Below, in pieces: positions 1 to 64,000 of a DNA stretch of 64,000 nucleotides (its first letter is position 1; each line of letters starts with the position of its first letter). The notes beneath the pieces were generated by a model. It worked only from the letters and a program-made list of their open reading frames with translations, made no database searches and was not told where the DNA came from. Both the position numbers and the translations under genes were made by a program. This DNA comes from an uncultured Eubacteriales bacterium (lineage in GTDB: Bacteria; Bacillota; Clostridia; UBA1381; UBA9506): positions 8,280-72,279 of the forward strand of contig CASGBM010000001.1 of assembly GCA_949299615.1 (NCBI GenBank), read 5' to 3'.

Positions 1-30
1 GAAGACGCAGATTCTAAAATCAAAGCGGAA

Positions 31-411
31 ATGGCAAAAGACACCTATATTACAGCCGATGGATGGTCTTTATATTCGCCCGATTTGGATACGGAAAATG
101 AGAAAATGTTATTTTACGATTTTTATTCGCAGCGGTATTTTACTTCTACTGCTGCGGCCGTGATTAACGCCCAGTATCATTTGAACCGGAATCTGATATT
201 AAAAGGCGTAGTTTGGTTAAACGATTACTATGAATTTTTAGGGATTGACCTCACAGAGCAAGGAGACACAGTTGGATGGAATATGGAAGATTTTTTAGAC
301 GACGGCATTCAGTGGCTGGATTTTGAGAACGAATATACGGTGCTGGAGGATGGGTTAAAATGCTGCATTATTTCTTTTGCTTTTGATCCGAAGCCTTTTG
401 ATGTCGAATGA
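31..411 (+). CDS. Phage hypothetical protein; C-terminal-domain paralog of 991..1815 and 3160..4107 (frame open to nt 1, possibly 5'-truncated by the window)
   Basis: VWLNDYYEFLGIDLTEQGDTVGWN aligns with ISLNDFYYEVGLGDTKMGDDLGWN (991..1815) and LFLNEVYERLGIPMTKAGQIVGWV (3160..4107). No stop between nt 1 and 31 in this frame. Confidence 0.6.
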   Translation: MAKDTYITADGWSLYSPDLDTENEKMLFYDFYSQRYFTSTAAAVINAQYHLNRNLILKGVVWLNDYYEFLGIDLTEQGDTVGWNMEDFLDDGIQWLDFENEYTVLEDGLKCCIISFAFDPKPFDVE

Positions 412-467
412 TAGGGAAGCAAAATACGCAAAAATTACAAGCTATATTATGAAAGGAGAAATGTTTT

Positions 468-632
468 ATGATAAATAAAAATTGGATTAAAGTGATTGGA
501 TTGGCGGCAACCGCAATCGGTTTTGGGGCAACGCTCTTAACGGATTGGGTGAACGACAAAAAAATGACGGAAGAAATTAATGTAAAAATCAGTGAAGCAT
601 TATCTAAGATAAGTGGGACAACGACGGATTGA
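468..632 (+). CDS. Small membrane protein (54 aa; below ORF-track cutoff)
   Basis: ATG 468 preceded by GAAAGGAG. MINKNWIKVIGLAATAIGFGATLL has one hydrophobic helix. Stop TGA 630-632. Confidence 0.45.
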   Translation: MINKNWIKVIGLAATAIGFGATLLTDWVNDKKMTEEINVKISEALSKISGTTTD

Positions 633-969
633 GCCGGGTGCATCGGCTCTTTCTTTTTGTTTTGGAGGCGGTAGTATCAACGAATTGGCTGCGGCAAAAC
701 TGGTCGGATTTATCGAAGAGCATTTATTTGCTCCGGAGGCGTCTTGGGACCAGCATCAATTTGAAAAAAGGTCTTATCAGAGGTGGGCCGCGTTTGAACT
801 GCTGGAAAGAATCATGGACCATCCGTTTGAAGAGCCGGAAATGCTGGTGGAAGAATTTATAATTACGGCGGGTTTCTATTCCGGTATGAACGCGGATTCC
901 AAAACAGGGTTTCTATTTGAAACGGCAAAGGAAACGGCGGAGGATATTTTACAATTATTTCATGCGTGA
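613..969 (+). CDS. Phage hypothetical protein (start codon uncertain)
   Basis: 118-aa ORF co-oriented in the early operon; no recognisable motif. Confidence 0.45.
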   Translation: MGQRRIEPGASALSFCFGGGSINELAAAKLVGFIEEHLFAPEASWDQHQFEKRSYQRWAAFELLERIMDHPFEEPEMLVEEFIITAGFYSGMNADSKTGFLFETAKETAEDILQLFHA

Positions 970-990
970 TAAAGAAAGGAGAAAGGAACA

Positions 991-1815
991 TTGGAAAAGT
1001 GGAACATGGCAAAGACGGTAAAAAATATTCGGCGTGCGGTCAGCAAGCACAGTCCGGAAATTTTAACGGGGATCGGGATCGCCGGGATGGTTACGACTGC
1101 TGTGATGGCGGTGCGGGCGACACCGAAAGCTCTTATTTTAATTGAAGAGGAAAAAGAAAGACAAAACGATGAGTTTTTAAGAGAGGCGTGTGAGAACGGG
1201 AAAGAAGAGTGCGCACGGATTGAGAAATTAAAACCGCTGGATTTAATAAAAACAACATGGGTCTGTTATATTCCTTCGGCGGTGGTAGGAGGATTGGCAA
1301 TCGCATGTCTGATCGGGGCAAGCTCTGCGAATTTAAGAAGGAACGCGGCGCTGGCAACCGCTTATGCCTTATCGGAATCAGCGCTGAAAGAGTATCAGGA
1401 AAAAGTGGTGAAAACGATCGGCGAGAAAAAAGAACAAGCGGTAAGGGATGAAATCGCAAAAGAGAAACTTCAGAAAAACCCGGTTGTCAATCAGGAGGTC
1501 ATTATCACCGAAAAAGGAAACACACTGTGCTTTGACGTGATTTCGGGCCGGTATTTTAAATCGGATATAGAAAAGCTAAGAAGGATTGAAAATGAATTAA
1601 ACAGGCAGATGCGCGATGAAATGTATATTTCCTTAAACGACTTTTATTATGAAGTCGGACTCGGCGATACGAAAATGGGGGACGATCTTGGGTGGAACAT
1701 CAATGAAGGATACATTGACTTGAGCTTCAGTTCCCAGCTGGCGGAAGACGGGACGCCTTGTCTCGTGCTCGATTACCGGATTGCGCCGAAATATGATTAC
1801 CGGGAATCGATATAA
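991..1815 (+). CDS. Membrane-anchored phage protein, paralog family member
   Basis: N-terminal KHSPEILTGIGIAGMVTTAVMAVRATPKA matches KHSPEILVVAGVAGTVVSAVMACRATTK of 3160..4107. The C-terminal LNDFYYEVGL..GDDLGW domain is shared. RBS AAGGAGAAAGG lies upstream of TTG 991. Confidence 0.65.
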   Translation: MEKWNMAKTVKNIRRAVSKHSPEILTGIGIAGMVTTAVMAVRATPKALILIEEEKERQNDEFLREACENGKEECARIEKLKPLDLIKTTWVCYIPSAVVGGLAIACLIGASSANLRRNAALATAYALSESALKEYQEKVVKTIGEKKEQAVRDEIAKEKLQKNPVVNQEVIITEKGNTLCFDVISGRYFKSDIEKLRRIENELNRQMRDEMYISLNDFYYEVGLGDTKMGDDLGWNINEGYIDLSFSSQLAEDGTPCLVLDYRIAPKYDYRESI

Positions 1816-1891
1816 TACGCGAAAAAAACAAGGTATTTAATGGAAGAACTAACTAATGAACATGATACATATTTGAAAGGAGAAAACAAAA

Positions 1892-2146
1892 ATGGAAGCA
1901 AATGAAAAAATGGTTAGCGAAGAGGTTTTAGAAACTGCGGAAGAAATGGTGACAACTAGTTCCGGAAAAGGGCTTAAAGTAGCTGCGGGGATCGGTTTGG
2001 TCGTACTTGCGGGCGTATTAGCTTATAAGTATGTGGCAAAACCGGTCATTGCAAAAATCAAAGCCAAGAAGGAAATGGAAATCTCCCATGTCAACGTGGT
2101 GGAAGCCGATGCTGATGATTTAGAAGAAGAACAGGAAGAACTCTAA
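1892..2146 (+). CDS. Small membrane protein with acidic C-terminus
   Basis: RBS AAAGGAGAAAAC; hydrophobic segment GLKVAAGIGLVVLAGVLAY; followed by a terminator. Confidence 0.55.
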   Translation: MEANEKMVSEEVLETAEEMVTTSSGKGLKVAAGIGLVVLAGVLAYKYVAKPVIAKIKAKKEMEISHVNVVEADADDLEEEQEEL

Positions 2147-2173
2147 TCAACAAAAACTAAGTTAGGAAAAAGG

Positions 2174-2212
2174 GAAGACGCTTAATACAAAGCGTTTTCT
2201 CTTTTATTTTTT
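2174..2212 (+). terminator. Rho-independent terminator
   Basis: 9-bp stem GAAGACGCT(2174-2182)/AGCGTTTTC(2191-2199), 8-nt loop, then a T-rich tail. Confidence 0.6.
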
Positions 2213-2223
2213 AAAAGGAGGCA

Positions 2224-2832
2224 ATGTGGATTGTGGAAGAATATAAATCAAACTCCCATAAAGCAAAAGAGGCAATGAGAGAAAAAGTCCCCGAAAAGAA
2301 AATTGAAAAAGTGATTACCGGAACGGCCCGCACAAGGAAGAAAAACGGCATTGAAAAATTGGCCCGGGTGTTTATGCCCGACGATGTGCAGGACGTGAAG
2401 TCTTATATTCTAATAGACGTGCTGGTTCCGATGATCAAGGACGCGGCGATTGATATTTTAAAAACCTTGTTTTATGGGGAATCCAGTTTAGGACGTAAAG
2501 GTTCTGCGGCTTCTAAAATATCCTACCGGAATTATTACGACCGTGAAAGCGACCGGAAAAGAAATTACAGCTCCTCTGCGCTGCGTTCCCGGTACGGCTA
2601 TGACGATATCGTATTGGACAGCCGGGGGGAAGCGGAAGAAGTTCTTCTGCGGATGGACGAGCTGATCGATTCGTACGGAGTGGCGAGTGTTGCGGATTTA
2701 TATGAACTGGTCGGAAAAACAGGGGACTTTACTCACAACAAGTATGGATGGACGGATATTCGCAGCGCGTCGGTTGTCCGCGTGAGAGACGGATATTTGC
2801 TGAAATTCCCGAAGGCAATGCCGCTGGACTAA
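2224..2832 (+). CDS. Phage hypothetical protein
   Basis: 202-aa ORF with RBS AAAGGAGG; no recognised motif. Confidence 0.55.
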   Translation: MWIVEEYKSNSHKAKEAMREKVPEKKIEKVITGTARTRKKNGIEKLARVFMPDDVQDVKSYILIDVLVPMIKDAAIDILKTLFYGESSLGRKGSAASKISYRNYYDRESDRKRNYSSSALRSRYGYDDIVLDSRGEAEEVLLRMDELIDSYGVASVADLYELVGKTGDFTHNKYGWTDIRSASVVRVRDGYLLKFPKAMPLD

Positions 2833-2848
2833 AGAATGGAGGGATTTT

Positions 2849-3163
2849 ATGAAAACAGAAGAGTTGGATAAATTTGCTAGGGCCTTTATAGCTGCAAGTG
2901 ATATTCCTACGTTTCCGGAAGAAGATCTTGTGAATCATCCGCCGCACTATAAATCGGAAACGGGATTGGAGACAATCGACGTGATCGAGGCGTTTACCTT
3001 TGATTTAAAAGGCATTGAAGCAACGGATACAGCGAACATCATCAAATATATTTGCCGGTGGAAAAAGAAAGACGGGATTCGTGATTTGGAAAAAATCTTA
3101 TGGTATACAAAGCACCTAATCAATCATCTGAAGAAAATGGAAAAGGAGAATGAAAAACAATGA
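2849..3163 (+). CDS. DUF3310-like phage protein
   Basis: VNHPPHYKS..GLETIDVIEAF...IIKYICRWKKKDGIRDLEKILWY matches my recollection of the DUF3310 pattern (HPxHY, IE.ID, KY..R..KK, DL.KA..Y). Confidence 0.65.
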   Translation: MKTEELDKFARAFIAASDIPTFPEEDLVNHPPHYKSETGLETIDVIEAFTFDLKGIEATDTANIIKYICRWKKKDGIRDLEKILWYTKHLINHLKKMEKENEKQ

Positions 3164-4107
3164 ATAAAATGGAGATAACAAACCGTTTGGGAAAGACATT
3201 CTATAAAGCAAAATTTATTTTACAAAAGCACAGCCCGGAAATATTAGTGGTTGCCGGGGTCGCCGGGACGGTTGTGAGCGCGGTGATGGCGTGCCGGGCG
3301 ACGACCAAGATAAACGGCATATTGGCGCAGACCAAGATAGAAGTGGATCAGATTCACGAAGCGGAAGAAACGCGTCCGGACGAGGAATATTCTGATGACG
3401 ACTGCAAAAAAGATCTGGCGATCGTTTACGTCCAGACCGGGATTAAATTTGCAAAGCTGTACGCCCCGTCCGTAATACTCGGGGCTTTGTCCATTACCGG
3501 GATTTTAGCGTCCAACAACATATTAAGAAAAAGAAATGTCGCGCTTGCCGCCGCGTACACCGTTGTGGACAAAGGCTTTAAGGAATACCGCAGCCGCGTG
3601 GTGGAACGGTTCGGCGAAGAAGTTGACAAAGAGCTGAAATATAACATCAAAGCAAAGAAATTTGAAGAAACGGTCATCGACGAGGGAAGCGGGAAAGAAA
3701 AGAAAGTGAAAAAAAGCGTAAATGTGGCCGACCCGAACGAGCACAGCGATTATGCGCGGTTCTTTGATGAAGCGAGCCGAAATTGGGAGAAAAACTCGGA
3801 GTACAATTTAATGTTCCTGCGCGCGGAGCAGAATTATGCAAACGACCGCCTGCGGGCAAGAGGATATTTATTCTTAAACGAAGTTTACGAACGTCTGGGG
3901 ATCCCGATGACAAAGGCCGGACAGATTGTCGGGTGGGTGTATAAACCGGATGATCCGGAATTTAAAGGCGATAATTATGTTGACTTCGGGATTTATGAGA
4001 TTGACCGGGAGAGGAACCGGGCGTTTGTGAACGGGTATGAGCGTTCCATCCTTTTGGACTTTAACGTGGACGGGCCGATCTTAGATTCCATACCGATGGA
4101 AAGATGA
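3160..4107 (+). CDS. Membrane-anchored phage protein, paralog family member
   Basis: Same N-terminal TM motif and C-terminal domain as 991..1815. Confidence 0.65.
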   Translation: MNKMEITNRLGKTFYKAKFILQKHSPEILVVAGVAGTVVSAVMACRATTKINGILAQTKIEVDQIHEAEETRPDEEYSDDDCKKDLAIVYVQTGIKFAKLYAPSVILGALSITGILASNNILRKRNVALAAAYTVVDKGFKEYRSRVVERFGEEVDKELKYNIKAKKFEETVIDEGSGKEKKVKKSVNVADPNEHSDYARFFDEASRNWEKNSEYNLMFLRAEQNYANDRLRARGYLFLNEVYERLGIPMTKAGQIVGWVYKPDDPEFKGDNYVDFGIYEIDRERNRAFVNGYERSILLDFNVDGPILDSIPMER

Positions 4108-4156
4108 ATCAATGATATTTTCCGGCGGCGGAAAAACTATATTTAAGCTGAAAGTA

Positions 4157-4169
4157 CCCCCCCCCCCCC
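4157..4169. repeat. C13 homopolymer tract (intergenic)
   Basis: 13 consecutive C, followed by ATCTTGTGGGCAGGGG, 43 nt upstream of the ATG at 4212. Confidence 0.95.
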
Positions 4170-4211
4170 ATCTTGTGGGCAGGGGCCGAAACGAGGAAGG
4201 AGTGAAAAACT

Positions 4212-4316
4212 ATGATGAGTAATATGCTGACTTTTGTATCCTGCGGGCTCGCAGCGATGGCAGGCATTTGCTTTGTCGGTGGAATCGCCGTTTTATCAGG
4301 AGGAAAGGAGAAATAA
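4212..4316 (+). CDS. Small hydrophobic peptide (34 aa; below ORF-track cutoff)
   Basis: RBS GGAAGGAG upstream; MMSNMLTFVSCGLAAMAGICFVGGIAVLSGGKEK; stop 4314-4316. Confidence 0.4.
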   Translation: MMSNMLTFVSCGLAAMAGICFVGGIAVLSGGKEK

Positions 4317-4319
4317 GAA

Positions 4320-4502
4320 GTGGACGGTTTGGAACATTTTATATATGCGATCGACAACATGCTTGACACCAAGAGAAAGCGGCACATTATCGGCGGTATT
4401 TTAATGAGCATTTCTACGCTTCTTGGCGGGCTGGCGATCACTGTGATGACAATTAGGAATGAAAACTATGAAGACGACGAGGAGTTGGAAGAGTATGAAT
4501 AA
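4320..4502 (+). CDS. Small membrane protein with acidic tail
   Basis: GTG start after AGGAGGAAAGGAG; TM segment HIIGGILMSISTLLGGLAITVMTI. Confidence 0.45.
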   Translation: MDGLEHFIYAIDNMLDTKRKRHIIGGILMSISTLLGGLAITVMTIRNENYEDDEELEEYE

Positions 4503-5064
4503 ATTCGGAAGCGTTGCCGCGTTTGTAATCGGGGCTGCGGCTGGGTCGGCCGTGACGTGGGTGTATGCAAAAAATAAATATGAAGCGCTCATTCAGGAAG
4601 AAATCGATTCGGTGAAAGAGCATTTTCAAAAAATGGAGCAGGAAAGAAAAGAAGAGGACAACCGGGAGGAAGAAGCGAACGGATATGTGAAAAAAGACGC
4701 CGGCGTGGTCGACTATATGAAAAAAATAGAGGAGAAAAAATATGGAGACGCGCTCGGCGGAAAGGAGGCGGAAACCGTGAACAAGCCTTATGTGATTTCT
4801 CCGGACGAATTCGGGGAAAAAGACGAGTATGAACAGATCAGCCTGACATATTATTCGGACGGGGTTTTGGCTGATGAGGACGACGAAATCGTGGAAGATG
4901 CAGACAGCGTGATCGGAGAAGATTCGCTGGAACGGTTCGGGGAGTATGAAGAGGATTCCGTATTCGTAAGGAACGACCGGCTAAAATGCGACTATGAAAT
5001 TTTAAAAGACCAGCGGAATTATCCCGGGCCTTTTTACAAACATACGGAACGGGTGGATGATTAA
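4495..5064 (+). CDS. Phage protein with YtxH-like N-terminal helix and acidic C-terminal half
   Basis: ATG 4495 overlaps the upstream stop (ATGAATAA). MNKFGSVAAFVIGAAAGSAVTWVY resembles YtxH-type N-termini. Confidence 0.5.
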   Translation: MNKFGSVAAFVIGAAAGSAVTWVYAKNKYEALIQEEIDSVKEHFQKMEQERKEEDNREEEANGYVKKDAGVVDYMKKIEEKKYGDALGGKEAETVNKPYVISPDEFGEKDEYEQISLTYYSDGVLADEDDEIVEDADSVIGEDSLERFGEYEEDSVFVRNDRLKCDYEILKDQRNYPGPFYKHTERVDD

Positions 5065-5612
5065 TGACGAAGAGCGAGTTGAACAACGAATATTTAGAAT
5101 GGATGTATCAGCTCGTATGTGATGAACGGTATGCAAAACGTCCGTCCTATCGGAAATTGTTTTCTTATCTGCACCATATTGATTTTACATATCGGATTGG
5201 GATGGATGGGAACCGGTCGGAAGATGGGATGGACCTTAGGTACCGTTTTGGTTATGAAAAATCATATAAGAGCCCTATGATTGCTGCTTTTCTTGATGAC
5301 CGGCCTTGCAGTGTTTTGGAAATGCTGATTGCGCTTTCCATCCGCTGCGAAGAGATCATGGCCGATTCAGATGTCGGCGACCGGGTTGGACAATGGTTTT
5401 GGAATATGATTGTAAATCTCGGTTTGGGTTCTATGAACGACTCAAAATTTGATAAGGGCTATGTAGACGAAGTGATATCTAAATTTCTGGACCGGCAGTA
5501 CAGCCCGACCGGAGAAGGCGGACTGTTTACGGTCAGGCATTCCAGATATGACATGAGGTCTGTCGAAATTTGGTATCAGATGTGCTGGTATTTAGATGAG
5601 ATATTGCAGTAA
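5064..5612 (+). CDS. Phage hypothetical protein
   Basis: 182-aa ORF, start overlaps the upstream stop (TAATGA). Confidence 0.55.
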   Translation: MTKSELNNEYLEWMYQLVCDERYAKRPSYRKLFSYLHHIDFTYRIGMDGNRSEDGMDLRYRFGYEKSYKSPMIAAFLDDRPCSVLEMLIALSIRCEEIMADSDVGDRVGQWFWNMIVNLGLGSMNDSKFDKGYVDEVISKFLDRQYSPTGEGGLFTVRHSRYDMRSVEIWYQMCWYLDEILQ

Positions 5613-5624
5613 CAGGAGGACGAT

Positions 5625-5831
5625 ATGGTACATTCAGAAGTTTATGAAGAGTTTACATCCATATTTGCAGATTTGGTGCATCGTGTGCAGGATTGGTACC
5701 CGAACGGGAAGAACAGCATCCGCATACAATGCGCGGACAAAAAAGAATATATTTTTTCAATCGAAAGCGAAGAAAATTGGAAATTTGAGACGGTGTCCAG
5801 TTTCATCAACAATCTGAAAGGGGGAATTTGA
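5625..5831 (+). CDS. Phage hypothetical protein
   Basis: RBS AGGAGG 8 nt upstream of the ATG. Confidence 0.5.
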   Translation: MVHSEVYEEFTSIFADLVHRVQDWYPNGKNSIRIQCADKKEYIFSIESEENWKFETVSSFINNLKGGI

Positions 5832-5832
5832 T

Positions 5833-6066
5833 ATGGATGAAATGATACGGTATGTGTTCAGGAACATGAAAGAAACCGATATGACTTTAAAAATGATGAA
5901 AAAAATCCTTGCGCGGCAATCGAAAATAAACAGCGCGGTCAATCTGTCCATTACGGCTTTTGCGGTCTGCCTCATCATCCTCGAACGGAAAAGGGCTGAG
6001 CAGGACAAAAGGATAGAAGCGCTGGAAAAAAAGATGAGGGAGCGAAAAACTGCGGAAGGAGCATAG
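5833..6066 (+). CDS. Small membrane/coiled-coil protein
   Basis: RBS GGGGGA; TM segment AVNLSITAFAVCLIIL. Confidence 0.5.
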   Translation: MDEMIRYVFRNMKETDMTLKMMKKILARQSKINSAVNLSITAFAVCLIILERKRAEQDKRIEALEKKMRERKTAEGA

Positions 6067-6073
6067 GATTTTG

Positions 6074-9000
6074 ATGATTGACTTTTTAATGATTGCGACG
6101 CGCAGTACGAAGCGTGATGTAATAGAAATCTATCCAAAATTCATTATCAAAAAAAGTTCCGACTTGATGATTCGGGGCGGCGACTTCTATGCGGTATGGT
6201 TGGAAGAACGCGGGTTGTGGTCGACGGATGAACAGGACGCATTGCAGCTGATTGACCGGGAACTGGACCGGTATGCGGAAGAAAACAGCCAAAAATTTGA
6301 ATCGGGGGTCCGCATTCTGCATATGTGGGATTCGGAATCCGGTATGATTGACCGGTGGCATAAATATTGCCAGAGCCAGATGCGGGATTCGTTTCATATG
6401 CTGGATGAGAAAATGATATTTTCAAACACCGAGACCAATAAAAAAGATTACGCAAGCAAGAGGCTCCCTTATCCTCTGGAAGCCGGGGAGATCGCCGCTT
6501 ACGATAAACTGATGTCGACTTTATATTCCGAGGAGGAACGGAGGAAAATCGAATGGGCGATCGGTGCTGTTGTAACCGGGGATTCGAAAAAGATACAGAA
6601 ATTTATGGTTTTATACGGAGCTGCCGGGACCGGTAAATCAACGGTCCTAAACATCATTCAGCAATTGTTTGAAGGATATTATTCCGTATTTGACGCGAAA
6701 GCGCTCGGCTCTACCAGCAACGCCTTTGCTTTGGAAGCGTTTAAAAGCAACCCGCTTGTGGCGATCCAGCATGATGGGGATTTGTCTAAAATTGAAGACA
6801 ACACGAGGCTCAACAGTTTGGTATCGCATGAGCTCATGACTGTGAATGAAAAATTCAGATCCACTTATTCCAACCGGTTTAAGTGTTTTTTATTTATGGG
6901 GACAAACAAGCCGGTAAAGATAACGGACGCAAAGTCCGGTTTGATCCGGAGACTGATCGACGTTTCGCCGTCCGGGAATAAACTGGGCCCGAAAGAATAC
7001 AAAAACATCATGAAACAGATCGGTTTTGAGCTCGGGGCGATTGCGTATCATTGCAGGGAGGTATATTTAAGCAATCCCGGGCAGTATGACGATTATATTC
7101 CGATCACAATGCTGGGCGCGTCAAACGATTTTTATAATTTTATCGTCGACTCGTATCATGTGTTTAAAAAAGAAGACGGAACCACATTAAAAGCCGCTTG
7201 GGAGATGTACAAAACGTACTGCGACGAAGCAAAGGTCGCCTATCCGTTTTCGCAAAGGGTGTTCAAAGAAGAACTGAAGAATTATTTTCTGGAATACAAA
7301 GAGCGGTTTAATCTTGACGACGGTACAAGGGTGCGAAGTTATTATTCCGGATTCCGCACAGAAAAATTTGAGCAGCCGGCAGACGAAAAAAAGGAAGAAC
7401 CGGCGGCGTTGATTCAGCTTGACAGTACGGGATCTATATTTGACAAAGAATGCGCCGGATGTTATGCGCAGTATGCAACAGAAAGGGAAACACCGTCAAA
7501 AAAATGGGGAAAAGTGACGACAAAGCTTTCTGATATAGATACATCCAAAATACATTATGTAAAAATACCGGAAAACCATATTGTTATTGATTTTGATATT
7601 CCGGATGAGAACGGAAATAAATCATTTCAAAAAAATATGGAAGAAGCGAGCAAATGGCCCCCTACCTATGCGGAGCTCAGCAAAAGCGGAAACGGGATCC
7701 ACCTGCATTATATTTATACAGGGGACGTATCAAAGCTGAGCCGGGTATACAGCGACCATATTGAAATAAAAGTGTTTACGGGGGAAAGCTCGCTTCGCCG
7801 GAAGCTGACAAAATGTAATCGCTTGCCGATTGCAAAAATCAGTTCAGGTCTGCCAACGAAAGGAGAAAATAAAATGGTTAATTTTGAAGGGGTGAAAAGC
7901 GAAAAGGCGCTTCGAACGCTGGTAAAAAGAAACTTGAATAAGGAAATACACCCCGCGACAAAACCGAGCGTCGATTTCATCTACAAAATTTTAGAAGACG
8001 CTTACGCGAGTACGCTGAAATATGATATTTCCGACATGCGGAACGCGGTACTTGCGTTTGCGGCGAGCAGTACACATCAGGCCGATTATTGCATTAAACT
8101 TGTAAATAAGATGCATTTTAAATCGGCAGAGTCGTCTGTTAGCGTAAAAAATGACGATTCCAAATTGGTCTTTTATGACGTGGAGGTTTTTCCAAACCTG
8201 TTTTTGGTGAACTGGAAAGTCGCTGAGGATTATTCGCCGAAAGATTTTCCAACTTGGGACGCATATATACATAAATTGCGGACGAATCATAAACCTATCG
8301 TACGGATGATTAACCCAAAGCCTGCGGAAATTGAAGAACTGATGCAGTTCCGTCTGGTTGGGTTTAACTGCCGGAGGTATGACAATCATATTCAGTATGC
8401 CAGACTGATGGGCTACACAAACGAACAGCTTTATTCGCTCTCGCAGAAAATAATATCACAGAGTGCCAACTGTTTTTTTGGAGAGGCATACAATGTCTCT
8501 TATACGGACGTTTACGATTTTTCAAGCGAGAAGCAGTCGCTGAAGAAATTCGAAATAGAGCTCGGCCTGCATCATAAAGAACTGGGGCTTCCATGGGACA
8601 AGCCGGTTCCGGAAGAACTGTGGACGAAAGTCGCCGAATACTGCGACAATGATGTTTTGGCGACGGAAGCAACATTTAATGCAAGAGAAGCTGATTTCAC
8701 AGCGAGGCAGATTCTGGCGGATGTGGCTGGGATGAGCGTCAACGATACGACAAATTCGCTGACAACGAGAATTATATTTGGCAAAAACCGGACGCCGCAA
8801 GATCAGTTCCGATATAGGAACATGGGGGCCTTTCCGGAAGACGGCCGGGTCTATCATTATACCACAACAAAAGATTTGGTGCTTTACGACCGCTTTGAAG
8901 AGGGGAATTACACCGTCTTTGACGAACATGGGAAACCGATCTTTCCGGGGTACAAATATGAAAACGGGAAATCGACGTACCGCGGAGAGGAAGTCGGAGA

Positions 9001-10291
9001 AGGCGGATATGTGTATGCGGAGCCGGGAATGTACAGTAACGTTGCTTTGCTGGATATTGCGTCCATGCATCCTTCCAGCATTGTGGCGGAAAACCTGTTC
9101 GGCGATACTTATACCAAACGGTTCAAAGAAATTTTGGACGCTAGGATCGCAATCAAGCACAAAGACTTTGACAAAGCGAAGAACATGCTGGGAGGGGCGC
9201 TGGCAAAATATTTGACGGACGAGAACGCTGCCGCTGATTTGGCGCAGGCGCTTAAGATCGCAATTAATTCTGTTTACGGCCTTACTTCAGCAAGTTTTGA
9301 AAACCCGTTCCGCGATAACCGGAACAAAGATAATATTGTTGCAAAACGAGGAGCCCTGTTTATGATCAACCTCAAGCACGAGGTGCAGAAACGGGGCTTT
9401 ACTGTTGCGCATATTAAAACGGACTCCATCAAGATACCGGATGCGACGCCGGAAATCATACAATTTGTCATGGATTACGGTCGTCAATACGGATATACGT
9501 TTGAACATGAGGCCACCTATGACAGAATGTGCTTGGTGAACGACGCCGTTTATATTGCAAAGTATAAAGACGGGAAACACGCCGGGGAATGGACGGCGAC
9601 GGGGACACAGTTCCAAGTTCCCTATGTATTCAAGAAACTGTTCAGCAAAGAACCGATTGAATTCAAGGATATGTGCGAAACGAAGTCGGTTACTACAGCT
9701 TTATATTTGGATATGAATGAGGCTTTGCCGGATGTGACTGTTTATGAGAAGGAATACGACAAGCTATGGAAGCAGGTCACGAACAAACGGAAGCTAAGTG
9801 AGCCGATGGAGGAAGAAACTCGGCGTATTGAGGAATTGTCCGAGCTCATCGCAAAAGGTCACAATTATATTTTCATTGGGAAAGTGGGACAGTTCTGCCC
9901 GATAAAACCCGGATGCGGCGGCGGACTTCTCATGCGTGAACAGAACGGAAAGTATAATTCTGCAACCGGGGCGAAAGGATACCGCTGGCTGGAATCCGAA
10001 ATGGTTCGGGAGCTTGGAAAAGAGGACGAAATTGACCGGTCTTATTACGACAAAATGGTGGACGATGCCGTTTCTGCTATTTCCGAATTCGGAGATTTTG
10101 AATGGTTTGTTTCGGACGACGCTTATGCCGACGAAAAGGATGAAAAAAGCCTGATGCCCTGCGGGGACGGAAAATACCGCACCTGTTTCGACTGCCCGAA
10201 ATTCCGTGACGAGCTTCCGCCGGACTGCGGACTTGGGTATGATATTTCTGATGTAATTGTAAAAATGCCTGACAAGAAAGGGGAAAAATAA
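6074..10291 (+). CDS. Fused replicase: P-loop (SF3/D5-like) helicase + AEP primase-polymerase + family-B DNA polymerase with 3'-5' exonuclease
   Basis: Walker [10 protein letters not shown] (6617-6643). AEP motifs IVIDFDIP (7580-7603) and SGNGIHLHY (7685-7711). PolB Exo[10 protein letters not shown] (8171-8197), ExoII-like FNCRRYDNH, Exo[13 protein letters not shown]. Motif [13 protein letters not shown] (9047-9082), motif [10 protein letters not shown] (9254-9280), motif C HIKTDSI (9410-9430). Confidence 0.8.
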
Positions 10292-10292
10292 G

Positions 10293-11132
10293 ATGAAACA
10301 AGAGGAAAAAAATTTAATGACCGTAGAACCGGTCACGGTATTAAACACAACGTTCAACATGTACGGAACGGTCGACGACCCGTTATTTTTAGCGGTTGAC
10401 GTTGCCGAGATGATTGAATATTCCGTTGATAAAACCCACCAGATGCTGGAGCTGGTGGACGACGATGAAAAGCTGACCGATACAATCTATCGGGGAGGTC
10501 AGAAACGCGAGATGTGGTTCCTGACGGAAAACGGGCTGTATGAACTTTTAATGCAGTCCAGAAAACCGCTTGCGAAACGCTTCAAGCTCGAGATCAAAAA
10601 TCTGCTGCGGCAAATGCGCAGAGGAGAGCTTCGGTATAACCGTGTGATAACGGACCGGGATAATTTGCTGATTATTGAGAATGCGCATATTTTGTTCCGG
10701 AATTTTTCCGGGGCGGAATCGAAATTCAACAGGGCCGGAGACCGGAATTTCTGTGTGCTGATAGACGACCCTAATCAGGCGCAGCGGCTCTCTGAGGATG
10801 GGTGGAATGTCAGGATTCTTGCTCCGAGGGACGAAGGGGATGAAGCACGGCATTATATTCAGGTGGCAGTAAGCTTTGAAAACATACCGCCAAAAGTGTT
10901 CATGCTGACGAAAAAGAAAAAGACGCCTTTGGATGAAGAATCGATCGGGACGCTTGATTTTGCGGATATTTCCAATGTGGATTTGACAATCAGGCCTTAT
11001 AATTGGGAAGTAAACGGAAAAACAGGAATCAAGGCGTATCTTAAGACCATGTATGTGACAATTCAGGAAGATGAATTTGCAGAGAAATATGCCGAGATAG
11101 ATGATGCGGACGAAATTCCGTGGAAGGAGTAA
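10293..11132 (+). CDS. Bro-N domain protein fused to a putative OB-fold ssDNA-binding domain
   Basis: The N-terminal half ([15 protein letters not shown]...[24 protein letters not shown]) fits the Bro-N pattern. The C-terminus ends in an acidic tail with aromatic tip [10 protein letters not shown], like the SSB DDDIPF tail. Confidence 0.5.
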
Positions 11133-11136
11133 AACG

Positions 11137-11256
11137 ATGGAAAAATTAAAGAAAATATCCTACGCGACTGGATATTTATTATCCATTGTGTTTATTGCGT
11201 CGATTGCGGTTGCGGTCGTCGCGTTATTGTTTCGATTTTTGATTTGGTTATTCTAA
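11137..11256 (+). CDS. Small membrane peptide (39 aa; below ORF-track cutoff)
   Basis: ATG 11137 after GGAAGGAG; MEKLKKISYATGYLLSIVFIASIAVAVVALLFRFLIWLF. Confidence 0.4.
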   Translation: MEKLKKISYATGYLLSIVFIASIAVAVVALLFRFLIWLF

Positions 11257-11431
11257 AAACAACGTGCGGGTGCCGGCTTTATACATGTCCGGTTAAATGT
11301 CCAGTAAGGTGCTTCGTTCAATGATTCCCAGTTTAGTAGTGTGGCTCTCGTGAACGGCTTAGGTCTGAGTGTACATAAGGACGGCAAAGAGGAAACAGCC
11401 CCCACCCACTTTATATGAAGAGGTTGGTATT

Positions 11432-12388
11432 ATGATATTTGGAAAAAGGAAACCAAAGAAGGAAAAGAAAGCAGTGCAAAAAAATGTGGTTGCTGTGAAA
11501 AAGAAACCACAAACGATGAAGCATGCACCGCATAAAGAACCTCCGAGAACAACTATAGAAGAAAAAGAACGTGAGGTTAAGCAAGAGGTTAAAAAAGAAG
11601 CAACACACGAAAAAAATGTCCCGGTTCGTGAAGACTATGTAAAAGATTTTCTTAAAACATTCGACAAACTAACGAGCACGCATAGAGCGTATGAGGTGTG
11701 GAACGACTTCATTCAAATGTTTGCATGCTCGATATCGAATCCGTTAGACAAAGCACATTTTGATGAACGCGAAGATATTTATTTACAAACCGTCAAGAAA
11801 TATAAAAAACAGGATCGTCTTCTATTTCCGGAACTTGCGGCTATTACCATTATGGCGATGGAAGAGAACCCTGAGCAGGATTTCTTGGGCAGTATTTTTA
11901 TGTCGTTGGAACTTGGCAACGATAAATCCGGGCAGTTTTTTACACCGTACAATATTTGTAGGATGACATCGGAAATGATAATCGGTGATGTGAAAAAACT
12001 AATTGATAAGCAAGGTTATATCACAATAAACGATCCATGCTGCGGAGGAGGGGCAATGCTGATTGCAGGGATTCATGAGGCAAAAAGGCAATTGGAAAAA
12101 GAGAATATTAATTTTCAAAACCACGTTTTTGTTGTGGGACAGGATATTGACAAAACGGTTGCCTTAATGTGCTACATACAATTATCGCTTCTTGGCGTAG
12201 CGGGTTTCGTAAAAATCGGAAATTCTCTGACAGAGCCGATTTCAGACGAAGATTCATTGGAAAATTATTGGTTTACGCCGATGTATTTTTCAAACGTTTG
12301 GGCGACAAGAAGAATTCTGAAAAATCTGGATGATATTTTGAAAGGAGACAAAAAGGTGAAAAAGGATGGCAGGGATCAATCTGTATGA
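11432..12388 (+). CDS. N6-adenine-methyltransferase-like protein lacking the catalytic (N/D)PP(F/Y) motif; Lys-rich N-terminus
   Basis: GQFFTP (11930-11947) and NDPCCGGG AdoMet motif I (12029-12052) as in HsdM-type MTases. No NPPF/NPPY/DPPY anywhere in the ORF. Likely start ATG 11432 after GAAGAGG. Confidence 0.55.
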   Translation: MIFGKRKPKKEKKAVQKNVVAVKKKPQTMKHAPHKEPPRTTIEEKEREVKQEVKKEATHEKNVPVREDYVKDFLKTFDKLTSTHRAYEVWNDFIQMFACSISNPLDKAHFDEREDIYLQTVKKYKKQDRLLFPELAAITIMAMEENPEQDFLGSIFMSLELGNDKSGQFFTPYNICRMTSEMIIGDVKKLIDKQGYITINDPCCGGGAMLIAGIHEAKRQLEKENINFQNHVFVVGQDIDKTVALMCYIQLSLLGVAGFVKIGNSLTEPISDEDSLENYWFTPMYFSNVWATRRILKNLDDILKGDKKVKKDGRDQSV

Positions 12389-13586
12389 CTATCAGCTGGA
12401 AGCTGTTGAAAAAATGAAAAACGGATGTATTTTATGCGGCGGCGTTGGCAGCGGAAAATCAAGAACGGCGCTCGCATATTATTATATACAGCAAAACGGC
12501 AAATTAAACACGGACAAATATGTCCGGATGGGCAATGCTCCGAAAGATCTGTACATTATCACGACGGCGAGAAAGCGCGATACGATGGAATGGGAAGGGG
12601 AACTTACTCCGTTTCTGCTATCTTCTCATCCGGAAGCGAATTTATATTCTAATAAAGTCGTCATAGACTCGTGGAACAATATTAAAAAGTATTCGGACGT
12701 GAAAGACGCGTTCTTTATATTTGACGAACAAAGGGTCGTTGGCTCCGGGGCTTGGGTGAAGTCATTTTTAAAGATTGCAAAATCAAACGACTGGATTTTA
12801 TTATCCGCCACGCCGGGCGACACTTGGCTGGATTATATTCCGGTGTTTCTCGCAAACGGCTTTTATAAAAACAGGACGGAGTTCATGCGGGAACATGTAG
12901 TGTTCAGCAGATTCAGCAAATTTCCAAAAGTGGACCGGTATATCGGCACCAGAAGATTAATACGTCTGAGGGATCGCATTCTTGTGAATATGGATTTCAA
13001 ACGGAATACAATATCCCATCATGAGGATATTTATGTACCATATGATATTTCAGCGTATAAAGACGCCGGGAAAAAGAGATGGGATCCGTATAAAAATGAG
13101 CCGATTACGAATGCCGGAGGACTGTGTTATGTATGGAGAAAAATCGTGAATTCGGATGAAGCCCGGCAGCTTGCGGTTTTGGAACTGTTTGAAAAGCACC
13201 CCCGGGCGATTATATTTTACAACTTTGACTACGAGCTGGATATTTTAAAAGGGCTTTGTTACGGAGATAAAGTTGAGACGGCAGAATGGAACGGTCATAA
13301 GCATCAGCCGGTTCCGAAGGGGAAAAGCTGGGTATATTTCGTTCAATACACCGCCGGGGCAGAAGGATGGAACTGTATCAAAACGGACACCATTATATTT
13401 TACAGCCAAAATTATTCTTACAAAGTGATGCAGCAGGCAGCCGGACGGATCGACAGACTTAACACCCCGTACACGGATTTATATTACTATCATATAAAAA
13501 GCCGGTCCGGCATTGACCTTGCAATCAGCAGGGCGCTGAAAAACAAGAAGAAATTTAATGAGAGCGGCTTTGTGAAGTGGGATTAA
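12366..13586 (+). CDS. SF2 (DEAD/SNF2-like) helicase
   Basis: YDYQLEAV, motif I GGVGSGKS, motif II FIFDEQ, motif III LLSATPG, motif VI QAAGRIDR; start overlaps the upstream gene. Confidence 0.8.
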   Translation: MAGINLYDYQLEAVEKMKNGCILCGGVGSGKSRTALAYYYIQQNGKLNTDKYVRMGNAPKDLYIITTARKRDTMEWEGELTPFLLSSHPEANLYSNKVVIDSWNNIKKYSDVKDAFFIFDEQRVVGSGAWVKSFLKIAKSNDWILLSATPGDTWLDYIPVFLANGFYKNRTEFMREHVVFSRFSKFPKVDRYIGTRRLIRLRDRILVNMDFKRNTISHHEDIYVPYDISAYKDAGKKRWDPYKNEPITNAGGLCYVWRKIVNSDEARQLAVLELFEKHPRAIIFYNFDYELDILKGLCYGDKVETAEWNGHKHQPVPKGKSWVYFVQYTAGAEGWNCIKTDTIIFYSQNYSYKVMQQAAGRIDRLNTPYTDLYYYHIKSRSGIDLAISRALKNKKKFNESGFVKWD

Positions 13587-13602
13587 CGGAAAGGAGAAAA
13601 AC

Positions 13603-13878
13603 ATGGCTAATAATAAGATTAAGATCGAAATTGAAACTCGAGGTTGTATAGTGAAAGGAGAGCCGGGATATTTTCATGTTTGGGAATTTTATTCAGTTCC
13701 TGTAGAAGCGAGCCCGTTGATTGGCGGTGCTCCTGCTGGCGTGTTTAGCAGAATATATGGTATTGTCGAGTTCTCGGATGGCGTCCGACGTGTGGAACCA
13801 ACGGATATCGTTTTCTGTGATGAGGAAAACAGTCATCTTTGTACTTTAAAAAAATTAAAGGAGAAAATGGATATATGA
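13603..13878 (+). CDS. Phage hypothetical protein
   Basis: RBS GAAAGGAG; 91-aa ORF. Confidence 0.5.
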   Translation: MANNKIKIEIETRGCIVKGEPGYFHVWEFYSVPVEASPLIGGAPAGVFSRIYGIVEFSDGVRRVEPTDIVFCDEENSHLCTLKKLKEKMDI

Positions 13879-14033
13879 ATAAAACCGAACCTACTTATAA
13901 AAAGCAAGCAATCAAAGCGGCGAAAGATTTACGCTATGGTGATGAAATTATTAAAAAATTGAAAGCCGCCAGCACCGACGGGGAAATTGAACGGATTATG
14001 ATCGGGGCCAGAAAGGAGATAAATGGAAAATGA
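13875..14033 (+). CDS. Small phage protein (52 aa)
   Basis: ATG 13875 overlaps the upstream stop (ATGA) and is preceded by AAAGGAG. Confidence 0.4.
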   Translation: MNKTEPTYKKQAIKAAKDLRYGDEIIKKLKAASTDGEIERIMIGARKEINGK

Positions 14034-14746
14034 TAAGATTTGAGAACCTTGAAATAGTGGGTTGGAAGCATGCGATCCGTGGGATGCGCAATCCAATGAA
14101 CTCTTGGGAAAAGAGTGATAGTTGTACGCAGGGTTGTGTTTGGTGTAACGAGTTCTGCGGAAAGCCTCTTCCTGGTTGCGATAAAGAAAGTGGCTTATAT
14201 CTTGGCCCGAACGACCTCGACCTGATGAAACGGTTGCGGAATGCCGGGACGGATCACCGGAAGTTCATGCGGATGATTACCGTGTATGTGGATATTACTG
14301 CTCCATTATATTGGTGGAAAGAGATGGACACATACCAAGTCGGCGTGGTAAAGAACTCTTGCTCAACTATGCATAAAATTCAGGCGAAGGAGTTTACGCT
14401 GGAGGATTTCTCGTGTGAGCATTTGACTGAGCAATCGAGGAATGTCTTAAACAAAATAATCGAGACGCTTAATATGTATCGCGCGTTGTACATCGCAAAG
14501 GACGATAAGAAAGTAGATATGTATAGCGTCATGTCTGATGAATGTTACGCAAAATACAAGAAAGATATTTGGTGGCAGATGATCCAGCTCCTCCCGAGCT
14601 CTTACAACCAGAGACGGACGGTAATGCTGAATTACGAAGTATTGGCGAATATTTACAAGGCTCGTAACATTCATAAACTCGATGAATGGGTTGAATTTTG
14701 TAAATGGATCGAGACTTTTCCATATAAAGAATTGATTACCGGTTGA
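14030..14746 (+). CDS. ThyX-like (flavin-dependent thymidylate synthase fold?) protein with Cys-rich insert; function uncertain
   Basis: GTDHRKFMRMITVYVDITAPLYWWKEMDTYQVGVVKNSCSTMH resembles the ThyX core (H..lEH..f.f.i.g.SR....q..RHR..S.qqS.RY), but the RHR/SxRY residues are replaced. Insert CTQGCVWCNEFCGKPLPGC. Confidence 0.3.
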   Translation: MIRFENLEIVGWKHAIRGMRNPMNSWEKSDSCTQGCVWCNEFCGKPLPGCDKESGLYLGPNDLDLMKRLRNAGTDHRKFMRMITVYVDITAPLYWWKEMDTYQVGVVKNSCSTMHKIQAKEFTLEDFSCEHLTEQSRNVLNKIIETLNMYRALYIAKDDKKVDMYSVMSDECYAKYKKDIWWQMIQLLPSSYNQRRTVMLNYEVLANIYKARNIHKLDEWVEFCKWIETFPYKELITG

Positions 14747-14794
14747 CACAAATAGCCTCGCATAATTTACACCTCCTATTATGGAAAGGAGGTA

Positions 14795-14992
14795 ATGGTT
14801 ATGGATCAATTCAAAGCCGTAAATGATAAGCAGCTAGGCGTTTGCTTGAGAATGCTTTATGCGGAAGGAATTCAACCGATTGTCAATGTTGTAATGAACG
14901 ACAAAGGCAAAATTGAATTTAATATCAGCATAGAGAAAGATCAGCAAACAGCGGAAGAGCTTAAAAAACGGTATGAGATTCTGATTTCATAA
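14795..14992 (+). CDS. Small phage protein
   Basis: RBS AGGAGG; 65-aa ORF followed by a terminator. Confidence 0.5.
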   Translation: MVMDQFKAVNDKQLGVCLRMLYAEGIQPIVNVVMNDKGKIEFNISIEKDQQTAEELKKRYEILIS

Positions 14993-15007
14993 ATCAGCTT
15001 CTTCCAG

Positions 15008-15042
15008 GTAAAAGGTCATTCGCGTGGCCTTTTACTTTTTTT
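15008..15042 (+). terminator. Rho-independent terminator (copy 1 of a duplicated module)
   Basis: 11-bp stem GTAAAAGGTCA/TGGCCTTTTAC, 6-nt loop, T7 run. Confidence 0.75.
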
Positions 15043-15059
15043 AAAAACTGTGTTATAAT
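15031..15059 (+). promoter_or_regulatory. Sigma-A-type promoter with extended -10 for the 15082 moron
   Basis: TTTACT (15031-36), 17-nt spacer containing TGT, TATAAT (15054-59). Confidence 0.5.
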
Positions 15060-15081
15060 ACATTTAAAGGAGGCGTGTTCT

Positions 15082-15333
15082 ATGAAAACTAATACCGGTG
15101 TTGAATATGAGGAAACAATTCATATTAAAGGGAAAATGGTCTGTCCGGTAAAACAGAAAAACGGAAGATGGACCACCATTATGGAAGATTACGAAGAAGA
15201 TATTCCGGATTTAGGACGAGAATATTTAATGTGTAATAAATGCGGGTGGTCAACATATCCCGAATGTATGAGTTGGTGTACAATAACAAAAACAACAAAA
15301 CGATGTGAATATGTCGCCGATGGGCTGAGGTAA
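15082..15333 (+). CDS. Cys-rich small protein (possible Zn-binding), moron
   Basis: RBS AAAGGAGG; 6 Cys including CNKC; own promoter and terminator. Confidence 0.55.
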   Translation: MKTNTGVEYEETIHIKGKMVCPVKQKNGRWTTIMEDYEEDIPDLGREYLMCNKCGWSTYPECMSWCTITKTTKRCEYVADGLR

Positions 15334-15350
15334 TACCTCGGCTCTTTTTT
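15322..15350 (+). terminator. Rho-independent terminator
   Basis: 9-bp stem GGGCTGAGG/CCTCGGCTC (2 G-U pairs), loop TAATA containing the stop codon, T6. Confidence 0.6.
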
Positions 15351-15396
15351 ATTGTTTATATTTAAGATTGCTGTTTTAATCGGCTATCTTATTTAT

Positions 15397-15443
15397 AAAA
15401 AATACGGGCTTCATACTACTTGCGATAGTACGATTGCCCGTAT
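15397..15443 (-). terminator. Minus-strand rho-independent terminator
   Basis: Arms ATACGGGC (15402-09) / GCCCGTAT (15436-43). The A6 run on the + strand is the T-run on the - strand, downstream of the minus-strand ORF. Confidence 0.5.
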
Positions 15444-15477
15444 AACTTTTCTCCTTTCATCTTTAACCACCTTTTAA

Positions 15478-15627
15478 TTAAACGGCGTTAAAACTGAGTG
15501 AAAAAGAACTTTTCCCACCATTTGACGTTGAGCTATACTTAATCGATAATCTGCTGAGTATAGCTTCGATCAAAAATTTGATAAGGTCAAAGATTTGATC
15601 CCTTAAAGATGATTGGCGATTACCCAT
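15478..15627 (-). CDS. Small protein (49 aa), the only convincing minus-strand gene in the phage part
   Basis: Minus strand reads GGGGAGGAGGCTGACAAAATG (strong RBS), then MGNRQSSLRDQIFDLIKFLIEAILSRLSIKYSSTSNGGKSSFSLSFNAV; stop at 15478-80. Confidence 0.45.
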   Translation of the reverse strand: MGNRQSSLRDQIFDLIKFLIEAILSRLSIKYSSTSNGGKSSFSLSFNAV

Positions 15628-15635
15628 TTTGTCAG

Positions 15636-15681
15636 CCTCCTCCCCAAGTTTTATAAATAAATTATAATTTGGGGTAGGAGG
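15636..15681. promoter_or_regulatory. Divergent control region: inverted repeat carrying both RBSs around an A+T-only core
   Basis: CCTCCTCCCCAA (15636-47) and TTGGGGTAGGAGG (15669-81) are inverted copies with a 1-nt indel. The core contains the perfect palindrome AAATTATAATTT (15659-70), which gives TATAAT in both orientations. Confidence 0.5.
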
Positions 15682-15759
15682 TTTGTCAAGGTGGCTTTAA
15701 ATTATGTCAAACAGACATCCAAGGTGAAATCAAAATTTTATAATCAACTTCTTACTACG

Positions 15760-15793
15760 GTAAAAGGTCATTCGTTTGGCCTTTTACTTTTTT
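15760..15793 (+). terminator. Terminator-like hairpin (copy 2 of the duplicated module), upstream of the 52-aa ORF
   Basis: GTAAAAGGTCATTCGTTTGGCCTTTTAC + T6; identical to copy 1 except for 2 loop bases. Confidence 0.6.
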
Positions 15794-15819
15794 ATTGCTT
15801 ATATTTAGGAGGAATATAT

Positions 15820-15978
15820 ATGTTTACAAAAGAATTGATGAAAAATAAAATAATGTCAATCATACTCATGGTGATAGGGGTATTAAGCATATTCATTGAG
15901 GGCGACGCAACATTTACTATATTCTCATTAATGATAGGATTACCGTTATTCTTCGCAAAGAAAAACTGGATCAATTGA
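15820..15978 (+). CDS. Small two-TM membrane peptide (52 aa)
   Basis: ATG 15820 after TAGGAGGA; MFTKELMKNKIMSIILMVIGVLSIFIEGDATFTIFSLMIGLPLFFAKKNWIN. Confidence 0.5.
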   Translation: MFTKELMKNKIMSIILMVIGVLSIFIEGDATFTIFSLMIGLPLFFAKKNWIN

Positions 15979-16054
15979 TGAAGTACATAGACCCGCTTTT
16001 TTAATCTAGGTTAAAACGGCGGGTCTTTTCACGCTCTGTAATAACGAAAAATAC

Positions 16055-16316
16055 GCCCACTTTTATTTTTCAAATTTGGGCTTTTGCCCACTTTTGATCG
16101 AATTTATAGTGATTCAGAAAGATATTTATCCTGAATTTTATGCATTTTGCCCACTTTTTCCGGGCTTTTGCCCACTTTTAAAAACAAAAGTGGGCTTGAA
16201 AAAATGCGATAGTGGTGCGGGTTTGCGGGTTTTTTGCCCACTTTCCCACTTTTTTTCCTTATTTAATCGCGATAAAAAAATTAAAAAAATATAATAATTG
16301 CGAAAAAAAAGTGGGC
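16055..16316. repeat. Iteron-like array: 8 copies of GCCCACTTT(T) (6 direct, 2 inverted)
   Basis: Direct copies at 16055, 16086, 16149, 16170, 16236 and (CCCACTTTT) 16245. Inverted AAAAGTGGGC at 16186 and 16307. Copies at 16170-79 and 16186-95 form a perfect 10-bp palindrome with a 6-nt spacer. Confidence 0.85.
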
Positions 16317-16390
16317 ATTTGGCCACAAACAATTTTTTGAAGAAAAATACGATTATATCTTCCCTTTTCTAGACAGGTGTGATATACTAA

Positions 16391-16518
16391 GTTTGCCACA
16401 CATTTTAATAATCATTTATTCGGGGAACACTTTGTGTAAAAGGTGTTTTCTCTCTTAACTTATACCCGAATACTTGGTTAAGATTGTGTGGCAACAATGA
16501 GGGATTGCACTTTTTATA
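16391..16518 (+). ncRNA. Structured 5' leader (three-way-junction fold), candidate cis-regulatory RNA; class not recognised
   Basis: P1 TTGCCACACA (16393-402) / TGTGTGGCAA (16485-94), perfect 10 bp. P2 16423-16450. P3 CTTAACT (16454-60) / GGTTAAG (16476-82). Confidence 0.35.
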
Positions 16519-16548
16519 GTGCGTCTCTTATTTGGGGCGCACTTTTTT
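16519..16548 (+). terminator. Leader terminator immediately upstream of the RBS of 16568
   Basis: Stem GTGCGTC/GGCGCAC (7 bp, one G-U), 10-nt loop, T6; RBS AAAGGAGGG follows at 16555. Confidence 0.5.
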
Positions 16549-16567
16549 AATTTTAAAGGAGGGTTAT

Positions 16568-17983
16568 ATGATGAAAAGAAAGACAATAATTAGTATCATT
16601 TTTATTTTAAGTTTGATGTGCACACAAGCGTTTGCGTCGGACATGGCAACCCCAACTTCTTCATCGGTATTTGTAAACGGATATGCAGTGACATTTGATG
16701 CGTATTTAATCGATGATAATAATTATTTTAAACTTCGTGATATCGCATATGTATTGAGTTATACGGAAAAACAGTTTGAGGTTGGATATGACGAAACATC
16801 AAATGCGATTTCTTTGACAAGTGGTCAATCATACACTTCTGTAGGAGGGGAACTGGCTTCTGGCGGTACGGAAGAAAAATCGTGTTCCGAAACTTCATCA
16901 AAAATATTGAAGGACGGAGTTGAAACTCAGTTTTCCGGATATTTAATAGATGGAAATAATTATTTTAAATTGCGTGACATAGGAGCGGCTTTCGATTTTA
17001 GCGTAGAATGGGATTCTTCCCAGAATGCAATCTTGATTGATACGTCGCGTGGATATATTTCCGAAAACGCATCGGCTAATAATGTTCCTTCTGGGTTTAC
17101 AAACGGTTATGAGCCGGCAGAGTTTTCAAAATATAATTCTCCTGCTTCTACCAACGGGCTCGGGGGAACGAATATATATATAGATGGCGTTATCTATCGA
17201 ACTAGTTTGGCGTCGGCTGGGGAATACGGTAATATTATTTTTGGTTATATTACGGACCATTCAGGGCATGATTGGGTCGCTATTCTTCACCATGATCTGG
17301 TCGTTTCTCAAAATGAATTTGATAGTATTATAGGAAAACCCATTGTTCTTTTGGGGTCATATGGAGGATTTTCCGAAACCGAAAAGATGCCTGTGATATA
17401 TATGTCCGAGTTGTGCTTAAAAGAAACCGGAGAAATAAAATACGGGATTCAAAAAATATTAGATTTAACAGATGATGAAACAAATAATACGAATGAAGCA
17501 GAAGATGGTAATACGGTCAATGAGGAATATGATTTATCAACGCCTTCTAAAATAACAAGTTATTTATCGGAACATTATGATTCCGTTGATACGGAAATGG
17601 GAACATGGAATTTTACGTTTTCTGTACTTGAAAATGATATGGAAATGTTCCCAAAAGATTATACGATTTGGGTCGAATATGATTTAGGTCAAATGAACGA
17701 TTTACAATATTCTAATAAATATTCGGAATCCCAAAAAGCGGAAACGAAACAGCAGTTAAAAGATTTTATGAAAACAATAGCCGACGACTTATTAAGTAAG
17801 ATCGACAATAAAAAAATAGAATGTTCATATCATTATAGTTATTATAAATATGAATATATTCAAGAAGGTTTGCAGGTACTTGAATATTGTACTTGGATTA
17901 ATTACGAGCCTGGTGGAAGTTACTCTGATACTCCAGTGTCCACGTTTAGATGGTACCCGGACTATGATGAGGAAATTTGGTAA
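16568..17983 (+). CDS. Secreted protein with two copper-amine-oxidase-N-terminal-like (stalk) repeats; moron
   Basis: Signal peptide MMKRKTIISIIFILSLMCTQAFAS. Repeats VFVNGYAVTFDAYLIDDNNYFKLRDIAYVL and ILKDGVETQFSGYLIDGNNYFKLRDIGAAF. Confidence 0.65.
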   Translation: MMKRKTIISIIFILSLMCTQAFASDMATPTSSSVFVNGYAVTFDAYLIDDNNYFKLRDIAYVLSYTEKQFEVGYDETSNAISLTSGQSYTSVGGELASGGTEEKSCSETSSKILKDGVETQFSGYLIDGNNYFKLRDIGAAFDFSVEWDSSQNAILIDTSRGYISENASANNVPSGFTNGYEPAEFSKYNSPASTNGLGGTNIYIDGVIYRTSLASAGEYGNIIFGYITDHSGHDWVAILHHDLVVSQNEFDSIIGKPIVLLGSYGGFSETEKMPVIYMSELCLKETGEIKYGIQKILDLTDDETNNTNEAEDGNTVNEEYDLSTPSKITSYLSEHYDSVDTEMGTWNFTFSVLENDMEMFPKDYTIWVEYDLGQMNDLQYSNKYSESQKAETKQQLKDFMKTIADDLLSKIDNKKIECSYHYSYYKYEYIQEGLQVLEYCTWINYEPGGSYSDTPVSTFRWYPDYDEEIW

Positions 17984-18015
17984 TTTATATATTTTTGTCA
18001 TATGGGGTGGTAACA

Positions 18016-18129
18016 ATGAGCAGAAAAAAGCGAAGCACATTAGGACTGATATTAGATTTTATTCTTGTTATTTGTACTGGCGGGCTGTGGCTGATTTGGA
18101 TTTTGATTCGGTATCTTAGAAATAGCTGA
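18016..18129 (+). CDS. Small membrane peptide (37 aa; below ORF-track cutoff)
   Basis: MSRKKRSTLGLILDFILVICTGGLWLIWILIRYLRNS; followed by a terminator. Confidence 0.4.
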   Translation: MSRKKRSTLGLILDFILVICTGGLWLIWILIRYLRNS

Positions 18130-18148
18130 TATAAATTGATATTTATTA

Positions 18149-18183
18149 GACAGAGATGCGTTTTTGCATCCCTGTCTTTTTTT
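18149..18183 (+). terminator. Rho-independent terminator closing the moron island
   Basis: Stem GACAGAGATGC/GCATCCCTGTC (one mismatch), 6-nt loop, T7. Confidence 0.7.
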
Positions 18184-18290
18184 GTGCGCGAAAAAAACAT
18201 TCCCTTTTATGAAGAGAGAATAAAAAAGTCATTTTTATAACATTCTCTTTTACTTTTATTGAACAACCACATGAAAGGAGGCCCATCCAG

Positions 18291-18581
18291 TTGCTGGAAC
18301 GAGATTTTCAAGCGAAACTCATCAAAGAATTAAAAACGAGATTTCCGAACTGCATTGTTGTGAAAAATGACGCGGAATATATTCAAGGGATTCCCGATCT
18401 AACGATTTTTTACAAAAATAAATGGGCCACTTTGGAATGTAAAAACAGTATGCGCGCAAAAAAGCAGCCCAACCAAGATTATTATGTGGAAACGATGAAT
18501 GAAATGTCTTTCTCAAGATTTATATATCCGGAAAATAAGGAGGAAATATTAAATGAACTTCAACAGGCATTCGAATCTTGA
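18291..18581 (+). CDS. VRR-NUC-like nuclease
   Basis: GIPDLTIFYKNKWATLECKNS fits the PD...(E)xK core of VRR-NUC; RBS GAAAGGAGG; TTG start. Confidence 0.55.
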   Translation: MLERDFQAKLIKELKTRFPNCIVVKNDAEYIQGIPDLTIFYKNKWATLECKNSMRAKKQPNQDYYVETMNEMSFSRFIYPENKEEILNELQQAFES

Positions 18582-19110
18582 AGGCCAACATGCTTTTCTA
18601 GGAGCAAGTAAATATCATTGGATCAATTACGACGAGCTGAAAGTTGCAGAATCATTTTCTAAATTTTTAGCAGTCCAAAAAGGAACGATACTTCATTCTT
18701 TCGCGGCGCAATGTATTTCACTCGGGCAGAAATTACCAAAGTCTAAAAAGACATTGAATATGTATGTAAACGATGCGATCGGATTTAAAATGACCCCCGA
18801 GCAAATTTTATATTACTCGGAAAATTGTTTTGGCACAGCGGATGCTATATGCTTTAGAAATGATTTTCTGAGAATTCATGATTATAAAAGTGGTGTCGTT
18901 CCGGCACACATGGAGCAGCTTGAAATTTATGCTGCTCTTTTTTGTTTGGAATATCATGTAAAACCGAATGATATTGAGACCGAGCTTCGCTTGTATCAAA
19001 ATGACGAAATATTATATCACCATCCAACGGCGGAAGATATTGTTCCGATTATGGATAAAATTATTACTTTCGATAAGATCATAAACAAAATAAAAGAACG
19101 GGAGGGTTAA
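18553..19110 (+). CDS. PD-(D/E)XK (Cas4/RecB-like) nuclease
   Basis: GTADAICF...LRIHDYKSG gives a D...D-x-K arrangement; RBS AAGGAGGA. Confidence 0.5.
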   Translation: MNFNRHSNLEGQHAFLGASKYHWINYDELKVAESFSKFLAVQKGTILHSFAAQCISLGQKLPKSKKTLNMYVNDAIGFKMTPEQILYYSENCFGTADAICFRNDFLRIHDYKSGVVPAHMEQLEIYAALFCLEYHVKPNDIETELRLYQNDEILYHHPTAEDIVPIMDKIITFDKIINKIKEREG

Positions 19111-19113
19111 ACT

Positions 19114-21789
19114 ATGAATCCTATAGCGGAAGATATTTTAATGCATTATGGAATGCCGAAACGTTCCGGAAGATATCCTTGGGGTTCTGGTGAAAACCCT
19201 TATCAGAGGAACGGGGATTTTTTAAGCAGGGTTGACGAACTAAAAAAGCAAGGCCTGAGCGAAACAGAAATCGCAAAATCCATGGGTCTTACTACCACGC
19301 AATATAGGACGCAAAAAGCCTTGGCTAAGGATGAACGAAGAGCTGTTGACGTCGCCACAGCAAAAGGCCTTAGGGAAAAAGGATATAGTTTGAACGAAAT
19401 CGCGAGCCAGATGGGCTATGCAAACGACTCTTCCGTCCGTTCTCTTTTAAACGAAGATTCAGAGGCCCGCATGAATCAGGCAAAAAAGACTGCCGAGTTT
19501 TTGAAAAAACAAATCGACGAAAAAGGTATGATCGATGTTGGGACCGGCGTCGAAAGAGAGCTCGGCATTTCAAAAGAAAAGCTGAATCAAGCACTTTATA
19601 TTTTGGAAATGGAAGGATATCCTGTTTATGGAGGAGGCGTTCCGCAGGTTACGAATCCCGGAAAGCAGACAAACATTAAAGTGATATGCCCTCCCGGAAC
19701 AGAACACAAAGAGATATATAATTTTGAAAATATTCATTCTGTCACAGATTATATTTCTCACGACGGCGGAGACACGTTTGATAAATTTGTATATCCTAAA
19801 AGCATGGATTCAAAAAGGATTAAAATCAGATATGCCGAAGATGGAGGAATACAAAAAGACGGAGTTGTTGAAATTCGTCGCGGTGTTGACGATCTTTCTT
19901 TAGGTGATTCACATTATGCTCAAGTCAGGATTCTCGTTGACGGTAAAAAATATATAAAAGGAATGGCTGTTTATTCTGATGATCTTCCTGATGGAGTCGA
20001 TTTGATATTTAATACCAATAAACCAAAAGGGACTCCGAAAGATGATGTTCTTAAAACAATAAAAGATGATCCTGATAACCCGTTTGGATCGCTGATAAAA
20101 GCGGGCGGACAAAGTTATTACATAGATAAAGACGGAAACCGGCAGCTTTCCTTAATCAATAAACGAGCAGAAGAAGGAGATTGGATGGATTGGTCGGATA
20201 AACTTCCCTCGCAGTTTTTATCGAAGCAAAGTATATCTTTGGTTAAAAAACAGCTCGACCTTACGGCAGCTGATAAAATTTCAGAGTTTGACGAGATTTG
20301 TTCCTTGACGAACCCGACAGTAAAAAAGGCTTTGCTAAAATCATTTTCTGACGACTGCGATGCTGCGGCGGTTCATTTGAAGGCGGCTGCTTTGCCAAGG
20401 CAGAAATACCAAGTTATTTTACCGATCACTTCCATGAAAGATAACGAAGTATATGCCCCCAATTATAAAAATGGCGAAACCGTTGCGCTTATCCGTTTTC
20501 CGCATGGAGGCACTTTTGAAATACCGATTTTAACTGTAAATAATAAGCATGGCGACGCTAAGAAAGCGTTGGGAAATGTAAAAGACGCGATCGGAATTAA
20601 CAGTAAAGTTGCCGAAAGATTGTCGGGTGCCGACTTTGACGGTGATGCCGTTATGGTGATACCTTGCAATTCTAGGAACAGCAAAGTTAAGATCACATCG
20701 CAGCCGCCGTTAAAAGGGCTTGAGGGTTTTGATCCTAAGATGGAATATCCGGAGCGTCCCGGAATGAAGTATATGAAAAATACACAGACGGAAATGGGTA
20801 TTATTTCAAACCTGATAACAGACATGACGTTAAAAGGAGCGAGTCAGGATGAACTGGCGCGAGCTGTTCGGCATAGCATGGTTGTTATCGATGCTGAAAA
20901 ACATAAGCTGAATTATAGACAAAGCGAAATCGATAACGGAATCGATTCTTTAAAAAGGAAGTATCAAGGGAGGATCGGTGAAGATGGCAAATACCATGAG
21001 GGCGCGTCGACGCTAATCTCCCGGTCTAAGTCGGAAGTGTCTGTAACGAAACGGCAAGGAAGCCCTATCATAGATAAGGAAACCGGTAAACAAACATGGA
21101 AAGAAGTAGACGAGCCAACTTATGTCGATAAGAGAACTGGCAAAGTGAAAAGAAGAACTCAGGCAAGCACGGCTATGGCTGAAACGAATGATGCACACAG
21201 CCTTTCTTCCGGACATCCGATAGAAGAGGTTTATGCGGATTATGCCAATAAGATGAAATCTTTAGGAAACAGAGCCAGAAAAGAGATGGTTACAACCGGT
21301 AAAATAGCCTATTCTGCTTCAGCAAAAGCGACATATCAGAAAGAAGTGGACTCCCTAAACTCGAAACTGAACATCTCTTTAAAAAATGCTCCACGAGAAA
21401 GACAAGCACAAACTATTGCTAATGCCGTAGTTGAAGCTAAAAAGCAGGACAATCCTGATATGACAAAAGGGGAAATTAAGAAGGTCAGCCAGCAAGCTTT
21501 AACCCAAGCAAGAATTAATGTTGGAGCTAAAAGAGAAACAATAAAGATTACAGATAGAGAATGGGAAGCGATACAAGCCGGAGCGATTAGTGAGAATAAA
21601 CTAACGCAGATCATAAACAATGTCGACATGGATGATTTAAGACAACGGGCTACGCCTCGTGCTAAAACTTCTTTGAGCACTGCAAAAATTAACAAGATCG
21701 CTGCAATGAACGCTTCTGGTTACAGTACCTCAGAAATAGCCGAAGCTCTTGGAATTTCTTCTTCTACTGTATCGAAACACTTGAGTTGA
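19114..21789 (+). CDS. Putative single-subunit two-barrel (YonO/RdRP/beta-prime-like) RNA polymerase with HTH segments
   Basis: VALIRFPHGGTFEIPILTV...AIGINSKVAERLSGADFDGDAVMVIP, with ADFDGD at 20629-20646. HTH-like segments: LSETEIAKSMGLTTTQY, YSLNEIASQMGYANDSSVRSLL and C-terminal GYSTSEIAEALGISSSTVSKHL. Confidence 0.5.
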   Translation: MNPIAEDILMHYGMPKRSGRYPWGSGENPYQRNGDFLSRVDELKKQGLSETEIAKSMGLTTTQYRTQKALAKDERRAVDVATAKGLREKGYSLNEIASQMGYANDSSVRSLLNEDSEARMNQAKKTAEFLKKQIDEKGMIDVGTGVERELGISKEKLNQALYILEMEGYPVYGGGVPQVTNPGKQTNIKVICPPGTEHKEIYNFENIHSVTDYISHDGGDTFDKFVYPKSMDSKRIKIRYAEDGGIQKDGVVEIRRGVDDLSLGDSHYAQVRILVDGKKYIKGMAVYSDDLPDGVDLIFNTNKPKGTPKDDVLKTIKDDPDNPFGSLIKAGGQSYYIDKDGNRQLSLINKRAEEGDWMDWSDKLPSQFLSKQSISLVKKQLDLTAADKISEFDEICSLTNPTVKKALLKSFSDDCDAAAVHLKAAALPRQKYQVILPITSMKDNEVYAPNYKNGETVALIRFPHGGTFEIPILTVNNKHGDAKKALGNVKDAIGINSKVAERLSGADFDGDAVMVIPCNSRNSKVKITSQPPLKGLEGFDPKMEYPERPGMKYMKNTQTEMGIISNLITDMTLKGASQDELARAVRHSMVVIDAEKHKLNYRQSEIDNGIDSLKRKYQGRIGEDGKYHEGASTLISRSKSEVSVTKRQGSPIIDKETGKQTWKEVDEPTYVDKRTGKVKRRTQASTAMAETNDAHSLSSGHPIEEVYADYANKMKSLGNRARKEMVTTGKIAYSASAKATYQKEVDSLNSKLNISLKNAPRERQAQTIANAVVEAKKQDNPDMTKGEIKKVSQQALTQARINVGAKRETIKITDREWEAIQAGAISENKLTQIINNVDMDDLRQRATPRAKTSLSTAKINKIAAMNASGYSTSEIAEALGISSSTVSKHLS

Positions 21790-21803
21790 AAGGAGTGAAC
21801 TGA

Positions 21804-22055
21804 ATGAATAGTTCTTACATGATAACCACATTTGACAATCCTTTTGATCCATTCGAACAGTTCACTCAGTGGTTCTTATTCGATGTGGAAAAAGGGTATA
21901 ACACTTGCTCCTATTTAGGAAGAATCGCTCGAACATCTGAACAGCTTTCAGAGGAAGAAAACGATTTGGAAATTGAAAGAGCAATTGACGAAATCATTAA
22001 ATACGACTTTAGGAACATCTACAAAAAAGTAAAGAAAAAAAGTTCTGCTGCGTAA
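21804..22055 (+). CDS. Phage hypothetical protein
   Basis: RBS GAAAGGAG; TTFDNPFDPFEQFTQWFLFDVEKGYNTCSYLGRIA looks like a conserved Firmicute-phage small protein of unknown function (recollection only). Confidence 0.55.
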   Translation: MNSSYMITTFDNPFDPFEQFTQWFLFDVEKGYNTCSYLGRIARTSEQLSEEENDLEIERAIDEIIKYDFRNIYKKVKKKSSAA

Positions 22056-22211
22056 AACACTTCGTTGAATTCGATAAAACAACATTAATTTTGTACTGTA
22101 TAGGCTTTGTTATCTATTTTACGATACATAAGTTTGAAAAAATGTTATCAATTGATGATTTAACTCATGTAAAAAGAAGGTTTTTTGCTTCTTCCCATAT
22201 ATGGACGTATA

Positions 22212-22256
22212 TTGATACACGGGGAGGGGGTACTAAAATACCACCCCCCCTCTTGT
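22212..22256 (+). promoter_or_regulatory. Candidate sigma-A promoter overlapping a G-run/C-run hairpin (possible late promoter and/or cos-region element)
   Basis: TTGATA (22212-17), 16-nt spacer, TAAAAT (22234-39). GGGGAGGGGG (22221-30) pairs with CCACCCCCCC (22241-50). TCTTGT follows. Confidence 0.35.
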
Positions 22257-22545
22257 ATCGCGGCGGTCTTCAAAAATTCTCCGGGGGTAAATTTTTAGAG
22301 GCGTTTTATAGGTGGTAAAGTGTTTAGACGAGCTTACTAGGTTAGCCGGGATTGATCAAGCCAATCTTCTTTCATTTTTATTTCTCCTTTCGGTGAATGA
22401 AAAGCCTAATTTGGTAAGCTCTTTTAAATACTTTACCATTATTAAAAGAAGAGAAAACCATAAGGATACAGATAGAGACCTAGAATGTAATTATGTTGAA
22501 CCGAACTGAAAACTGCGAAGAACAATTAGAGAGGAGGCAGGAAGT

Positions 22546-22887
22546 ATGGCAAAAAGAAAATCTGCAAACTCTTCTGATTCTTTAAAAAAAATAAAACCGG
22601 CTTTATCTCCGGAAGCGAGAGAAAATCAGTTGATTTCTTTGGCCGTCGACCTTGCTGAAAAACAGTTGCTCGAAGGAACTGCTTCTTCTCAGGTAATATC
22701 GCATTTTTTAAAACTCGGCTCTACAAAGGAAAGAATCGAAAAAGAAATTTTAGAGAAGCAGAAAGAGTTGATAGAAGCAAAGACGCAGAATTTGCAATCG
22801 GCAAAACGGATCGAAGAATTATATGCAAATGCGCTTGAAGCAATGCGAAGTTATGGCGGAGGAAAAAATGATCGTGAAGAATATTAA
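22546..22887 (+). CDS. Terminase small subunit (putative)
   Basis: Position upstream of HNH and terL; RBS GAGGAGG; conserved-looking ENQLISLAVDLAEKQLLEGTASSQVISHFLKLGS. Confidence 0.55.
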   Translation: MAKRKSANSSDSLKKIKPALSPEARENQLISLAVDLAEKQLLEGTASSQVISHFLKLGSTKERIEKEILEKQKELIEAKTQNLQSAKRIEELYANALEAMRSYGGGKNDREEY

Positions 22888-23293
22888 AACATATTCCGAA
22901 TTGGTAAAGCTATCGAGTTTTAAAGAACGTTATAACTATCTGAAACTGAACGGAGCTGTCGGAAAAGAAACGTTTGGATTTGATAGGTTCATCAATCAAA
23001 ACTTTTACAGATCAAGCAAGTGGAAAAAAATTCGGGATTATGTAATCATCCGGGACAACGGGTGCGACTTGGGGATGGACGGATATATGATTTACGGAAA
23101 AATTATTATACATCATATGAATCCAATTTCCATTAACGATATTATGGAAAACAGCGAGTTTTTAACAGATCCCGAATATTTAATTTCAACCGTTCATGCT
23201 ACGCATAATGCGATCCATTACGGAGATGAAAATTTTATCATGTCTTTTCCTATGGAGAGAACAAAACATGACACATGTCCGTGGAAAAGGTGA
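22868..23293 (+). CDS. HNH endonuclease (packaging-associated)
   Basis: DNGCDLG...IIHHMNPIS...HATHNAIH; ATG 22868 after GGCGGAGGA. Confidence 0.75.
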   Translation: MIVKNIKTYSELVKLSSFKERYNYLKLNGAVGKETFGFDRFINQNFYRSSKWKKIRDYVIIRDNGCDLGMDGYMIYGKIIIHHMNPISINDIMENSEFLTDPEYLISTVHATHNAIHYGDENFIMSFPMERTKHDTCPWKR

Positions 23294-23311
23294 AAAGGGA
23301 GGAAAGTTCAA

Positions 23312-23581
23312 ATGAATGAACGAATTAAATCTGGCGATTTACTTTATTCCGATTCGGAATTAAAAAAAGAACCGATATTTAGAATCGGAGTTGTTACTGA
23401 TTGTGATCGTTTAAACATTCTTGAATGTCCGAAACCGGATGCGGAGATTATTTGTAAAATAACAGCCCTTTCTGAATTAATGATCGACGACAGCAAGTCA
23501 AGCGGCGAATGGTTAAGCGTTTGTACGGAAGCCGGATTGGAAGGGTTTTGTTTGAGAAAATTCGTAGCGGTTCGGCAGTAA
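23312..23581 (+). CDS. Phage hypothetical protein (SH3-like?)
   Basis: RBS AAGGGAGG; 89 aa. Confidence 0.45.
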   Translation: MNERIKSGDLLYSDSELKKEPIFRIGVVTDCDRLNILECPKPDAEIICKITALSELMIDDSKSSGEWLSVCTEAGLEGFCLRKFVAVRQ

Positions 23582-23592
23582 AGGAGATCGAT

Positions 23593-23961
23593 ATGGAAAG
23601 TATACTGATATCAATAAAAAAACTTCTTGGTATCGCGGAAGAATATGAGCATTTCGATAGCGATATTATGATCCACATTAACTCGGTGTTTTCAATTTTA
23701 AATCAGCTTGGAGTTGGTCCGGAAGAAGGCTTCGCGATAAAAGACAAAACGGCCGCGTGGTCTGACTTTATTCAAGGTGAGCGAAACATTGAATCTGTTA
23801 GATCCTATGTTTATCTGAAAGTAAAACTTCTTTTCGATCCTCCTTTAAGTTCTGCTGTTATGGAATCTATTAATCGGTCGATTAGCGAATTGGAATGGAG
23901 ATTACACGTTGCTGTGGATACGAAAAACATGGACCAAGAGGAGGTAATTCAAAATGAATGA
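23593..23961 (+). CDS. gp6-like head-tail connector / DNA-packaging protein (putative)
   Basis: ILISIKKLLGIAEEYEHFDSDIMIHINSVFSILNQLG resembles the N-terminal helix pattern of gp6-like connectors; ATG 23593 after AAGGAG. Confidence 0.4.
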   Translation: MESILISIKKLLGIAEEYEHFDSDIMIHINSVFSILNQLGVGPEEGFAIKDKTAAWSDFIQGERNIESVRSYVYLKVKLLFDPPLSSAVMESINRSISELEWRLHVAVDTKNMDQEEVIQNE

Positions 23962-24325
23962 TGAATTAAAACATTATGGAATTTTGGGAATGCGCTGGGG
24001 TGTACGACGAACCCCTGAACAATTGTCTCGGGACAGGCATAGCCGCAAAAAGAAAGATCGTTCGGAAAACGAACATGAGGATTACAAAAAAGCGCATACA
24101 TCCAACAGTGTGAAATCAATGAGTGATTCTGAATTAAGAAGCAGAATTAATCGCCTTCAGATGGAAAAACAATATTCACAATTGACCTCTAAGGAAAAAT
24201 CAGCCGGGGCAAAATTTGTATCGGACGTTTTGAGGGAAGCGGCTAAAAATACGGCAAGCAAGTATGTATCTCAATATATGTCTAAAGGCGTAGAATCATT
24301 GATAAAATCTGCGATGAAAAGATAG
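23954..24325 (+). CDS. Lys-rich small protein with N-terminal HYGxLGMxWGVR motif
   Basis: KHYGILGMRWGVRR (23969-24010); RBS GAGGAGG. Confidence 0.55.
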   Translation: MNDELKHYGILGMRWGVRRTPEQLSRDRHSRKKKDRSENEHEDYKKAHTSNSVKSMSDSELRSRINRLQMEKQYSQLTSKEKSAGAKFVSDVLREAAKNTASKYVSQYMSKGVESLIKSAMKR

Positions 24326-24334
24326 GTGGATGTT

Positions 24335-26080
24335 ATGGCGTTATCGAATACTGCTGTTCCTAAATATTACGGCATGTTTCGAGATGCCGTAATGCGTGGA
24401 GAAATTCCGGTTAACAAAGAAATCTCGATGGAAATGAACCGAATCGACGATCTTATTGCGAATCCGGGAGTCTATTATGACGGTGAAGCGGTGGAAGGCT
24501 GGATCCGGTTCTGCGAAAACGAATTAACTTTGACTGATGGATCTGATCTGCATCTGCTTGATAGTTTCAAACTCTGGGGCGAGCAGGTTTGGGGGTGGTA
24601 TTACTTCATTGAAAGAAGCGTGTATGAACCAAACCCGGACGGACATGGCGGACGTTATGTGAATAAGAGAATTAAACAGCGGCTTATTAAAAAACAATTT
24701 TTAATTGTTGGAAGAGGTGCTTCAAAGTCTTTATATGAATCATGTAATCAAATTTATGTCGCAACCGTCGACACAAGTACCACACATCAGATTACAACTG
24801 CTCCGACGATGAAACAAGCCGAAGAAGTTATGGGGCCCATTAAAACTGCGATTATCAGATCAAGAGGACCACTGTTTCAATTCCTGACAGAAGGCTCTTT
24901 GCAGAACACTACGGGTTCAAGGGCAAACCGGGTTAAACTTACGTCGACGAAAAAAGGAATTGAAAATTTTTTGACGGGTTCACTGATTGAAATACGTCCC
25001 ATGAGTATTGATAAGCTTCAGGGGCTTCGCTGCAAGGTGGCGACAATTGACGAATGGCTTTCCGGAGATACTAGGGAAGACGTCGTTGGCGCTATTGAAC
25101 AGGGTGCTTCTAAAAACGATGATTATTTAATCATAGCGGTAAGTTCAGAAGGAACGGTGAGAAACGGAGCCGGCGATACAATCAAAATGGAATTGATGGA
25201 CATTTTAAAAGGGGAATATATTAACCCGCATGTTTCTATCTGGTGGTACAAGCTCGACTCAATTGATGAAATTGCATATCCGGAATTGTGGGTAAAAGCG
25301 AATCCCAATTTGGGTAAAACCGTTAGTTATGAAACATACCAATTAGAGGTTGAGCGTGCAGAAAAAGCGCCTGCTACAAGAAACGATACTTTGGCAAAAC
25401 GGTTCGGAATCCCGATGGAAGGATATACATATTATTTCACTTATGAAGAAACACTTCCTCATAAGAAGCGGGATTACTGGCAGATGCCGTGCTCTTTAGG
25501 CGCAGACCTTTCGCAGGGAGATGATTTCTGCGCATTTACATTTTTGTTTCCTTTGCCGAGGGGTGCTTTTGGTGTAAAAACGAGGAATTATATTTCATCG
25601 CTTACGCTCATGAAATTGCCGGCAGCTATGAGAATTAAGTACGACCAATTCATGGCTGAGGGAAGTCTGATTGTTTTGGAAGGCGCTGTTTTGGACATGA
25701 CACAGGTATATGATGATATTGATAACCATATAAGCCAGTACGGTTATGACGTCCGCTGTTTTGGATACGACCCTTACAATTCTAAGGAATTTGTAGAAAG
25801 ATGGGAAGCTGAAAACGGCCCGTTCGGAATAGAAAAAATCATACAGGGTGCAAAAACAGAGTCCGTTCCTTTGGGAGAGTTAAAAAAACTTTCCGAAGAA
25901 CGGATGCTTTTATTTGATGAAGAATTAATGACGTTTGCTATGGGCAATTGCGTTGTGATGGAAGACACAAACGGAAACAGAAAATTGTATAAAAAACGGC
26001 ACGAAGCGAAAATCGACGCAGTTTCTGCGATGATGGACGCATATGAGGCCTATAGAAGAAATAAAGACGCGTTTGAATAA
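24335..26080 (+). CDS. Terminase large subunit
   Basis: 581 aa; Walker-A-like LIVGRGASKS, Walker-B-like VATIDEW, C-terminal nuclease-like region; located between terS/HNH and portal. Confidence 0.8.
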   Translation: MALSNTAVPKYYGMFRDAVMRGEIPVNKEISMEMNRIDDLIANPGVYYDGEAVEGWIRFCENELTLTDGSDLHLLDSFKLWGEQVWGWYYFIERSVYEPNPDGHGGRYVNKRIKQRLIKKQFLIVGRGASKSLYESCNQIYVATVDTSTTHQITTAPTMKQAEEVMGPIKTAIIRSRGPLFQFLTEGSLQNTTGSRANRVKLTSTKKGIENFLTGSLIEIRPMSIDKLQGLRCKVATIDEWLSGDTREDVVGAIEQGASKNDDYLIIAVSSEGTVRNGAGDTIKMELMDILKGEYINPHVSIWWYKLDSIDEIAYPELWVKANPNLGKTVSYETYQLEVERAEKAPATRNDTLAKRFGIPMEGYTYYFTYEETLPHKKRDYWQMPCSLGADLSQGDDFCAFTFLFPLPRGAFGVKTRNYISSLTLMKLPAAMRIKYDQFMAEGSLIVLEGAVLDMTQVYDDIDNHISQYGYDVRCFGYDPYNSKEFVERWEAENGPFGIEKIIQGAKTESVPLGELKKLSEERMLLFDEELMTFAMGNCVVMEDTNGNRKLYKKRHEAKIDAVSAMMDAYEAYRRNKDAFE

Positions 26081-26096
26081 GAGGATGTAATTATTT

Positions 26097-26558
26097 ATGT
26101 GGGAGTATAATGAAACATGTCCAACGGAACTTTGTCATTACGGAGTGCTTGGCATGAAATGGGGCGTCCGGAAGAGTCGTAAGAAAAATGCCAGCGGAGG
26201 GAATGAATCGCATAATAAGAAGCGTGCGGAAAATAGAAATTCAGAATCTGCGAAAAAAACGGCAGTTCGAGATTACGGGAAAAAATATGATAAAGCATCG
26301 AAAGCTTCAGATTTGGCTGATAAGAAATGGAACGAAGTAAGCGAGCAATATAAAGCGTTGGGAAAAAATAAAATTTCTAGAATTATTGCTGCGGCTAAAA
26401 ATCAATCGAAAGCGGCTAAAGCGTATAACAAAAATTATGAAACTGCTTCAAAAATGTCCGACGCTGCGGATCGATTATGGGGAGAAGCTTCTGCTGCCTA
26501 TAAAAAGATTGGCAGAAATAGGGTAGAAAGAATGATAAATTACGCTAAATATAGATAA
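26097..26558 (+). CDS. Lys-rich helical protein with N-terminal HYGxLGMxWGVR motif
   Basis: CHYGVLGMKWGVRK (26133-26174). Confidence 0.55.
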   Translation: MWEYNETCPTELCHYGVLGMKWGVRKSRKKNASGGNESHNKKRAENRNSESAKKTAVRDYGKKYDKASKASDLADKKWNEVSEQYKALGKNKISRIIAAAKNQSKAAKAYNKNYETASKMSDAADRLWGEASAAYKKIGRNRVERMINYAKYR

Positions 26559-26600
26559 ATTTTTAGTTATTATTCTTTTATAAATGTGCATAACGCATAC

Positions 26601-26625
26601 GAACCGCTTCGGCGGTTCTTTTTTT
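26601..26625 (+). terminator. Rho-independent terminator
   Basis: GAACCGC-TTCG-GCGGTTC followed by T7. Confidence 0.75.
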
Positions 26626-26649
26626 ATGCTATTTTTGGGGAGGTGGTGA

Positions 26650-27921
26650 ATGAAAATGGGTTTTATAAACAGGCTTCAGCATGGCTGGAATGCTTTTTTA
26701 AACAGAGATCCGACGGATTATTTCAAAGACATTGGCATGGGATATACCCATCGTCCGGATAGGCCGAGACTCACTAGGGGGAATGAAAAGTCGATCATTA
26801 ATTCCGTATATAACCGCATCGCTTTAGACGTTTCGTCCATTAGTATCCAACATGTAAGATTGGATGATAATGGACGATTTCTTTATGCGATGGATTCCGG
26901 ATTAAACAGATGCCTTACTGTCGAAGCAAATATCGATCAGACAGGCCGGGCGTTTATGCAGGATATCGTGATATCGATGTTCGATGAAGGATGCGTTGCT
27001 GTTGTGCCTATTGATACAACATTAAATCCGGAAATTACCGGGGCGTATGACATTGATTCGATGCGGACCGGAAGGATCCTCGAATGGTATCCAAACCATG
27101 TAAAGATACGGTTGTATGACGAAAGAGACGGAACGAAAAAAGACATTCGGCTGCCAAAGAAAATGGTGGGTATTATTGAAAATCCATTATATTCAGTGAT
27201 TAATGAACCGAATTCAACTTTGCAGCGCCTCATAAGAAAATTAAATATTCTTGATGCGATTGATGAGCAAAGCGGTTCCGGAAAGCTGGATTTGATAATT
27301 CAATTGCCGTATACCATTAAAACGGAAGCGAGACGTCAGCAGGCTGAAAAACGGCGTAAAGACATGGAGACACAATTAACAGGTTCGAAATACGGAATCG
27401 CTTACGCGGATGCAACGGAGCGTATTACACAGCTGAACCGTCCAGTCGAAAACAATCTAATGAAACAGATCGAATACCTGACGAGTATGCTGTACAGCCA
27501 GTTAGGGATTACGCAGAGTATATTAGATGGAACGGCGGACGAAAAGACAATGCTGAACTATTATAACCGTACGATTGAGCCGATTATTTCTGCCGTCGCT
27601 GATGAAATGAAACGGAAATTTCTAACAAAGACGGCGCTGGCGCAGCTTCAGTCGATTACGTTTTTTAGAGATCCGTTTAAGCTGGTTCCCGTTTCCGAGC
27701 TTTCTGAAATTGCCGATAAGTTTACAAGAAACGAAATCATGACTTCAAATGAGATAAGGCAGATTATAGGAATGAAACCATCGGACAATCCGGAGGCAGA
27801 CGAATTAAGAAACAAAAATTTAAACAAGTCGCCCGAAGAACCTTTACAAAAAGGCAACGTGGACGGCGAAGCAAAAAATGTGAATACAGAGAAGGAGGAA
27901 ATTCAAAATGGAGAAATTTGA
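26650..27921 (+). CDS. Portal protein (putative)
   Basis: 423 aa, positioned between terL and the protease-capsid gene; acidic C-terminal tail. Confidence 0.6.
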   Translation: MKMGFINRLQHGWNAFLNRDPTDYFKDIGMGYTHRPDRPRLTRGNEKSIINSVYNRIALDVSSISIQHVRLDDNGRFLYAMDSGLNRCLTVEANIDQTGRAFMQDIVISMFDEGCVAVVPIDTTLNPEITGAYDIDSMRTGRILEWYPNHVKIRLYDERDGTKKDIRLPKKMVGIIENPLYSVINEPNSTLQRLIRKLNILDAIDEQSGSGKLDLIIQLPYTIKTEARRQQAEKRRKDMETQLTGSKYGIAYADATERITQLNRPVENNLMKQIEYLTSMLYSQLGITQSILDGTADEKTMLNYYNRTIEPIISAVADEMKRKFLTKTALAQLQSITFFRDPFKLVPVSELSEIADKFTRNEIMTSNEIRQIIGMKPSDNPEADELRNKNLNKSPEEPLQKGNVDGEAKNVNTEKEEIQNGEI

Positions 27922-29629
27922 TTTTAGTGGCTGGGCCACTAGAAACGATTTACTTTGTTCTGACGGAAGAACCATTCGAAAAGACGCGTTTAAAAACAAC
28001 GATGGACAAATTGTTCCGTTGGTTTGGGAGCATCAGCATTCCAATCCGGAGAATGTATTGGGGCATGCGCTGCTTGAAAACAGGGATGAAGGAGTTTATG
28101 CGTATTGCAGCTTTAACGACAGCGAATCCGGAATGGCTGCGAAAAAACTTGTTCAGCACGGGGATGTGAAATCCCTGTCCATATACGCCAACAAACTGAA
28201 ACAAACGGGTTCGGATGTGCTGCATGGAACGATTCGGGAAGTAAGTCTGGTTCTTGCCGGAGCGAATCCCGGAGCTTTTATTGATTCTGTAATGGCTCAT
28301 GGAGACGATGGCGAAACAGGGATTATTTTGGGCTACGATGAAAATATTATGCTGTATCATTCGGAAGCAAAAACTGCTGAAAAAGATTCCGGCGAAAAGA
28401 ACGAGGAAACCGTTGCAGATGTGTTCAACACCTTAAGCGAGAAACAGAAAACAGTAGTGTATGCGATGATTGGACAGGTTCTGGAAGAGAACGATGACCC
28501 CGGCGACGAGGAGGAAGAACCTGAAACAAATAAAAAAGAGGATTCTAAAGGAGGAAATGAAACTATGAAACACAACGTATTTGACAACTTTGACAATGAT
28601 GCCGAGAAGAATGATATTTTAAGTCACTCGGAAATGGCTGCAATTTTCAGCGACATGAAGCGGTACGGCAGTTTAAAGGACAGCGTTATGGCACATGGCA
28701 TCGAACAGATCGATTATTTGTTCCCGGACGCGAAAAATGTAACCACTACGCCTCAGTTCATCCAGAGGGACATGTCTTGGGTTCAGAAGGTTATGAACGC
28801 AACGCATAAGACGCCGTTTTCCCGTATTAAATCGATTCTTGCAGATATTACAGAAGACGATGCAAGAGCAAAAGGTTATATTAAAGGCAAACTTAAGAAA
28901 GAGGAAGTATTTTCACTTCTGAAGCGTACTACAACGCCTACGACTATTTACAAGAAACAGAAAATAGACCGCGATGATGTAGTAGACATTACCGATTTCG
29001 ATGTTGTTACATGGATTAAGGCTGAAATGAGGATGATGCTGGACGAGGAAATTGCGAGAGCTGTTTTAGTCGGAGACGGAAGGTTGTCCTCAAGCGATGA
29101 CAAGATTAACGAACAGAATATTCGCCCGGTATGGACTGACGAAGATCTTTATACGGTAAAAGCTTTGGTTGAAGTTGGAAGCAGCGCGACTGCTGACGAA
29201 ACGGCCAAAGCTTTTATTCGTTCGGCTATTAAAGCGCGTAAGAATTATAAGGGTTCCGGTTCCCCGACTTTATACACCACGGAAGATATTCTTACGGATT
29301 GCCTGTTGATCGAAGACACGACCGGAAGGGTAATTTACGATTCTGTTGAAAAATTGGCCACTGCGTTAAGGGTGAAAGAAATTGTAACCGTACCGGTAAT
29401 GGAAGGACTTACAAGAACCGACACGACGAATGGTAAAGTAAATCTGATGGGTATTATCGTGAACCTCGCAGATTATAATGTCGGCGCTGACAAAGGCGGA
29501 GCGGTTAACATGTTCGATGATTTCGACATTGATTACAATGCGCAGAAGTACCTTATCGAAACCCGTTGCTCCGGCGCTTTGATTAAACCGTATTCTGCGA
29601 TCGCTCTGGAATCTAAAGTAAACCCTTAA
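27908..29629 (+). CDS. Prohead protease (HK97/S78-like) fused to major capsid protein
   Basis: N-terminal part VPLVWEHQHSNPENVLGHALLENRDEGVYAYCSF...GTIREVSLVLAGANPGAFI fits the prohead serine protease pattern. An acidic linker is followed by a ~350-aa capsid-sized C-terminal part. Confidence 0.7.
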   Translation: MEKFDFSGWATRNDLLCSDGRTIRKDAFKNNDGQIVPLVWEHQHSNPENVLGHALLENRDEGVYAYCSFNDSESGMAAKKLVQHGDVKSLSIYANKLKQTGSDVLHGTIREVSLVLAGANPGAFIDSVMAHGDDGETGIILGYDENIMLYHSEAKTAEKDSGEKNEETVADVFNTLSEKQKTVVYAMIGQVLEENDDPGDEEEEPETNKKEDSKGGNETMKHNVFDNFDNDAEKNDILSHSEMAAIFSDMKRYGSLKDSVMAHGIEQIDYLFPDAKNVTTTPQFIQRDMSWVQKVMNATHKTPFSRIKSILADITEDDARAKGYIKGKLKKEEVFSLLKRTTTPTTIYKKQKIDRDDVVDITDFDVVTWIKAEMRMMLDEEIARAVLVGDGRLSSSDDKINEQNIRPVWTDEDLYTVKALVEVGSSATADETAKAFIRSAIKARKNYKGSGSPTLYTTEDILTDCLLIEDTTGRVIYDSVEKLATALRVKEIVTVPVMEGLTRTDTTNGKVNLMGIIVNLADYNVGADKGGAVNMFDDFDIDYNAQKYLIETRCSGALIKPYSAIALESKVNP

Positions 29630-29664
29630 TTGCTCTCACGGTTGAGCCCGAATCCGGTGAGAGC
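29620..29664 (+). promoter_or_regulatory. -1 programmed frameshift signal (slippery heptamer + hairpin) at the capsid stop codon
   Basis: A_AAC_CCT (29620-26) directly before TAA. Hairpin GCTCTCAC (29632-39) / GTGAGAGC (29657-64) starts 5 nt downstream. Confidence 0.7.
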
Positions 29665-30021
29665 GAACTCTTCGGGAAACCAGTTGCTGATTTACAGGAA
29701 AACGTGATTGTCGGAAGCGATTCTATTTCCGGTAATTTAAAATATGTGACCGGCTATACCGGGTTCAGCAGCAAGGTTTCCGAACAAAGCGGAAATTATC
29801 TGGCTTTGAAGATTGCAACGGTTCCTTCTGAAAATGTGACAACGACTGTGGAAGTGGTCGGAGGAACGAAAGGGCCTGTGAAACTTGATTCCGATATGAA
29901 CATCGTGCTTCGTATTGCGAATAAGGACACGCAAAGCATCAAGGTGGTTTCCACAATGGGCGATAAATCCGTAGAGAAATTGTATCGGCTGACCGATCTT
30001 ACAATGGAATCTGCGGGCTGA
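29626..30021 (+). CDS. -1 frame extension of the capsid protein (131-aa decoration domain; ORF-track 29704..30021 is its 3' part)
   Basis: -1 frame open from 29617 to 30021; homologous to the tail extension from the first post-shift codon (PLIALTVEPESGE.. vs PLIALSVMPEDGE..). Confidence 0.65.
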   Translation, partial: LIALTVEPESGESELFGKPVADLQENVIVGSDSISGNLKYVTGYTGFSSKVSEQSGNYLALKIATVPSENVTTTVEVVGGTKGPVKLDSDMNIVLRIANKDTQSIKVVSTMGDKSVEKLYRLTDLTMESAG

Positions 30022-30047
30022 AAACAAACAAGGGAGGAAAATTCAAA

Positions 30048-30365
30048 ATGGCGAAATTTTATGGACTCATCGGATATGTCGAGACGAAAGAAATCCGCCC
30101 GGGAGTATGGGAAGAAGTAGTAACAAAACTTCCGTACTACGGCGATCTAATTCGAAACACGAGGAAATTGCAGGGATCAGAAAAAGTCAATGACGATATC
30201 AGCATTGCTAATGAGATCAGTATATTAGCCGATCCATACGCCAATGAGAATTTTCATTCGATGAGATATGTTGAATTTATGGGTGCTAAATGGAAAATTA
30301 CAGATGTTGAAGTTCAGTATCCGAGACTAATATTGACAGTCGGAGGAGTGTATCACGATGAATAA
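30048..30365 (+). CDS. Head-tail joining protein (putative)
   Basis: 105 aa between the capsid and tail tube genes; RBS AAGGGAGG. Confidence 0.4.
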   Translation: MAKFYGLIGYVETKEIRPGVWEEVVTKLPYYGDLIRNTRKLQGSEKVNDDISIANEISILADPYANENFHSMRYVEFMGAKWKITDVEVQYPRLILTVGGVYHDE

Positions 30366-30675
30366 ATTCGAAACGAAAAGGCTTGAACTGCATGAAATGC
30401 TATGCGGAATTTTAGAAAGCCGAAACGTCTATTTTCAGCCTCCGGAGTCGATAAAAATGAAATACCCCGCGATCGTATATTCAAGATCTGATATCAGGAA
30501 TACGTTTGCGGATGACAGTGTTTATAAACAGTCAAACGTTTATCAAATAACCGTAATTGATAAAAATCCGGACAGCAATATTGTCGAAAAGATATCGTCT
30601 CTTCCGGCCTGCCGGTATGACCGGCACTTTGCAACGGATCATTTAAATCATGATGTTTTTTATATTTATTATTAA
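30358..30675 (+). CDS. Tail completion / head-tail joining protein (putative)
   Basis: 105 aa, overlapping start, position only. Confidence 0.35.
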   Translation: MNKFETKRLELHEMLCGILESRNVYFQPPESIKMKYPAIVYSRSDIRNTFADDSVYKQSNVYQITVIDKNPDSNIVEKISSLPACRYDRHFATDHLNHDVFYIYY

Positions 30676-30689
30676 AGGAGGCCACTTAA

Positions 30690-31361
30690 ATGAGTAAACT
30701 GATATGGGATAAAACCGGTGAAAGACTTTATGAAGCAGGTGTAAAACAAGGGGTATTATACATACGCGATAATCTTGGCGCTTATTCGACTGGCGTTGCG
30801 TGGAATGGCTTAACCGCCGTTACGGAATCCCCGTCCGGGGCAGAAGCTACTCCTCTTTATGCCGATGATATTAAATATTTAAATTTGGTTTCGGCAGAAG
30901 AATTTGGCTGCACCATCGAAGCTTATACTTATCCTGACGAATTCGCGGAGTGTGATGGGTCTGCGTCGTTGTCGGAAGGGGTTGTCATCGGCCAGCAGAA
31001 AAGAAAGACATTTGGAATGTGCTACAAAACCTCAATCGGAAACGATGTTGACGATTTAGATCACGGCTATAAGCTCCATCTGATCTACGGAGCGGTCGCT
31101 TCTCCTTCGGAAAAAGCATATGCCACGATCAATGAATCTCCGGAAGCAATTACCTTTTCATGGGAAGTAACGACAACGCCGGTCGAGGTAAGCGGTTTTA
31201 AACCGACGGCGTCACTCACGATCGATTCCACAAAAGCAGATCCCGAGAAATTGCAAGAGTTGGAAGGAATTTTATACGGAACCGATGGAGAAGAACCGGC
31301 AGGAACCGACCCGAGACTTCCGCTTCCTGACGAAATATGCGAATTATTTACAAACCCTTAA
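30690..31361 (+). CDS. Major tail (tube) protein
   Basis: IWDKTGERLYEAGVKQGVLY...VAWNGLTAVTESPSGAE..LYADD fits major tail proteins of Firmicute siphophages; position upstream of chaperones and TMP. Confidence 0.65.
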   Translation: MSKLIWDKTGERLYEAGVKQGVLYIRDNLGAYSTGVAWNGLTAVTESPSGAEATPLYADDIKYLNLVSAEEFGCTIEAYTYPDEFAECDGSASLSEGVVIGQQKRKTFGMCYKTSIGNDVDDLDHGYKLHLIYGAVASPSEKAYATINESPEAITFSWEVTTTPVEVSGFKPTASLTIDSTKADPEKLQELEGILYGTDGEEPAGTDPRLPLPDEICELFTNP

Positions 31362-31394
31362 TAGCCCTTTCCGTTATGCCTGAAGATGGAGAGG
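31352..31394 (+). promoter_or_regulatory. -1 programmed frameshift signal at the tail-tube stop codon
   Basis: Identical heptamer A_AAC_CCT (31352-58) followed by TAA. Hairpin CCTTTCC (31366-72) / GGAGAGG (31388-94) starts 7 nt downstream. Confidence 0.7.
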
Positions 31395-31744
31395 CCGTTT
31401 TATTTGGCAAAAAAGTAAACGATTTGCAAACAGGAATTACAATAAATGAGAACAACATTACCGGGACACTGAATTATGTAACCGGATATACCGAGTTTAG
31501 CAGTAATGTTTCGGAACAAAGCGGGAATTATTTAGCGTTAAAAGTAGATTTTACGCCGGCCGATGCTGTTACAACGGTAGAAGTAGTTGGCGGAACAAAA
31601 GGTGCCGTAACGCTTGATGAAGACAAAAACATTGTGCTGCTGATTAAGAATACAACACAGAGTGTAAAAGTTATCACAAGCAAGGACGGCGCGCAGAAAG
31701 AAAAAACGTATACACTTTCCGGATTGACTTTAAAAACGGAATAG
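31358..31744 (+). CDS. -1 frame extension of the tail tube protein (128-aa decoration domain)
   Basis: Paralogous to 29626..30021: ITGTLNYVTGYTEFSSNVSEQSGNYLALKV..VTTVEVVGGTKGAVTLDEDKNIVL vs ISGNLKYVTGYTGFSSKVSEQSGNYLALKI..VTTTVEVVGGTKGPVKLDSDMNIVL. Confidence 0.65.
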   Translation, partial: LIALSVMPEDGEAVLFGKKVNDLQTGITINENNITGTLNYVTGYTEFSSNVSEQSGNYLALKVDFTPADAVTTVEVVGGTKGAVTLDEDKNIVLLIKNTTQSVKVITSKDGAQKEKTYTLSGLTLKTE

Positions 31745-31761
31745 TAAAATAATCGATTTAT

Positions 31762-31797
31762 GAGGGACGTTTCACATGCGTCCCTCTTTTATTTTTT
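31762..31797 (+). terminator. Rho-independent terminator
   Basis: GAGGGACG/CGTCCCTC stem followed by TTTTATTTTTT. Confidence 0.7.
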
Positions 31798-31812
31798 GAA
31801 AGGAGAAAGACA

Positions 31813-32214
31813 ATGATAAAAAAAACGATTACTTATACGGATTACAACGGGAACGAAAGGACGGAAGATTTTTACTTCCATTTAAATAGAGCGGAACTTA
31901 TGGAAATGGAATTGTCACAGCGCGGCGGTTTGATTGCTATGATCGACAGGATCGTGGCCGATCAGGACGGGGAGAAAATCATCAATGTCTTTAAAGACCT
32001 GATTTTGCGGTCGTACGGCGTAAAAACGCCGGACGGAAAACGGTTTATAAAAAGTGAAGAACTGCGCCGGGAGTTTGAACAAACAGAAGCGTACAGTATT
32101 CTGTTTACAGAACTTGCGACGAACACAGAAGAGGCGATCGCGTTCTTTAATAAAATCATTCCGGAAACGGAATCTGGGGAATCGAAAGAATTGCCGGTCA
32201 ATTCGAGTAATTAA
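31813..32214 (+). CDS. Tail assembly chaperone (putative)
   Basis: 133-aa acidic protein between the tube and TMP genes. Confidence 0.45.
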   Translation: MIKKTITYTDYNGNERTEDFYFHLNRAELMEMELSQRGGLIAMIDRIVADQDGEKIINVFKDLILRSYGVKTPDGKRFIKSEELRREFEQTEAYSILFTELATNTEEAIAFFNKIIPETESGESKELPVNSSN

Positions 32215-32234
32215 AAATAAGGAGGAAAACGGGG

Positions 32235-32780
32235 ATGCTTGAAATTACGATACCGGAAGTCGAACAGTTCGACGAGGAAAAAGAAGAATTCGTGACAGCA
32301 AAAGCACAGACCATAAAACTTGAGCATTCCCTTGTTTCCCTTTCAAAATGGGAATCAAAGTGGTGCAAACCATTTTTGTCAAAAGAAGAAAAAAGCATGG
32401 CTGAAATGATAGATTATATTCGTTGCATGACGATTACGCAAAACGTGGATCCATCTGTTTATGACAGGATCAATATGGATTTTGACCTTCTATATCGTGT
32501 AAGGCAGTACATTGACGAACCTATGACAGCCACTACATTTTCTAATTTACAAAAATCGCAGGGACGAAGAGTCGTGACGGCAGAATTAATTTATTACTGG
32601 ATGATTGCGTTAAACATCCCTTTTGAATGTCAGAAATGGCATCTAAATCGTTTGATCACATTGATTACCGTATGCAATATTGAAAACCAACCGAAAAAAA
32701 AGATGGGAAGAAACGCACAATTGAGCAGAAACGCTAGATTAAATGCCGCCAGAAGACGGCAGCTCAATACAAAAGGATAA
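32235..32780 (+). CDS. Tail assembly chaperone-like / Gp15-like protein (putative)
   Basis: Position upstream of TMP; basic C-terminus. Confidence 0.35.
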   Translation: MLEITIPEVEQFDEEKEEFVTAKAQTIKLEHSLVSLSKWESKWCKPFLSKEEKSMAEMIDYIRCMTITQNVDPSVYDRINMDFDLLYRVRQYIDEPMTATTFSNLQKSQGRRVVTAELIYYWMIALNIPFECQKWHLNRLITLITVCNIENQPKKKMGRNAQLSRNARLNAARRRQLNTKG

Positions 32781-32803
32781 CGAAATAAAAAGGAGGGGGA
32801 CGC

Positions 32804-33181
32804 GTGATAACCATAAAACAGAAAGGCGATTTTAAAAATACAGAACGTTTTTTGAAACGTGCTTCAAAACTGGATATCAGTAAAATCTTAAAGCGGTATG
32901 GGGAAAAAGGCGTGGCCGCCCTCGCTGCGGCAACTCCGTCCGATACCGGAAACACGGCTGGTTTATGGAATTACGAAGTACGGGTTACAAAAAATACGGC
33001 TTCTATTTCATGGACGAATTCAAAAATGGCCGGGAGCGTCCCTCTTGTAATTCTTCTTCAATATGGGCATGGCACAGGAACAGGCGGGTATGTACAGGGC
33101 AGGGATTTTATAAACCCGGCTGTGCGCCCTATTTTTGACGATATTTTGCGTGAAGCGTGGAAGGAGGTTACGAATCTATGA
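32804..33181 (+). CDS. HK97 gp10-like tail component (putative)
   Basis: GEKGVAALAAATPSDTGNTAGLWNYEV fits the gp10-family TP.DTG.TA.sW pattern; GTG start after AAAGGAGGGGG. Confidence 0.4.
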   Translation: MITIKQKGDFKNTERFLKRASKLDISKILKRYGEKGVAALAAATPSDTGNTAGLWNYEVRVTKNTASISWTNSKMAGSVPLVILLQYGHGTGTGGYVQGRDFINPAVRPIFDDILREAWKEVTNL

Positions 33182-36100
33182 GCTCGGAAGTCGATCAAAG
33201 AATAGTTGAAATGCAGTTTAATAACCGTCAGTTTGAGTCCGGTGCGCAGGAAACCATATCAACGCTTGACAAGCTGAAAAAAAGTCTGGATTTGAAGGGT
33301 GCCTCAAAAGGACTTGAGTCGGTAAGCGACGCTGCAAAAAAGTGTGATATGTCAGTTCTTCAATCGGCGGTAGAATCCGTGCGAAATAAATTTTCCGCGC
33401 TGGAAGTTATGGGGATAACGGCCCTTGCCAATATTACCAATTCTGCGGTGGATGCCGGAAAAAGGATTGCTTCTGCGCTTACGATTGACCCGATTAAAAC
33501 TGGCTTTGACGAGTATGAGACAAAAATAAATTCAATTCAGACAATCATGTCTAACACGGCCAGCAAGGGGACGACGATGGAAGACGTCACCCGTGTTATT
33601 GACGAACTGAATACATATGCGGATAAGACGATTTATAATTTCTCAGAAATGACCCGTAATATCGGGACGTTTACGGCTGCCGGCGTTGGTTTGGAAGAAT
33701 CGGCAAAAGCGATTCAAGGCATTGCAAATTTGGCAGCTGCTTCCGGTTCCAATTCGCAGCAGGCGTCAACCGCAATGTATCAGCTTTCGCAGGCTCTTGC
33801 CGCCGGAACGGTAAAACTTATGGACTGGAATTCCGTTGTGAACGCCGGAATGGGCGGCGAGAAATTTCAGGAAGCTTTAAAGCAGACGGCGAGAGAACAC
33901 GGCGTTGCGGTAGACGATATGATAGAAAAGAACGGTTCGTTTAGAGACTCGTTGCAGGAAGGCTGGTTATCGGCTGACGTTCTAAACGAAACTTTAAATA
34001 AATTTACGGTTGACGGCGCAACAAATTATGCAAAAAGCATGGTCGAGTCCGGTAAATGGACGCAGGAACAAGCTGACGCGTTGATTTCAGAAGCGCAGGC
34101 AATGGAAGATGCTGCAACAAAGGTTAAAACGTTTAGTCAGCTATGGAGCACGCTGCAAGAGTCTGTACAATCTGGATGGGGTAAAACATGGGAGATTGTA
34201 ATCGGCGACTTTGAAGAAGCAAAAAGCCTTTTTACAGAATTCAGCGATACACTTGGTAATGTTGTAAATGCCTCTGCTGATTCTAGAAATGAAATGCTGC
34301 AAACGTGGAAAGATTTGGGCGGAAGGACAGCAATTGTCGAATCTCTTAGAAATTCTTTTGAAGGGCTAGTAACCATACTAAAACCAATTAAAGAAGCATT
34401 TAGAGAAGTTTTTCCGCCGATTACAGGTGAACAGCTTGCTGATATTAGTAATAAGATCAAAGAGCTGACGGAAAATTTCAAAATAAGTGAAGCCACGGCC
34501 TCAAAAATTAAAGATACCTTTAAAGGCCTGTTTTCAATTATCAGTATTGGTAAAGAAGTTTTATCTTCTCTTATTTCAGCTCTCGGAAAAGTTGTTAAAA
34601 GCCTTATTCCAGCGGGCAACGGTATTTTAGAAATTACTTCGTCCTTGGGCGGATTTGTTACCGGGATCGATAAGGCTGTTAAGGAGACCGGAATTTTCCA
34701 AACTGTTTTCGGCGGACTTGCGAAGGCGCTCAGTTTGGCGGCAAAAGGTATCTCTCTTGCCGTTAACACAATCGCAAAAGGGTTTGGGAAGCTTGGCGAT
34801 GTTGATTTCAGCTTGTTTGAAATGTTGGAAAAGACCGCAAATGCGGTTTCAAAAGCCTTTGGTAAGTTAAAAGAGGTTTTTGGAAATGTGATGGGCGGGC
34901 TGGGTTTTGATAATATTTTTGACGTTATTAACGGCGGTGTGCTTACGGCTGTTTTACTTGGCGTCAAAAAATTTATATCTTCGTTGACGGAAATTACGTC
35001 CGGCGGCTCCGGAATACTGAATAATATTAAAGCTCTTCTGGACGGTGTCAAAGGATCTTTAGAAGCTTGGCAGTCATCCATACAGGCGAATACGATTCTT
35101 AAAATCGGAGCCGCGATCGGAATACTTGCCGCTTCTATTTTAGTCCTCTCGACCATTGATCCGGTGGCAATAACCACTTCGCTGGGCGCAATAACCGGTT
35201 TGTTTGTGGAATTATTCGGTTCGATGGTTATATTTGAAAAAATTATGAACGGCAATGGAATTAAATCCGTCGGTAAAGTTTCGGTTGCTATGATCAGCTT
35301 GTCAACGGCCGTATTAATTTTGTCAAGCGCTTTAAAAAACTTGTCGGAGCTGAACTGGTCTCAGGTGGCAAGCGGCTTGACGGCGGTCGGGGTTCTGATG
35401 GGTGAGCTGATTGCAACCTCCGTTATTATGGATAAAAACTCTGCCGGAATGGTAAAAGGCTCTGCCGGATTGATCCTGTTTTCTACCTCACTTGTCATCC
35501 TTTCAAACGCCGTAAAAAGCCTTGGCGAGCTTCCGCTGGAACAGATAGGAAAAGGCTTGCTTGGCGTTGGGGCTTTGCTGGGATCATTGGCTGTCTTTTT
35601 CAAAATGGCTGATTTTGACGGGCTCGGCATATCAAAAGGAACCGGAATTCTGTTGCTGGCCACATCGATTCAAACCCTATCGAAATCTGTTTCGACTTTT
35701 TCCGAAATGGATGTTGGAAAAATGATACAAGGCCTTTCCGCTGTCGGGACGCTTTTGGCTGAGCTTGCTATATTTACAAAAGTGACTGCGAATGCTGGAA
35801 GCGTATTATCAACTGCGGTATCGATGAATGTCTTAGGGACGGCGATGCTTCTCTTTGCCTCATCAGTTAGCTCTTTTTCTGAAAAATCATGGGACGAACT
35901 CGGAAGAGGCCTGCTGGGCTTTGCATCATCCCTTGCGGCAGTTGTCGCGGCAATGCGGCTGCTTCCTAAAAATATGGCTGGTTCCGCAGTTTCATTGGTC
36001 GCGGTATCATCAGCAATGGTGATTCTTTCGAAAGCGCTTGGGAATATGGGCGACATGAATCTGGCTCAAATAGCAAAAAGCCTGATCTCCTTAGCAGGTT

Positions 36101-39100
36101 CTTTGGGCATTATTGTTGGCGCAATGAAATTGATGACGGGAACTCTTCCGGGAGCAGCTGCGTTATTAGTAGTTTCATCGTCACTAATGGCGTTAACTCC
36201 GGTCTTGCTTGCTTTGGGGACTATGTCGCTTAGCAGTATAGCGACGTCGCTGATTGTTTTGGCGGGCTCGTTTACTGTGATAGGTGCGGCGGGATTAGCT
36301 CTTTCTCCTATTACGCCTGCGCTGATTGGTTTGAGTGCAGCAATTGCACTGGTTGGCGCCGGCTGTCTTGCCGCAGGAGCAGGTGTTTTAGCGTTTTCAA
36401 CGGGGCTTACGGCGCTTGCGGTGGCCTTTACAGCAAGCGGGGCTGCAATTGTAACCGGAATAAAAGAACTTCTGAATTTGATTCCGCTGCTGGCTGAAAA
36501 CATTGGAAAAGGAATTGTCGCAATGGCAACGGCGATTGGCAACGGCTCGGAAGCAATCGGAGAAGCGTTTAAAAAAATAGTTTTAAGTATAACGGCTTCA
36601 CTTACCGAGTGCATCCCTGCTATTGCAGAAGGGGTTCTAAAAATCATTACAGAAGTTCTAACGTCGCTCGCCGCGCATACGCCCCAGATTGTTGACTCTA
36701 TATTTGAGTTTCTCATCGGGATTTTGGAAGGGGTTGCCAGAAACCTGCCCAGTCTCATTCAGTCTGCTGTGAATGTTCTGATGTCATTTTTCACCGGTAT
36801 TGTGGATGCGATTAAAAGCATTGACACAAGCGCCTTATTAAAAGGGATTGCCGGAATTGGATTAATGGCCGGGATCATGGCTGCTCTCGGGGCTGTTGCT
36901 GGATTAATTCCGGGAGCAATGGTCGGCGTTTTGGGGATGGGCGCTGTAATTGCTGAATTAGCGCTTGTGCTGGCCGCTGTCGGAGGGCTCGCGCAGATCC
37001 CCGGATTATCTTGGCTGATTGACGAAGGAGGAAAACTTCTTCAGGGAATCGGTACGGCGATTGGATCATTTGTAGGCGGAATTGTAGGCGGGTTTATGGG
37101 CGGTATTTCAAGCCAGTTCCCGCAGATTGGGGCTGATTTGTCCGCCTTTATGACGAATGCCCGTCCGTTTATTGAAGGGGTAAGCAGTATTGATTCATCT
37201 GTTATGTCCGGAATGGCTTCTTTGGCCGGAGCTATTTTAACCCTCACAGCGGCGAATGTTTTAGAAGGTCTTACGTCTTGGTTCACAGGAGGAACTTCTT
37301 TGGCCGCATTTGGGTCGGAGCTCGCCGCATTTGCTCCATATTTTAAAGCATACTACGATTCTATTAACGGGATTGACGGTTCAGTCGTAGAAGCTTCTGC
37401 GAACGCTGCGCTCGCTCTGGCCGAATTCGCATCAAAAATCCCCAATAGCGGAGGACTTGCATCGGTATTGGCGGGAGAAAACAGCTTATCTGCGTTTGCC
37501 GATGAATTGATCGTATTCGGCCCTAAATTAAAGGCTTATGCAGACAGCGTTTCTGGGCTCAATGCAGATGTAGTTACAAATTCTGCGAATGCGGCTCTTG
37601 CTTTAGCTGAATTCGCGTCTAAGCTTCCGAACAGCGGAGGGGCTGTCAGTTGGTTCGCCGGGAACAACGATTTATCAGAATTCGCAGAAGAATTATGTAA
37701 ATTTGGCCCGAGTCTTAAAAAATATGCAGACAGCGTATCCGGACTTAATGGAGATGTGGTTAAAAACTCCGCAAATGCAGCTTCTGCGCTTGCCGAACTT
37801 GCCAACAACCTTCCGAACAGCGGCGGTGTTGTCAGTTGGTTTACGGGTGATAATAACATAGATGAATTTGGATCACAGCTTGCGGCTTTCGGCTCTAAAT
37901 TTAAAGAATATGCGGATAATATATCCGGGCTTGACGCGGGGGTAGTGACGAATTCTGCAAATGCGGCTTCTGCGCTTGCCGCGTTTGCTAACAGTTTGCC
38001 AAATAGCGGCGGACTCACCGGCCTGATATTCGGAGATAACGATATTGCGGAATTTGGAGAAAGCTTATCGTCGTTTGGCATGTGTCTTAAACTCTATTAC
38101 GATCAAATTTCTGGGGTCGATGTGTCTCAATTATCTGCCGCGACCAATGAACTTTCCCATCTGTCTAGTGTTCTGAGTGGGATAGGAACCATTAACTCGG
38201 ACGCTGTGAGCTCATTCGGAAAGGCGCTCAGTTCCATCGCCGATAGCGGCGTTAAATCATTTATCGCATCGATTAACAACGCAACGTCTCAAGTACGACA
38301 GGCTGCATCAGATCTTATTACGGCCTTTGTGAATGCGGTAAACGCAAAAAAAGATACCGTCACTTCAACATTCAGCGAAGTAACATCTTCTATCATAACT
38401 ACGATGAACGCAAGCAAGTCGTCGTTTACCACAGTCGGCGACAACATTGTAAAAGGCGTTGCCAACGGAATTACCGACACCACATTTTATGCAGAAGCAA
38501 AGGCCAGAGCAATGGCGCGGGCAGCATATAATGCGGCATGTGAGGAACTTGGTATTCGTTCGCCTTCATTGGAATTCCAATACATCGGTGAAATGATCGG
38601 AAAAGGTTTGGAAAAAGGCATTGTCAAAAGCGGGCAAGATGCGATAGATGCATCCACAGACGTCGCGGACACGCTTACTTCCGCCAGCGAAAAATCTTAT
38701 GACGATTTGACAAAATGGATCAGCGACAATGAATATTTCGGTAAAATTTCCCTCGACGAGGAACTTTATGTTTGGCGCAAGTTTCAATCGCGGTACGAAC
38801 AAGGGACAGACGAGCGCATGAAGGCCGACAAAGAAATCTACAGACTGATACAGGAAATTTCGAAAGCGGATTATCAGCATTCCATGGACTGGATTTCCGA
38901 TCAAAAAAGCAAAAATGAATTATCTCTGCAAGAGGAATTGGCGGCGTATGAACGGATGCAGTCCAGATTTGAATGGGGATCTGAAGAGCGGAAAAACATT
39001 GACAAAGAAATATACCGTTTGAGAAACGAGCTTGTCACGGAATCTTATCAACATTCCTTAGACTGGATAGAAAACGAAAAATATCATAACCGCCTTAGCT

Positions 39101-40785
39101 TGGAAGAGGAACTGGCGGCTTATGAGCGGATGCAATCGAGATATGAATGGGGGTCTGAAGAGAGGAAACAGATCGACAAAGAGATATACCGTTTGAGAAA
39201 CGAACTGATTGCCGAGTCGTATCAGAACTCCATGGATTGGATCGAGGAAGAAAAATATTATAACCGTATGAGCCTTGCCGACGAATTAGCCGCCTATACA
39301 CGCGTTCAGCAGCGGTATGACAAAGGGACGGAAGAGCGCAAAAAGATGGACCGCGAGGTTTACAGAGTGCAGCAGGAAATATATGAAGCGCGCAAGAACT
39401 ACGAAGACGAGCTCAGCCGCATTCAGGAAGAGGCCGGCGAGAAACGCTTGCAGCTGGAACAGGAGTATGCTGATAAAACAAAAGAAATTAACGATCAGCT
39501 TGCTCAGGATATACAGGCGGCGGAGGATAAGTACACCAGCGCTTTGGAGTCTAGGACAGATGCTCTGTATGATTCTTATGGTTTGTTTGACGAAGTTACA
39601 AAGAAAGACCCTGTAAGCAGTTCTGATTTAATGGACAATTTACAGCAGCAGGTAGACGAATTTTCAGATTGGCAGAAAGAGCTGGATCTGTTGTCGTCGA
39701 AAGGCTTAAACGAGGGTTTAATCGAAGAACTGCGGAAAATGGGGCCGTCGGCGATCGAAGAGATTAAAGCGCTTAATTCTATGACCGATTCCCAGCTGTC
39801 CCAATATGCGTCATTGTGGGCAACGAAACATAAACTGGCGAAAGATCAGGCAAAAAGCGAACTGGAAAATCTGCGGCTTGAGACACAGTCCGAGATTGAA
39901 ATGCTTCAAAATGAAGCCGATGACAAGCTGGAAGAATATCGCGAAACGTGGGAACAGCAGATGGAGGATCTTGAAGAGACCACAACAAAACAGACGAGAG
40001 AGCTCGCTGAAAATTTCCTGAAAGAAGTCGGTGTCATCAAACCGAGTACAGAGGAAATTATGAAAGAAACAACGGAAACGGCGAAAGATGTCCTGTTAAA
40101 TGCCGGATGGAGCGATACCGGTCAGAAAATAATGGACGGATTAACCGCCGGTGTGAGAACCGGTGCTTCGTCTTTTGTAAAAACGCTTCTTGATGTCGTA
40201 AACGATGCGACCGATAGGGTAAGCGGTCCTGACGGAATTGATGCACATTCCCCGTCAAAAGTGTATGAAAAATTGGGGCGGTATATGGATGAAGGACTGA
40301 TTGTGGGTATCAAAAAGTACGGTAAAAAAGTGGCGTCGGAAAGTGTAAAGATCGGAAAAGGTGCCGTGGCTGCTATGCTGGGTTCGCTGTCGTTGATTTC
40401 GGATATCGCATCCGGCAATATTAACATATCGCCAAGGATTCGTCCTATTTTAGAAATGGATGACGTGGTAAAAAAGATTAGTTACATGGATCATTCATTT
40501 CGTGCAGAACGAAGTCTTGCGCTGAGTGCCGCTGTTGGTGTTAGCTATCAAAATGAAATAGAGCGTTCGGAAGCACTCATTCAGAAAATCGGCGACATCA
40601 CGGCAGCGTCAAATGAAAAAGTAGTTTCGGCAATTGATTCGCTAAAAGACGACTTTGCGGATCTTTTAAGCCGGTTTGAACAACTCAAACTGGTTATGGA
40701 TACCGGCGCATTAGTTGGGGCACTGGCCTCTGACATGGATGCGGCATTAGGAAATATTGCAGTAATGAATGAGAGGGGAGTATGA
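33178..40785 (+). CDS. Tape measure protein (2535 aa)
   Basis: Typical N-terminus VDQRIVEMQFNNRQFESG, long Ala/Gly/Leu-rich hydrophobic core, two internal tandem-repeat families, located upstream of Dit/Tal. Confidence 0.9.
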   Translation: MSSEVDQRIVEMQFNNRQFESGAQETISTLDKLKKSLDLKGASKGLESVSDAAKKCDMSVLQSAVESVRNKFSALEVMGITALANITNSAVDAGKRIASALTIDPIKTGFDEYETKINSIQTIMSNTASKGTTMEDVTRVIDELNTYADKTIYNFSEMTRNIGTFTAAGVGLEESAKAIQGIANLAAASGSNSQQASTAMYQLSQALAAGTVKLMDWNSVVNAGMGGEKFQEALKQTAREHGVAVDDMIEKNGSFRDSLQEGWLSADVLNETLNKFTVDGATNYAKSMVESGKWTQEQADALISEAQAMEDAATKVKTFSQLWSTLQESVQSGWGKTWEIVIGDFEEAKSLFTEFSDTLGNVVNASADSRNEMLQTWKDLGGRTAIVESLRNSFEGLVTILKPIKEAFREVFPPITGEQLADISNKIKELTENFKISEATASKIKDTFKGLFSIISIGKEVLSSLISALGKVVKSLIPAGNGILEITSSLGGFVTGIDKAVKETGIFQTVFGGLAKALSLAAKGISLAVNTIAKGFGKLGDVDFSLFEMLEKTANAVSKAFGKLKEVFGNVMGGLGFDNIFDVINGGVLTAVLLGVKKFISSLTEITSGGSGILNNIKALLDGVKGSLEAWQSSIQANTILKIGAAIGILAASILVLSTIDPVAITTSLGAITGLFVELFGSMVIFEKIMNGNGIKSVGKVSVAMISLSTAVLILSSALKNLSELNWSQVASGLTAVGVLMGELIATSVIMDKNSAGMVKGSAGLILFSTSLVILSNAVKSLGELPLEQIGKGLLGVGALLGSLAVFFKMADFDGLGISKGTGILLLATSIQTLSKSVSTFSEMDVGKMIQGLSAVGTLLAELAIFTKVTANAGSVLSTAVSMNVLGTAMLLFASSVSSFSEKSWDELGRGLLGFASSLAAVVAAMRLLPKNMAGSAVSLVAVSSAMVILSKALGNMGDMNLAQIAKSLISLAGSLGIIVGAMKLMTGTLPGAAALLVVSSSLMALTPVLLALGTMSLSSIATSLIVLAGSFTVIGAAGLALSPITPALIGLSAAIALVGAGCLAAGAGVLAFSTGLTALAVAFTASGAAIVTGIKELLNLIPLLAENIGKGIVAMATAIGNGSEAIGEAFKKIVLSITASLTECIPAIAEGVLKIITEVLTSLAAHTPQIVDSIFEFLIGILEGVARNLPSLIQSAVNVLMSFFTGIVDAIKSIDTSALLKGIAGIGLMAGIMAALGAVAGLIPGAMVGVLGMGAVIAELALVLAAVGGLAQIPGLSWLIDEGGKLLQGIGTAIGSFVGGIVGGFMGGISSQFPQIGADLSAFMTNARPFIEGVSSIDSSVMSGMASLAGAILTLTAANVLEGLTSWFTGGTSLAAFGSELAAFAPYFKAYYDSINGIDGSVVEASANAALALAEFASKIPNSGGLASVLAGENSLSAFADELIVFGPKLKAYADSVSGLNADVVTNSANAALALAEFASKLPNSGGAVSWFAGNNDLSEFAEELCKFGPSLKKYADSVSGLNGDVVKNSANAASALAELANNLPNSGGVVSWFTGDNNIDEFGSQLAAFGSKFKEYADNISGLDAGVVTNSANAASALAAFANSLPNSGGLTGLIFGDNDIAEFGESLSSFGMCLKLYYDQISGVDVSQLSAATNELSHLSSVLSGIGTINSDAVSSFGKALSSIADSGVKSFIASINNATSQVRQAASDLITAFVNAVNAKKDTVTSTFSEVTSSIITTMNASKSSFTTVGDNIVKGVANGITDTTFYAEAKARAMARAAYNAACEELGIRSPSLEFQYIGEMIGKGLEKGIVKSGQDAIDASTDVADTLTSASEKSYDDLTKWISDNEYFGKISLDEELYVWRKFQSRYEQGTDERMKADKEIYRLIQEISKADYQHSMDWISDQKSKNELSLQEELAAYERMQSRFEWGSEERKNIDKEIYRLRNELVTESYQHSLDWIENEKYHNRLSLEEELAAYERMQSRYEWGSEERKQIDKEIYRLRNELIAESYQNSMDWIEEEKYYNRMSLADELAAYTRVQQRYDKGTEERKKMDREVYRVQQEIYEARKNYEDELSRIQEEAGEKRLQLEQEYADKTKEINDQLAQDIQAAEDKYTSALESRTDALYDSYGLFDEVTKKDPVSSSDLMDNLQQQVDEFSDWQKELDLLSSKGLNEGLIEELRKMGPSAIEEIKALNSMTDSQLSQYASLWATKHKLAKDQAKSELENLRLETQSEIEMLQNEADDKLEEYRETWEQQMEDLEETTTKQTRELAENFLKEVGVIKPSTEEIMKETTETAKDVLLNAGWSDTGQKIMDGLTAGVRTGASSFVKTLLDVVNDATDRVSGPDGIDAHSPSKVYEKLGRYMDEGLIVGIKKYGKKVASESVKIGKGAVAAMLGSLSLISDIASGNINISPRIRPILEMDDVVKKISYMDHSFRAERSLALSAAVGVSYQNEIERSEALIQKIGDITAASNEKVVSAIDSLKDDFADLLSRFEQLKLVMDTGALVGALASDMDAALGNIAVMNERGV
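37288..38175 (+). repeat. TMP internal tandem repeat, ~5 units of 186 bp (62 aa)
   Basis: P-N-S-G-G landmarks at 37444, 37630, 37816 and 38002 (spacing exactly 186). Unit approximates NSGG..S.F.G.N.L.EFA.EL..FG..LK.YADSVSGL..DVV.NSANAA.ALAEFA..LP. Confidence 0.9.
38701..39405 (+). repeat. TMP internal tandem repeat, 4 units of 174 bp (58 aa)
   Basis: (K/D)W(I) landmarks at 38713, 38887, 39061 and 39235. Unit approximates DWI..EKY.N.LSLEEELAAYERMQSRYEWGSEERK.IDKEIYRLRNEL..ESYQ.S. Confidence 0.9.
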
Positions 40786-41537
40786 TGATTCAATCAATTA
40801 CATTTGGAGACAAAAACACATGGGATGATTGGAAAATCCTCCCTGTCAAACGGCCGGTGTTTGCGCCTCCGAAACAAAAAACGACATACATAGATATTCC
40901 GGGAGGGAATGGGGCTCTTGATTTATCGGAGTCCCTCTCCGGATATCCGATTTTTAACAACCGAACAGGATCGTTTCAGTTCCGTGTGATGAACGGGTAT
41001 AAACCGTGGGCGGAAAGATATTCTGAAATTATGGAATACTTACACGGAAAAGCAATGAATGCGGTTTTAGCAGATGATCCGGATTGGTTTTATATTGGAC
41101 GATTTTCTGTAGATGGATGGGATTCGGGTGATACATGGTCTTTGATTACGATAGGGTATAACGTAGAGCCGTATAAATGGTCGGTTTTATCCTCAACAGA
41201 TCCGTGGAAATGGGATCCGTTTAATTTTGAGTACGGCGTTATCTTAGAGCCGACATTTACGAATATCGTAATCGATAGTCCGGAAAGTTGGACGGATAAC
41301 ATATTCGACGGGGTCCTTTTTGGTTCTGCGCCGAACAGTCTCGTGTTTGACGTTTCGGAATCCAGTAATTTAAGCGTGCGGTTTGTAAACGATTTTCTCT
41401 GTATTGACAAAATTTCCGAGCTGAAAGACGGAAAAAATGAAATGCCGCAGTTTGTTCTTTACGGACAGGAAGAATACAACATCATGTTTAAAGGGGCCGG
41501 GACGGTATCTATCGAATTCAGACGAGGGAGGTTGTAA
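40782..41537 (+). CDS. Distal tail protein (Dit)
   Basis: ITFGDKNTWDDWKILPVKRPVFAPPKQKTTYIDIPGGNGALD fits the siphovirus tail-component N-terminus; follows TMP. Confidence 0.7.
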   Translation: MMIQSITFGDKNTWDDWKILPVKRPVFAPPKQKTTYIDIPGGNGALDLSESLSGYPIFNNRTGSFQFRVMNGYKPWAERYSEIMEYLHGKAMNAVLADDPDWFYIGRFSVDGWDSGDTWSLITIGYNVEPYKWSVLSSTDPWKWDPFNFEYGVILEPTFTNIVIDSPESWTDNIFDGVLFGSAPNSLVFDVSESSNLSVRFVNDFLCIDKISELKDGKNEMPQFVLYGQEEYNIMFKGAGTVSIEFRRGRL

Positions 41538-41541
41538 TTAG

Positions 41542-43611
41542 ATGTATAGCGTGTATGGAGACGGAGTGTGCATTTATGACGACCTTCATATGTCAAAGAA
41601 TGTAAGTGCGGTTACTCCGAAACTCAAAATGGCGGATAATTCCGCAGGATCATTCGAAATTACTCTTCCGGTGGGAAACGCCGGCTACGACATACTGGAA
41701 CGGCTAAGTTCCGAAATTGTGATAAAGCAATTCGACGAAGAGATTTGGTCAGGGAGAATTATTGAAGAAAAAAAGAATTTTCAGAACAGCCGTATTCTGA
41801 CATGCGAAGGGGAACTCGCATATTTGAATGACACGACGCAGCCGCCGGCAGAATATGAGGAAATGGAAGTTTATGATTTTTTGCTCGAGCTTTTGAATAA
41901 ACATAACGAAAAAGCCGGCGACAACCGTCAATTTACAATCGGCGCCGTAACGGTTCATGAGTCGTGTGCGAGGACTACAAACGACGAAACAACCATGGAA
42001 GTGATTAATACGCAGCTTGTAAAAAAGCTGGGAGGGCATATCCGTGTCAGAAAAACCGACGGCGTTCGATATTTAGATTATCTGGAAGACTATCCGAATA
42101 CGAATGCGCAGGAGATACGGTTCGGGGAAAATCTGCTGGATCTTACTCAAAACTGGGATGCAACAAAGCTTGCTACGGTCATTGTCCCAAGAGGCGCGAA
42201 ACTGGACGAATCTCCGTTTGACTCGTTAGATGCATATTTGGATGTTTCCAGCGTGAACGGAGGCAGCCGGTACGTCACAAATGAAGAAGCGATCGCGGTA
42301 CGCGGATGGGTGGAAAAAGTGGTGGACTGGAACGATATTACCGATCCGGCGGAGCTTTTAACAAAAGCAAAAGCATATTTGGAAGAAGAACAGTTTGACG
42401 AAATGGTAATAAAGGCGTCCGCTGTTGATTTAAGATACGTTACAGAAGACGCGGTATCCATCCATCTTCTGGATCGGGTCCGATGCGTCTCAAGGCCTCA
42501 CGGTATGGACAAAATATTCCCCGTTACAGAACTTTCCATTCAGCTTGATAAGCCGGACAATTCGACATACACCCTCGGCGATAAGGTGAAAACCAATACA
42601 TTGACCGGGGCATCGAAAGCTGCGAATGATGAAATTAAGGAAAAAATATCGAAAATTCCAGATGAAAAATCGATCCTTGACAAAGCGGCGGATAACGCAT
42701 CTGAGATATTAAATCTTGCTATGCACGGTTATGTAACGATCGTAAAAAATGATTCAGGTTCCGAGGCTCTTGCAATATCGGATACGATGACCTATGATCC
42801 CCAGACGGATAAATGGTCCCCACAGACGAGGCTTTGGCGATGGAACATAAACGGGCTTGGATATTCCAAGGACGGGGGGCGGACGTTCACGAATGCTGCG
42901 ATTACGATGGACGGGCAAATTGTTGCTAATTTCATCACTACCGGCACAATGCAGGCGGAACGGATACGCAGCGGTATTTTACAGGACGATAAGAATAATG
43001 TTAACTGGAACCTGACAACCGGGGTTCTGACAATGAAAAAGGGTTCCATTACACTCGGAATTTCTTCCTCATTCCCCAATGGACGTTTCTCAGTTGACGA
43101 CTATGGATATTTAACTGCGCAGCACGGGACAATCGGAGGATTTACAATCACCGCCGGCGATATTCACAACGATGTCATCAATCTCAATTCGTACGGCTTG
43201 GAGTTTTATGAAAGCGGCGATGCGCTGGGCAATTATGGCACCGGATATTGGAAGAAAAATCCTTCCGTGCAGGGAATGACCGTGAGCTTAGAGCCGAACA
43301 CCGGTTATATTTCGTGGGGCTACCGGGAATCTGAAAGCGCAAATACATATACGACAAAACTGATGTATACATCGGTTGATCTTTTAGGCGACGACGGAGA
43401 TACATGGGTTGGTGACAGGATACATTTGGGCTGTGATTTGGACGGGCATAATTGGCTGGCGTATAACTTTTTTATTGATCCTCTTACCGGGGGATGCAAC
43501 GATGGGGCCAACCATAGAAATGTGAAAATCCCGTTTAGAATATCATCGGACGGCACTATTAGTTCGTACATCGAATGCGATCTTCAAAATGGATTTTTGG
43601 CGGCGCGCTGA
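41542..43611 (+). CDS. Tail-associated lysin-like / baseplate hub protein (Tal; phage minor structural protein N-terminal region)
   Basis: NSAGSFEITLPVGNAGYDILERLSSEIVIKQFDEEIWSGRIIEEKKNF...LTCEGELAYLNDT matches the prophage-tail N-terminal pattern. Confidence 0.75.
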   Translation: MYSVYGDGVCIYDDLHMSKNVSAVTPKLKMADNSAGSFEITLPVGNAGYDILERLSSEIVIKQFDEEIWSGRIIEEKKNFQNSRILTCEGELAYLNDTTQPPAEYEEMEVYDFLLELLNKHNEKAGDNRQFTIGAVTVHESCARTTNDETTMEVINTQLVKKLGGHIRVRKTDGVRYLDYLEDYPNTNAQEIRFGENLLDLTQNWDATKLATVIVPRGAKLDESPFDSLDAYLDVSSVNGGSRYVTNEEAIAVRGWVEKVVDWNDITDPAELLTKAKAYLEEEQFDEMVIKASAVDLRYVTEDAVSIHLLDRVRCVSRPHGMDKIFPVTELSIQLDKPDNSTYTLGDKVKTNTLTGASKAANDEIKEKISKIPDEKSILDKAADNASEILNLAMHGYVTIVKNDSGSEALAISDTMTYDPQTDKWSPQTRLWRWNINGLGYSKDGGRTFTNAAITMDGQIVANFITTGTMQAERIRSGILQDDKNNVNWNLTTGVLTMKKGSITLGISSSFPNGRFSVDDYGYLTAQHGTIGGFTITAGDIHNDVINLNSYGLEFYESGDALGNYGTGYWKKNPSVQGMTVSLEPNTGYISWGYRESESANTYTTKLMYTSVDLLGDDGDTWVGDRIHLGCDLDGHNWLAYNFFIDPLTGGCNDGANHRNVKIPFRISSDGTISSYIECDLQNGFLAAR

Positions 43612-43729
43612 TTAATGAAAGGGGAAGGATAAATGGAAAAGCAGAGAAAACAGCATGTTCATACGCTGAAAAAAGGCCCTGTGAAACCGAAAAAAATTTT
43701 AGAGGAAGTAACGACCGGAGGAGAGAAAA

Positions 43730-44101
43730 ATGAAATACAAAAATTTAGAAATGGAGAAAATGCTGGAGACGCTGAAACCGATCCTTCCGCATAGGGATAA
43801 AATTGGTTATGTAGCGGCCCGCAACACAAGGATACTCAAAAATACACTTACGGAATATTTTGCATTTAAGCAATCATTGATTCAAAAATACGGAGAAGTC
43901 GATAAAGATGAGAACGGAAAGGAACTCCATACGATTACCGTTCATCCTGATTCTCCAAATTTTAAGCTTTTTTCAGAAGAGTTTGACACGATTAAAGACA
44001 TTGAACATGATGTGGAATTGATGACGATTCCTTATGAAGATGTCATAGGCCTATTAAACGGAGAAGAAATTTTGAAACTTGACTGGATGTTTACGGAATA
44101 G
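43730..44101 (+). CDS. Phage hypothetical protein (tail region)
   Basis: RBS GGAGGAG; 123 aa. Confidence 0.5.
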   Translation: MKYKNLEMEKMLETLKPILPHRDKIGYVAARNTRILKNTLTEYFAFKQSLIQKYGEVDKDENGKELHTITVHPDSPNFKLFSEEFDTIKDIEHDVELMTIPYEDVIGLLNGEEILKLDWMFTE

Positions 44102-44112
44102 GAGGGATCGCG

Positions 44113-46731
44113 TTGGCAGATATAGCAAAATCTTTGCAGGTCATTAAAAACGCCGTTTACGGACAAGATATGCGCGGCGCAATCCACGACAGCATAAAGG
44201 CGGTAAACGATGATGTAAAATTCCGGCAGAAAGCGATTGTGGGAAATGCGCAGGGAACTAGTATCACTGTTTCGGATGCCTATCCAGATCTGCCGTTTGA
44301 TATAACGGTATACGGAAAAAATCGGGAATCGATTGGGACCGTAATGAAATACACGAAAGCGTTTGACGCTGGGGGGAAATTGATTGAAAAAAATATTCCC
44401 GTGAAAGCGAACAGGACATATAAAGTAAAATTTGAATCGGCCGGGAGCACCGAAGCAAAGGAACTTTGTATATTAACCTGCCCGGTCGCCTTTCCGTATG
44501 AGGATTCTAACCACAATAATATGTATGTATTTTGTGTAACCAATAACGGAGGGCGGCAGTTTACCGTTATAACGAGTCAGGAATTTGAATTTACAACAAC
44601 GGGAACGGAGAAATATATTAATATTACTACCGGCAACACTGCAAATGATGACGGGTCAAAGATATGGACGGAGATTTCAGTGCGTCCGGCAGAAAAAAGC
44701 ATTAATCAGCCGTCGTCGGTGATCGGAATTGGCGAGTGCGGAGACTTTTCGATTTCGGTCACGGACGGAGAAGAAACCAAAACGAAAGCGGTAGCACTTT
44801 CTGCCCCTCTTTATGAATTGAAAAAATTGGACGGTTCACTGTATCGAAGGGACTCCGTTGATACTGCTTATGGTGTTATCGACCGTCAAATTGGAGTAAT
44901 GCAGTTTGACGGGACGGAAGAATGGTATGAAAACGGCAAAGATACGGAAAAGAAACTGATAAAATATTTTGTTGGCGGTGAATTGTTTGATGGAAGAATG
45001 GACGCGATTAACGGCCCAAGGGTGCATATATGCTCGCATTTTACTTATGGGGATGATGATGCTAATTGGTTTGTTTTAGACAATTCTGTTTTTTATACGT
45101 TCGCCTCGAACCGGTCTGCGTGGTTCGGCGTGTGCGTATCATCGGAAACATATCCAACCGTGGAGAGTTTTAAGACATGGGTTGCCGGGCAGAACGGTGT
45201 CGGGACACCGCTGACTTTATGGTACCCGATTGCGCCGGTTGAGGAGGATATTGAATCGACAATTTTCTCGTCGAAACAGCCAATGACTGCGTATAATAAT
45301 GAAGATGCGGAAATGCTGATCAAATACAGCAGAGATTTGAATTTATTTTTGGAGAACGAAAGAGAAACGTTCAACCCGCTCTATGCCAATGCAATTTTGG
45401 GGAGCGTGGAGGGGAACAATATTACGATAGACGGCGCGGTGGAAGGCACCCCGCTTTCCCTTTCTTTGTACGGGAAATGCACGGAGACACTGACGGATCC
45501 GGAGGCGGAGAAAAGCCCGGACAACCCGGCGGAAATAACGGGGATCGGCGAAAGCGGCAGCGTGACCGTGACGCAGATCAAGGGAAAAAATTTGTTTGAC
45601 GCGGATACGCTGTGTAACAGGATGCGTGCACAGGCGGCGAAGAATGGGTATGATCCTACTTATGTTGCGGACGATAACGTCAGCTTTGACGGGCGCACTT
45701 GCGTAAGGTGCAATCAGCTTGGGACTGCGTTCGGAACGCCCTTTTTTGAAAACGGGAAGCCAAACGTACAATATACATTCACAATGTGGGTTTATACTAA
45801 CCACGACACAGGCGGGATCATGGTCAACGCAGAGTATACAGATGGCACAACAACTTATACCCAAATTACCAAGCATAAAGAATGGGAGCAGCACACCCTG
45901 ACAACTACGGCGGGAAAGACGGTAAAAAGGATTTATTTGTCATATACTGCTGCGGCTATTACGCTTTTTGACAAGAACGGCATGATGTTAAACGAAGGTG
46001 CGCAGCCGCTTGCGTATGAGGCATATGACGGGGAGGATATTGTTATTCCGCTTTCTGAGCCGCTGTATGGAATAAAACATCCGGATACTGGAGAATGGCT
46101 AGCTCGGGATGAAATTCGCGTGGAAAATGGGAAGGTTTCCTTAATCAGAAACATTGATAAAGTGCGGGTAACGGAAAATCCAGTTTCTAGCACAGCAAAT
46201 AATGACGCCACATATTCATATGCTTATGTTGTTACAGATTGGACAACGTATGATAAAATCTACAGCCCTTCTAAACCCGCCGATCCATACAGACTTGCTA
46301 TCCTGTCCGCATTGTTGAAAACGGGAGCAAACTCCGGGTCTACTACTCCCGAGGATTTGGCTATTGGATACCCCGGAGGATATGTGAAGCAGTTTGCTAT
46401 GCGATTCCTTAATACTGTTCTTGGTGTAACATCAGAATCAACAGACGACGAAGTGGAAGCGGCATTTAAAACATGGGTGGCAAATTACAACAGCACACAC
46501 GATATTAAATTTGACGTTTATTACTTGCTGGGAAACGCTGAAATCACGGACATTACGGACACGGAAGCAGGGCAGGCGCTGCTTGCGCTAACTTCTAAGA
46601 ACGGGGCTACATACTCAAACAGTGAGGGCGCGGATATGAAGATCGAGTATAACCGGGATCTAAACAAGGCCTTAGAAGAGCTGCAAAATGCGATTGCGGC
46701 CCTAAGTGCTGCAACAGTCGATAATATTTAG
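44113..46731 (+). CDS. Tail fibre / receptor-binding protein with two duplicated modules
   Basis: N-terminus IKNAVYGQDMRGAIHDSIKAVND is typical of Firmicute phage fibre anchors. Both modules end in ..KTWVA...AEMLIKYSRDLN (45331) / ..KTWVA...ADMKIEYNRDLN (46653). Confidence 0.7.
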   Translation: MADIAKSLQVIKNAVYGQDMRGAIHDSIKAVNDDVKFRQKAIVGNAQGTSITVSDAYPDLPFDITVYGKNRESIGTVMKYTKAFDAGGKLIEKNIPVKANRTYKVKFESAGSTEAKELCILTCPVAFPYEDSNHNNMYVFCVTNNGGRQFTVITSQEFEFTTTGTEKYINITTGNTANDDGSKIWTEISVRPAEKSINQPSSVIGIGECGDFSISVTDGEETKTKAVALSAPLYELKKLDGSLYRRDSVDTAYGVIDRQIGVMQFDGTEEWYENGKDTEKKLIKYFVGGELFDGRMDAINGPRVHICSHFTYGDDDANWFVLDNSVFYTFASNRSAWFGVCVSSETYPTVESFKTWVAGQNGVGTPLTLWYPIAPVEEDIESTIFSSKQPMTAYNNEDAEMLIKYSRDLNLFLENERETFNPLYANAILGSVEGNNITIDGAVEGTPLSLSLYGKCTETLTDPEAEKSPDNPAEITGIGESGSVTVTQIKGKNLFDADTLCNRMRAQAAKNGYDPTYVADDNVSFDGRTCVRCNQLGTAFGTPFFENGKPNVQYTFTMWVYTNHDTGGIMVNAEYTDGTTTYTQITKHKEWEQHTLTTTAGKTVKRIYLSYTAAAITLFDKNGMMLNEGAQPLAYEAYDGEDIVIPLSEPLYGIKHPDTGEWLARDEIRVENGKVSLIRNIDKVRVTENPVSSTANNDATYSYAYVVTDWTTYDKIYSPSKPADPYRLAILSALLKTGANSGSTTPEDLAIGYPGGYVKQFAMRFLNTVLGVTSESTDDEVEAAFKTWVANYNSTHDIKFDVYYLLGNAEITDITDTEAGQALLALTSKNGATYSNSEGADMKIEYNRDLNKALEELQNAIAALSAATVDNI

Positions 46732-46743
46732 GAGGGTTTAGCA

Positions 46744-47124
46744 ATGTTTGAAATTATTAAAAACGTTATTAAAGAAGGGCGCTACAACCTTACGGAGCTG
46801 CTTGTAAAAATTGATACCCTTTGGGTTCAAGGCAGTCTGACGGATGAACAAAAAAGTGAATTGGTACTTGCAGCACAGACTAACGCTGATTTTGGGAACA
46901 GCCTTGATATAATTGCAAAAATTGAAGAATTGGACGCGAGGGTCAGGGCGTTGGAAGGGGAAGAACCGGGCGGTGAAATGGAAGAATATGTACCGGGCAA
47001 ATGGTATTATAACGGGGACAAGGTGTCCTTTAACGGTAAAATTTATGTATGTATTGCCCCGGAAGGCCAGGTTTGCACATGGTCGCCCGCTGAGTATCCT
47101 GCGTATTGGGAAGAAACAGAATAG
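46744..47124 (+). CDS. Small protein with CBM5/12-like carbohydrate-binding C-terminus
   Basis: GKWYYNGDKVSFNGKIYVCIAPEGQVCTWSPAEYPAYWE fits the Y..GD.V...G..Y.C.....W.P...P..W pattern. Confidence 0.45.
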   Translation: MFEIIKNVIKEGRYNLTELLVKIDTLWVQGSLTDEQKSELVLAAQTNADFGNSLDIIAKIEELDARVRALEGEEPGGEMEEYVPGKWYYNGDKVSFNGKIYVCIAPEGQVCTWSPAEYPAYWEETE

Positions 47125-47168
47125 AGGGATTTTTGTCAAAGGCTTCCGATAGTGGAAGGAGGGAAAAT

Positions 47169-47888
47169 ATGAAGATATTTATAGACGCCGGACATAATTA
47201 CAGCGGTTCTGACACAGGGGCGTCGGGATATGGTTTAAAAGAAGAAATCGTAACGTTCGAAATTTCTTATTATTTAAGCACTTTTCTGCGCGATGCCGGA
47301 TATGAGGTCAAAATGAGCCGAAACAAAGTGACGGATATTTTAGGCAATTCAGTAAGTGAAAGCATTAACAGACGTGCGGAGCTGTCAAATAGCTGGGGTG
47401 CGGATCTGTTTATTTCTATTCACTGCAACGCTTATGATGGGACGGCACACGGTACGGAAACGCTGATTTTTTCCAGCCAAAGCAGGGCGCAGCGATATGC
47501 GGAACGAATTTTGGAAAGCATCGTTTCAAAAATCGGTACATATAACAGAGGCGTGAAAGAACGCAGGGATTTGGGAGTGCTCCATCTGACCGCTTGTCCC
47601 GCCGTTTTAGTAGAGACAGCTTTTATTGACAACATGGACGATAACTGGGCGTTAAAAACAAAAACAGAGGACATCGCAAAAGCGATTTTTGAAGGGGTTA
47701 CGGGACAGTCTTCCGGAAACGAAACGAAAGAATTGACGGACGTTGGTGATATTGTCTGGGAATATTCTCATCGTGGGATCGTTTTGGATTCTGACGGAAT
47801 GGTAAATGAAATGAAAGAACATCCGGACGGAAGGCTGTATTGGCTGGCGAGAAAGGCGCTTAAATATATGAGGGAGCGTGATATTTAA
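47169..47888 (+). CDS. N-acetylmuramoyl-L-alanine amidase (Amidase_3-type endolysin)
   Basis: MKIFIDAGHNYSGSDTGASGYGLKEE...DLFISIHCNAYDGTAHGTETL; RBS GGAAGGAGGG. Confidence 0.85.
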   Translation: MKIFIDAGHNYSGSDTGASGYGLKEEIVTFEISYYLSTFLRDAGYEVKMSRNKVTDILGNSVSESINRRAELSNSWGADLFISIHCNAYDGTAHGTETLIFSSQSRAQRYAERILESIVSKIGTYNRGVKERRDLGVLHLTACPAVLVETAFIDNMDDNWALKTKTEDIAKAIFEGVTGQSSGNETKELTDVGDIVWEYSHRGIVLDSDGMVNEMKEHPDGRLYWLARKALKYMRERDI

Positions 47889-48772
47889 TGCCAAAAGGAT
47901 TTGGAGCAAGAGAACGGAAATCACATTTATTGGATTACTGCGGGGCGTTCCGTACGGGAGTAGAAAATCTTCCGGAGAAATTCATGCTGGATGATTCGCA
48001 GATTCCGGACGTGCGCGATCAGGGCTCTGTTAATTCCTGCGTAGGATACGCTGCGACAGGGATCATGCAGATCATGAATTATTTGGAAACCGGAAAGCGG
48101 GACAGGTTTTCAGCAGGATATTTTTACGGGAAATTTCGTGAGGAAGGCGACGAATACGAAGGGATGATCGTGGAAGATGCGCTGGATATCTGGCGAAAGA
48201 CGGGCGTCTGCTTTGAAAATGATTTCCCTTACAATGAAGAAGTGACAAAGATCATTGATCTGGTAAATGAAAAACCAGAACTGGAAGAAACTGCTGAGCC
48301 GTACAAAATCAGCGGGTATGAGATTTATTCCAGTGCAGTGAAAAAGACAAAATACCATATGATAAAACAGGCGTTATTTACGCACAACATCCCGGTGCTG
48401 GCAACGACTGACTATTTTGGCGGCAGTCATGCGATTTGTGTGATTGGCTGGGACGATTCGACGGAGAAATTTGCAATTCTAAATTCGTGGGGAAAAGACT
48501 GGGGCAACTGCGGAACCGGAACCGTTCCATACAAATATATAAAAAGGGGGTATTTGATTATGGACTCGAAAAACGGGGATTTGATGCCGTTTACCGATGT
48601 GGCGGAGGACAAATGGTATCATGATGCAGTAAAGCATGTGTATAACGCTGGGCTGATGAACGGGACAAGTGATACAACATTTGATCCGGAGAAGCCCATG
48701 ACGAGGGCTGAATTAGCGCAGGTGCTTGTAAACCTTTGCAAAAAGCTGGATGGACAGGAGGAGAATAAATGA
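47888..48772 (+). CDS. Papain-like (C1) cysteine peptidase with C-terminal SLH domain
   Basis: DQGSVNSCVGYA (Cys), GGSHAICVIGWD (His), NSWGKDWG (Asn). SLH-like FTDVAEDKWYHDAVKHVYNAGLMNGTSDTTFDPEKPMTRAELAQVL. Confidence 0.75.
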   Translation: MPKGFGARERKSHLLDYCGAFRTGVENLPEKFMLDDSQIPDVRDQGSVNSCVGYAATGIMQIMNYLETGKRDRFSAGYFYGKFREEGDEYEGMIVEDALDIWRKTGVCFENDFPYNEEVTKIIDLVNEKPELEETAEPYKISGYEIYSSAVKKTKYHMIKQALFTHNIPVLATTDYFGGSHAICVIGWDDSTEKFAILNSWGKDWGNCGTGTVPYKYIKRGYLIMDSKNGDLMPFTDVAEDKWYHDAVKHVYNAGLMNGTSDTTFDPEKPMTRAELAQVLVNLCKKLDGQEENK

Positions 48773-49029
48773 ATGAATACAGACAGATTCGTCCGGAGTG
48801 CAAGGAAGAATTTGAGAAATTGCACCGGCGTATAGACAAACGGGACAGAATGCTAAACGAGCAGGATGACGAGCTCAAAGCACATAGCGTGATGATTGCA
48901 AAAATTAGTGAGGACGTGGCGCATGTGACAAAGAGTATGAATAGCCTGACGAAAGCCCTGTGGGGTCTTGCGGGTTCGCTGTTGGTGACATTGTTGGGAT
49001 TCGTGTTTTGGTATATTCAAAGCTTATAG
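48769..49029 (+). CDS. XhlA-like lysis-associated membrane protein
   Basis: Coiled-coil N-terminus plus a single C-terminal TM (LWGLAGSLLVTLLGFVFWYI); located upstream of the holin. Confidence 0.5.
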   Translation: MNEYRQIRPECKEEFEKLHRRIDKRDRMLNEQDDELKAHSVMIAKISEDVAHVTKSMNSLTKALWGLAGSLLVTLLGFVFWYIQSL

Positions 49030-49043
49030 GAGGAGGGTATGCG

Positions 49044-49343
49044 ATGTATGATTTATTGAAAGAGTTTATTAAGCCAGAGCTTCTGATTCTGGTTCCGGTT
49101 TTATATTTAATTGGCGTGGCGTTGAAAAAATCAGCAGTTACGGATAAGCATATTCCGTGGATTTTAGGATCGGTTGGAATTATATTTAGTTTTATCTGGA
49201 TCGCCGCATCAACTCAAATTGGAGATTGGAAAGGAATTTTACTGGCAGTTTTTACTGGGTTTGTACAAGGCGTACTTACTGCCGGAGCTAGCGTGTATGT
49301 AAACCAATTAATTAAGCAAAAGCATAAAACAGATAAGACGTGA
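49044..49343 (+). CDS. Holin (Hol44/phage_holin_5-like)
   Basis: MYDLLKEFIKPELLILVPVLYLIGVALKKS...IPWILGSVGIIFSFIW; RBS AGGAGGAGGG. Confidence 0.7.
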   Translation: MYDLLKEFIKPELLILVPVLYLIGVALKKSAVTDKHIPWILGSVGIIFSFIWIAASTQIGDWKGILLAVFTGFVQGVLTAGASVYVNQLIKQKHKTDKT

Positions 49344-49360
49344 TACATAGCATACAGTAG

Positions 49361-49400
49361 TGTAGGAAATTGGTGTATTCATTGATTATTCCTACATTTT
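49361..49400 (+). terminator. Weak terminator after the lysis cassette
   Basis: TGTAGGAA/TTCCTACA 8-bp stem, 20-nt loop, T4. Confidence 0.35.
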
Positions 49401-49460
49401 GAAAAATAAACCCGATAATAAACAAATTTTAAATTTTTCATAACAAAATGCAAAAAAAGA

Positions 49461-49489
49461 TTGAAAAATCCTTGCATAAATAGTATGAT
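49461..49489 (+). promoter_or_regulatory. Sigma-A-type promoter upstream of ddl
   Basis: TTGAAA (49461-66), 17-nt spacer, TATGAT (49484-89). A second TGGTATAAT extended -10 lies at 49504-12. Confidence 0.45.
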
Positions 49490-49619
49490 TATATAATATA
49501 GATTGGTATAATGGGTTTGGACTGTCCGCAGTTTTCCTTTGCGGCAGTTCGGTACCAACCGCCGTAGCCGGGACGCTTCAGCGGAACCTGAAAATTTGTT
49601 CCCAAGAAAGGGCAGAACT

Positions 49620-50705
49620 ATGAAAAAAACGGTATGTATTATTTTCGGCGGCCGCTCTTCAGAACATGAAGTTTCTTGTATGTCAGCGGCAAACATCATC
49701 AGTTACATAGATAAAGAACAATATCATATAGTCACAGTGGGCATCAGCAAAGAAGGACATTGGTTTTTATATGACGGAGACTGGGATCGTATCCGCGATG
49801 CCTCATGGATCCAACATCCTGGCAAAGCGTGCATTCTTTCTCCCGATCCAAAATATCACGGGCTTTTGGTCTTTAATAAAAACGGCGATATGTCTGTGAC
49901 CCATGTGGATGTAATTTTTCCGGCGCTTCACGGCAAAAACGGAGAAGACGGGACCATCCAGGGGCTGTTTGAATTGTCCGATATCCCATACGTGGGCTGC
50001 GGGGTCCTTTCTTCCTCTGCCTGTATGGATAAGGTAACCACAAAGAAATTGCTGTCGGAGGCACAAATCCCCGTGACCGATGGCTTTGATATTGATTGCT
50101 ACCAAGAGGCGCGCGATCTTGCGGCGGTGCAGGAGAAGATCCAGCGTGAGCTGGGCTATCCGGTTGTAATCAAACCATCTAATGCGGGCTCGTCGGTTGG
50201 AATTACGCTGGTAAAAGAGGAGAAAGATCTGGCAGCGGCATTAAAGCTGGCTGCAGAAAATGACCGGCGGATTTTGATTGAGCGCGGCATGGATATCCGG
50301 GAATTGGAGTGCGCGGTTTTAGGCGATTATCGAAAAGCGCAGGCGGCTTGTGTCGGAGAAATTGTGAAAAAAACAGAAATGTATGATTATGATACCAAAT
50401 ACGTTACGGATACGACTGAATTGGTAATTCCGGCGCAGATCAGCAAAGAACAGGCAGAGCAAATCCGTGCAATGGCTATAAAGGCATTTCAGACTTTGGA
50501 TTGTTTTGGGCTCGCGCGCGTTGATTTCTTTATGGATAAAAAAACAGGTCAAATTTTACTCAATGAAATTAACACTCTGCCGGGCTTTACCAATATCAGC
50601 ATGTATCCCATGCTGTGGGAAAAGTGCGGGGTAGCGAACAAGGAACTGATTACGCAGCTCATTGAACTTTCATCAAAACGCAGTGGGAGTGAAGCAATTG
50701 GATAA
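49620..50705 (+). CDS. ddl: D-alanine--D-alanine ligase
   Basis: MKKTVCIIFGGRSSEHEVS..., ATP-grasp core, C-terminal LLNEINTLPGFT. Confidence 0.9.
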   Translation: MKKTVCIIFGGRSSEHEVSCMSAANIISYIDKEQYHIVTVGISKEGHWFLYDGDWDRIRDASWIQHPGKACILSPDPKYHGLLVFNKNGDMSVTHVDVIFPALHGKNGEDGTIQGLFELSDIPYVGCGVLSSSACMDKVTTKKLLSEAQIPVTDGFDIDCYQEARDLAAVQEKIQRELGYPVVIKPSNAGSSVGITLVKEEKDLAAALKLAAENDRRILIERGMDIRELECAVLGDYRKAQAACVGEIVKKTEMYDYDTKYVTDTTELVIPAQISKEQAEQIRAMAIKAFQTLDCFGLARVDFFMDKKTGQILLNEINTLPGFTNISMYPMLWEKCGVANKELITQLIELSSKRSGSEAIG

Positions 50706-51531
50706 CAGAGCAATCGGCGTGTTTGATTCCGGATTGGGCGGATTAACGGCGGTAAAAGAATTGATGCGTTTGCTGCCGGAGGAATCTATTGTCTATTTTG
50801 GAGATACCGGACGCGTGCCGTACGGGACAAAATCCAACGAGACCATCATTCGGTACACCATGGGTGACATTCGGTTTTTGAACACGTTTGATTTAAAGGC
50901 GATTATTATTGCCTGCGGCACAGCCAGCGCCATTGCGCTTCCGGCGGTGCGCGGCAAATGCAGCGTTCCGCTGGTGGGGGTTGCAGCGCCGGCGGCGCGT
51001 GCCGCTGTGCGTGCGACAAAAAATAAAAAAATTGGGATTATCGGCACGCCGGGGACCATCCGGTCCGGTGCGTATGAAACATTAATTCATAAACAGGATG
51101 CGTCTATTGCCACCATATCGCAGGCATGCGCCTTATTTGTGCCTTTGGTGGAAGCGGGATGGACAGAGAATGAAGTGGCCCGCCTCACCGCACAGCAATA
51201 TTTGCAGCCAATGATAGAGGCGGGGGTAGACACCCTCATCATGGGCTGTACGCACTATCCGCTGCTTGTGCGGACAATTGCCCGGGTCATGGGCGACCGT
51301 GTGACGCTGATTGATCCCGGAGCGGAAACAGCGCGGGAGGTAAAAGACAGCCTGCAGAAAAATGACATGCTGTCTGCCGGTGCGGAAAAAGAGCAATACC
51401 GCTTTTTTTCCAGCGATTGCGTAGATGGTTTTACGGAGCTCGGCTCCCGGTTTTTAGAGCGGCCGATTGCAGGCCATGTACAGAGAATTGATATAGACCA
51501 ATATACCCCAAAAGAAGAAACACAGAGGTAA
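50698..51531 (+). CDS. murI: Glutamate racemase (start uncertain: TTG 50698 or ATG 50662)
   Basis: IGVFDSGLGGLT, FGDTGRVPYG, ACGTAS, GCTHYPLL. Confidence 0.9.
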   Translation: MDNRAIGVFDSGLGGLTAVKELMRLLPEESIVYFGDTGRVPYGTKSNETIIRYTMGDIRFLNTFDLKAIIIACGTASAIALPAVRGKCSVPLVGVAAPAARAAVRATKNKKIGIIGTPGTIRSGAYETLIHKQDASIATISQACALFVPLVEAGWTENEVARLTAQQYLQPMIEAGVDTLIMGCTHYPLLVRTIARVMGDRVTLIDPGAETAREVKDSLQKNDMLSAGAEKEQYRFFSSDCVDGFTELGSRFLERPIAGHVQRIDIDQYTPKEETQR

Positions 51532-51546
51532 TGCGGAGGAAAAAAC

Positions 51547-52008
51547 ATGGAAAATAACGCTTTGATTGTTTTAACCGGCAAACAGGTGGTTGACGGGGAA
51601 GAAAACAGCTATGAATTGACAACCATGGGCAACTATACCAAAAAAGGCGATAAATATTACATATCTTATGAAGGCAGTGAGATTACGGGATATGAAAACT
51701 CCCGAACCACACTGAAAGTAAAGGAAGATTATATATCGATGATCCGTTTCGGAAAAGCGTCCGCTCAAATGATTTTTGAGAAGGGTAGCAAGTATTCCGG
51801 CTTTTATAACACGCCTTTCGGCGGAATGTCCGTGGATGTAACCACCAAAGACATTCAGGTAGATATTGATGAAAACGGCGGGGAATTTCGCTTGGATTAT
51901 TATGTTCAGTTTAACCACGATACACCCGTTCGAAACGGTATGCATGTAAAAATCAGGAAGGTAGGGGACGAAATTGACAGTGTACGAACTGACAAAGAAT
52001 ACGCTTAA
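51547..52008 (+). CDS. DUF1934 (YwiB-like) protein
   Basis: Small beta-rich protein directly upstream of argS, as in other Firmicutes. Confidence 0.6.
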   Translation: MENNALIVLTGKQVVDGEENSYELTTMGNYTKKGDKYYISYEGSEITGYENSRTTLKVKEDYISMIRFGKASAQMIFEKGSKYSGFYNTPFGGMSVDVTTKDIQVDIDENGGEFRLDYYVQFNHDTPVRNGMHVKIRKVGDEIDSVRTDKEYA

Positions 52009-53665
52009 GGGCTGGATCAATGAGGCGCTTGCGGCGGCAAAGGAAAAGGGAGAGCTTGCCTTTTCTTCCATCCCGGATTATGTGATAGAAGAACCGAGAG
52101 AAAAAGAGTTTGGCGATTTTGCAGCAAATGCCGCCATGCTTATGGCAAAAGAAGCGCGCATGGCGCCGAGAAAAATTGCGGAAATCATTGTGTCCAACCT
52201 GAAAACCGAAGGCACATTTATCCGGGAAATCCATGTGGCAGGCGCTGGATTTATTAATTTTAGGCTGGACGGCTCCCAGTTGGTAAAAGTGTTGGAAATG
52301 ATTGATGAACAAAAAGAAAACTATGGCCGTATTGATATGGGAAAAGGCGAAAAAGTGATGGTTGAGTTTGTCAGCGCCAATCCCACCGGTCCGATGCACA
52401 TGGGCAATGCCCGCGGCGGCGCCCTGGGTGACTGCCTGGCAAGTGTGCTCGATTGGGCGGGGTTTGATGTGTGCCGCGAGTTTTATATCAATGATGCCGG
52501 CAATCAGATAGAAAAGTTTGCAAATTCTCTGGAGGCGCGTTACATCCAGGAACTCAAAGGGGAGGACGCCGTAGAATTTCCGGAGGACGGCTACCATGGC
52601 GAGGATATTCGGGTGCACGCAAAAAACTTTATTGGGCTTTATGGCGACAGCTATTTGGACAAGCCTTCGGAAGAACGGAAAAAAGCCTTGGTCGATTATG
52701 CGCTTAAAATTAATATTGATGCGCTGAAAACAGATCTGGAAAAATACCGTATTTATTATGACGTATGGTTTCATGAAAGCACTTTACATGAAAACGGCAA
52801 GGCCCGTGAGGTAGTGGATGAGCTAACGGCGCGTGGCTGTACCTATGAAAAAGACGGCGCCGTTTGGTTTAAAGCCACGGATTTTGGAGAAGAAAAAGAT
52901 GAAGTTTTGGTGCGGGCAAACGGCTTTTTGACCTATTTTGCAGTGGATGTTGCCTACCACCGCAACAAGTTAATTGACCGCGGTTTTCAAACGGCAATTA
53001 ATATCTGGGGAGCCGACCACCACGGACATGTGGCGCGCTTAAAAGCGGCAATGGCAGCGCTGGGAATCGACCCGAACCGGCTGGAAGTTATCTTAATGCA
53101 GCTGGTGCGGCTGGTGCAGGGCGGTGAGGTTGTACGCATGTCTAAAAGAACCGGAAAATCCATAACGCTCAATGATTTGCTGGAAGAAACCAGCATTGAT
53201 GCGGCGCGGTTTTTCTTTAATATGCGGCAGGCAAACAGCCATTTTGATTTTGATTTGGATCTTGCCGTGGAGCAAAGCAATGATAACCCAGTGTTTTATG
53301 TGCAGTATGCGCATGCGCGTATCTGCAGTATCCTGCGGCTTTTGGCGCAGGAAAATATTGCAGTAAAAGCGGCAAAAGAGGTTGATCTTACGCTGCTTAA
53401 AGAAGAACAGGAAGTGGATTTGATGAAACTCTTGGCAAGGTTTCCGGAGGAAATCCGCTCAGCGGCTATTGCTCGGGAGCCCAGCAGGATCACGCGTTAT
53501 GTAATGGATCTTGCGGCGGGATTTCATACTTTTTATGGAGCATGCCGCGTAAAGACAGAGGATATGGCATTGATGGACGCGCGGCTGGTTTTGGTTGCAG
53601 CAACGAAAACGGTGCTGAAAAATGCGTTGTCGGTGCTTTCCATTGAAGCGCCGGAACATATGTAA
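51974..53665 (+). CDS. argS: Arginine--tRNA ligase
   Basis: SANPTGPMHMGNARGGALGD (HIGH region), MSKRTGKSITL (KMSK), C-terminal anticodon-binding domain. Confidence 0.92.
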   Translation: MTVYELTKNTLKGWINEALAAAKEKGELAFSSIPDYVIEEPREKEFGDFAANAAMLMAKEARMAPRKIAEIIVSNLKTEGTFIREIHVAGAGFINFRLDGSQLVKVLEMIDEQKENYGRIDMGKGEKVMVEFVSANPTGPMHMGNARGGALGDCLASVLDWAGFDVCREFYINDAGNQIEKFANSLEARYIQELKGEDAVEFPEDGYHGEDIRVHAKNFIGLYGDSYLDKPSEERKKALVDYALKINIDALKTDLEKYRIYYDVWFHESTLHENGKAREVVDELTARGCTYEKDGAVWFKATDFGEEKDEVLVRANGFLTYFAVDVAYHRNKLIDRGFQTAINIWGADHHGHVARLKAAMAALGIDPNRLEVILMQLVRLVQGGEVVRMSKRTGKSITLNDLLEETSIDAARFFFNMRQANSHFDFDLDLAVEQSNDNPVFYVQYAHARICSILRLLAQENIAVKAAKEVDLTLLKEEQEVDLMKLLARFPEEIRSAAIAREPSRITRYVMDLAAGFHTFYGACRVKTEDMALMDARLVLVAATKTVLKNALSVLSIEAPEHM

Positions 53666-53726
53666 GAGGTTGTGAAAAGTCAGAGAGTTGGCGGTTATGA
53701 ACAAATTCCAACAGGAGGCTTTAGGT

Positions 53727-55205
53727 ATGAAACATATGAGAAAAAGAATTTTAGGATTTTTCTTGGCTTTTGCACTCATCGTAAGTTCCTGCATGCCTGC
53801 ATTTGCAGAGGACAGCGCACGTCCGGAAGAAAATCTCCAGGCGCGCTACATTAAAGATATTGTGCGGGAAGTGGCAAAGCAATATCGGTTTGATGTGTCA
53901 GAGTCAGAACTTTATGAAGCGTTTACCGCTTATGTGATGAATGAACATCCGGAACTGCTCGAAGGGGCAATCCGGGCGGTCACGAGTGACCTGGATCCTT
54001 TCTCCGGCTATTACAGCCGGGACGAGCTGGTCGGGTTTGGGCAGTTTATTGAACCAAACTATGTCGGAATCGGGATTGAAATTACGCGTGCGGTGGGCTG
54101 TCTGGAAATTACGGGCGTCACACCGGGAAGTCCGGCAGAAGCAGCCGGAATTAAGGCAGGAGATCAAATCGCGACGATTAACGGAGAAGATGCGACCCAT
54201 TTTAATATCGACATGGCGGCAGAACGGGTTCGCGGCGAAGAAGGAACCACGGTTAATCTAGGTATTTTGCGTGAGGACCAGCTGCTTTCTTTTACGGTAA
54301 CAAGAGCGAATATTGCTTCCATCACCGTAACCTATGAGACGGTTGATGGTATAGGATATATGAAAATTTCCCAGTTTAATTCCACAACACCGGATGATGT
54401 CAAAGCTGCGCTCTCGTCGTTTGATTCACAAGGAGTAAAGCAAATCATTGCAGATGTGCGGGACAATCCGGGAGGAGAATTAAACAGCGTGCTCAAAGTG
54501 TTATATCAAATCGTACCGGAGGGTATGCCGCTTACTACCATTGACTACAATGGAGAAGAAAGAGACGTCACGTTCTGTTCCAATGCAAAATTTAAAGAAA
54601 CAGACCGGACATTTGTTGTTCTTATTAATGAAAATACAGCCAGCGCGGCAGAGCTTTTTGCCGGGGCTATCCGGGAAAATAAAGTCGGCATCACCATGGG
54701 CGTCCGTTCCTACGGGAAAGGAACGGTTCAGGAGTTTATGGGTTTAAACAGTTTAGGCGGGGAAAAACTGGGAGATATTAAGCTGACGGTGGCAGAATAC
54801 ACAATGCCGAGCGGAGAAAGCATCCATAAAAAAGGAGTTGAACCGGATATTGAGGTGAAAAACCAATACACGCCGTTTGAAACAGAAGATTTGGCACCGA
54901 TGGTATTTGAAGGAAAATATACGGTGGGCGACAGCGGCGACGGAGTTTTGGCCATTGAACAGCGTTTAGACGGTTTGGGTTATCAGGCAGGAGAATTGGA
55001 CGGGGTTTTTGACGAAGAACTGGAACTTGCCGTTTACAGTTTCCAGTCCGATGCCGGACTTTATCCTTATGGTGTTATGGACATTACCACACAGACATAT
55101 TTAAAAAATGTATGTGCTGAAATGAAGGTGCTGCACGATTTACAAATAGAAGCCGCATGGGATTATTTTAAAGATAAGGCAGGGACGCAGAATGATCAGA
55201 ACTAA
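53727..55205 (+). CDS. S41 C-terminal processing peptidase with PDZ and C-terminal peptidoglycan-binding domain
   Basis: Signal/TM MKHMRKRILGFFLAFALIVSSCMPAFA; PDZ PGSPAEAAGIKAGDQI; VRDNPGGEL; NENTASAAE; YGKGTVQ; PG_binding_1-like GDSGDGVLAIEQRLDGLGY. Confidence 0.85.
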   Translation: MKHMRKRILGFFLAFALIVSSCMPAFAEDSARPEENLQARYIKDIVREVAKQYRFDVSESELYEAFTAYVMNEHPELLEGAIRAVTSDLDPFSGYYSRDELVGFGQFIEPNYVGIGIEITRAVGCLEITGVTPGSPAEAAGIKAGDQIATINGEDATHFNIDMAAERVRGEEGTTVNLGILREDQLLSFTVTRANIASITVTYETVDGIGYMKISQFNSTTPDDVKAALSSFDSQGVKQIIADVRDNPGGELNSVLKVLYQIVPEGMPLTTIDYNGEERDVTFCSNAKFKETDRTFVVLINENTASAAELFAGAIRENKVGITMGVRSYGKGTVQEFMGLNSLGGEKLGDIKLTVAEYTMPSGESIHKKGVEPDIEVKNQYTPFETEDLAPMVFEGKYTVGDSGDGVLAIEQRLDGLGYQAGELDGVFDEELELAVYSFQSDAGLYPYGVMDITTQTYLKNVCAEMKVLHDLQIEAAWDYFKDKAGTQNDQN

Positions 55206-56379
55206 AGTCATATCTCTTTGTCTGGCGGGGACGCTTTTGTTATCCTGTTCTCTATTGTCCGCCGGTTCTCGCAAGGTGTACGGAACTTCTGTCCAGGACA
55301 GAATTAACCAGGCAACAAAGGACAAACAAGAGGCGCTGGAAAAATTAAATGAAAGCAAAGAGAAAAAAGAGACAGAACTGGCAAAAAAAGAAAAACTGGA
55401 TCATGAGATTGATTTGCTGGAGTCAGAACTTTCGGAGATTGATGCCATCATCAATGAGGCGGAGCAGGAGATTGCGGTAAAAGAGCAGGAAATTGCTGGT
55501 TATGAGGCAGAAATTGAGAGTGATGAGCAGGATTTCCGCCAGCGGCTGAGAGCAATGGATGAAACAAATGCCGCCAGTTATATTGATCTTTTGCTCAATT
55601 CTCAAAGCTTCAGCGACTTTTTTGCAAGAATTGAGACCATTCGCGAAATATCGGAGCACGATCAGGAAATTATTGATCAAATGATCGCCCTGAAAAAAGG
55701 TGTAGAAGATAGCAAAAATGTGCTGGTGTTAAAGCGGGATGAACAAAAAGAGGCTCGCTCTCTTGTAGATGGCAAGAAAAGTGAGCTTGATGCCAAAATG
55801 GCAGAACAAAATCAATTGATAGAGTCTATCAATAATGATATCGCATTGCAGGAAGAAATGTATGAAGAATCCACGAAGCTGGAGCAGGAACTAAAAGACA
55901 GTATTCGGTCAAGTTTGTCTTCGTCAAATTCTTCGGTGAATTCTACGACGCCTTCCGGACAGACATTGCGCTATAGCGGCGGTCCGTTCGCATTTCCTGC
56001 GCCCAGCCTAATATATGTCTCCTCAAATTATGGCTACCGCACCCACCCAATTACCGGTCAGCCGTATAAATTCCATTCAGGGGTTGACCTTGCTGCACCG
56101 CAGGGAAGCAATACCGTGGCGGCAGAAGCAGGAGTTGTCCGCATGGCAGGCTGGAACGGAGGCTATGGCAACTGCGTCATTATTGACCATGGAAGCGGCG
56201 TGGCAACTCTTTATGGGCATAACTCCAAACTTTTGGTATCGGCAGGCCAGACGGTCAGCAAGGGACAGGTGATTGCAAAAGTAGGGTCGACCGGCAATTC
56301 AACCGGACCACACCTGCACTTTGAAGTGCTGATCAATGGGTCAACAACCGATCCGGCGCCCTATATTGGGCTTGGCTAA
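55192..56379 (+). CDS. M23 metallopeptidase with N-terminal coiled coil
   Basis: HSGVDLAAPQGS...DHGSGVATLYGHNS...GSTGNSTGPHLHFEV. Confidence 0.88.
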   Translation: MIRTKVISLCLAGTLLLSCSLLSAGSRKVYGTSVQDRINQATKDKQEALEKLNESKEKKETELAKKEKLDHEIDLLESELSEIDAIINEAEQEIAVKEQEIAGYEAEIESDEQDFRQRLRAMDETNAASYIDLLLNSQSFSDFFARIETIREISEHDQEIIDQMIALKKGVEDSKNVLVLKRDEQKEARSLVDGKKSELDAKMAEQNQLIESINNDIALQEEMYEESTKLEQELKDSIRSSLSSSNSSVNSTTPSGQTLRYSGGPFAFPAPSLIYVSSNYGYRTHPITGQPYKFHSGVDLAAPQGSNTVAAEAGVVRMAGWNGGYGNCVIIDHGSGVATLYGHNSKLLVSAGQTVSKGQVIAKVGSTGNSTGPHLHFEVLINGSTTDPAPYIGLG

Positions 56380-56431
56380 TGGGTAAGACTGCTAACCAAA
56401 AATTTCTCAGGCAAATTACTTAAAGAACATT

Positions 56432-57640
56432 TTGATATATAGGGAGATGCAGGCTTTGTATAACAAAAAACATCTGGTATTGACAGCGGCGGTTACTGCT
56501 GTAGTGGTTTTTCTGTCTACTTCTGCGTTTTTTATTGGAGAAGGAGGAATGACAGGGGAAAAACTGGTAAAAGCAAGAAAAATGATTGTTGATAATTATG
56601 TGGACCCATTGTCGCAGGAACAGCAGGAAAGAATGGATGATGCAGCCATCAGCGCCATGGTGGACAGCCTAGGCGACCCATACAGCCGGTATCTGAACGA
56701 GCAGGATTTTGCTGATTATCAGGAAGAGAATGAGGAAGAGTATGTTGGAATCGGAATCTCTGTAACCTTTACTCCTGAGGATAATACGCTGACAGTAATG
56801 TCTCCGTATGACAATTCCCCTGCGCAGAAAGCGGGAATTTTGCCCGGGGACCGCATTGTGCGCGTAGACGGCGTGGAAGTTACGGCAGAGACATACAATG
56901 ACGTCATTAACCATATTAAAGATGAGAATGCAAAAGAGGGAGAGCAAATCGTTCTGTCCATAGAACGCGGAGAAGAGAACGAACAATTGGATATTACGGT
57001 AAAGCGCGGTCATGTTGACATTCAAACGATTACTACAAAAATGTTTGGAAATTCCATCGGATATATTCGAATAGCGCAGTTTATTAACCGAACCGAGGAA
57101 GATTTTAAAGCAGGTTTAGAACAGCTGAAAGCTGATGGGATGAAAGGGCTGATCATCGATCTTAGGAATAATCCGGGCGGCTATGCGCATACGGTTCTTT
57201 CCATGGCGGATATGCTGCTGCCGGAGGGGACCATTGCATACCTTGAGGATAACAAGGGCAGACGGGAATATTTTGAGTCAGATGCAGAAGAATTGGGACT
57301 TGATATGGTGGTTTTAATTAACGGCGGAACTGCCAGCGCGGCAGAACTTTTAGCAGGCAGCATCCAGGCATATGGCTTGGGGACCTTGGTTGGAGAAAAA
57401 AGTTTTGGAAAGGCTGTAGGGCAATCGCCGCTTGCACTGACAAAAAATTCGGCAATTTATTTGACCAACGCAAGATATTACACGCCAAAGGGTGAGTGTA
57501 TCGATAAAAAAGGGATTGAACCGGACGAGGTAGTGGAGCTTGCTCCGGAATTATACAGCAGGCTCACGCTTTTAACATTAGAGGAAGATACTCAGCTTTC
57601 CAGGGGAATCGAAATTCTGACAGAGAAAATCGGCGCATAG
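56432..57640 (+). CDS. S41 C-terminal processing peptidase (second copy; start uncertain)
   Basis: TM anchor, PDZ NSPAQKAGILPGDRI, LRNNPGGY, NGGTASAAE, FGKAVGQ. Confidence 0.85.
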   Translation: MIYREMQALYNKKHLVLTAAVTAVVVFLSTSAFFIGEGGMTGEKLVKARKMIVDNYVDPLSQEQQERMDDAAISAMVDSLGDPYSRYLNEQDFADYQEENEEEYVGIGISVTFTPEDNTLTVMSPYDNSPAQKAGILPGDRIVRVDGVEVTAETYNDVINHIKDENAKEGEQIVLSIERGEENEQLDITVKRGHVDIQTITTKMFGNSIGYIRIAQFINRTEEDFKAGLEQLKADGMKGLIIDLRNNPGGYAHTVLSMADMLLPEGTIAYLEDNKGRREYFESDAEELGLDMVVLINGGTASAAELLAGSIQAYGLGTLVGEKSFGKAVGQSPLALTKNSAIYLTNARYYTPKGECIDKKGIEPDEVVELAPELYSRLTLLTLEEDTQLSRGIEILTEKIGA

Positions 57641-57687
57641 ATTGCTGCCATTAACAAGTTCTTTTGGGGAAAATCCAATGCGTAAAA

Positions 57688-57741
57688 AACGGGAATGCCT
57701 GCAAACGAAATGGGAATGTCTCGGACACTCCCGTTTTGTTT
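57688..57741 (+). terminator. Rho-independent terminator
   Basis: AACGGGA...TCCCGTT outer stem with inner GGGAATGTC/GACACTCCC, then TTTTGTTTG. Confidence 0.6.
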
Positions 57742-57798
57742 GTATGATTCAATGGAAATGAGAGATACTGTATTTTAGAAAACACCGGGAGGAATCCG

Positions 57799-60700
57799 AT
57801 GAATTACCTTATTTTATTTACTATGCTTTATGCTGCGCTTTTCCTTTTGTTGTCGATTTCTGCGATATGTGTGCCTGCAAAAAAAGGGATAGGGAAGCAA
57901 TATACGTGGAAGGATTATTTTCCATATGCAGCGGGGCTGGTCGCCATTTTTATTCTTCAATTGCTTGTTTGTGCGATCCTTCCAGGTCATAAGCAGGACA
58001 GCGGCCTATTTCAAGCGTGGACCTCATTTGGGTTGGAGCATAAAATGTCGGAGTATTATACCACAGATCTGTATGTGGATTATCCGCCGGTTTATTTAAG
58101 CCTTTTGTATGGGATTGGTAAAATAGCTGCGCTTTTTGGAATCGATCCGGGGACAGGCGGCTATATTGTCATGATCAAACTGATTCCTATTTTATGTGAC
58201 TCGGTGTTTACGGTGTTTTTGTTCCTGTTGGCAAAAGAAAAGTTTGGGCTGCAAAAAGCCGGCGTGCTGGCTCTTTTAACGGCGGTCAATCCGGCAATGA
58301 TTCTCAATTCTACGATTTGGGGTCAGGTGGACAGCTTTGTATTTTTGCTGACGCTTGCAATGCTGTTTACGCTATATAGCAAACAATATGTGCTGTCTTG
58401 TGGCTTGTTTGCGTTTAGTTTTTTAACCAAACCGCAAATGATTATCTTTGCGCCGCTGGTTGGCTTTACAATTTTATCGGACTTTATATCTTGTTTTCAG
58501 GACAAAGCACTGAGAAACCATATGATTAGGCAGCTGGCGCTTTCGATTCTGGCAATAGTGGTTGTGCTCTTGGTGGTTCCTCTTCCGATTACAGGGCTGC
58601 GGTATGAGCTTTTATATGAGCGCTATTTAAACGCCGTTGGCTTGTATCCTTATGCAACGATAAATGCTGCCAATTTATACGGCGCTTTCGGGCTCAATTG
58701 GGCAGAGAGCTCACAAAAGTTTTTATTTTTAAGCTATCAGCAATGGGGCTTTGTGTTTATTGTGATTATGTCACTCATTATTGGAGCGGCTAGTTTTAGG
58801 ATAAAAGACAGGAAACGCATTTTTTACCTTGCCGCTTTTACAGTGGCAACGATATTTATGTTTGCCCACACGATGCACGAACGGTATCTTTACAGCCTGC
58901 TGCCGCTGCTTCTCATCCTTTTCGTCATTTCCGGGGATAAGCGGATGCTCTTTTTGTATGGCGCCTTTTCGCTGACGCAGTTTTTAAATGCCGGTCAAGT
59001 GCTGGTTTTAAACCTAAAAGATGATTTCATATATGGGGATAATGTGTTTTTTATCCTTCTTTCCTGGACACAATTGATACTGTATGCCATCATGGTTTGG
59101 TCATGGTATCAGATGTTAGTGAAACAAAAGATAAAAGACAGCCTGTGCCATGTAAGCACAGGACATTCTTCTTCTTTTAAAAATAAATCAAAGAAGGGAA
59201 CAGAGACGGTGAAAAAGAAATGGGAAATGGCAATCCAGCCAAGGGCAAAAGAAGTTCGTCTGGAGCGAAAAGATGTGTTGATCATGGTTGTACTCAGCTT
59301 GTTTTACGCTGTTTTTGCCTTTTGGAATTTGGGGTCACATTCTGTGCCGGAAAACGGGTGGTATGTTGAGGAAAAAGAGGAACGGGCGGTAATTGATTTA
59401 GGGCAGGTCTGCGATTTAAAACAAATTTATGCATATGCCGGCTGGATTGACCGCCGGGAATCGGACAGCGAAGTGGCGCGCGATATTGACTTGGAAGTTT
59501 CTACGGACGGGACGGTATGGAAAAAATTAAACAAAGACATGAAGCTGACCGACGTTTGGCGCTGGAATGTTACTTCTGTGGATGCAAGGGCACGCTATAT
59601 TTGTCTTACGGCAGATGACGGGCGGTTTTATATTAACGAGCTGGCGTTTTACGGGGAGACGGAAGAAGAGCGATATCAACCGGTCAGAGCATATAGCTTG
59701 TCGGGAAATGACACCACTGAATTTTTGATTGATGAACAGGACCGCGTAGTGTATGATTTTAGCTGGTATGACGGAACGTATTTCGATGAAATTTATCATC
59801 CTCGCACTGCTTACGAAAACCTTACCCACCGGTATCCGTATGAGAATACGCATCCGCCTTTGGGAAAATTGATCATCGCAGGCGGCATTGCACTGTTTGG
59901 CATGAATCCGTTTGGGTGGCGCTTTTTTGGAACGCTTTGCGGCGTTTTGATGGTGCCGCTGGCATATATGATGGGTAAAAAAATGTTCAAAAGCAGCTTT
60001 TTTGCCTTTTGTGCAGCATTTTTATTTACCTTTGACTTTATGCATTTGTCCCAAACCCGCCTGGCAACCATTGACTCTTATACAACGCTTTTTGTAATGG
60101 GCATGTATTATTTTATGTATTTATACCTGCAAAAAAGTTTCTATCAATATCGTTTAAGAGAAACACTTTTGCCCCTTTTGCTCAGCGGAATTTGTTTTGG
60201 ATTGGGTGCGGCGACAAAATGGCAGGGAATTTATGCGGGTACGGGTCTTGCTTTCCTGTTTTTTGCCAGCCTGGTGCGGCGGTATTTGGAATACCGCAAA
60301 GCCTGCCGTACGGCAAATCCGGACAAACAAATGCGCCATATCATCGAAAGCTTTGTTCCTATGACGCTAAAAACAGTTCTGTTTGCAACGCTGTTTTTTG
60401 TTGTTGTGCCGGGAGTAATTTATTTTCTCTCTTATATTCCGGCAATGATGACGCCGTCAACGGGATTGGAATTTTTCTTTACGAACCAGCCATCGATGTA
60501 TGAATATCACAGCGGTTTACAAGATGATCACCCGTATGGCTCGGCGTGGTGGAGCTGGCCGCTTGATCTGCGCCCGCTTTATGCGTATTCGCCAAACCGG
60601 AGCTTTGTGCCTGAAGGGACGTCGATGGGGATTTCCTCCTTTGGAAACCCGTTTATCTGGTGGCTGACAATTCCTGTAATTATCGGAGGAGTTGTGCAGG

Positions 60701-61020
60701 TAATCAGAAAAAAAGGCAGTCGGGAACTGACGGTGATTTTAATTGGCTTTGCGTCTATGTATCTCCCATGGGTGCTGGTGCCCCGCGTGGCTTTTATTTA
60801 CCATTTCTTTCCCTGTGTGATTTTTGTGGTGTTAGGGATTGTGTATTTTATGAAACAAATAGTAGAAAAAGACCCAAAAGAGAAAAAGTATATTTATGTA
60901 TATCTTGCGGCAGTGTTCCTTTTGTTTATCATGTTTTATCCGGTTTTGACCGGAATTGCTGTACCAACGGCGTATGTAGAGACGTGCCTGAAATGGCTGC
61001 CGACATGGGTATTGGGTTAA
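57799..61020 (+). CDS. Polytopic membrane glycosyltransferase: N-terminal GT-C-like half + discoidin-like domain + C-terminal PMT/GT39-like half
   Basis: DYPPVYLSLLY in the N-terminal TM bundle; central soluble segment (..DLEVSTDGTVWKKL..YINELAFYG); C-terminal FDEIYHPRTAYE..HPPLGKLIIAGG, a PMT-type motif. Confidence 0.65.
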   Translation: MNYLILFTMLYAALFLLLSISAICVPAKKGIGKQYTWKDYFPYAAGLVAIFILQLLVCAILPGHKQDSGLFQAWTSFGLEHKMSEYYTTDLYVDYPPVYLSLLYGIGKIAALFGIDPGTGGYIVMIKLIPILCDSVFTVFLFLLAKEKFGLQKAGVLALLTAVNPAMILNSTIWGQVDSFVFLLTLAMLFTLYSKQYVLSCGLFAFSFLTKPQMIIFAPLVGFTILSDFISCFQDKALRNHMIRQLALSILAIVVVLLVVPLPITGLRYELLYERYLNAVGLYPYATINAANLYGAFGLNWAESSQKFLFLSYQQWGFVFIVIMSLIIGAASFRIKDRKRIFYLAAFTVATIFMFAHTMHERYLYSLLPLLLILFVISGDKRMLFLYGAFSLTQFLNAGQVLVLNLKDDFIYGDNVFFILLSWTQLILYAIMVWSWYQMLVKQKIKDSLCHVSTGHSSSFKNKSKKGTETVKKKWEMAIQPRAKEVRLERKDVLIMVVLSLFYAVFAFWNLGSHSVPENGWYVEEKEERAVIDLGQVCDLKQIYAYAGWIDRRESDSEVARDIDLEVSTDGTVWKKLNKDMKLTDVWRWNVTSVDARARYICLTADDGRFYINELAFYGETEEERYQPVRAYSLSGNDTTEFLIDEQDRVVYDFSWYDGTYFDEIYHPRTAYENLTHRYPYENTHPPLGKLIIAGGIALFGMNPFGWRFFGTLCGVLMVPLAYMMGKKMFKSSFFAFCAAFLFTFDFMHLSQTRLATIDSYTTLFVMGMYYFMYLYLQKSFYQYRLRETLLPLLLSGICFGLGAATKWQGIYAGTGLAFLFFASLVRRYLEYRKACRTANPDKQMRHIIESFVPMTLKTVLFATLFFVVVPGVIYFLSYIPAMMTPSTGLEFFFTNQPSMYEYHSGLQDDHPYGSAWWSWPLDLRPLYAYSPNRSFVPEGTSMGISSFGNPFIWWLTIPVIIGGVVQVIRKKGSRELTVILIGFASMYLPWVLVPRVAFIYHFFPCVIFVVLGIVYFMKQIVEKDPKEKKYIYVYLAAVFLLFIMFYPVLTGIAVPTAYVETCLKWLPTWVLG

Positions 61021-61035
61021 AACGGGGGAGTGAAA

Positions 61036-61788
61036 ATGCAGACAGAAGGGAAAAATACCATCGAGGGCCGCAATCCTGTGTGGGAAGCGCTTCGAGCTGG
61101 AGCGGCGCTGGATAAAATACTGGTGAGTGAAACAGCGCGGCGCGAATCGATTGGAAAAATCATTGCGGAAGCAAAAAAACAGGGGATCCCGGTACAGACA
61201 GTGCATCCGCAAAAACTGGAAGAACTTGCGGAAACACAAGCGTGCCAAGGAGTGATTGCCTTGTGTGCGGAGGTAAAATATGCTTCGCTCGAAGATTTGT
61301 TTGCCCACGCGGGAAAAAAGGGACAGCCGCCGTTTTTTATCCTTGCGGATGAAATTACGGACCCGCATAATCTGGGAGCAATTATCCGTACGGCAAATGC
61401 CGCCGGAGCGGATGGTGTGATCATTGCTAAAAACCGTTCTGCAGGAGTGAATGCTATCGTGGCAAAAACGTCTGCGGGAGCGGTGCACTACACACCGATT
61501 GCCCGCGTGACGAATTTGGGGCAGACGATCGATCGGCTGAAAGAGAGAGGTGTTTGGGTGACTGGCGCGGATATGAGCGGCGAGACCAGCTTGTTTCAAA
61601 GCGATTTGAAAGGGCCTATTACCCTGGTTGTAGGATCGGAAGGCAAAGGAATCAGCCGACTGATACGTGAAAAATGCGATTTTTTGGTGCAGATTCCAAT
61701 GTTTGGGGAAATTAATTCACTAAATGCATCGGTTGCGGCTGCTGTTTTTATGTATGAAATTGTCCGGCAAAGAACCGGTCAAAAATAG
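61036..61788 (+). CDS. rlmB: TrmH/SpoU-family 23S rRNA 2'-O-methyltransferase (RlmB-like)
   Basis: EGRNPVWEAL, DEITDPHNLGAIIRTANAAGADGVI, VVGSEGKGIS, INSLNASVAAAV. Confidence 0.75.
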   Translation: MQTEGKNTIEGRNPVWEALRAGAALDKILVSETARRESIGKIIAEAKKQGIPVQTVHPQKLEELAETQACQGVIALCAEVKYASLEDLFAHAGKKGQPPFFILADEITDPHNLGAIIRTANAAGADGVIIAKNRSAGVNAIVAKTSAGAVHYTPIARVTNLGQTIDRLKERGVWVTGADMSGETSLFQSDLKGPITLVVGSEGKGISRLIREKCDFLVQIPMFGEINSLNASVAAAVFMYEIVRQRTGQK

Positions 61789-61821
61789 AATGCAGGAAGA
61801 GAAAGAAAGGATTGTGTAAAT

Positions 61822-62775
61822 ATGTATCTTGGTGTGGATTTAGGTGGAATCAATATTGCGGTTGGCTTGGTAGATGATAATTATCAGATTATTCAGAAGG
61901 AATCTGTTCCAACAGGCAGACTCCGTTCATTTGAAGAAATTATGAAAGACATGGCAGATTTGTGCCGAAAAGTAACCGAGGATGCGGGCTATTCCATGTC
62001 AGACGTAAAAAGCATCGGAATCGGCAGCCCGGGGACTCCGGATGTTGTGAACAAGCGGATTGTTTACACCAATAACATTGTGAATTTTGTGGATGTATAC
62101 CTGGAAAAAGAGCTGCAGAAATATTTTCCGAACATGACCGTTTATGTGGAAAACGATGCCAATGCAGCAGCATATGGAGAAATTATCGCAGGCGCGGCAA
62201 AAGAATTTTCAACAGCGGTCGTTGTGACGCTCGGCACAGGCGTTGGGGGCGGCGTGATTATTGATAATAAGATTTATGCCGGATTCAATCATGCCGGAAG
62301 CGAAGTGGGGCATATGGTGATTGTAAAGGACGGCGTGGGATGTACTTGCGGGCGTCGGGGCTGTTTTGAAGTCTATGCTTCGGCAACGGCTTTGATCCGC
62401 GAAACAGCGGAAATAATCGAGCAGTACCCGGACAGTATTATTCATGAAATGATTGAGCATGATCCGGAAAAAATAAGCGGAAAATCGGCATTTATTGCGG
62501 CGAGACAGGGGGATGCAGCCGGTCAGAAAATTGTGGATCAATATGTGGAATATCTTGGCACAGGGATTGCCAACTTGATTAACATTTTCCAGCCGGAGGC
62601 TGTGGTTATCGGCGGCGGAATCAGCAAAGAAGGGGAAAATCTCTTGGTTCCGCTTCGGGAGTATACGAAAAAGAACTGCTACACCCGGGGCGTGGAGCAG
62701 TCACAGATTATAAAAGCTAAGCTGGGCAATGACGCCGGCATTATCGGTGCGGCTATGCTCTGGCAGCAACAGTAA
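61822..62775 (+). CDS. glcK: ROK-family glucokinase
   Basis: LGVDLGGINIAVG, ENDANAAAYGE, GHMVIVKDGVGCTCGRRGCFEVYAS. Confidence 0.8.
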   Translation: MYLGVDLGGINIAVGLVDDNYQIIQKESVPTGRLRSFEEIMKDMADLCRKVTEDAGYSMSDVKSIGIGSPGTPDVVNKRIVYTNNIVNFVDVYLEKELQKYFPNMTVYVENDANAAAYGEIIAGAAKEFSTAVVVTLGTGVGGGVIIDNKIYAGFNHAGSEVGHMVIVKDGVGCTCGRRGCFEVYASATALIRETAEIIEQYPDSIIHEMIEHDPEKISGKSAFIAARQGDAAGQKIVDQYVEYLGTGIANLINIFQPEAVVIGGGISKEGENLLVPLREYTKKNCYTRGVEQSQIIKAKLGNDAGIIGAAMLWQQQ

Positions 62776-62804
62776 TTCTTCATCTTTGACGCTGAACATA
62801 AAAT

Positions 62805-62838
62805 AAACCCGTCTGGGCATCCAGGCGGGTTTATTTTA
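62805..62838 (+). terminator. Rho-independent terminator
   Basis: AAACCCGTCTGG-GCAT-CCAGGCGGGTTT, then ATTTTAT. Confidence 0.8.
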
Positions 62839-63170
62839 TGGGTTAAATTTACAAATAAATTACAAATGTTCGGGGTATTATTACACAGCAGTTAAGATTG
62901 TAATAAATATAGCCTATTTACTTGATTTCATATTCATGGAAATTTATAATAACAGTATAGAAATAGCATACAAGAATATACGGTCTGATGATTGATGAAT
63001 GAGGAGAAAATAAGAATGAAACCAATTGTCCCGTCATACATAATATAAAATACATGTGCAATAACAAGCAATTTCCAAAGACTTTTAATCTGCGTCGGCA
63101 GAACGTAATCACGTAGGAAATTGCTTTTCGCTCTGCGCGCGTTGTTGCGGTAAGGAGGAGAAAAGTTATT

Positions 63171-63839
63171 ATGGGTTTGCTGGAATCGTATTCCTGGAAC
63201 GATTTTTCAAATCTTGTGATTCAAAAATCCAAGCAATACCATCATGTTGCCGCGCGGCGCAAAAGGATACAGATAGACACGCAGGAAGCTTATCAAATGC
63301 TCTTGAATCAACCGGAACTGCAGATGGCATTGGGAGAATCGTGCAAAAAAAACAGCCTGATACAAAATGTTTACTACTTGCCGTCATCACCGCAGATTGA
63401 GGATGAGAATATGGCATTGTTATTCTTTCTTTACGAACGGGTTGCCTATCTAAAAAATGATGCAGATGTCATTTGTGGGTTTGGCCTGCAAGGGATTTGC
63501 AAAGAAGGCATTTGCATGCTGGAGACATTAAAGGAGCGTGGAGCATATAACCCTTATGTGAGCCTGTTTTTCCGGAACAAAGAAATTCCGCAAGACAACC
63601 GAAACGTCAATCTGTACCGGATGAAAGGGAGCGGCAAAGAACAAAGAGCGGAACCGTTTTTATCTTATTTGCAAAACGCTGCTGCGCTGGCAGGAGTCTA
63701 TACAATTCCTTTATCCGGTTACGCGCCGGAAGAATTTTTCGAAAATTCACAGCTGCTAGAACTCCTAACATGCGTTAAGGAAACATATGTGATGTTTTGC
63801 CAGAATAGCTCTGTCAGCGCGTATCTGCTGCAAACCTAA
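63171..63839 (+). CDS. Hypothetical protein
   Basis: RBS TAAGGAGGAG; 222 aa; no motif recognised. Confidence 0.55.
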   Translation: MGLLESYSWNDFSNLVIQKSKQYHHVAARRKRIQIDTQEAYQMLLNQPELQMALGESCKKNSLIQNVYYLPSSPQIEDENMALLFFLYERVAYLKNDADVICGFGLQGICKEGICMLETLKERGAYNPYVSLFFRNKEIPQDNRNVNLYRMKGSGKEQRAEPFLSYLQNAAALAGVYTIPLSGYAPEEFFENSQLLELLTCVKETYVMFCQNSSVSAYLLQT

Positions 63840-63885
63840 AGAGCAGTTACAGGCATAAACACCACACAAATATTATACTGTTATG

Positions 63886-63925
63886 TACCGGATGCCGGCA
63901 TTGCCGGTATCCGGTATAATTTTTT
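63886..63925 (+). terminator. Rho-independent terminator
   Basis: Long hairpin TACCGGATGCCGGCA / TGCCGGTATCCGGTA, then TAATTTTTT. Confidence 0.7.
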
Positions 63926-64000
63926 ACGTCTGGATGCTTCCCCCTGCGGTTCGTTTTTGGAGGCTTGGGTTGCTGCTAAAAAGCTGCGTGCGGATTCTGC

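Follow-up and report, generated by a model that had tools for sequence, protein, structure and literature searches.

How the same short sequence came to stand at the ends of two different virion genes, and what is made from the reading frames behind it, are the questions raised by a 64,000-nucleotide stretch of DNA from an uncultured Eubacteriales bacterium (hereafter the window). A capsid gene and a major tail protein gene each end with a stop codon set directly against a potential slip site, and each is followed by a long open reading frame (ORF) in the −1 frame. These ORFs might be small genes in their own right, or they might encode C-terminal domains that are reached only when some ribosomes change frame. 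We consider it highly likely, from the features described below, that a programmed −1 ribosomal frameshift signal is located at the end of each gene. The most likely outcome would be the sub-stoichiometric C-terminal decoration of both head and tail. Positions of the relevant features are given in Table 1.

Table 1. Features at the ends of the capsid and tail genes (positions are those of the window)
Feature	Position	Strand	Details
Prohead protease / major capsid fusion gene	27908..29629	+	573 aa, zero frame, C-terminus ...ESKVNP, then stop
Capsid recoding site A_AAC_CCT	29620-29626	+	TAA stop at 29627-29629 adjoins
Capsid extension ORF	29626..30021	+	−1 frame, 131 aa + stop
Capsid-site hairpin	29630..29666	+	Arms 29632-29641 / 29654-29664, 10 bp + G bulge
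Major tail (tube) protein gene	30690..31361	+	223 aa, zero frame, C-terminus ...ELFTNP, then stop
Tail recoding site A_AAC_CCT	31352-31358	+	TAA stop at 31359-31361 adjoins
Tail extension ORF	31358..31744	+	−1 frame, 128 aa + stop, predicted β-sandwich decoration domain
Tail-site hairpin	31364..31396	+	Arms 31366-31375 / 31385-31394, 10 bp, 9-nt loop
Terminator-like hairpin and T-run	31762..31796	+	9-bp stem with 6 GC pairs, then TTTTATTTTT (promoter/terminator scan)

The upstream genes can be assigned by their database matches. The capsid fusion protein matches phrog_3270 (E = 1e-228), Peptidase_S78, and Phage_capsid, and it also matches the TIGR01543 prohead protease model at a score under that model's cut-off. 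The tail protein matches the phrog_2645 major tail protein family (E = 5e-107) and shares 65-72% identity with proteins that carry a major tail annotation in 243 phage records. A frameshift of the G/GT tail assembly chaperone type was considered and rejected, since the shifted genes are those for the capsid and the tail tube; the chaperone gene (PF23803, 31813..32214) is the next gene, and its −1 overlap is closed. Transcriptional slippage was likewise rejected because homopolymer runs at the site do not exceed 3 nt. The terminator-like hairpin stands 3′ of the tail extension ORF rather than 3′ of the tail-gene stop, an arrangement of the transcription unit that counts in favor of frameshifting.

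The original prediction placed the heptamer against the stop codon of the tail gene, and its coordinates agree with the sequence, in which the ORF ends ACA AAC CCT TAA. As had also been foreseen, the −1 frame at this site (...YKPLIALSVMPEDGEAVLFGK...) is free of stops until 31742-31744. This frame opens just 7 codons upstream of the tail site, and at the capsid site the corresponding frame opens 2 codons upstream. The 11-mer AAACCCTTAAT, which was said to be common to both sites, is present exactly twice in the 64 kb, at 29620 and 31352. It would be expected ~0.05 times in the window, and two or more copies were found in none of 100 shuffles.

The two extensions also proved to be paralogous over their full length, as proposed (29626..30018 versus 31358..31741; 58% amino acid identity, E = 5e-47), and both match phrog_31690, with E = 6e-39 for the capsid copy and 4e-37 for the tail copy. 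The broader proposal that duplicated cassettes attach the same module to both proteins gains support from the comparison, but the module comprises ~128-131 amino acids and not ~100. It starts right at the junction, with its first β-strand formed by extension residues 3-8. The two copies in the window share 58% nucleotide identity, and their third positions are near saturation (identical at 29 of 74 conserved residues). Furthermore, copies at the same position in different genomes are closer to each other than are the head and tail copies of one genome. Judged by this divergence, the duplication of the domain between head and tail is old. The 11-mer is nevertheless identical at the two sites, so the signal has been kept by selection and does not owe its identity to recent copying.

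A megablast search with the 4.9-kb region against GenBank phages gave no match, a tblastn search with the domain against a phage collection returned a single unannotated faecal contig, and a scan of IMG/VR with a single-sequence query found nothing, an alignment query being needed. The comparison set comprises ~120 related loci from Clostridia prophages and gut viromes. In these loci the domain is always encoded 3′ of a major head gene (phrog_3270, 422, 10, 544, and 267) or a major tail gene (phrog_2645 and 820), to which it is joined in frame, in the −1 frame, or, in one tentative case, in the +1 frame. The −1 arrangement prevails, with a shift-prone last codon (C_CCU, C_CCC, U_UUU, G_GGA, or A_AAA) adjoining the stop, and nearly all of the last sense codons belong to a Z_ZZN tetramer or an X_XXY_YYZ heptamer.

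Among the related loci, 29 have the exact sequence A_AAC_CCT at the stop of the capsid gene, others having CTC_CCT, AAC_CCC, or TCT_TTT before TAA. At the tail-gene stop it is found in 24 relatives, and CTC_CCT before TAA in 20. Further motifs that adjoin the stop are TCT_TTT before TAG, G_GGG_GGA before TGA, and T_TTA_AAA, C_CCT_TTT, or G_GGA_AAA before TAA, and in some relatives A_AAA_AAG, A_AAA_AAA, or A_AAA_AAC lies 1-2 codons ahead of the stop. The heptamer proposed as the signal is indeed present at both sites in the window, but the variants CUC_CCU and UCU_UUU before UAA indicate that the motif can be reduced to the tetramer Z_ZZN (here C_CCU) and that the full heptamer is not required. 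Single-base variants break the slip motif in five loci (AAC_CTT in two, CTC_CTT, CTC_TCT, and AAC_TCT). A different solution is seen in 40 loci, where tail protein and domain form a single in-frame fusion; one of these fusion ORFs translates without a stop into 340 amino acids.

A stem-loop follows the slip motif at both sites. The hairpin originally predicted at the tail site is real, but its stem has 10 bp (12 bp in relatives) instead of 7 bp, and an optional G31364:C31396 pair would give it the 5-nt spacer seen in relatives. Its counterpart at the capsid site starts 5 nt past the heptamer and occupies the equivalent position with a different sequence. The tail-site fold reaches −17 kcal/mol over 71 nt. 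Compared with shuffled sequences, the two window hairpins give values that are modest when taken alone (z = −1.2 for the capsid site and −2.0 for the tail site), and none of the 41 unique frameshift junctions has a weaker hairpin than the tail site. In all 41 of these junctions the motif is followed, ~5 nt away, by a stem of 10-12 bp that closes a 9-nt loop (median z = −3.6), whereas the hairpin is absent from all 16 unique in-frame junctions (median z = +1.1). The case for the hairpin comes from its conservation and covariation in relatives and not from the window folds by themselves.

When 16 in-register junctions were aligned, RNAalifold predicted a structure of 12 pairs (−19.3 kcal/mol), four of which are compensatory. 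Across 23 junctions, both sides are altered in 7 of the 12 pairs, and 82% of the cells are paired, compared with 45-59% when the partners are slid; none of 500 shuffles reached 82%. Stems from divergent lineages differ in sequence and occupy the same place. RNAalifold found no consensus structure in a mixed-register alignment, in which MAFFT had mis-registered one locus (L102) and the stems of divergent lineages are offset by 1 nt. An Rfam search with the hairpin gave no significant match. There is also a candidate H-type pseudoknot, in which the loop (CCNGAR) could pair with UUYGGN of the codons for LFGK. The complementarity averages 5.4 of 6 pairs at frameshift junctions versus 4.8 of 6 at in-frame fusions, and for the most part it follows from the encoded peptide.

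The appended domain was modeled by AlphaFold2 as an all-β structure (pLDDT 96.3), and we are confident in predicting a β-sandwich. Sequence databases offer few clues to its family: a Pfam search at E ≤ 0.1 gave only a sub-threshold match to the Glyco_hydro_30C β-sandwich, NCBIfam gave no match, and a sequence search of the PDB gave none that was significant. The best PDB matches found by Foldseek are Ig, FN3, or CBM-type sandwiches, all of them weak (E = 0.014-0.1, TM 0.3-0.5), and phage Hoc and Ig-like proteins also match the domain weakly (E ~0.03). The surface or carbohydrate adhesion originally suggested for the domain is an analogy; judged by the decoration domains of other phages, it would probably adhere weakly to surfaces or glycans.

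These observations bring together a slippery motif, an open and conserved −1 ORF, and a covarying structure ~5 nt downstream, a combination typical of −1 frameshifting, in which the structure lies 5-9 nt past the motif. In the mechanism that we propose, CCU (the end of C_CCU inside A_AAC_CCU) would be decoded or translocated as the last sense codon while a hairpin of 10-12 bp, with its base 5 nt downstream, resists unwinding. The tRNA-Pro would then re-pair with CCC one base back, and the UAA directly behind the C-terminal proline may prolong the pause. Slipped ribosomes would read UUA (Leu) in place of UAA and continue for ~130 more codons, producing capsid-...VNP-LIALTVEPE... and tail-...TNP-LIALSVMPE... 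fusions with the junction peptides VNPLIALTVEPESGESELFGK and LPLPDEICELFTNPLIALSVMPEDGEAVLFGK, respectively, whereas unslipped ribosomes would terminate and release plain subunits. The exterior of both head and tail tube would thus display the β-sandwich domain on a minority of the subunits, and the slip motif together with the hairpin would determine the ratio. In E. coli, C_CCY and U_UUY are among the tetramers that shift −1 at 0.26-5.6% when combined with a 3′ structure, and A_AAC_CCN is a weak class of heptamer, A_AAC_CCA being among three heptamers under the threshold (PMC4066793). Frameshifting at the sites in the window might thus be inefficient, or its efficiency might vary with the tRNA-Pro of the host.

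Gene callers annotate the extension as an ORF of 122-128 amino acids, and it could be argued that both extensions are separate small genes whose free products bind the head and tail noncovalently. Translation would then begin by termination-coupled re-initiation at the stop or beside it (at AUG or the near-cognate AUA, AUC, or AUU) or at internal starts (ATG 31337 or 31376, GTG 29704). An AUN codon is nearly always the next one past the junction, and an ATG overlaps the stop (as TAATG or ATGA) in 36 of the 52 related loci on the tail side, where re-initiation of this kind might take place as well. However, we regard separate genes as improbable. Neither ATG nor GTG is present in the first ~20 codons of the extension, a conserved stretch that forms strand 1 of the fold, at 45 of 46 capsid-side loci, and both are missing from the junctions in the window as well. 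The first candidate start of the capsid extension, GTG 29704, lies inside the domain after 26 codons without a start, and the invariant residues P8, L15, G17, K18, L23, and Q24 are all encoded upstream of it. Initiation at this GTG, or at Met7 of the tail copy, would remove conserved residues and β-strand 1. As for ATG 31337, it is not conserved, is replaced by stops in relatives, and has no Shine-Dalgarno-like sequence ahead of it. Re-initiation also has no need of a shift-prone last codon, which is kept across unrelated gene families, and a stable hairpin 2 nt past the putative start would impede initiation. The covalent in-frame fusions in 40 loci likewise count against a free protein. Far less credible still is that the arrangement is a decayed gene, in which a sequencing error or a 1-nt indel interrupts a former in-frame fusion and the extension is not expressed. 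Relatives with in-frame fusions do exist, and the motif is disrupted or deletions are present at a small number of loci (e.g., L033 and L083), but the window shows the same frame relation twice, and independent assemblies repeat it in more than 100 loci, with intact ORFs, conserved residues, a high-confidence structural model, and a conserved motif and hairpin that has undergone compensatory changes. Frameshifting is supported by the conserved shift-prone motifs, the covarying hairpin, the in-frame fusions, and the start-less capsid side, and the extension is most likely a C-terminal domain of long capsid and tail-tube forms. The comparison directly shows the signals, their conservation and covariation, the fusions of relatives, and the fold, whereas the occurrence of frameshifting, its efficiency, and the role of the domain are inferred.

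How the ribosome slips is a further question. The sites might function as a pure 'shifty stop', where the P-site tRNA-Pro slips while UAA waits in the empty A site (termination being slow after a C-terminal proline) and the hairpin is secondary. In the contrasting view, the A-site tRNA or both tRNAs slip as the ribosome translocates against the hairpin. The slip codon adjoins the stop in most lineages, the motifs CUC_CCU and UCU_UUU let just one tRNA re-pair, and a proline before the stop has been linked to long termination pauses. Also, Listeria phages and lactococcal 936-group phages employ +1 shifty stops at CCC_UGA and CCC.UAG. Even so, we view a pure shifty stop as less likely than not. 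The motif lies 1-5 codons ahead of the stop in several lineages (L041, L105, L109, and L113-L116), and the spacing between motif and hairpin is still 5-7 nt there. By the established geometry of −1 frameshifting, a 5-nt spacer would place the hairpin at the entrance of the ribosome when CCU occupies the A site rather than the P site, and Z_ZZN tetramers have been described as A-site re-pairing motifs (PMC4066793).

Frameshifting is already known as a way for phages to acquire decoration domains, with examples in Lactobacillus phage A2, Listeria phages PSA, A118, and A500, SPP1, and T3, and the locus described here is a new example. In Lactobacillus phage A2, the head slip site is C_CCA_AAA. 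This phage uses two −1 frameshifts to make long major head and long major tail proteins, with an extension described as Ig-like (PMC5009743). The system proposed for the window has in common with A2 the −1 direction, the C-terminal extension of both head and tail of one siphophage, and the existence of short and long forms. The A2 shifts differ in being experimentally proven, those in the window being predicted from sequence. Other differences from A2 are that C_CCU within A_AAC_CCU adjoins the stop and is identical at both sites, and that the appended domain falls outside the Pfam Ig families.

Listeria phages PSA, A118, and A500 also recode both head and tail: frameshifts lengthen the capsid (Cps) and the tail shaft (Tsh) proteins, and tsh uses a proline codon by the stop, (AAA) CCC_UGA. 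However, their Tsh shift is +1 and their capsid shift is +1 (PSA) or −1 (A118 and A500), whereas both shifts proposed here are −1 and would rely on C_CCU_UAA and a hairpin, not on a pseudoknot or the stop alone. The frameshift of Bacillus phage SPP1 is also in the +1 direction. Its short and long tail-tube proteins, gp17.1 and gp17.1*, occur in a ratio of 3:1, with an extension that is dispensable for infection, and MTP-TpeX of the lactococcal 936 group is described as the product of a +1 'shifty stop' at CCC.UAG. In these cases, much as proposed for the window, a frameshift at the 3′ end of the tail-tube gene adds a tail-decorating module of the β-sandwich or carbohydrate-binding type; unlike here, the cited descriptions give decoration of the tail only, by database-recognised FN3 or CBM domains. 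More generally, promiscuous Ig-like β-sandwich modules are reported at the C-termini of unrelated phage head and tail families, in frame or by ±1 shifts (Fraser et al. 2006, cited through PMC5009743 and PMC8718954). The domain in the window is similar in its C-terminal placement on unrelated head and tail families, in frame or shifted, and distinct in that it has no match to Big_2, I-set, or FN3 in Pfam and only weak fold similarity (best Foldseek E = 0.014, TM < 0.5). Bacterial IS elements share with the sites in the window a minimal C_CCY or U_UUY tetramer and a structure a few nucleotides downstream, but their signals fuse transposase ORFs within long overlaps (Sharma et al. 2014), whereas the motif here stands at the extreme end of a structural gene, beside the stop.

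Junctions with A_AAC_CCT, TAA, and the hairpin are found behind four unrelated families (the head families phrog_3270, phrog_422, and phrog_10 and the tail family phrog_2645), and in all four the upstream protein ends in Asn-Pro. We tentatively entertain the idea that the motif, the stop, the hairpin within the code for strand 1, and the domain make up a self-contained cassette that is portable to the 3′ ends of abundant virion genes in general. If so, the recoding signals would move with the domain instead of evolving later at each landing site, and sub-stoichiometric display would be immediate wherever the cassette is grafted.

There are also consequences for annotation, since the extension is currently called as a free hypothetical ORF of 92-128 amino acids and is filed under PHROG 31690 as 'unknown function', in at least a thousand protein clusters of gut Clostridia prophages, a systematic error that the reading proposed here would correct. 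The related loci provide a natural comparison set for the study of recoding, in which one domain is combined with many slip motifs and a covarying hairpin, with hairpin-less in-frame fusions as controls. If the cassette idea is true, abundant prophages of gut Clostridia might tune the decoration of their heads and tails for adhesion in the gut. Among the hosts of the related loci are gut bacteria that have been cultured, namely Hungatella hathewayi, Enterocloster lavalensis, [Ruminococcus] torques ATCC 27756, Cuneatibacter caecimuris, and Muriventricola aceti (whose prophage, L093, has an in-frame fusion), and these make the stoichiometry of decoration and its possible role in adhesion to mucus or glycans accessible to experiment.

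At the tail site (31352), the −1 frame reads AAA CCC TTA ATA GCC... = KPLIALSVMPEDGEAVLFGK... and is open as far as 31744; this frame opens 7 codons 5' of the tail site and 2 codons 5' of the capsid site (29620). As originally noticed, both sites share the 11-mer AAACCCTTAAT, and these are its only exact matches in the 64-kb window (two copies vs ~0.05 expected; two copies in no shuffle). The alignment of the −1 products (29626..30018 and 31358..31741) spans both completely, at 58% identity (E = 5e-47), which bears out the proposal that the two extensions are paralogous throughout. The tail-site hairpin had been placed at the right coordinates, but its stem is 10 bp by folding rather than 7 bp. 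Taken singly, the window hairpins show a modest gain over shuffled sequence (z = -2.0 for the tail, -1.2 for the capsid). Both sites carry the sequence-level features of a −1 frameshift signal, and we infer that the best explanation is a programmed −1 shift at C_CCU (within A_AAC_CCU), with the hairpin as stimulator. This reading, already favored in the original prediction, is backed by conserved and covarying signals, by covalent fusions in relatives and by the fold of the domain.

Features of the head and tail gene region (window positions)
Feature	Position	Description
Prohead-protease/capsid fusion gene	27908..29629	phrog_3270, Peptidase_S78 + Phage_capsid; second 11-mer copy at its stop
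Capsid-site hairpin	29632-29641 / 29654-29664	10 bp, one bulge (folding)
Tail-tube gene	30690..31361	223 aa; phrog_2645 'major tail protein', E = 5e-107; ends ACA AAC CCT TAA
Tail-site hairpin	31366-31375 / 31385-31394	10 bp, 9-nt loop (folding)
Terminator-like hairpin and T-run	31762-31796	GAGGGACG...CGTCCCTC then T-run; strong; between tail extension ORF and chaperone gene
Tail assembly chaperone	31813-32214	PF23803 Phage_TAC_17, match limited to profile positions 1-123 of 178
Gene after chaperone	32235-32780	phrog_4338
Tape-measure gene	33157-40785	2542 aa

All of the 41 unique frameshift junctions have a 10-12-bp stem with a 9-nt loop about 5 nt past the motif, with a mean of -17.4 kcal/mol over 48 nt and a median z of -3.6. 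The stem sequence differs in more divergent lineages, and its position is unchanged. For 16 in-register junctions, RNAalifold yields a 12-bp hairpin (-19.3 kcal/mol) with compensatory changes in 4 pairs and 5/192 cells broken; applied to a mixed-register alignment, it returned no consensus structure. Among 23 junctions, both sides have changed in 7 of the 12 pairs, and 82% of cells are paired compared to 45-59% when the partners are slid, a level attained by none of 500 shuffles.

A natural control is provided by 40 loci, mostly from higher-GC Oscillospiraceae-type hosts, in which no stop separates the tail protein from the domain (…LPLPEEVIQLLKPSVAVTASPESADATLFGK…); one such fusion translates cleanly over 340 aa. 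The hairpin is absent from the 16 unique in-frame junctions (median z = +1.1) despite their higher GC content. As these fusions show, the domain functions as a portion of the tail-tube protein itself, covalently joined at the C-terminus. Together with the frameshift junctions, they constitute a new natural comparison set of unusual cleanness. In the window (29648-29683 and 31379-31412) and at related junctions, the hairpin loop CCNGAR (Pro-Glu codons) complements UUYGGN (Phe-Gly codons of LFGK) 6 nt past the stem, and a pseudoknot could form. This complementarity, 5.4/6 pairs at frameshift junctions vs 4.8/6 in in-frame fusions, is nearly as high in the latter and thus may simply follow from the peptide.

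The locus set comprised 79 IMG/VR loci, 37 loci of GTDB genomes and a few metagenome contigs, with hosts including Hungatella, Enterocloster, [Ruminococcus] torques, Cuneatibacter, Muriventricola and other Clostridia. Where readable, the upstream gene always encodes a major head protein (among them PHROG families 3270, 422, 10, 544 and 267) or a major tail protein (among them 2645 and 820), except for a few in-frame fusions to other proteins (loci L107, L117 and L120). Most loci by far have the domain in the −1 frame, and a Z_ZZN-type codon is the last or nearly last sense codon at all junctions listed in the table below. Because CTC_CCT and TCT_TTT permit re-pairing of one tRNA only, the functional core is the tetramer rather than the heptamer as a whole. 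Tested in E. coli ahead of a pseudoknot, Z_ZZN tetramers produce 0.26-5.6% −1 shifting, in the order A_AAG >> U_UUC > U_UUU > C_CCU = C_CCC > A_AAA (PMC4066793). The natural variants are drawn exactly from this shift-prone set, and the E. coli data suggest that the long forms would be a minority product in the per-cent range.

Slip motifs at the zero-frame junctions (L numbers, related loci compared with the window)
Motif	Following stop	Occurrence
A_AAC_CCT	TAA	window, twice; 24 loci on the tail side, 29 on the capsid side; also 3' of capsid genes of phrog_422 and phrog_10
CTC_CCT	TAA	20 tail-side, 9-10 capsid-side loci
A_AAC_CCC	TAA	5 loci
TCT_TTT	TAA or TAG	several lineages
G_GGG_GGA	TGA	L007, L008, tail side
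T_TTA_AAA	TAA	L001
C_CCT_TTT	TAA	L102
G_GGA_AAA	TAA	L118
A_AAA_AAG, A_AAA_AAA, A_AAA_AAC	1-2 codons further 3'	L109, L114-L116
A_AAT_TTT	5 codons further 3'	L105

Certain loci depart from this pattern. Single-base changes destroy the slip tetramer (AAC_CTT, CTC_CTT, CTC_TCT, AAC_TCT) and leave the hairpin in L024, L026, L043, L051 and L072; four of these five are tail-side loci with an overlapping ATG, which hints that coupled initiation may substitute, or at assembly errors. An uncultured Clostridia MAG (L112, 1152-1200) has one distant domain copy (31% identity) in the +1 frame; the phrog_10 capsid gene that precedes it ends CCC TAG, a classic +1 'shifty stop'. Thus, one domain family may be attached by −1 and +1 recoding alike. 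A distant group in Mediterraneibacter / Lachnoclostridium MAGs (L121-L124, ~4490-4560) has only the N-terminal half of the domain, downstream of phrog_544 or phrog_10 capsid genes that end GGG_GAA before TGA. This is not a canonical heptamer; an 11-13-bp hairpin there is very stable (down to -23 kcal/mol), and an ATG overlaps the stop.

In the proposed mechanism, the hairpin 5 nt downstream would stimulate a −1 slip at C_CCU, and the UAA directly after the C-terminal proline may prolong the pause. The 5-nt spacer would place the hairpin base at the ribosome mRNA entrance with CCU in the A site, an arrangement that, judging from established frameshift geometry, fits slippage during translocation. 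A P-site slip wholly dependent on the stop is a live sub-alternative. However, lineages whose stop is displaced 1-5 codons in the 3' direction have the same motif-to-hairpin spacing, which argues for a stop that helps but is not essential. The products of frameshifting would be long capsid and tail-tube forms bearing the β-sandwich domain.

Translation of the domain on its own, by re-initiation or from an internal start, may supply extra free domain on the tail side in relatives with a stop-overlapping ATG (TAATG), which is present in 36/52 loci and missing from the remaining 16, window included. It fails to explain the copies on the capsid side, the conservation of the slip motifs or the in-frame fusions. 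On the capsid side, 45 of 46 loci have no ATG or GTG within the first ~20 extension codons, and the invariant residues P8, L15, G17, K18, L23 and Q24 precede the first possible start. The ATG at 31337, initially raised as a possible internal start, is unconserved in relatives and has no Shine-Dalgarno-like stretch upstream. Gene decay or sequencing error as the source of the frame break is excluded by many independent assemblies, intact ORFs and conserved signals. Transcriptional slippage was rejected as there is no homopolymer run at the site. A G/GT chaperone-type frameshift was also rejected: the chaperone is the next gene, without an open −1 overlap. The chaperone/phrog_4338 pair likewise has no overlapping −1 frame and no slippery heptamer near the 3' end; in this phage, no frameshift of the usual G/GT type is evident.

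Phage coat and tail proteins acquire C-terminal Ig-like domains by −1 frameshifting in T3, Lactobacillus phage A2 (two events, for one head and one tail protein) and the Listeria A118 and A500 coat genes, by +1 frameshifting in PSA cps and in tsh of all three Listeria phages (at AAA CCC_UGA), and in frame in others, an indifference to attachment mode that probably stems from domain shuffling (Atkins et al., PMC5009743). Similarly, SPP1 gp17.1* has a frameshift-added FN3 domain, with a short:long ratio of 3:1 (PMC8718954), and in lactococcal 936-group phages TpeX is appended through a +1 'shifty stop' at CCC.UAG (PMC4759559). The window sites would resemble all these cases in working. What is new is a −1 signal of the tetramer, stop and hairpin type in identical use at a head and a tail gene; signal and domain might even move jointly as a portable cassette.

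Unlike the Big_2, I-set and FN3 modules, the domain belongs to none of these families by sequence, and it has no sequence relative in Pfam, NCBIfam or PDB. Its AlphaFold2 model (pLDDT 96.3, pTM 0.89) has its first β-strand at extension residues 3-8, and it bears a weak resemblance to Ig, FN3 or CBM sandwiches (best Foldseek E = 0.014, TM below 0.5; phage Hoc and Ig-like proteins, E ~0.03); strong structure matches are only to uncharacterised phage proteins. The match to PHROG 31690 ('unknown function') starts only at residue 23, a sign that the gene calls for the database members began at internal start codons. Gene callers present the extensions as free ORFs (for example, related loci L125 2170-2538 and L004 3351-3629) of 122-128 aa on the tail side, beginning at an internal or overlapping Met, and ~92 aa on the capsid side, a truncation that PHROG 31690 inherits. 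With 1013 protein clusters matching at E ≤ 1e-3, one of them (named from [Clostridium] symbiosum) in >2000 blocks of the assembly collection, this is a new domain family that has gone unrecognised and is mis-annotated systematically, and it is abundant in prophages of gut Clostridia.

Comparison of the two cassettes, suggested at the outset as a way to date the duplication, indicates that it is old. The window copies have 58% nucleotide identity, with third positions identical in 29/74 conserved residues. Capsid and tail copies inside one genome (median 70.5%) are less alike than same-position copies across genomes (medians 87.6% and 93.8%), and thus the duplication predates the spread of the phage group. 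Perfect conservation of the 11-mer reflects purifying selection on two overlapping reading frames and the signal itself.

The neighboring tail genes provide further observations. A tape measure of 2542 aa points to a tail of great length, so that several hundred tail-tube subunits would be open to decoration. The terminator-like hairpin, 3' of the extension ORF and not of the tail-gene stop, may lower expression of downstream tail genes. Cross-phylum conservation of the tail-tube core (30690-31358) is unusually high: it is 65-72% identical to major tail proteins of actinobacteriophages (Streptomyces, Arthrobacter, Gordonia, Microbacterium) and also matches Lactococcus and Faecalibacterium phages (243 records in total). 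In Microbacterium phage Count (L003, 4001-4885), a different ~80-aa extension is attached in frame at the same junction (after LPLPDE..F), and the capsid fusion of this phage is 745 aa vs 573 aa in the window.
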